The position numbers were made by a program, and so were the translations under genes. This document shows, one piece after another, positions 1-20,000 of a DNA stretch of 20,000 nt. The notes under the pieces were generated by a model. That model saw only the letters and a program-made list of their open reading frames with translations. It had not been told where the DNA came from and did not search any database. Origin of the DNA: an uncultured virus (IMG/VR IMGVR_UViG_3300035698_024194) (taxonomy: Duplodnaviria > Heunggongvirae > Uroviricota > Caudoviricetes); IMG/VR virus record IMGVR_UViG_3300035698_024194; one strand, 5' to 3'. How positions within the stretch are numbered: position 1 is the stretch's first letter; every line of letters begins with the position of its first letter.

Positions 1-1069
1 GACCAATAGGAAGTCTAGATAAAATAGTACTAGGTAATTGAGGAATTGAAGGAGAAGCTGGAATTGCAGGAATAGTCATTGTAGCAGGAAAAGCTTTATT
101 TGAATTAATATTAGTTGCTGCTGAATCTAAATTATAATTAATTGCAATTTTATTAATATCTTGTCCAGCCATTTCATTTGAAACTGTTCCTATATACCTA
201 TTATATTCTTGTCCTGTAAGAAGAAATTTAGTTTGTCCAATTGTTTGATGCTCATTCAATACTACATTTGTATGTTTCATCATTCCAACTGTAGTATGAT
301 GATTCATTGCACATTGTTGAACAATACTTCCTCCAGCATTTACAATTATATTTTCAGTTGCCATTAAATGTAAATTAGCTCCTGTTTGGATTCTTATATC
401 ATTTTGAAAATACGCCTGTAACATCTGTTGATCAATATCAATATGAAGATAATCACCTTTAACAGTACGTATTAAAAGTTTTTCTTTTCCTAGTCTCTCA
501 TCTAAAAGAATTGTAGTCATATTAGTATCAATTTGATATACTGAAGCATCATCCCCATCAGGAGGAATACTAATTCCTCTTTTCTTACCCGTCAGCTCAA
601 CTCTTTCATCATGAACATCATCTGATATTACTATTGTTCTTCCCATACGAGTTTTAATAGGTACCCATTTTTTCCAATATTCTCCACCTTGACGACATTC
701 AGCAGGGACCGAAGGTTCTTCATCTGCACCAGGTTTAGTGACAATATCACATGCTCCAAAATATCGAGGTTCCGCAGGATCCCCATTTTCAAAGAATATA
801 TAAAGCCAACTTCCTTTTGGGGGAATCATACAAGATCCTTGATAATCATGATCATCCCCGTATGTTGCATCCAAATTCCTACCACCTAATGGATTATTAG
901 CTGGCCTAGCCCAAATTCCTTGTCCTGAATCTGGTTCAATTCCAGGCATCACATCAGGAATCCAAACCTTAATACGAGCTTGAATACGCTCATCATCATC
1001 TTTTACACATAGTGCCCTGTACATTCCATCCCAATTGAATTTTTTATCTTCCTCCAGTGTATCCCGCAT
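1..1069 (-). CDS. Baseplate spike protein, gp5/VgrG/gpV-like OB-fold plus beta-helix (3' end runs off window)
   Basis: Not in the ORF track because it is truncated. Manual translation from ATG 1069 (GGAGG 8 nt upstream): MRDTLEEDKKFNWDGMYRALCVKDDDERIQARIKVWIPDVM...IWARP...GSCMIPPKGSWLYIFFENGDPAEPRYFG, the typical Gp5/VgrG OB-fold pattern, followed by beta-strand-rich sequence. Frame stays open to position 2. Confidence 0.85.
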   Translation of the reverse strand, partial: MRDTLEEDKKFNWDGMYRALCVKDDDERIQARIKVWIPDVMPGIEPDSGQGIWARPANNPLGGRNLDATYGDDHDYQGSCMIPPKGSWLYIFFENGDPAEPRYFGACDIVTKPGADEEPSVPAECRQGGEYWKKWVPIKTRMGRTIVISDDVHDERVELTGKKRGISIPPDGDDASVYQIDTNMTTILLDERLGKEKLLIRTVKGDYLHIDIDQQMLQAYFQNDIRIQTGANLHLMATENIIVNAGGSIVQQCAMNHHTTVGMMKHTNVVLNEHQTIGQTKFLLTGQEYNRYIGTVSNEMAGQDINKIAINYNLDSAATNINSNKAFPATMTIPAIPASPSIPQLPSTILSRLPIG

Positions 1070-1091
1070 TCCATTAACCTCCAAAATATGT

Positions 1092-1131
1092 AAAGGAAAA
1101 GGAAGGGTAGAAATTAATCCACCCTTCCTTT
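1092..1131 (-). terminator. Probable intrinsic terminator hairpin
   Basis: Minus strand AAAGGAAGGGTGGA-TTAATT-TCTACCCTTCCTTT (14-bp stem with one G-U pair) followed by TCCTTT, downstream of the 1151..2140 stop. Confidence 0.7.
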
Positions 1132-1150
1132 ATTACTTACTTATGGGATG

Positions 1151-2140
1151 TTACTTTGATAATTTTTTATATCCTATCACTGCTGCTGTTCCCACTGCTG
1201 CTGTTCCTCCACCATGTTTAGCTATTTTAGCCATTTTTTGTTTCAACCATATCATTCTTTGTTTTGCGGAATCTTTTGATGATTGATTGGCTTTAGGATT
1301 ATTTAAAATTTTTCTGAGTTCACGATATTCTTTTGCCATTTGTTGTGGAGTTAATACTATTTGTTTTATTTTTGCTCCTGCTGCCTTAGCGCCTTTAATT
1401 GTAGCTGCTCCTATTTCTTGACCATGTCCTTTTACTCCCTGAGCTATACCAGCCATTTTGGCTCCAAGCTGTTCTTGTACTTCAGCTTCAAGAATCATTT
1501 CATCCATCTTAACAATCAATGAAACGGCTTCTTTTCTTAATGCTTTATATCCAGCTGCACCAGCTCCAACTGCTGCAACTCCAGCTCCAACTGCCAATGC
1601 TTTTTTAGGCAACGTCCTAATGCTAGCATTATTGACTTTTTTAGCTTTATCTTTAATTGCATCTTTAGCTTTTCCTGCTGCAATTTTTGCACCAATAGCT
1701 GTTCCTGCTGTTTTATTTCTCACCACATTTTTAGCTTTTACAATATTCTTACCAGCTTTCTTAAGTTTTTTCACAGTTGCAGCTTTTGCTGTTCCTGCAG
1801 CTGCTTTTGCACCCATTGCTGCGCCTGCTACTTTATCGCTTATTTTACCTTCTGCTATTAATTTATCTGTATCAACAATAAGTTTATCGGCTTCTTTAAT
1901 TAACTGTCTTACATTTGCCATTGATTTTCCTCCATCCATTTTAGCTTCATCGGAAGAAGCCATATTTTTAATTTTCATTTCTTTTATATAATTAACAAGT
2001 TTATTTAATCTACCCACTTGTTCTTGTGTCCCATGAGATTCAGCCAATCTAATTTTTTCTAAAAGACTTACCAATGCATCATCAGGATTTATTTCACCTT
2101 CAAATATATTTTCCAACCAAGATAATTGATTACCCATCAC
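1151..2140 (-). CDS. Lys/Ala/Gly-rich repeat protein with two hydrophobic helices; putative virion-internal protein
   Basis: 329 aa ORF, SD AAGGAG upstream. Repeats KVAGAAMGAKAAAGTAK / KTAGTAIGAKIAAGKAK; hydrophobic segments ALAVGAGVAAVGAGAAGYK and GTAAVGTAAVIGYKK. Function inferred only. Confidence 0.6.
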   Translation of the reverse strand: MMGNQLSWLENIFEGEINPDDALVSLLEKIRLAESHGTQEQVGRLNKLVNYIKEMKIKNMASSDEAKMDGGKSMANVRQLIKEADKLIVDTDKLIAEGKISDKVAGAAMGAKAAAGTAKAATVKKLKKAGKNIVKAKNVVRNKTAGTAIGAKIAAGKAKDAIKDKAKKVNNASIRTLPKKALAVGAGVAAVGAGAAGYKALRKEAVSLIVKMDEMILEAEVQEQLGAKMAGIAQGVKGHGQEIGAATIKGAKAAGAKIKQIVLTPQQMAKEYRELRKILNNPKANQSSKDSAKQRMIWLKQKMAKIAKHGGGTAAVGTAAVIGYKKLSK

Positions 2141-2165
2141 GGGATCTCCTTCTTACTAGATTATT

Positions 2166-2178
2166 TTTATATTTGTTC
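2166..2178 (-). promoter_or_regulatory. Candidate promoter motif GAACAAATATAAA
   Basis: Intergenic, begins 38 nt upstream of start 2140; similar motif recurs at four other gaps. Confidence 0.45.
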
Positions 2179-2198
2179 CATCTAAAACCTAAAACATA

Positions 2199-3083
2199 CT
2201 ACATGTATGGATGGATCATCATTACTATTTTTCTATGTAATGATGCATTAAAAGCTTCTAAATATGGAGGAAACAATCCTCCCGATGGGAGAGTAGAAGC
2301 CCCTAATGTTGCCATAAATCTCATTTCATCTTCAAACATTGGAATAGAAGATAATCCTAGATTTCGATTCTTTAAAACATACCCTATAAAAAAAGATAAA
2401 TCTATTCCAGGAAATACACCTGATTCAGAAAGTATCTTAATAAAATCTCGAGCATTACTTAAATCATAATCATCAAAATCAATATTAAAGTCTTTTTGTG
2501 TTACACGACTTCTTACTGCTTTCTTATAAGATACCTTTTGAGGTATTCCATAAAAAGATGTAAGTATATATGTTATACATATAAATCTCAATTTAGGAAT
2601 CATCTCTTGATAAGAAGCCATTATACCATATTTCTTGCCAAATAATTTCATAAGAAGATCTGTAAAATAATCAGATACTTCAATTTGAGTATTTATTTTA
2701 AGGGGTTTCAATGTATAAAGTTTACACAAATACCCATAGAATATAACTGAATATAATGTTCTAGGATCAATATTAGTAATTTCTTTTTTACCAAGTACCT
2801 GTAAATTAATGAGAACACGTTTTGTTTTTATATTAAATGCAGCAGGTAAAGGATATTTAATAAGGCGTACAAAATCAACATCATCAAAGTTATCTTCAAT
2901 TTTTCTTACCATTAAAGATGTAGAAAAATGATTTATCCTATGAAGTAATAACTTAATTGTTCTTATAATATTCTCGTGATCATATTCATCGACTTTAAAA
3001 GCATCAATTGTTGATTGCGACTGAGTAAATACATTAGGAATATTATTTAATAAATTTAATTTTAGTTTTGGAATATCCTTCAT
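2199..3083 (-). CDS. Hypothetical protein (294 aa)
   Basis: Long ORF coupled to the upstream gene by TAATG overlap; no motif recognised. Confidence 0.75.
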   Translation of the reverse strand: MKDIPKLKLNLLNNIPNVFTQSQSTIDAFKVDEYDHENIIRTIKLLLHRINHFSTSLMVRKIEDNFDDVDFVRLIKYPLPAAFNIKTKRVLINLQVLGKKEITNIDPRTLYSVIFYGYLCKLYTLKPLKINTQIEVSDYFTDLLMKLFGKKYGIMASYQEMIPKLRFICITYILTSFYGIPQKVSYKKAVRSRVTQKDFNIDFDDYDLSNARDFIKILSESGVFPGIDLSFFIGYVLKNRNLGLSSIPMFEDEMRFMATLGASTLPSGGLFPPYLEAFNASLHRKIVMMIHPYM

Positions 3084-3856
3084 TATTCAGTTGAATCCTT
3101 AGCATATTGTACTTCTAATACCATATCAGTTTTAATAAACCCAAGAAGCCCAGGACCTTCATCACAATCATCATCTTTCCATGATATCCTACGAAGTACT
3201 CCATCATATGAGGCAATCACATTATAATCAATATCATGAATAAAATTACCACCATGTTCAATTTTAAATGAAACAGTTTCTTCGATTACTTTATGTGCTA
3301 GATCTACTATCCCAGCAGCTTCCATCCCCGCATCAACTTCAAATTTTTGTCTAACCCAATATTTAGCTTCTATATCTGTAGCCACGGTTCCCTCCTCGTC
3401 AACTGATGTTGGCGGTTTAATTTTAGATTCATATAAAGCAAGTAACTTTTCAGATACTAATTCATCATTATTTAATAAAGTAAATTCATTATTAACACTA
3501 CATTTCGCTAATTCTAAAATAGATGAATATGAAGGGACCAATACTTCATATGTATTAAATTGCTCAATACAAGACATATCGTTTACAAATAATATTATAT
3601 ACCATAAAGTTTCAGTTCCATATTCTTTTTCAGATAAATAATCAGGTCTAAATTGAAACTTAGAATCCAATATAATTTTTTTACTTTCTTTCATTAAGAA
3701 AAAACGATTTTTCTCTAATGTATATAAAGAAGGAGATGAGAATACTACTTCTAATCCAGTAGAATCATCTATTTCTTTATATTTCTTACGGAATTTATCT
3801 TCATCTGTAGCGAGTAATCTGTTAACATTGGATTCTTGATCAATTCTTGCTGCCAC
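3083..3856 (-). CDS. Baseplate wedge protein, T4 gp53-like LysM domain plus C-terminal beta domain
   Basis: FRPDYLSEKEYGTETLWYIILFVND matches the gp53/LysM-like RPD-x-[IL]S-xx-YG-xxx-LW-x-IL-xx-N pattern; GTG start. Confidence 0.7.
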   Translation of the reverse strand: MAARIDQESNVNRLLATDEDKFRKKYKEIDDSTGLEVVFSSPSLYTLEKNRFFLMKESKKIILDSKFQFRPDYLSEKEYGTETLWYIILFVNDMSCIEQFNTYEVLVPSYSSILELAKCSVNNEFTLLNNDELVSEKLLALYESKIKPPTSVDEEGTVATDIEAKYWVRQKFEVDAGMEAAGIVDLAHKVIEETVSFKIEHGGNFIHDIDYNVIASYDGVLRRISWKDDDCDEGPGLLGFIKTDMVLEVQYAKDSTE

Positions 3857-3859
3857 GGT

Positions 3860-4075
3860 TTATTTACTCTTAGTATATGGTGCTTCATATCCGGTCATTT
3901 TAGTGCCACATTTTGGACATTTTTTAGTTATACAAGGAACGTTTCTTACATGTTTTACTTTAGTTCCACAACTAGGACATACACACTGATCGGTTCCACC
4001 TTGACCCATACGAGTCCCACCTTGTCCCTGTTGTTCATTCAAATAATTTTCAAGTATTTTCATTTTATTTCCCAT
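3860..4075 (-). CDS. Small Cys-rich zinc-ribbon-like protein
   Basis: GQGGTDQCVCPSCGTKVKHVRNVPCITKKCPKCGTKM with two CPxCG motifs; N-terminus KILENYLNE; alternative start at 4063. Confidence 0.75.
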   Translation of the reverse strand: MGNKMKILENYLNEQQGQGGTRMGQGGTDQCVCPSCGTKVKHVRNVPCITKKCPKCGTKMTGYEAPYTKSK

Positions 4076-4083
4076 TAAAAATG

Positions 4084-4701
4084 TTATCCGTTAGATATTG
4101 CATCATAATTATTTCTTGACCAATCTTGTTTTAGTTGGTCAAGTTGTACCATTGACATATCACTTATCATTTGAACATCAACATCTTCCATAGGATAATT
4201 ATTAAGAACATGTTTCCATTCACCATGAACAAAATCGATAGGTATCTTTAAAAACCCATTATGAAACTTCTCATGGATACTTGACACAAGTGGAATATAA
4301 CCTACTTGGTTTTTATAGTGGAGTTCAAGGCACTCTAAAGCAATATCAACCGAACAAAACTGTTTTTCTTTATTAATATAAGAAGTAATAATAGCCTTAC
4401 ATATAGTGTATAAATTGATAGGGTGATGATGTATTTCAATTGTTACTTCAGCTGATTTTTCTTCTGTTATAGCACAAGTTGAATATCCGAGTGTATCTTT
4501 TACAAATGTAGACCATTCACGATACTCGGCACTTGATCTAACCATTCGTTCAATATTTTTAATAAATTTTTGATATTCTTTATCTTCATCAAATCCTGCT
4601 CGCCTAAGAGGGAGAGTCATCATTGTATTGTCTTCTTCCCCCTCGATCATAAGTGCAAGATTTTGATGATTACTAGCTAAAGAAGGTTCTTTGTCTTTCA
4701 T
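4084..4701 (-). CDS. HNH-like hypothetical protein
   Basis: CAIT...IEIHHHP...VGYIPLVSSIHEKFHNG resembles an expanded beta-beta-alpha-metal motif. Start placed at ATG 4701 (ATGA overlap with upstream stop) rather than the TTG at 4716. Confidence 0.55.
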   Translation of the reverse strand: MKDKEPSLASNHQNLALMIEGEEDNTMMTLPLRRAGFDEDKEYQKFIKNIERMVRSSAEYREWSTFVKDTLGYSTCAITEEKSAEVTIEIHHHPINLYTICKAIITSYINKEKQFCSVDIALECLELHYKNQVGYIPLVSSIHEKFHNGFLKIPIDFVHGEWKHVLNNYPMEDVDVQMISDMSMVQLDQLKQDWSRNNYDAISNG

Positions 4702-4985
4702 ATTTTTGCTTTCCAAGAAGCTAAAGTTGTTCTAGCTGATTTAAGGTTAAGTGCAGATATTTTGACCTCAAGTTTTGCTCCATTCAAAGTGAGTTTGTCT
4801 GGAAAATATTTTTTCGCATCTTTATATTTTTTCATTGCCTGAAGCAATTCATTTTTCCAATAATTTATTTGTTTTCTAGAATCTATTAACCCTTTTTTAA
4901 CTGTAACACTTACTGCTTCTTTTAATTGTATATTTTCTAATTTTAATTGAATGTTTTCTACCATTAAATTTTCTTGTGATTTCAT
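4698..4985 (-). CDS. Hypothetical basic protein (95 aa)
   Basis: ATGA overlaps at both ends; tandem ENIQLK repeat near the N-terminus. Confidence 0.7.
   Translation of the reverse strand: MKSQENLMVENIQLKLENIQLKEAVSVTVKKGLIDSRKQINYWKNELLQAMKKYKDAKKYFPDKLTLNGAKLEVKISALNLKSARTTLASWKAKI
4920..4961 (-). repeat. Imperfect 21-nt tandem duplication encoding VENIQLK-LENIQLK
   Basis: gtagaaaacattcaattaaaa followed by ttagaaaatatacaattaaaa on the minus strand. Confidence 0.65.
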
Positions 4986-6361
4986 TTATTTATCCCTACT
5001 AGAGTTTCATTATATTCTTTGAATTTTTCATTTATATATTGCTCGGATTCACGAGCTAATCTTTTCATTTTAAACCCACCCTTCATCTTTCTGAAGAAGG
5101 CCCCTCTTCCTTTACTATTAAGTTCTTCATAATCTTTATATATTTGATCAGCATCAATTTGCCTATAAATAAAGCTATAAGGAACAGTAGTACATTTTCC
5201 CCTATCATAAGCTGAACACATTGTTACTTGTTTTTCTCTGTCATCCATTATTATAAATGTATTCCATCCCATTAAAAATAATCTATGTACCTTTTTAGGA
5301 TCTGCAAACATATCTTCTTTTTCATCTTTATTCATTACTGCAATTGCCGCAGCATATTGTTTAGTAGGTAATCCTGTAGGCATCTTCTTAAAAGATCCTG
5401 CATTTATCAAAGCTTTCTTTGAAAGTAATATTGAAAAATACCAATCAGACTTTGTATTTCCTATTTCATCTGGAGATAATGTTCCAAATATATATTCATA
5501 ATATTTCTTTAAAGTTTTTGTAACATATGTGCTATATAATGCTCGTAATATACCACGAGACATTGCTTTAAATAAATATCTCAATGTATTAGAATAATAA
5601 TCATCACGAAGAACTTGATACATTGAACCAAAATTCTTTGCTATAACTGGAAGTATTTTAACTCCAATTGTCATCGGGCGTGCTTGATAATAAGTTTCAT
5701 TCAATCGATAATCATGAATTTCAATACTTGGAGCCATTTGAATCATTGTAGGAACAAACCCCATATCCATTATTGGTTTAAGTCCTGCTTTCCCCACTGT
5801 AGCAGGAACATTGGCTACAGCTTTTTCAATACGAGAATCTAATTCTCGTTGGTAATTAACTATTTCTTCTTTTCCTGATTTATAACTATCAATATTATAT
5901 TTTGCCTGTAATTTACCTATATCTGTATATAACATTGCTTGTTGGTCTCTTTGATCTTTCTTCCACCTTTGTAAATCCTTTACTTCCGATGTAGTAGGAG
6001 TAGTGTTCTTATTAGAAACTAACATTATATTCTGCTCGAGTTTATCTAACCTATCCAACTGGAGTCTTATATTATTATCACTTTTAATTCGAGAGTCGAC
6101 TGCTTTTGAATTTCTTATTATGTCTGTTAACCCGTTATTTGCTTCAGTTAATAATTCTTTACTTCCATCAAATAATGTATTTTCTATACGTATATTGCTC
6201 GCTTTGCCTGAACTACTTAAATCAATTTTAAACTTTAAATCTCCACTTAATATAGCATCACTAATATGATGTAAATAATAAGCCTCTAAAGTTTTTAAAA
6301 TACCAGGCAATAGTCTCTTATCAACATTTTCAGACACCAATGCTGGAAAAGTAAAAATCAT
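4982..6361 (-). CDS. Hypothetical protein (459 aa), possibly virion structural
   Basis: Long ORF, SD AAGGAG; internal ELLTE-A site followed by a coiled-coil-like region. Structural role is inference. Confidence 0.7.
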   Translation of the reverse strand: MIFTFPALVSENVDKRLLPGILKTLEAYYLHHISDAILSGDLKFKIDLSSSGKASNIRIENTLFDGSKELLTEANNGLTDIIRNSKAVDSRIKSDNNIRLQLDRLDKLEQNIMLVSNKNTTPTTSEVKDLQRWKKDQRDQQAMLYTDIGKLQAKYNIDSYKSGKEEIVNYQRELDSRIEKAVANVPATVGKAGLKPIMDMGFVPTMIQMAPSIEIHDYRLNETYYQARPMTIGVKILPVIAKNFGSMYQVLRDDYYSNTLRYLFKAMSRGILRALYSTYVTKTLKKYYEYIFGTLSPDEIGNTKSDWYFSILLSKKALINAGSFKKMPTGLPTKQYAAAIAVMNKDEKEDMFADPKKVHRLFLMGWNTFIIMDDREKQVTMCSAYDRGKCTTVPYSFIYRQIDADQIYKDYEELNSKGRGAFFRKMKGGFKMKRLARESEQYINEKFKEYNETLVGINK

Positions 6362-6378
6362 TATTTTCTCCTTACATC

Positions 6379-6663
6379 TTAGAGCCAGCTAACCCCATCA
6401 CCAAAATCAACATGTTTTGTAGGATATCTGCTTTTGTTCTTTTTCTTGGCAGGAGATATAGGAATTTTATGACTTTTATTTATATCTTCTTTAACAGACG
6501 CGATAACTTCGGATTTGGTTATTATAGGCTCTTCTAGTAATTCTTTTGGATTTGAAAGTATTTTAGCTGATTTCTTGGCTAATTGAACTTTAACTTTAGG
6601 AACACTTTTTCTTGAAACCTTATTAGATTCATTTACAATTTTCTCAATTATACTTTGGTACAT
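6379..6663 (-). CDS. Hypothetical basic protein (94 aa)
   Basis: Fills the gap between two genes; N-terminus MYQSIIEKIVNE; overlaps the upstream gene by 16 nt. Confidence 0.6.
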   Translation of the reverse strand: MYQSIIEKIVNESNKVSRKSVPKVKVQLAKKSAKILSNPKELLEEPIITKSEVIASVKEDINKSHKIPISPAKKKNKSRYPTKHVDFGDGVSWL

Positions 6664-7184
6664 GTCTTAGCCAAACGAATAATGGCAGTTCTCATTTGCT
6701 TATATGAATCTTCTAACATCTGTCCTGTAAAATCATCACATGCAGTTTTCATTGTAGCTTCAATAACAGGAATCCCTATAAGTGCATTATCAAGAGCTAA
6801 TTGAGTAAATTTTTCCTTGATAACTTTATCTGCAAATTTATCCATGTTAGAAGTATTTCTTCCTTCACGAACAATTTTCTTTTTCAATGCTTCACGTACT
6901 CTAGCTTCGGCCATAATATTAGTAGCCATTTTTCTAGCAAAGATTGCATTTTTCTGAGCTGCTTCAGTTAATGTTTTAACTGATGTTGGTTGTATTTCAT
7001 ATTTTGGTACATATTTAATATGATTATAGTACTCAAATAATGAACTTAAAAAAGCACCTTTCAAAGAAATATATTGTTCAAACTTCTTTGCTTCTTTAAT
7101 AACCTTTTTTGCATGGTCATTAAATAAAATACTATCAATTACATACCAGTCTTCTAAAATTTTTACCTTAATAGGACTTAACAT
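6648..7184 (-). CDS. Hypothetical protein (178 aa)
   Basis: Strong SD AGGAGG; no motif recognised. Confidence 0.75.
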   Translation of the reverse strand: MLSPIKVKILEDWYVIDSILFNDHAKKVIKEAKKFEQYISLKGAFLSSLFEYYNHIKYVPKYEIQPTSVKTLTEAAQKNAIFARKMATNIMAEARVREALKKKIVREGRNTSNMDKFADKVIKEKFTQLALDNALIGIPVIEATMKTACDDFTGQMLEDSYKQMRTAIIRLAKTCTKV

Positions 7185-7225
7185 ATCACAAGCCTCCTGA
7201 TTATTTTTATCATAAAGTTAATTCT

Positions 7226-7238
7226 TTTATTTTTGTTC
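7226..7238 (-). promoter_or_regulatory. Candidate promoter motif GAACAAAAATAAA
   Basis: Overlaps the end of the recombinase gene, begins 54 nt upstream of start 7184. Confidence 0.4.
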
Positions 7239-8615
7239 TATTATACTTTCTAACCTCTCCTCAATTTCAGAAACTACCTTCTCAGTAGAGAATTTATCAA
7301 TATATTCAGTTTTAATAACATCTTTTACTGAATCATCAAATGCCTTTTTAAATTCTTCATTTTCAGCATATTTAGCAGGCAATTCTTTTTTCCTACATTT
7401 AACATTTGGCAATATTGCTAATTTAGCCCACCCACCTGCTGCGTCTGCTCTCTTAAATGTATTAAGAAGATGCCAATTAGTCCAGAAATTACTTACACCT
7501 TTATTGAAATCTACTATCAACTGAATAGGTATTTTTGGTGGAAATAATTTATTCTTGACAAACATTGCTTCAAGCATTACTCCATTAAATCCCCATTCCT
7601 CTACCTTTAAATCGCCCTTAACCTTAAGTAAAAGCATATGGAAAGCATTATATTTAAGTGCATTACCACCAGGCATCGTCTTATCACCAATCCATCTCAG
7701 GTCGTTGGCAGTTTTAAACATACCCATATCAATCTTTTCTCGTAACTGATTTACTACTATAAGACCAATATTATATTCTTCAAGTTTAGCAACATACTTT
7801 GGAAGAAGTGTTGATATTACACGAGCACGTAATCCGATGAATTTATTAATATCCATCTCTGTACTCTCTTTTTCTTTTTCAGTTATTGTATTAGCAATTG
7901 AATCCCATGCAATTATACTAGGATTCTCTTGAAGATTTTTAAGTTCTTTAAAAGCACTTACTGCTTCAATTGTCTTAAATACACTTTCAACTGATTTAGC
8001 TGGATGTGGAGTAACAGGTGGATTTTGAACACCTAAACTGATAAGTCTTTGTTTTGTTGTTGCTTCTTCAGAATCCATATAAACATTTAATACTCTACCA
8101 CGATATTTCTTTTGATTGGTAGCAATTGTTTGTCCTAATAATGCACTTTTAAATGTTCCAGGATTACCTATAATAAGAGTAACTGCTCCAGCTGCAAATC
8201 CGCCACCTGCTATTATATCAAGTAAATCCACACCAGTAGGAAGAAGATACTTCGTACCACTACCTTGTGATATTTCAGCTTTTTCTTTTATAAACCCAAG
8301 AAGTTCTTTTTGAAGTTCTGCAGATGATATCAATTCTGCATTAGACAATTCATCTTTATCATATTCCAATTCATCTTCAACTGTTTTCTTCTTTTCCTTT
8401 TCTTTTTCCTTTTCTTTTATATTTTTTGTTTCATCATGTTTCTTTTTATTATCTCTTATTTGTTTCTTTTCCTCTGCAGTCAAATTTTTAGCAATTGCAT
8501 CTGCGATTCCTGCTGGAGTCTTTTCTACTTCTTTCTCCAAAGCAGCATCATTAATTTCAGTGCTATCTCCCTCAATGCCAGTATCATCATCTAAATTCAA
8601 TTCATCTTTACCCAT
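7227..8615 (-). CDS. recA: RecA/UvsX-family recombinase with charged N-terminal extension
   Basis: LPTGVDLLDIIAGGG, Walker A GNPGTFKS, YMDSE, Walker B IIAWDSIA, VVNQLREKI, PGGNALKYNA, VKNKLFPP; SD AAGGAGG. Confidence 0.93.
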   Translation of the reverse strand: MGKDELNLDDDTGIEGDSTEINDAALEKEVEKTPAGIADAIAKNLTAEEKKQIRDNKKKHDETKNIKEKEKEKEKKKTVEDELEYDKDELSNAELISSAELQKELLGFIKEKAEISQGSGTKYLLPTGVDLLDIIAGGGFAAGAVTLIIGNPGTFKSALLGQTIATNQKKYRGRVLNVYMDSEEATTKQRLISLGVQNPPVTPHPAKSVESVFKTIEAVSAFKELKNLQENPSIIAWDSIANTITEKEKESTEMDINKFIGLRARVISTLLPKYVAKLEEYNIGLIVVNQLREKIDMGMFKTANDLRWIGDKTMPGGNALKYNAFHMLLLKVKGDLKVEEWGFNGVMLEAMFVKNKLFPPKIPIQLIVDFNKGVSNFWTNWHLLNTFKRADAAGGWAKLAILPNVKCRKKELPAKYAENEEFKKAFDDSVKDVIKTEYIDKFSTEKVVSEIEERLESIIEQK

Positions 8616-8640
8616 TATACAACCTCCTTTAAAAACGTTA

Positions 8641-9024
8641 TTATACTTTTATATTTTGTTCAGGTTCCGGCGTTTCTTTATCAGCACTTTTACTAGTTAG
8701 TTCAGTTAGTTCAACTGCTAACTTCCTTACATCAGCGGGTTTCATTACTCCCTCTTCAGTTTTATCTTGACGTCTTAATGTAATTTCATCTTTTATTACT
8801 TTATTCAATTCCTGTTTTAGTCTAAGTTTACTATTTAAAAATTCTGTTATAGCTTTTACTTTTTCTTGAACAGCCCACTTATTTCTATAATTGGCTTCCG
8901 TAGGAAATATTGCATCTATTTTAGTTTCATATGATACAAGTTTTGTAATATCTAATTTTATTGACTCTCTAGATTCGCCTAACTGTTTCAATAAATCATC
9001 AACAATTACATCATGTTTTGCCAT
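8641..9024 (-). CDS. Hypothetical helical/coiled-coil protein (127 aa)
   Basis: ORF starts 1 nt after the upstream stop; heptad-like pattern. Confidence 0.7.
   Translation of the reverse strand: MAKHDVIVDDLLKQLGESRESIKLDITKLVSYETKIDAIFPTEANYRNKWAVQEKVKAITEFLNSKLRLKQELNKVIKDEITLRRQDKTEEGVMKPADVRKLAVELTELTSKSADKETPEPEQNIKV
8648..8661 (-). promoter_or_regulatory. Candidate promoter motif GAACAAAATATAAA
   Basis: In the last codons of the 8641..9024 gene, begins 46 nt upstream of the recombinase start. Confidence 0.4.
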
Positions 9025-9025
9025 T

Positions 9026-9727
9026 TTATTTACCTATCTTCAGAAAGAATACTTTATTTTTTGTACGAAAAATCCCATTATCAATATAGAAAAATTTATC
9101 TTTAAGTATCACTGGTGGCTCATTTACTCTTGATATATTCTCCACTGGCGTGTGTCCAAATACAAAAGTTGTGTTTTTATAAATAGGAAGAATTTTAGGT
9201 TGATAATCAGACTTCTTTAATTTTTGAAGAAAATTGTCAGAATCATATATTAGATTGAGTTTACTTTGTGCTTGAGGAGATTTGTTTGTTTGCCATGAAG
9301 CGTGCGACATGATCCAATCAATAGTACCTATCTTTTCGTGATAATACCACCTCAATTTTTCAGTCATATCAATAAATTGTTTATATGTATATGTACCATT
9401 TTCAATTTCTTCTATAACAATATTAGCTATATTTTTATTTTTTGTGTATCCCGCATGTCCACCAAACCACGCCCACATTTTATTAGTATTTCCTGAATCA
9501 AATCTCCTCAAAACCTCATTTCTCATTCGCGCTTCACTGTTCCCGATTACAAATACATATTTTGGATTATCAATATTATCAAACATAAATTTTAGGCATT
9601 CTCGTTGCTCTCTGCCTTTATTAAAAAAATCACCAAGAATAATAAGTTTTTTAAATCCACTAGGAATACTTCTTTTGAATTTTGTAAAACATGCGTGTAC
9701 ATCACTAATTACAAAAATTCCACCCAT
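9026..9727 (-). CDS. Calcineurin-like metallophosphoesterase (PPP-like) with atypical catalytic motifs
   Basis: ISDVHAC, LGDFFNKG, IGNSE, SHAS, FGHTP, IDNG in canonical order. Confidence 0.88.
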   Translation of the reverse strand: MGGIFVISDVHACFTKFKRSIPSGFKKLIILGDFFNKGREQRECLKFMFDNIDNPKYVFVIGNSEARMRNEVLRRFDSGNTNKMWAWFGGHAGYTKNKNIANIVIEEIENGTYTYKQFIDMTEKLRWYYHEKIGTIDWIMSHASWQTNKSPQAQSKLNLIYDSDNFLQKLKKSDYQPKILPIYKNTTFVFGHTPVENISRVNEPPVILKDKFFYIDNGIFRTKNKVFFLKIGK

Positions 9728-10527
9728 TATATATACGCCTTAATAAGAGTTAAATTTAATTTTCTTATTTTCCAAGCATCTTTCATTTTTTGTCGAATTG
9801 TCTCAGTATGTTTTTTACCATAATATCCATTTTTTTCACCCATTATACTTTTACTTATATTATTTCTCCATTCAATTGTAATTTTTCGATTTTTAAGTTT
9901 TTTACATGTTTCTTTTGAAATAATACGAGTCTTCTGAAATTCAGAATTTTGTTTTCTTGTTTCTTTTGAATGGTGTTTTCCATAAAATGAATTTTTTTCT
10001 CCTACACGTAATTTAGCAGCATCACTACATTTTTTCTTAGTTTCTTCTGAAAGAATTCTACCTGTAGAAGCAATACTTATTTTTTCCCGAGTTTCAATAC
10101 TTAATTTACGACCTGTGCAGCTTCTGCTTCTTTTTCGTTTTTGTTCTTCATTATATTTATAACCTGATGTACCTTCTCCTCCATCAGTCATATTTGTTAA
10201 AGATCCTAATTTTAAATCATTTCTACCTATCATCCATATTAACCATATTTCAAGATCAAAAGCTTCTTGTTCTTTTAAATCTTCTTCAACTTTTAAAATT
10301 ATAGGTTCTAAATTTTCTTTTAAAATTTTTCTAATCTTATTTAATTTATGTTGATTATATTTTTCAAAATTGGTTTTAGCTTCCCTCAAATGAGCACTTG
10401 ATTGTATCCCTTTTCCTTTACCTACATAGAAAGGTTCATATTCAAACTTATATTTTCCATATGTAAATATCCCCTTACATCGAGGATCTAAATAAATATA
10501 AGTATAAAATTTCCTTTCCTCGCTCAT
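9727..10527 (-). CDS. Free-standing GIY-YIG homing endonuclease with NUMOD3 repeats
   Basis: FYTYIYLDPR...PFYVGKG, LTNMTDGGEG, GEKNSFYGKHHSKETRK, GEKNGYYGKKHTETIRQKM. Start placed at ATG 10527 after AAGGGAG, avoiding a 65-nt overlap. Confidence 0.88.
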   Translation of the reverse strand: MSEERKFYTYIYLDPRCKGIFTYGKYKFEYEPFYVGKGKGIQSSAHLREAKTNFEKYNQHKLNKIRKILKENLEPIILKVEEDLKEQEAFDLEIWLIWMIGRNDLKLGSLTNMTDGGEGTSGYKYNEEQKRKRSRSCTGRKLSIETREKISIASTGRILSEETKKKCSDAAKLRVGEKNSFYGKHHSKETRKQNSEFQKTRIISKETCKKLKNRKITIEWRNNISKSIMGEKNGYYGKKHTETIRQKMKDAWKIRKLNLTLIKAYI

Positions 10528-10534
10528 AACTCCC

Positions 10535-11080
10535 TTATACACTTTTTTGAAGAAGTTTAACTTTATCTTTAATTTTTCGTATTTCAATTTTATAATCATT
10601 TTTACAAGAAACAGGATTAATATGACGATTACATTTATTCATTCTATTTCCAAGAGCAATCATTGTATCTTGATATGCTTTTATTTTTGTTTTAACAAGA
10701 CATTTTGTTAAGGCGTCTCCACGAAATCTTTTACATCCATCAATATATTTTTTAGCAATCATTTTATAAAACATCACAGACAACGTACCTGCCGCCATTA
10801 TACCTGCTCCAACTTTTCCTGTTTTTGCAGTTTTTGGATACTTAACAGCAGCATCTCTTATTTTATTATTTATATTTTTATATGCTCCATATAATGTCTG
10901 CTCATCTAATTTATGTAATTTATTTTTACCGCCTGTAATCACACGAATTAATTGTTCATCCGTTGCTTCATTTAAAACAAATAATTTCAATCCACAGGGA
11001 TCTGATTTTTCTTCTATTATATCTACAAGTGTTGATCTTATAATAGGAATAAGATCAACACCATCAATTATTAAATTCAT
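10535..11080 (-). CDS. Putative membrane-anchored Cys-motif protein, paralog 3
   Basis: Hydrophobic helix VGAGIMAAGTLSVMFYK, then C...C...CNRHINPVSC. Confidence 0.75.
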   Translation of the reverse strand: MNLIIDGVDLIPIIRSTLVDIIEEKSDPCGLKLFVLNEATDEQLIRVITGGKNKLHKLDEQTLYGAYKNINNKIRDAAVKYPKTAKTGKVGAGIMAAGTLSVMFYKMIAKKYIDGCKRFRGDALTKCLVKTKIKAYQDTMIALGNRMNKCNRHINPVSCKNDYKIEIRKIKDKVKLLQKSV

Positions 11081-11092
11081 AATAAAATCTTC

Positions 11093-11569
11093 TTAATTCA
11101 ATTGAGCTTTAGCGTCTATTATTGTACCTTTGTTTTGAGCTATCTTTACCTTACATGCTCCCATTTTCTTAATAACAAGTTTTCTACATTTTTCAGGATC
11201 TTTAGTATTTTTACATTTAGCAAGCATTGGTTTATAAAGTTTTAATTGTGCAATTTGTTCTTTCATTTTACAACTAGCAACACATAATTGTTTTCCAGCA
11301 GTATTAACTACAGCATCCATAACATTATAACTACATTTACGAACACATTTACTTGCAGCTATTTGAATACCTTTATATAATGCCCAAGCACTAGGAAAAA
11401 ATAAAAATAATCCAACAACACTCCATACGGTATTTGAAGTTACACTTTCTTTTAATATAAGTTTTCTAATTTCTTTCTCGTTCATTGAATGAAGACGTTC
11501 TAATAATGTAACATTAGGATTATCTTTAAGAGATATATATTCTACTAACAACTTTTTTATGCTTGCCAT
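11093..11569 (-). CDS. Putative membrane-anchored Cys-motif protein, paralog 2
   Basis: Helix VWSVVGLFLFFPSAWALYK, then CxxxC...CxxxC...CKNTKDPEKC; SD AAGGAG. Confidence 0.75.
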   Translation of the reverse strand: MASIKKLLVEYISLKDNPNVTLLERLHSMNEKEIRKLILKESVTSNTVWSVVGLFLFFPSAWALYKGIQIAASKCVRKCSYNVMDAVVNTAGKQLCVASCKMKEQIAQLKLYKPMLAKCKNTKDPEKCRKLVIKKMGACKVKIAQNKGTIIDAKAQLN

Positions 11570-11593
11570 TTTAAATACTCCTTATTTAATTTA

Positions 11594-12379
11594 CTATTCT
11601 TTTAATTTGGCCATATTAGCTTCATGTTTACTTATAGCCTTTGAGTATCTAGATTTGCAGTCCATAGGATTTCCTGCTCTATTACATTGGCTAACAGCTG
11701 TTCTTAATGCTCGTACAGCTTCTCTTTCAGCATTTAATTTTATATTTGTTATACATTGTTTAAAATCACTACCAATTTTACCAGCACATCTTTTAGCATT
11801 AGCTGATAAGAATTTTTTATAAACCCAAGAAGAAGCTCCAGCTACTGCTACTGATCCAGCTACCCACTTACCATATTTAGAAACATTAGGATGAGATTTT
11901 AAATAAGATTTAACTCCACTATTCATTCTATTATACATTTTCAAGAAAGATGCTTTTGCTTCCGCAGATTTTTCTTTTACTCCTTCTTCAAGCAATTCAT
12001 CGACATGTTCAAGCAATTCAGTTTTTTCTTCTACACTAAGTTTAAATGATTCACATACATCCACCATTTCTTGTTGAAACTTATCTTCATGCTCTACTAC
12101 TTCATTTCCTTCTAAAAGCTCAGGATACATATTTTCTAATTCATTTACAATACCTGATACAGCAAATGCTTCAAGAACATCGCCAGGAAGATATTTTTCC
12201 TGTCTACGTGTATTAAATACTAAATTAAGCATTTGTTCGTATGTTGCATCTTCACGAATAAATTGAGCAGTCTCTAAAAGAGCTTCTCCAAAATATTGTG
12301 GATCTTGTTTACATTCACCTAAAAGAAATGATCGCATAACATAAATTAAATCATTTCTATCATTTTCATTGAGTATCAT
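11594..12379 (-). CDS. Putative membrane-anchored Cys-motif protein, paralog 1, with acidic N-terminal half
   Basis: Glu-rich N-half, helix WVAGSVAVAGASSWVYKK, then C...C...CNRAGNPMDC; SD GGAGG. Confidence 0.78.
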   Translation of the reverse strand: MILNENDRNDLIYVMRSFLLGECKQDPQYFGEALLETAQFIREDATYEQMLNLVFNTRRQEKYLPGDVLEAFAVSGIVNELENMYPELLEGNEVVEHEDKFQQEMVDVCESFKLSVEEKTELLEHVDELLEEGVKEKSAEAKASFLKMYNRMNSGVKSYLKSHPNVSKYGKWVAGSVAVAGASSWVYKKFLSANAKRCAGKIGSDFKQCITNIKLNAEREAVRALRTAVSQCNRAGNPMDCKSRYSKAISKHEANMAKLKE

Positions 12380-12428
12380 TTTTTATATCCTCCATACTAA
12401 TTTATAATCAAATAAAGTACATAACCTC

Positions 12429-12442
12429 TTTATTTTTTGTTC
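12429..12442 (-). promoter_or_regulatory. Candidate promoter motif GAACAAAAAATAAA
   Basis: Intergenic, begins 63 nt upstream of start 12379. Confidence 0.45.
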
Positions 12443-12461
12443 AATATACTACATGAGAAGG

Positions 12462-13550
12462 TTACTCGTTTAATTCACTAAGTGCCTTTATAAGACATCC
12501 TTGAGCGACTGCAGCAAGAGGATCATCTGCAGGTCTAATTTCTTTTACATTAACTGGAAATCCTTCAAACGACTCAAATGTATTTCTAAAAAAGTCAATA
12601 AAACCTGTTGCAAGGCTTGTGCCACCAGATACAATTATAGGAAGTTCTTCTGGTATTTCAACTGACTCTGCAATTTCTTCAAATTTCTTACTTGTAAGAC
12701 TAAGAGAGTAATTAATTAAACTTTCATAATAATACATAATAGCTTCACGAATTCTTTTCTCTTTCTTATCGCCTTTATTAAAATCCATTAAATCAGTACC
12801 TTTTTCTTTTAATGCTGTAACACGCCCTAATGCTTTAATTCCTAATGATGTTGCTGCATTCTGATCAATCCAATCTCCCCCACGAGTCACAGAAAATGAT
12901 AATGCTGGGTTTCTTCTATATGCTAAACATATATTAGTCATACCTGAACCATAATCAATCGCAATCCCTGAAAACTTTTCTTCTTCACATTGAGAATATA
13001 TAACCGCTAATGATTGACTTAAAGAAATTGCTTTATAACCCAACTGAGTAATTATTCTTCCAAACACTCTCTCGTGATATATAACTGATAAATCAGAATC
13101 AATAGGAGTTGCGGGAACAGAATATACACATATGTCCCCCTTACTTCCTTTACCTATCATATTAGAAATCATAAGTTTAAGAACATCAATTGAATCAATT
13201 TCAGAAGTGGATATTAATCCTTTTTCCATACATCTTCTAGGAGATCCTCCAAATATATTTGAATATCTATAAGCATGTTCTCCAATTATAAATGTAGAAT
13301 CATCTCCCTTTATATGATCAATATCTGTTAAATCTGCATCATCATTATTGCCTACAGTAAGAAACATATTACGAGTAGTAGACATTTCAGTTTTTTCAGT
13401 TTTTACATCATGTACAGCAGCAACAAGATTCATCGTTCCTACATCTAATCCTACTACTTTTTTACCCATTTTAGTCTCCTCTTTATTTTGCAAATCAATA
13501 ATTCCATCATCTTTAGTTTCAACAAATGGTATACCAGCGTTTTTTGTCAT
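12462..13550 (-). CDS. Actin-like ATPase (MreB/FtsA superfamily, volactin-like)
   Basis: Phosphate-1 GLDVGTMN, phosphate-2 AIDYGSGMTN, RGGDWID, adenosine IIVSGGTS, connect-2 DPLAAVAQG. Second in-frame ATG at 13469 has its own AGGAG. Confidence 0.92.
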   Translation of the reverse strand: MTKNAGIPFVETKDDGIIDLQNKEETKMGKKVVGLDVGTMNLVAAVHDVKTEKTEMSTTRNMFLTVGNNDDADLTDIDHIKGDDSTFIIGEHAYRYSNIFGGSPRRCMEKGLISTSEIDSIDVLKLMISNMIGKGSKGDICVYSVPATPIDSDLSVIYHERVFGRIITQLGYKAISLSQSLAVIYSQCEEEKFSGIAIDYGSGMTNICLAYRRNPALSFSVTRGGDWIDQNAATSLGIKALGRVTALKEKGTDLMDFNKGDKKEKRIREAIMYYYESLINYSLSLTSKKFEEIAESVEIPEELPIIVSGGTSLATGFIDFFRNTFESFEGFPVNVKEIRPADDPLAAVAQGCLIKALSELNE

Positions 13551-13925
13551 TTATTCCTCCTTGAGAGATTTAGCACTTGCTGCAAAATCTTTCGATGTAG
13601 TAGTTGTAATATTATCGTTTTGAGTATTTATAACTAATTCAGTATCATCAATGGTAGGAATAAACTCAGGACTTTGTTCAATAGAATTAGCTTCGATTGG
13701 TATATTCGCAGTCCCTATTTGTTTTTCAATTATAATTTGTTTACTTCCTAACTGGGTTTGTTGCTCAATAGCTTCTCTATTTTCACGTGTAGCTTTTTTA
13801 ATGTCTTTCAAATTTATGTTTACTTCATCCATTTTATTAGATAAATCACCAAGAAATTGAGACATCATATTTATTACTTTAAGAGTAGAAGCTTTTTCCT
13901 CTAGGAGGGTTTGAATTAATTTCAT
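13551..13925 (-). CDS. Hypothetical protein: coiled-coil N-half, low-complexity C-half
   Basis: Start placed at ATG 13925 (MKLIQTLLEE), avoiding overlap; stop directly abuts the actin-like gene start. Confidence 0.7.
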   Translation of the reverse strand: MKLIQTLLEEKASTLKVINMMSQFLGDLSNKMDEVNINLKDIKKATRENREAIEQQTQLGSKQIIIEKQIGTANIPIEANSIEQSPEFIPTIDDTELVINTQNDNITTTTSKDFAASAKSLKEE

Positions 13926-13944
13926 TGTTGACCACCATATTCTT

Positions 13945-14427
13945 TTAATGAAACGTAACATTTGGATTTTTCTTTTTATAATATTCAGTTTCTAATTCAT
14001 CCATAAGTTGATCTTTTTGCATTTTAAATTGTTCATCTTGAAATTTATTAGCCGCTTCCTGTCCATGATAAATCACAGGAAGTCCTTCTTCATCTATTTC
14101 TTGTTTAGATAAATAAAAATTCGGAAGAAAATCAAGTTCACTAATTCCACTAAGATGTAATATATTAACAAGATTAACAGCACCAAGAGGTTCAATATTT
14201 ACAGAAAGACTAATCAAATACATCTCTCTTTCTTCATTCCACATAATATGAACAACTCCCCTAATAACCAATGCTTGTGAAAGTTCTACTATATTAAAAT
14301 CTTTTGCTTCATACCCCAATTCGTATTGAAGTATTGAAATTATTAATTCTAATTTTTCTAGCCACGTTATGGCTGATTCAAATAGAGGTCTCCACTTAGT
14401 AGCATCGGGTATAGGGCGAGTATCCAT
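13945..14427 (-). CDS. Hypothetical acidic protein (160 aa)
   Basis: ORF with AAGGA upstream; no motif recognised. Confidence 0.7.
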   Translation of the reverse strand: MDTRPIPDATKWRPLFESAITWLEKLELIISILQYELGYEAKDFNIVELSQALVIRGVVHIMWNEEREMYLISLSVNIEPLGAVNLVNILHLSGISELDFLPNFYLSKQEIDEEGLPVIYHGQEAANKFQDEQFKMQKDQLMDELETEYYKKKNPNVTFH

Positions 14428-14446
14428 TAATTTGTCCTTTTAAATG

Positions 14447-16375
14447 TTAAGCCGCGTTTTCTTTTTTAGAATCTTCTAAGTAATTAAATTTTCTATTAGG
14501 GAAATCACAATCTCTTCTTGCTTGATTCCAATTTTTAACATCTGTAAAATATCCAACAACACGAGTATAATTATTAACAATTTTTCCACCACACATAGGA
14601 CATACCTTATCTGTCGATTTACCTAAACTTATATGTTCATTTTCACATATATTAAATGATGGATTTAATGCAAAATGTTCTAATCCACATTCAACAGCAT
14701 ATTTAATAAGATCTTCCATTTGTTGTGGAGTAGCAGCACACCCAATATTTAAATGACATATTGACCCTCCTGTCATACTTGCACATAGTTGCCCATCGAT
14801 GTTTGCTCTATCAATAAGATCAACATCTTCAAATAGTGGTACAAATTGATTACTATACAATTGATATGGATAATTTTCATCGTTAAAATATATTTTATCT
14901 TGTTTAGCTAATGTTGATGCCGCACCCTCACCTGGTATTTGTTCTAGGTTAAATGCTACACCATCTTCTTTTGAATATCCTTCTAGTTTCTTTTCAATAA
15001 ATGAAAAAACTTTTTTAGCAAAATCAATACCTTCAGGAGTTGTTATATTATAACCCATTTCTTTTAATGATTCCCACAATGCAATAATACCAACAGTACT
15101 AAACATACGTTCAAGAATAAGCCAATCCATTTTGAAAAATTTTAAAAATCCTTGTGCAATTCTTATTTCAAGAATCTTTCTTTGACATAATAATAATTTT
15201 CTTGACTCTTCAAGTCGTTGTTCAAGAAGTGCAAAGTACTTAGTTTCATATCTTTCTGATTCACGCCCTATTCTTGCAAGATTCAATGTTACAACTCTTG
15301 CGCTACCTAATGATAAACCAGCATTACCAAATGAGTCAAATCTAGAATATTCTTTCATCATTTCTGTATTATTAACCATTCTGCAACAAGATGCTAATTT
15401 AGCTGCTCCACGTGTAATATAAATATTAAATATACCTTCCTTATTATAAATACAAGCATCACGAAGAAAATTTTTATCAATTATATCGCCTTCAGGAGTT
15501 GAATGAATATTTAAAGTAGTAACAGGAAACCTATAAGGAAGCCCGCTAGTAGGATCTTTTTCAGCCATAAACTCAAGAAATATATTTTGAAGTTGAATTA
15601 CATATTCAATATCAGCTTTAGATCCATCAGGATTAGTCCAATCCTTAAATGTAGTTTCAAGTACATGTCTATCCATAATTGAAACATTTGTAAATGCACT
15701 TTGCCCACCAATCCTATATGTTTGATTAAGCGAATGAATAATTCTTTGGTAATCATTTTTTATTCTCTTTTTATTTTCTACTGGATCAACTCCATCTTTC
15801 TTATAATAATATTGAAGACATACAAAAAGGTCAGGAATTGCTAATGCTCCAGCTTGTTCGTGCGCAATATCAAAAACACTTTCAATCAATACTGCGATAA
15901 ATGAATCACTTCTTTTGGGAGGTTTTGATTGTAGTTGGCCATATGGGCGCCCTACCATAATATTAGCTGCTGACCATGCCCAACAATAAGGAATTGAAAC
16001 TCCAGCATTTCCAGAAAGATCATGAAAATATAATCCTCCTGTAATAAGTTCATTTAAACAAGTATCTGCAGTTTCATCATCATATAACTTAGTCATTTGT
16101 TTATGAATTAATGCTAATGAATTTACTTTGTTTAACCCCTTATACACTTCTGCTATAAAGTGATTGGGAGATTTTGATTTTGATCCAACATTTGCATTTA
16201 CATCAATGGTTCTATCTCCCTCTTCCTCTGAAAAATACAGTCTTCCCATTGATGCTGGATCTAGTTTATCTCTGGATATTCCCATCATTTCCAAATACTT
16301 TTTTCCCTTATCAGTATAAGTAAAATGATTATATAGATCCACAAATCGTTTATCGTATGACATCTCTAATCTCAT
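14447..16375 (-). CDS. nrdD: Anaerobic (class III) ribonucleoside-triphosphate reductase, no N-terminal ATP cone
   Basis: LYFHDL, PYC, FTNVSIMD, FPVTT, ASCCR, EQIPGE, Zn site CENEH..CPMCG, glycyl-radical motif YTRVVGYF. Confidence 0.95.
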   Translation of the reverse strand: MRLEMSYDKRFVDLYNHFTYTDKGKKYLEMMGISRDKLDPASMGRLYFSEEEGDRTIDVNANVGSKSKSPNHFIAEVYKGLNKVNSLALIHKQMTKLYDDETADTCLNELITGGLYFHDLSGNAGVSIPYCWAWSAANIMVGRPYGQLQSKPPKRSDSFIAVLIESVFDIAHEQAGALAIPDLFVCLQYYYKKDGVDPVENKKRIKNDYQRIIHSLNQTYRIGGQSAFTNVSIMDRHVLETTFKDWTNPDGSKADIEYVIQLQNIFLEFMAEKDPTSGLPYRFPVTTLNIHSTPEGDIIDKNFLRDACIYNKEGIFNIYITRGAAKLASCCRMVNNTEMMKEYSRFDSFGNAGLSLGSARVVTLNLARIGRESERYETKYFALLEQRLEESRKLLLCQRKILEIRIAQGFLKFFKMDWLILERMFSTVGIIALWESLKEMGYNITTPEGIDFAKKVFSFIEKKLEGYSKEDGVAFNLEQIPGEGAASTLAKQDKIYFNDENYPYQLYSNQFVPLFEDVDLIDRANIDGQLCASMTGGSICHLNIGCAATPQQMEDLIKYAVECGLEHFALNPSFNICENEHISLGKSTDKVCPMCGGKIVNNYTRVVGYFTDVKNWNQARRDCDFPNRKFNYLEDSKKENAA

Positions 16376-16861
16376 TTAAACGCCTCCTTGATTGATACTT
16401 AAAGTTTTAGGATCTGTTAAAACCCCATTAAGAAATATTCGCTGATTCGCTGAAGCAGGAAAACCTATCTGAAATTGTTCGTCTATATACTTTCCGTCGA
16501 TAATAATATCAATCAAGTTACGTATATCATCCGATAATTTCTCGAATTCATATCCTGTGTATAATATTGTTTTTAAACCATATTCTTTACATGTTGATGT
16601 TAATTTTATAACTGCTTCTTCTTGTAAAATTGGTTCGCCGCCACAGAAGCAAACACTTGTAATTAACTTGCGTGAATTTTTTATCTTCTCCTTTATTTCT
16701 GTTATATTTACTAATTTCCCATTTTGTGCATCCCAACTTCTTACATTTTGACAATTAAAGCATTTATGATGACACCCGCAAAAAAATATTGTTAAACAGA
16801 TTCCTTCTAATTGCGGGTCATCATTAAGTACAACCTGTGTTCCTAATATATTAATTTCCAT
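16376..16861 (-). CDS. nrdG: Anaerobic RNR activating enzyme (radical SAM)
   Basis: GCHHKCFNCQN (CxxxCxxC), GGEP, YTGY, DIIIDGKY, SANQRI; adjacent to nrdD. Confidence 0.93.
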   Translation of the reverse strand: MEINILGTQVVLNDDPQLEGICLTIFFCGCHHKCFNCQNVRSWDAQNGKLVNITEIKEKIKNSRKLITSVCFCGGEPILQEEAVIKLTSTCKEYGLKTILYTGYEFEKLSDDIRNLIDIIIDGKYIDEQFQIGFPASANQRIFLNGVLTDPKTLSINQGGV

Positions 16862-17241
16862 TATTTCCCTTTAGCCCATATCCACATTTTCGGATCTTTT
16901 TTAGTTCGTATTAACCAATATGTGCCTCTTATTTTTGATCCTTTAAAATGAACTCCTATTTTATTCGGTTTCCACTCTAACAGAATACAAACTCCTTTAT
17001 CTAATATTGAAACTTTACCTCTACCATAACCATCTTTTATTATACCTTGAAAATTATAATAACTTAATGGGTGATCTTTTACCTGAACTGCTAATACAGG
17101 TTTACCTTTTGTTGGGAATTTGTGTTTAGGAATTGCCCATGATTTTAATTTGCCTTGATAGTAAATTCTTAAATCAAAATGGTGCCCGCTCGATGATTTT
17201 GCATAATGATCATGTATCACAAACCTTGTAGTTTTAGCCAT
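16861..17241 (-). CDS. Stand-alone LigD 3'-phosphoesterase (PE) domain protein
   Basis: FVIHDHYA..HHFDLRI..LKSWAIPK..LAVQVKDHPLSYYNFQGII..GYGRGKVSILDKG follows the LigD-N consensus. Confidence 0.9.
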   Translation of the reverse strand: MAKTTRFVIHDHYAKSSSGHHFDLRIYYQGKLKSWAIPKHKFPTKGKPVLAVQVKDHPLSYYNFQGIIKDGYGRGKVSILDKGVCILLEWKPNKIGVHFKGSKIRGTYWLIRTKKDPKMWIWAKGK

Positions 17242-17282
17242 ACGTAATTCCTAACTCCAATTTTAAAAAATAAATTTATTTA

Positions 17283-17295
17283 CACATATTTGTTC
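17283..17295 (-). promoter_or_regulatory. Candidate promoter motif GAACAAATATGTG
   Basis: In the 145-nt intergenic gap, begins 54 nt upstream of start 17241. Confidence 0.4.
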
Positions 17296-17386
17296 ATTAA
17301 AAATTCCTGATCAATCTTTCTTATGAATCTGGAACTCCTTAAATTTCCTTAGTTTTTATGTTCGTATAAGTAATATTTCATCTACC

Positions 17387-18106
17387 TTATTGTAATCTAC
17401 TTACAGCAAGAGCAATGCCAATACTGTCTGCGATGTCTTCGGAAATGCCTGTAATTGCTGTGATTTCTTTCCCCATTTTACCAAAAACTTTCTTACTATC
17501 TTTCTCAATATTCTTCAATGTCTTTTTCCTATTATCTATAATTCGCTTGAGGTTTTTCTCTTCAATTTCAGTATTTATTTTTTCTTTCTTTCCATGTTTT
17601 CTTAATTTATCTAGCTCTTGTTTTTTATATTTGATTTTATCTTTTAATTCAAATTGTAAATCAATCTCTTCTGTAATCAAATTATTAAAATTTTTTAATT
17701 GGTCTTCATTTATAAAATTAAATTTTTTCACTACTGCAAGAAGTGTTTGCCATTTCTGAGCATTCCCCTTAAGTTCTAATCCACAATTCTTTTTCCATTC
17801 CCCGACATTTATAATATGAATCACAGAATCACTATTACAATAACATCTTTGAATAATGACTCCGTTAATTCTTGCAAGAAGTGATAGCGTACGAACTCCT
17901 GAAGCAGATAGTAATGTATCCTCTATCCCAATTATATTAGGGGATGTATCTTTTACTATTTTATCAGTTTCATTAGCAATATGATCAAGACGCTCACCAA
18001 TTGTCATTTTATTAGTTGTTACAAAAGTACCATATTTGATTAACTTCCCATCTTCAATAAGTGACCAACCAGTAGTACTAGCTGGATCAAAAGCTAGAAC
18101 TTTCAT
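17387..18106 (-). CDS. ruvC: RuvC-like Holliday junction resolvase with coiled-coil insertion
   Basis: VLAFDPASTTGWS, IGIED, WKK...GNAQK, EDIADSIGIA. Confidence 0.88.
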   Translation of the reverse strand: MKVLAFDPASTTGWSLIEDGKLIKYGTFVTTNKMTIGERLDHIANETDKIVKDTSPNIIGIEDTLLSASGVRTLSLLARINGVIIQRCYCNSDSVIHIINVGEWKKNCGLELKGNAQKWQTLLAVVKKFNFINEDQLKNFNNLITEEIDLQFELKDKIKYKKQELDKLRKHGKKEKINTEIEEKNLKRIIDNRKKTLKNIEKDSKKVFGKMGKEITAITGISEDIADSIGIALAVSRLQ

Positions 18107-18498
18107 TTTATAATTTGTTTATTTAAATTTTCTATTTTATCATTAATTTTAGATAAAGAATTTTTATATTTATCTATTGCATCTGATTGTCTTTTAATTT
18201 GTTGATTTAAATCTTGTTTTTCTTTAAGAAATCTTTTAAAAATATCTTGTCGATTTCTTCCATCTTTTAAAGCTTTAAGATAATCTTCATGACTTATAAT
18301 ACTTTTTAAAGTTTTAATCCATGAATTTAGCCAATATTTGAGCAGCTTGGCTTTTTTTCTTAATTCCTTTCGAACTTTTTTTAATTTTATTATTTGTATC
18401 TTAGCGCTTTCACTAGATTTTAAATTAGCCCGATGAGTTTTTTGAAAAGCTTTAAATTTTGCAGTAAGGTTTTCTAATTGTAATTTAAGATTTTTCAT
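18103..18498 (-). CDS. Hypothetical basic coiled-coil protein (131 aa)
   Basis: Lys/Leu heptads; ATGA overlap with the RuvC-like gene. Confidence 0.7.
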   Translation of the reverse strand: MKNLKLQLENLTAKFKAFQKTHRANLKSSESAKIQIIKLKKVRKELRKKAKLLKYWLNSWIKTLKSIISHEDYLKALKDGRNRQDIFKRFLKEKQDLNQQIKRQSDAIDKYKNSLSKINDKIENLNKQIIK

Positions 18499-18503
18499 TT
18501 TAT

Positions 18504-19181
18504 TTACCTTTCAAACTTATCATCTAATATTTTAAGTGTAAAAGGAGGAATTACACCCTTTGGAGTTTGAATTGCTGCGTGGGGTACCTGATTAAAAAAA
18601 CCTTGAGGATCAGCACCTTTAAACCAACCATACCAATCAATATTTTTACCACAAAGTTTATTAACATGTTTACCTTCAATTTTCTTCCATCTTCTAGTAC
18701 CAGGAAAATTTACACCATATACATTGTAAGGATCATTTGAAGCACCCAATTTACTTAAAGATATTCTAATAGGGGTATGATCTTTTAAATACTCATCATA
18801 TTGTCCTGTACCTTCAGGTATCCTATTAAAAAAAGCATATGTAACTTTAGTATGCCCAGGATGCCACATTTTCAATAATTCTAAAACATTTCCCGGTGTA
18901 ACTCTATGAGGAGGTACTCCTAATTTCTTTTGAATTAATGGAGCATACCGTTTCATAAGAGATTCTTTCATTTTAGGATCATGTTGAACAAGTTGTTCCT
19001 GACTCATTAACCCATTTTTTTTAATACTATCTAACGCTGAATTTGGAGCGTAATGAATTAAAGTAGGTTTAGATATCACCATTCCGTCATCTGGTTGTCT
19101 TCCTTCAGGAGGAAGTGAAGTATCTTTTTCCTCTGTTCCTTCACGAAGCATATCAAGGTATTTATTTTTTATCCAAAGCAT
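18504..19181 (-). CDS. Hypothetical protein with ADP-ribosyltransferase-like (DarT/Tpt1-type) terminal motifs
   Basis: LIHYAPNSALDSIKKNGLMS near the N-terminus and GVIPPFTLKIL at the C-terminus; leader KYLDMLRE. Confidence 0.5.
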   Translation of the reverse strand: MLWIKNKYLDMLREGTEEKDTSLPPEGRQPDDGMVISKPTLIHYAPNSALDSIKKNGLMSQEQLVQHDPKMKESLMKRYAPLIQKKLGVPPHRVTPGNVLELLKMWHPGHTKVTYAFFNRIPEGTGQYDEYLKDHTPIRISLSKLGASNDPYNVYGVNFPGTRRWKKIEGKHVNKLCGKNIDWYGWFKGADPQGFFNQVPHAAIQTPKGVIPPFTLKILDDKFER

Positions 19182-19183
19182 GA

Positions 19184-19393
19184 TTATTTACCTTTATTTT
19201 TATATTTATAAATAGCTACCCCTGTACCTATTAATGCTAATGCTGCAGCTATTTTTTTCTTTTTAGATATAAGTTTTCTAGTTTCTTTAGTAGACTTATT
19301 TATTTCAGCAAGAGCATTATCTACTTTTTCTTTTTCGTCTTGTAATTTATCTTTTAAAATACTCTCTTTTAAATATGTTTGAATTGTTTTCAT
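19184..19393 (-). CDS. Small protein with T4-like capsid-targeting leader and C-terminal hydrophobic helix
   Basis: MKTIQTYLKE-S; IAAALALIGTGVAIYKYKNK. Confidence 0.7.
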   Translation of the reverse strand: MKTIQTYLKESILKDKLQDEKEKVDNALAEINKSTKETRKLISKKKKIAAALALIGTGVAIYKYKNKGK

Positions 19394-19398
19394 ATTAA

Positions 19399-20000
19399 TT
19401 AACCTTTATCAAAAATTATGAAAGGCGCACTTGCAGTTTCAAATTTATCAATTAATTTTTCCCACTCTGCTTCGCCTTCAGAATATAATGCATCTCCGTT
19501 TAATGGGATTTCTCCAAAAGGTGTAGTTACTTGAGTATAAGTCTTTCTTAATGCCCCTACCTGTTTCTTAAAGGAAGCAAGACACAAGTCCTTAAAATAG
19601 GTAGCAAGGTCAGGAGGAATTGTGCTTAAGTCTTCTAAATGTACTCGACTATAATATAAAGCCCCCTGTCCTCTCCATTGTGGAGTAATCTGAACTTGAT
19701 CGGGTGGATAATAATGGATAGTATAATTATATATACTAAACTGTTTTAAATTGTTTGATTGAAATGCGCCTAATAGCATTTCTTGTGGAATACTCCCATA
19801 ATTAAATGCTCCCATCAATGGATGTCCTGTCATCATTTCATTCCCTGCAGGGGGCACAAATTCATCAAGTGAAAGTATTTGTCTTCCATCGGGATCATGA
19901 ACATAAAACATATCCGGCCTATTAGGCACACGAATATTAGAAGAATTTCCATTCAAACTCATTGTCCGTTTATCCGGAAAATAAGTAGAAAATTTACCGA
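19399..20000 (-). CDS. Neck/head-completion protein, T4 gp13-like (5' end beyond window)
   Basis: C-terminus YFKDLCLASFKKQVGALRKTY...TPFGEIPLNGDALYSEGEAEWEKL parallels the gp13 C-terminal pattern. Frame is open upstream of 19962 (GKFSTYFPDKRT) to the window edge. Confidence 0.72.
   Translation of the reverse strand, partial: GKFSTYFPDKRTMSLNGNSSNIRVPNRPDMFYVHDPDGRQILSLDEFVPPAGNEMMTGHPLMGAFNYGSIPQEMLLGAFQSNNLKQFSIYNYTIHYYPPDQVQITPQWRGQGALYYSRVHLEDLSTIPPDLATYFKDLCLASFKKQVGALRKTYTQVTTPFGEIPLNGDALYSEGEAEWEKLIDKFETASAPFIIFDKG

What the first reader, a model, noticed from the sequence alone, without database searches (positions are those of the whole stretch)
12462..13925. Phage-encoded volactin-like actin with an abutting partner gene: candidate viral actin cytoskeleton
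Seen: all actin-fold motifs are intact (GLDVGTMN, DYGSGMTN, SGGTS, PLAAVAQG), and the gene sits among phage structural and replication genes. The upstream 124-aa gene (coiled coil, then ...PEFIPTIDD...FAASAKSLKEE) ends one base before its start. From memory, the strings GLDVGTMN, PIDSDLS.YH, AVIYS, GMTN.CLAY and FS..RGGDW.D resemble haloarchaeal volactin (VolA) and its bacterial relatives more than MreB, ParM or FtsA. Known: nucleus-forming jumbo phages use the tubulin PhuZ, and few phage actins are characterised (e.g. AlpC of CGP3). Inference: a filament plus adaptor pair that positions phage DNA or capsids, or reshapes the host.
Basis: partly seen in the sequence, partly recalled or inferred. 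Interest (0 to 1): 0.85.

Follow-up and report, generated by a model that had tools for sequence, protein, structure and literature searches.

The report
Phage volactin-type actin with adaptor gene
An uncultured large phage carries its own actin-type filament gene of the recently named volactin family, paired with a small fast-evolving partner gene whose conserved tail probably docks onto the actin, so the phage probably builds its own filaments, something not yet described for phages in the papers I could search.

Summary
ORF 12462-13550 (-) encodes a 362-aa protein that matches Pfam Volactin (PF25216) end to end (E 2.8e-68, 231 bits, cut-off 35), with no MreB hit. Its model is a confident actin fold (pLDDT 86).

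The abutting 124-aa upstream gene (13551-13925) is a long helix followed by a disordered tail. The tail (an FIP motif, then a short terminal helix) recurs in the gene just upstream of volactin genes in 65 of 75 viral, 51 of 64 metagenome and 60 of 77 bacterial loci.

A fold of actin plus tail gave weak support: 0.59 against a best control of 0.00.

The surrounding genes are phage-like DNA metabolism genes (NrdD/NrdG, RecA/UvsX-like, RuvC, homing endonuclease), with weak hits to virion proteins.

Only 2 of 50,697 GenBank phage records hold a relative, both unannotated huge phages. My paper searches found no description of phage volactins.

Polymerisation, binding and cargo are inferred, not shown.

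This scan has noted the same module before on other DNA (8 earlier notes).

Verdict: a real finding, a new variant of a known kind (an actin plus adaptor system).

The parts
12462..13550 (-). Volactin-family actin gene, 362 aa (P0001). Residues 1-28 are a disordered N-terminal extension with a conserved I-I-D-L motif. Residues ~31-361 form the actin fold.
   Evidence: Pfam PF25216 E 2.8e-68, residues 33-356 on profile positions 3-321 of 321. AF2 model pLDDT 86, pTM 0.85, residues 1-28 below 50. Nearest solved folds are MreB, BeeR and MamK at about 16% identity. Invariant D36 G38 T39, G201 G203 N206, G309 G310 S312 in 23 relatives.
13551..13925 (-). Partner (adaptor) gene, 124 aa, with an alternative start at 13961 giving 136 aa (P0002). 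Long N-terminal helix (2-67), disordered linker, then the conserved tail.
   Evidence: Translation. Homologues P0272 and P0273 start at the same MKL. AF2 model: helix 2-67 with pLDDT about 90, and 63-85 below 50. No Pfam family above cut-off and no PHROG. pN/pS 0.40 against L161.
13554..13673 (-). Coding region of the conserved tail (residues 85-124 of the 124-aa protein): PEFIPTIDD, a short stretch L-x-I-x-T, then the terminal helix SKDFAASAKSLKEE. This is the proposed actin-docking peptide.
   Evidence: All invariant columns beyond position 39 in the 6-row clade alignment lie here: F88 P90 D93 L97 T101 K112 D113 A115 A118 K119 L121. A tail profile trained on 104 other tails scores the window protein E 9.4e-4, 16 bits. 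Complex fold with residues 70-124: weak support, 0.59, best control 0.00.
13556..13562 (-). Shine-Dalgarno AAGGAGG for the actin gene, inside the last codons of the partner gene. The partner stop TAA (13553-13551) directly abuts the actin ATG (13550).
   Evidence: Read from the sequence. The layout fits coupled translation, which is an inference.
13945..14427 (-). orf160 (P0274), of unknown function. It is conserved immediately upstream of the partner in the closest relatives and may be a third member of the unit, or only a neighbour.
   Evidence: tblastn matches in L161 (57%), L162 (41%) and L164 (31%), each just before the partner. No Pfam or PHROG family.

Best explanation
The window is a piece of a large uncultured tailed phage. 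It carries a two-gene module.

**Components.**
- Gene 1 (13551-13925) encodes a small adaptor: a long helix that probably forms a coiled coil, a flexible linker, and a conserved C-terminal tail (an FIP motif plus a short amphipathic helix).
- Gene 2 (12462-13550) abuts gene 1 and has its ribosome-binding site inside gene 1. It encodes an actin of the volactin family with all nucleotide-binding motifs intact.

**Proposed working.**
- The actin binds ATP and polymerises into dynamic filaments in the infected cell.
- The adaptor's tail docks on the actin, much as ParR, AlpA or the FtsZ tail dock on their actin-like partners.
- The adaptor's variable head ties the filament to a phage or host structure.
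- Because the pair sits inside the DNA replication, recombination and nucleotide-supply block, my best guess for the cargo is the replicating or packaging phage DNA, or its factory, during lytic growth.

**Shown here.** Family membership, the actin fold, intact motifs, purifying selection, and co-conservation of the partner and its tail across phages and bacteria.

**Inferred.** Polymerisation, tail docking (weak fold support only), coupled translation, and the cargo.
For: **Family and fold.**
- Pfam Volactin E 2.8e-68, full length.
- 452 relatives at E<=0.001 among 4170 candidates; the 120 listed all carry PF25216.
- 915 representatives at E<=0.001 in the exhaustive search.
- Confident actin-fold model. 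Nearest solved folds are the filament formers MreB, BeeR and MamK.

**The partner in the close clade.**
- The window is colinear with L161: actin 85%, partner 58%, NrdD 89% identity.
- The partner architecture is kept in L162, L164 and L163, where the actin is 74-60% identical.

**The tail across the family.**
- [FY][IVL]P occurs in the last 90 residues of 109 of 199 distinct upstream proteins, against 122 of 1961 other ORFs of the same loci.
- An iterated profile started from 59 partners gathered 170 proteins. All 170 lie upstream on the actin's strand: 156 adjacent, 12 at 450-1500 nt, and 2 at about 1.6-1.8 kb.
- That profile finds a partner in 65 of 75 viral, 51 of 64 metagenome and 60 of 77 genome loci that have at least 700 nt upstream.
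- It picked up L161's partner at round 3 (5e-5) and the window's at round 5 (7.4e-7).

**An autonomous module.** Of the conserved neighbour clusters in other viral loci, only the two partner clusters hit a window ORF clearly, and that ORF is the partner (E 0.0031 and 4.4e-5). One other cluster (cluster 9) reached E 5.1e-4 on an unrelated window ORF.

**Modular heads.** 13 partners, all from Magnetococcales, have membrane segments. 7 have CxxC..CxxC. The rest fall in neither class.

**Phage context.** NrdD, NrdG, UvsX/RecA-like, RuvC, GIY-YIG endonuclease, and baseplate-like and virion-protein PHROG hits.

**From papers.**
- In Haloferax volcanii, VolA forms dynamic filaments (PMC10869688, passages).
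- It lies next to a CdpA-like membrane protein, HVO_2016 (PMC12126565, passages).
Against: **No experiment.** Nothing shows polymerisation, ATPase activity or binding.

**The window partner's own family evidence is weak.**
- 16 bits (E 9.4e-4 among about 2060 sequences) for the tail profile.
- 14.2 bits and 8.7 bits for two partner-cluster profiles.
- L161's partner scored only E 0.18 with the tail profile.
- The round-5 score is not independent, because L161 was already in the profile by then.

**Profiles may drift.** The partners are rich in coiled coil and low-complexity sequence, which can mislead profiles. The fact that all 170 hits lie upstream of an actin argues against drift.

**No fusion evidence.** 29 N-terminally extended actins examined showed no FIP tail ahead of the actin domain, and the tail profile hit none of the 273 stored proteins except the window clade's own partners.

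**The cargo guess is thin.**
- It rests only on gene neighbourhood.
- The partner has no recognisable DNA-binding or membrane domain.
- No centromere-like repeats lie within 11000-17600.
- The promoter and terminator scans were uninformative.

**No VolA in the tree.** No haloarchaeal VolA sequence could be included.
Confidence: 0.62

Rival explanations
1. A ParMRC/AlpACS-type DNA partition or transport system. The partner would be a DNA-binding adaptor that links the filament to a centromere-like site on the phage genome, for example to keep a plasmid prophage or to move replicating DNA.
For: - The only characterised prophage actin works this way: AlpC, with adaptor AlpA and alpS sites (abstracts of PMC4446434 and PMC5539076).
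- The module lies among DNA replication and recombination genes.
- The layout is adaptor plus actin, with a tail that may dock (weak).
Against: - The partner has no DNA-binding family hit and models as a single long helix plus tail.
- No iterated repeats occur within 11000-17600, only weak two- to four-copy matches of 66-88% identity.
- The gene order is adaptor then actin, the reverse of the parM-parR order as I recall it.
- No integrase or lysogeny gene is seen in the 20 kb. That is a small sample of the genome.
- PF25216 does not ring in the Corynebacterium glutamicum control genome. If that strain carries CGP3, AlpC is not of this family.
Confidence: 0.15
2. Host take-over. The phage filament, through its adaptor, re-shapes or re-organises the host cell (envelope, division or shape) rather than carrying phage cargo.
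For: - VolA in Haloferax volcanii acts in cell shape (PMC10869688).
- Cellular members occur in Planctomycetota and Magnetococcales. The Magnetococcales partners carry membrane segments.
Against: - The window's partner has no membrane segment.
- There is no evidence on localisation.
- Nothing in the neighbourhood concerns the envelope.
Confidence: 0.1
3. An actin-fold ATPase that does not polymerise (a chaperone-, kinase- or EutJ-like role), with the upstream gene being merely a co-transcribed neighbour.
For: - The fold class also includes Hsp70 and EutJ. Hsp70-type proteins and EutJ appear among the fold matches.
- The partner evolves fast and has no known family.
Against: - The top solved matches are filament formers: MreB, BeeR, MamK and actin.
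- The Pfam family is defined on a filament former (PMC10869688).
- The partner's tail and its position are conserved across very different genomes.
- There is no Hsp70 family hit.
Confidence: 0.07
4. The window is not phage DNA but part of a cellular genome, plasmid or other element, so the 'viral cytoskeleton' reading does not apply.
For: - No capsid, portal or terminase gene lies in the 20 kb.
- The structural PHROG hits are weak and partial.
- There is no nucleotide match to any GenBank phage.
- No whole genome is held for the window.
- Volactin genes do occur in bacterial chromosomes.
Against: - All 28 long ORFs lie on one strand and are tightly packed; many have no family.
- There are UvsX-like (9e-43), NrdD/NrdG, RuvC-like and virion-protein PHROG hits, plus a GIY-YIG/NUMOD3 homing endonuclease that sits at other places in the relatives.
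- The RecA-like protein's only GenBank phage matches are large myovirus-type phages at about 28% identity.
- 428 relatives of the actin lie on IMG/VR viral contigs.
Confidence: 0.06

Closest known systems
Volactin (VolA, HVO_2015) of Haloferax volcanii; Pfam PF25216
   Same: Same Pfam family, matched full length at 231 bits. Both are actin-fold proteins. VolA forms dynamic filaments in vivo (PMC10869688, passages). VolA also has an adjacent candidate adaptor gene, the CdpA-like HVO_2016 (PMC12126565, passages).
   Different: This copy is phage-borne and AT-rich. Its partner is a 124-aa soluble helix-plus-tail protein, not a four-segment membrane protein. Whether HVO_2016 carries the same tail could not be tested, because no haloarchaeal locus could be fetched. 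VolA's role is host cell shape; here the role is unknown.
AlpC/AlpA/alpS of the Corynebacterium glutamicum prophage CGP3
   Same: A phage-encoded actin-like protein working with an adaptor, needed for efficient viral DNA replication and transport (abstracts of PMC4446434 and PMC5539076).
   Different: AlpA binds specific DNA sites. Here no DNA-binding domain or repeated site was found. The Volactin model does not ring in the C. glutamicum control genome, so AlpC is probably a different actin family.
ParM/ParR/parC plasmid partition (type II)
   Same: An actin-like filament plus a small adaptor whose C-terminal peptide docks on the filament protein (recalled knowledge, not tested here).
   Different: Different actin family. 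No centromere repeats. The adaptor gene lies upstream, not downstream. The adaptor has no ribbon-helix-helix or other DNA-binding hit.
MreB, MamK and BeeR (nearest solved structures)
   Same: Best fold matches: 7zpt MreB, 8r2n BeeR and 5ljv MamK, with TM 0.6-0.7. All are filament-forming bacterial actins.
   Different: Only about 16% identity. There is no MreB_Mbl Pfam hit for the window protein at E<=1. A profile of 23 relatives finds no solved relative by sequence (best true actin is MreB at E 0.17). The tree separates them with support 99.
PhuZ tubulin spindle of nucleus-forming jumbo phages
   Same: A phage-encoded cytoskeletal filament that organises infection (PMC7950403, passages).
   Different: PhuZ has the tubulin fold, not the actin fold. 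No adaptor of this kind is described for it. No PhuZ or phage-nucleus genes were seen in the window.

Membership tests
Volactin (Pfam PF25216) | Score above the family's curated cut-off over the whole domain | tested here: met
   231.2 bits against a cut-off of 35, E 2.8e-68, residues 33-356 on profile 3-321 of 321.
Volactin (Pfam PF25216) | Actin fold with intact phosphate-1, phosphate-2 and adenosine motifs | tested here: met
   GLDVGTMN, DYGSGMTN and SGGTS are present. D36 G38 T39, G201 G203 N206 and G309 G310 S312 are invariant in 23 relatives. AF2 pLDDT 86. Actin-type fold matches.
Volactin (Pfam PF25216) | Groups with VolA rather than with MreB, ParM, Alp or FtsA in a tree | tested here: inconclusive
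   164 volactin-type rows separate from 3 MreB_Mbl-family proteins of one genome (support 99, FastTree). No VolA, ParM, Alp or FtsA sequence could be included. In the control run the model passes its cut-off in 1 of 14 named genomes, Haloferax volcanii being among the 4 that ring.
Volactin (Pfam PF25216) | Forms dynamic filaments | not testable with these tools
   Known only for VolA (PMC10869688).
Volactin partner family (undescribed; variable head plus FIP/terminal-helix tail) | Encoded just upstream of the actin on the same strand | tested here: met
   Stop abuts the actin start. The same holds in L161, L162 and L164; in L163 one 89-aa ORF lies between.
Volactin partner family (undescribed; variable head plus FIP/terminal-helix tail) | Tail matches a profile built from other lineages' partners | tested here: met
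   The match is weak: E 9.4e-4, 16 bits, with a profile of 104 tails that excludes the window clade. L164's partner scores 2.6e-6, L162's 2.4e-3 and L161's 0.18. The iterated profile reaches the window at 7.4e-7 in round 5, after L161 had joined.
Volactin partner family (undescribed; variable head plus FIP/terminal-helix tail) | Binds the actin | not testable with these tools
   Direct binding would need a pull-down or peptide-binding assay. The one structure-prediction attempt is recorded under Tried and rejected.
ParMRC / AlpACS type DNA partition | Adaptor with a DNA-binding domain | tested here: not met
   No Pfam family above cut-off. The model is one long helix plus a tail.
ParMRC / AlpACS type DNA partition | Centromere-like iterated repeats beside the operon | tested here: not met
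   None within 11000-17600, only weak scattered matches. The rest of the genome is unknown.
MreB/Mbl (PF06723) | Match to the MreB_Mbl model | tested here: not met
   No match at E<=1 for the window protein.

The most novel reading that the evidence does not exclude
Volactin-type actin with a modular adaptor (a variable head plus a conserved FIP/terminal-helix docking tail) is a widespread cytoskeletal system that has not been studied. In the sample taken here its diversity lies largely in large and huge phages, with only compact clades in Planctomycetota and Magnetococcales. In phages it would build an actin-based scaffold or transport track for replication or assembly: an actin counterpart of the PhuZ tubulin spindle, with the adaptor head choosing the cargo.
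Probability: 0.35. Interest if true: 0.85.

Novelty: new variant of a known kind. Interest (0 to 1): 0.7.

Why it matters
**What is known so far.** Phage-built cytoskeletons are known mainly from the tubulin PhuZ in nucleus-forming jumbo phages, and from one prophage actin, AlpC.

**What this finding adds.**
- An actin family studied so far in a single archaeon turns out to be common on viral contigs: 428 relatives in IMG/VR.
- It is almost absent from GenBank phage records: 2 of 50,697, both unannotated.
- It travels with a conserved adaptor whose short tail gives a direct handle for experiments, such as peptide binding, point mutants and tagging.

**If the pair forms filaments in infected cells,** it opens three lines:
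- a second, actin-based way in which phages organise the host cell;
- a candidate volactin-binding peptide that would also be useful for the archaeal and planctomycete systems;
- a question about where this actin family arose, in viruses or in cells.

Tried and rejected
- **Actin plus tail co-fold.** I folded the actin (alignment of 23 rows) with residues 70-124 of the partner (alignment of 6 rows). The verdict was weak support. The score was 0.59 (three runs: 0.59, 0.67, 0.58) and the best of 3 controls was 0.00. The runs agree in at least 78% of their contacts, and the partner's pLDDT is at least 53. In the tool's calibration, 116 of 157 solved complexes and 2 of 215 mismatched pairs reached the mark. 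Only 18 of those 157 did so at 0.60 or under, as did both mismatches that passed, so a pass at this level is weak. My own alignments were used, so these counts hold only roughly. No interface or contacts were given.
- **Whole genome of the window:** none is held. L161's record is not held either.
- **Nucleotide search of the 20 kb against GenBank phages:** no match.
- **Single-protein scan of viral contigs:** 7 stretches, none confirmed. The alignment-based scan worked.
- **Fusion (Rosetta-stone) test:** the 29 N-terminally extended actins I inspected do not carry the FIP tail, and the tail profile hit none of them. The long forms turned out to be inteins, tandem actins or other fusions.
- **Names for possible haloarchaeal relatives** (P0171 and others, picked by acidic make-up): none carried an organism name, so VolA could not be placed in the tree.
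- **ESM Atlas for the partner and for a marine-phage partner:** no usable hit; one unnamed viral cluster at 0.78.
- **PHROGs for the neighbour clusters of other viral loci:** almost all unknown.
- **Promoter and terminator scans:** fewer promoter-like sites than in shuffles, and 1 terminator-like site against 1.5 expected.
- **Repeats and tRNAs:** nothing relevant.
- **RNA evidence:** no RNA holder listed among the 13 runs, so nothing can be said on expression.
- **Adjacency of an upstream same-strand ORF of at least 35 aa** (224 of 224 loci): I do not count this as evidence. The criterion is lenient and dense phage genomes would meet it by default.
- **Pfam DUF4615 for the partner:** 20.6 bits, below the cut-off of 27. 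I treat it as a coiled-coil artefact.
Full report
**1. What is in the sequence**

All long ORFs of the window lie on the minus strand, and G+C is about 30% throughout.

ORF 12462-13550 (-) translates to 362 residues holding GLDVGTMN, DYGSGMTN, SGGTS and PLAAVAQG.

The gene before it ends with TAA at 13553-13551, directly against the actin ATG at 13550. AAGGAGG lies at 13562-13556, inside the upstream gene's last codons.

The mechanical upstream ORF is 136 aa. The start at 13925 (124 aa) is the better one for three reasons:
- it has GGTGG 6 nt upstream;
- ATG 13961 has no such site and overlaps the previous gene;
- the only two database homologues (P0272, 99% identical, 124 aa; P0273, 64%, 128 aa) begin at the same MKL.

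**2. The actin**

*Family.*
- Pfam places the protein in Volactin (PF25216): E 2.8e-68, 231 bits against a cut-off of 35, covering profile positions 3-321 of 321.
- The only other family is FtsA at E 0.13, and MreB_Mbl does not appear at E<=1.
- PHROGs has no family for it.

*Relatives.*
- The word-indexed search gave 452 relatives at E<=0.001 among 4170 candidates. All 120 listed carry PF25216.
- The exhaustive search gave 915 representatives at E<=0.001 and 281 at E<=1e-30.

*Structure.*
- An AlphaFold2 model built on 23 relatives is confident: pLDDT 86, pTM 0.85. Residues 1-28 are disordered.
- The nearest solved structures are MreB (7zpt), BeeR (8r2n) and MamK (5ljv), at about 16% identity and TM 0.6-0.7.
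- By sequence, a profile of the 23 relatives finds no solved relative; the best actin is MreB at E 0.17.
- The library of predicted viral structures holds nothing close. Its best matches have 11-15% identity and are largely Hsp70-type, together with Bacillus phage G Gp506.

*Selection.*
- pN/pS against the 85%-identical relative is 0.21.
- A variant strain in a public run differs at 16 of 19 listed places in third codon positions.

**3. The surroundings**

Family hits:

| Window position (-) | Hit |
|---|---|
| 14447-16375 | NrdD |
| 16376-16861 | NrdG |
| 16861-17241 | LigD-type 3'-phosphoesterase domain |
| 17387-18106 | RuvC-like resolvase |
| 7227-8615 | RecA/UvsX-like recombinase (phrog_97, 9e-43) |
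| 9026-9727 | metallophosphatase |
| 9727-10599 | GIY-YIG/NUMOD3 homing endonuclease |
| 3083-3856 | weak partial baseplate-wedge hit (2.6e-9) |
| 19399-19962 | weak virion structural protein hit (2.2e-10) |

- There is no nucleotide match to GenBank phages.
- The RecA-like protein matches only large myovirus-type phages of Firmicutes and a few others, at about 28% identity.
- The window is colinear with a 103.5-kb metagenome contig, L161.

I read the window as a new lineage of large tailed phage, at about 90%. No capsid, portal or terminase gene lies in these 20 kb.

Nearly identical DNA occurs at low depth in three public runs labelled marine or salt lake metagenome. One 845-nt contig bridges orf160, the partner and the actin start without a difference. 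It may come from the source sample.

**4. The partner gene in the close clade**

Identity to the window falls much faster for the partner than for the actin:

| Locus | Actin | Partner |
|---|---|---|
| L161 | 85% | 58% |
| L162 | 74% | 32% |
| L163, L164 | about 60% | not detected by tblastn |

The positional equivalents nevertheless keep the same build. In L163 this is the ORF at 7267-7734, with an 89-aa ORF between it and the actin. The build is a helical head, then [PD]-F-[IV]-P-x-x-D, L-x-[IM]-[ST]-T, and a terminal K-D-[FI]-[AS]-x-x-A-[KA]-[KS]-L.

Beyond position 39, every invariant column of the six-row alignment lies in this tail.

The AlphaFold2 model shows one long helix (residues 2-67, pLDDT about 90), a disordered stretch, and a low-confidence end with a terminal helix at 114-123.

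pN/pS against L161 is 0.40, so it is a real, fast-evolving coding gene.

**5. The partner across the family**

I collected 240 loci around relatives of the actin: 80 each from viral, genome and metagenome contigs. Each set was the best 80 of 428, 361 and 394 confirmed relatives respectively.

*Motif count.* [FY][IVL]P occurs in the last 90 residues of 109 of 199 distinct upstream proteins, against 122 of 1961 other same-strand ORFs of at least 100 aa in the same loci.

*Tail profile without the window clade.* A profile trained on 104 tails scores:
- L164's partner 2.6e-6;
- the window's 9.4e-4 (16 bits);
- L162's 2.4e-3;
- L161's 0.18.

Several so-called controls scored well. These later proved to be true partners lying one gene further upstream.

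*Iterated profile.*
- Starting from the largest BLAST cluster (59 partners), it grew to 170 proteins in five rounds.
- All 170 lie upstream of an actin on its strand: 156 adjacent, 12 at 450-1500 nt, and 2 at about 1.6-1.8 kb. The search database held 1747 ORFs.
- L161's partner joined in round 3 (5e-5). The window's scored 7.4e-7 in round 5, which is not independent of L161.
- By this profile a partner is present in 65 of 75 viral, 51 of 64 metagenome and 60 of 77 genome loci with at least 700 nt upstream.
- This is a lower bound. Several misses (L162, L164, L001, L230) show the tail by eye.

*Heads differ.* Thirteen partners, all from Magnetococcales, have membrane segments. Seven have CxxC..CxxC. 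The remainder fall in neither class.

*No family for the partners.* None of six representative partners has a Pfam family above its cut-off.

*A public example.* The 485-kb uncultured phage LR745208.1, which has no annotation, carries the same pair. Its partner ends ...MFIPSNL...AMGALKAVRKK and overlaps the actin start.

**6. The pair is an autonomous module**

The other gene clusters that accompany the actin in other viral lineages have no counterpart in the window. Of the eleven cluster profiles, only the two partner clusters hit the window's partner (0.0031 and 4.4e-5). One other cluster (cluster 9) scored 5.1e-4 on an unrelated window ORF.

Here the pair lies in the DNA metabolism block. 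Earlier notes of this scan report it in neck or tail modules of other phages (I did not check this).

**7. Does the tail dock on the actin?**

One co-fold of the actin with partner residues 70-124 was run. Its verdict was weak support, so I do not count it as evidence. The score, controls and calibration counts are given under Tried and rejected.

The case for docking rests mainly on co-conservation and on analogy.

**8. Tree**

*Rows.*
- Of the 241 actin matches (240 loci plus the window), 217 were near full length (at least 900 nt and without a stop).
- After dropping rows more than 90% identical to a kept row, 164 remained.
- Three MreB_Mbl-family proteins of a Magnetococcales genome (497.7, 92.9 and 65 bits) served as the outgroup.

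*Result (FastTree).*
- The volactin-type rows separate from the outgroup with support 99.
- The window joins L161, then L163, then a 3.2-kb contig binned as an uncultured archaeon (supports 99, 98, 97).
- Planctomycetota (36 rows) and Magnetococcales (11 rows) each form one tight clade.
- Viral and metagenome rows are spread across the tree.

*Caveats.* The sample is the 80 best matches to a phage query in each collection, so this pattern is biased. No VolA sequence is in the tree.

**9. What is in print**

- 'volactin' occurs in 17 papers of the library. None of the 14 listed is about phages, judged by title and abstract.
- 'actin-like' with 'jumbo phage' and 'filament' gives 8 papers. In the two I opened, the term occurs only in reference lists or general text.
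- 'phage' with 'actin homolog', 'metagenom' and 'cytoskelet' gives 13 papers, none on phage actins by title.
- 'huge phages' with 'actin' gives hits that are Actinobacteria in the two papers I checked.
- The search for phage or viral actin phrases turned up AlpC/AlpA of prophage CGP3.

Papers outside the library, and the supplements of the VolA paper, were not seen.

**10. Earlier notes of this scan**

After I had formed the reading above, a look-up showed eight earlier notes on other genomes. They describe volactin-type actins with an upstream partner in large phages and in a planctomycete. They agree with my results.

One of them pointed to the CdpA-like neighbour of VolA. I confirmed this in PMC12126565.

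One reports a second, downstream partner. I find no counterpart of the common downstream clusters in this window.

**11. Verdict**

The finding is real.
- The actin is a member of a known family.
- What is new is a phage-borne module of this actin with a conserved tail-bearing adaptor family that has no entry in Pfam or PHROGs and, as far as my searches reach, no paper.
- Function is inferred. I put 0.62 on 'polymerising actin plus docking adaptor that organises phage replication or assembly'. Most of the remaining doubt concerns the cargo and the docking.

Noticed in passing
proteins P0124, P0126, P0136, P0149 and about a dozen more of 470-800 aa: Volactin homologues are interrupted by an intein (Intein_splicing plus an HNH endonuclease). 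The insert lies just after residue ~196, at the phosphate-2 loop of the actin fold. Inteins usually sit in conserved sites of important proteins.
   Followed up: partly
P0123, P0130, P0132; loci L157 and L159; P0157: Other architectures occur in the family. There are tandem double actins in one protein or as two adjacent genes. One 1160-aa protein joins a volactin domain to Wzz/GNVR and ParA-like (tyrosine-kinase-type) domains.
   Followed up: partly
window 13455-13550 (-), actin residues 1-32: The disordered N-terminal extension holds a short motif (D-G-I-I-D-L here), followed by a lysine-rich linker. D19 and L20 are at least 90% conserved in the 10-row close alignment, and a hydrophobic-hydrophobic-D-L motif is seen in 12 of 23 rows of the wider one. 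Its function is unknown; it may be a second docking peptide.
   Followed up: no
window 13945-14427 (-): orf160 has no known family. It is kept directly upstream of the partner in L161, L162 and L164, so the unit may have three genes.
   Followed up: partly
window 9727-10599 (-); L161 3355-3750; L163 678-1325, 3644-4201, 12454-13152: A GIY-YIG/NUMOD3 homing endonuclease sits at different places in the related contigs, with three copies in L163. It is a mobile gene that breaks an otherwise colinear order.
   Followed up: partly
window 11594-12379 (-) and L163 9133-11894: The 261-aa protein downstream of the actin has no family. Its N-terminal ~85 residues match five separate places in L163, which suggests a small paralogous gene family or repeated domain in these phages.
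   Followed up: no
window 16861-17241 (-): A stand-alone LigD-type 3'-phosphoesterase domain gene (E 7.5e-22) lies beside the anaerobic ribonucleotide reductase genes. This is unusual in a phage DNA-metabolism block.
   Followed up: no
protein P0272: The 99%-identical homologue of the partner is named 'diphthamide biosynthesis methyltransferase' by one source. Nothing in my searches supports that name, and it looks like an annotation error.
   Followed up: partly
L250 (LR745208.1 334917-340882) and L251 (LR756511.1 546298-552293): Two public, unannotated huge-phage genomes (485 and 595 kb) carry volactin-type genes. The first has a clear partner with the FIP tail. The second has only a 76-aa upstream ORF with a W-A-I-P-E-F string.
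   Followed up: partly
L242 and L246 (genome G001, contig 4, 587276-588250 and 598910-599866): In a Magnetococcales genome a second actin-like gene (MreB_Mbl model, 65 bits) lies about 11 kb from the volactin gene. I did not check whether this region is a magnetosome gene cluster.
   Followed up: no
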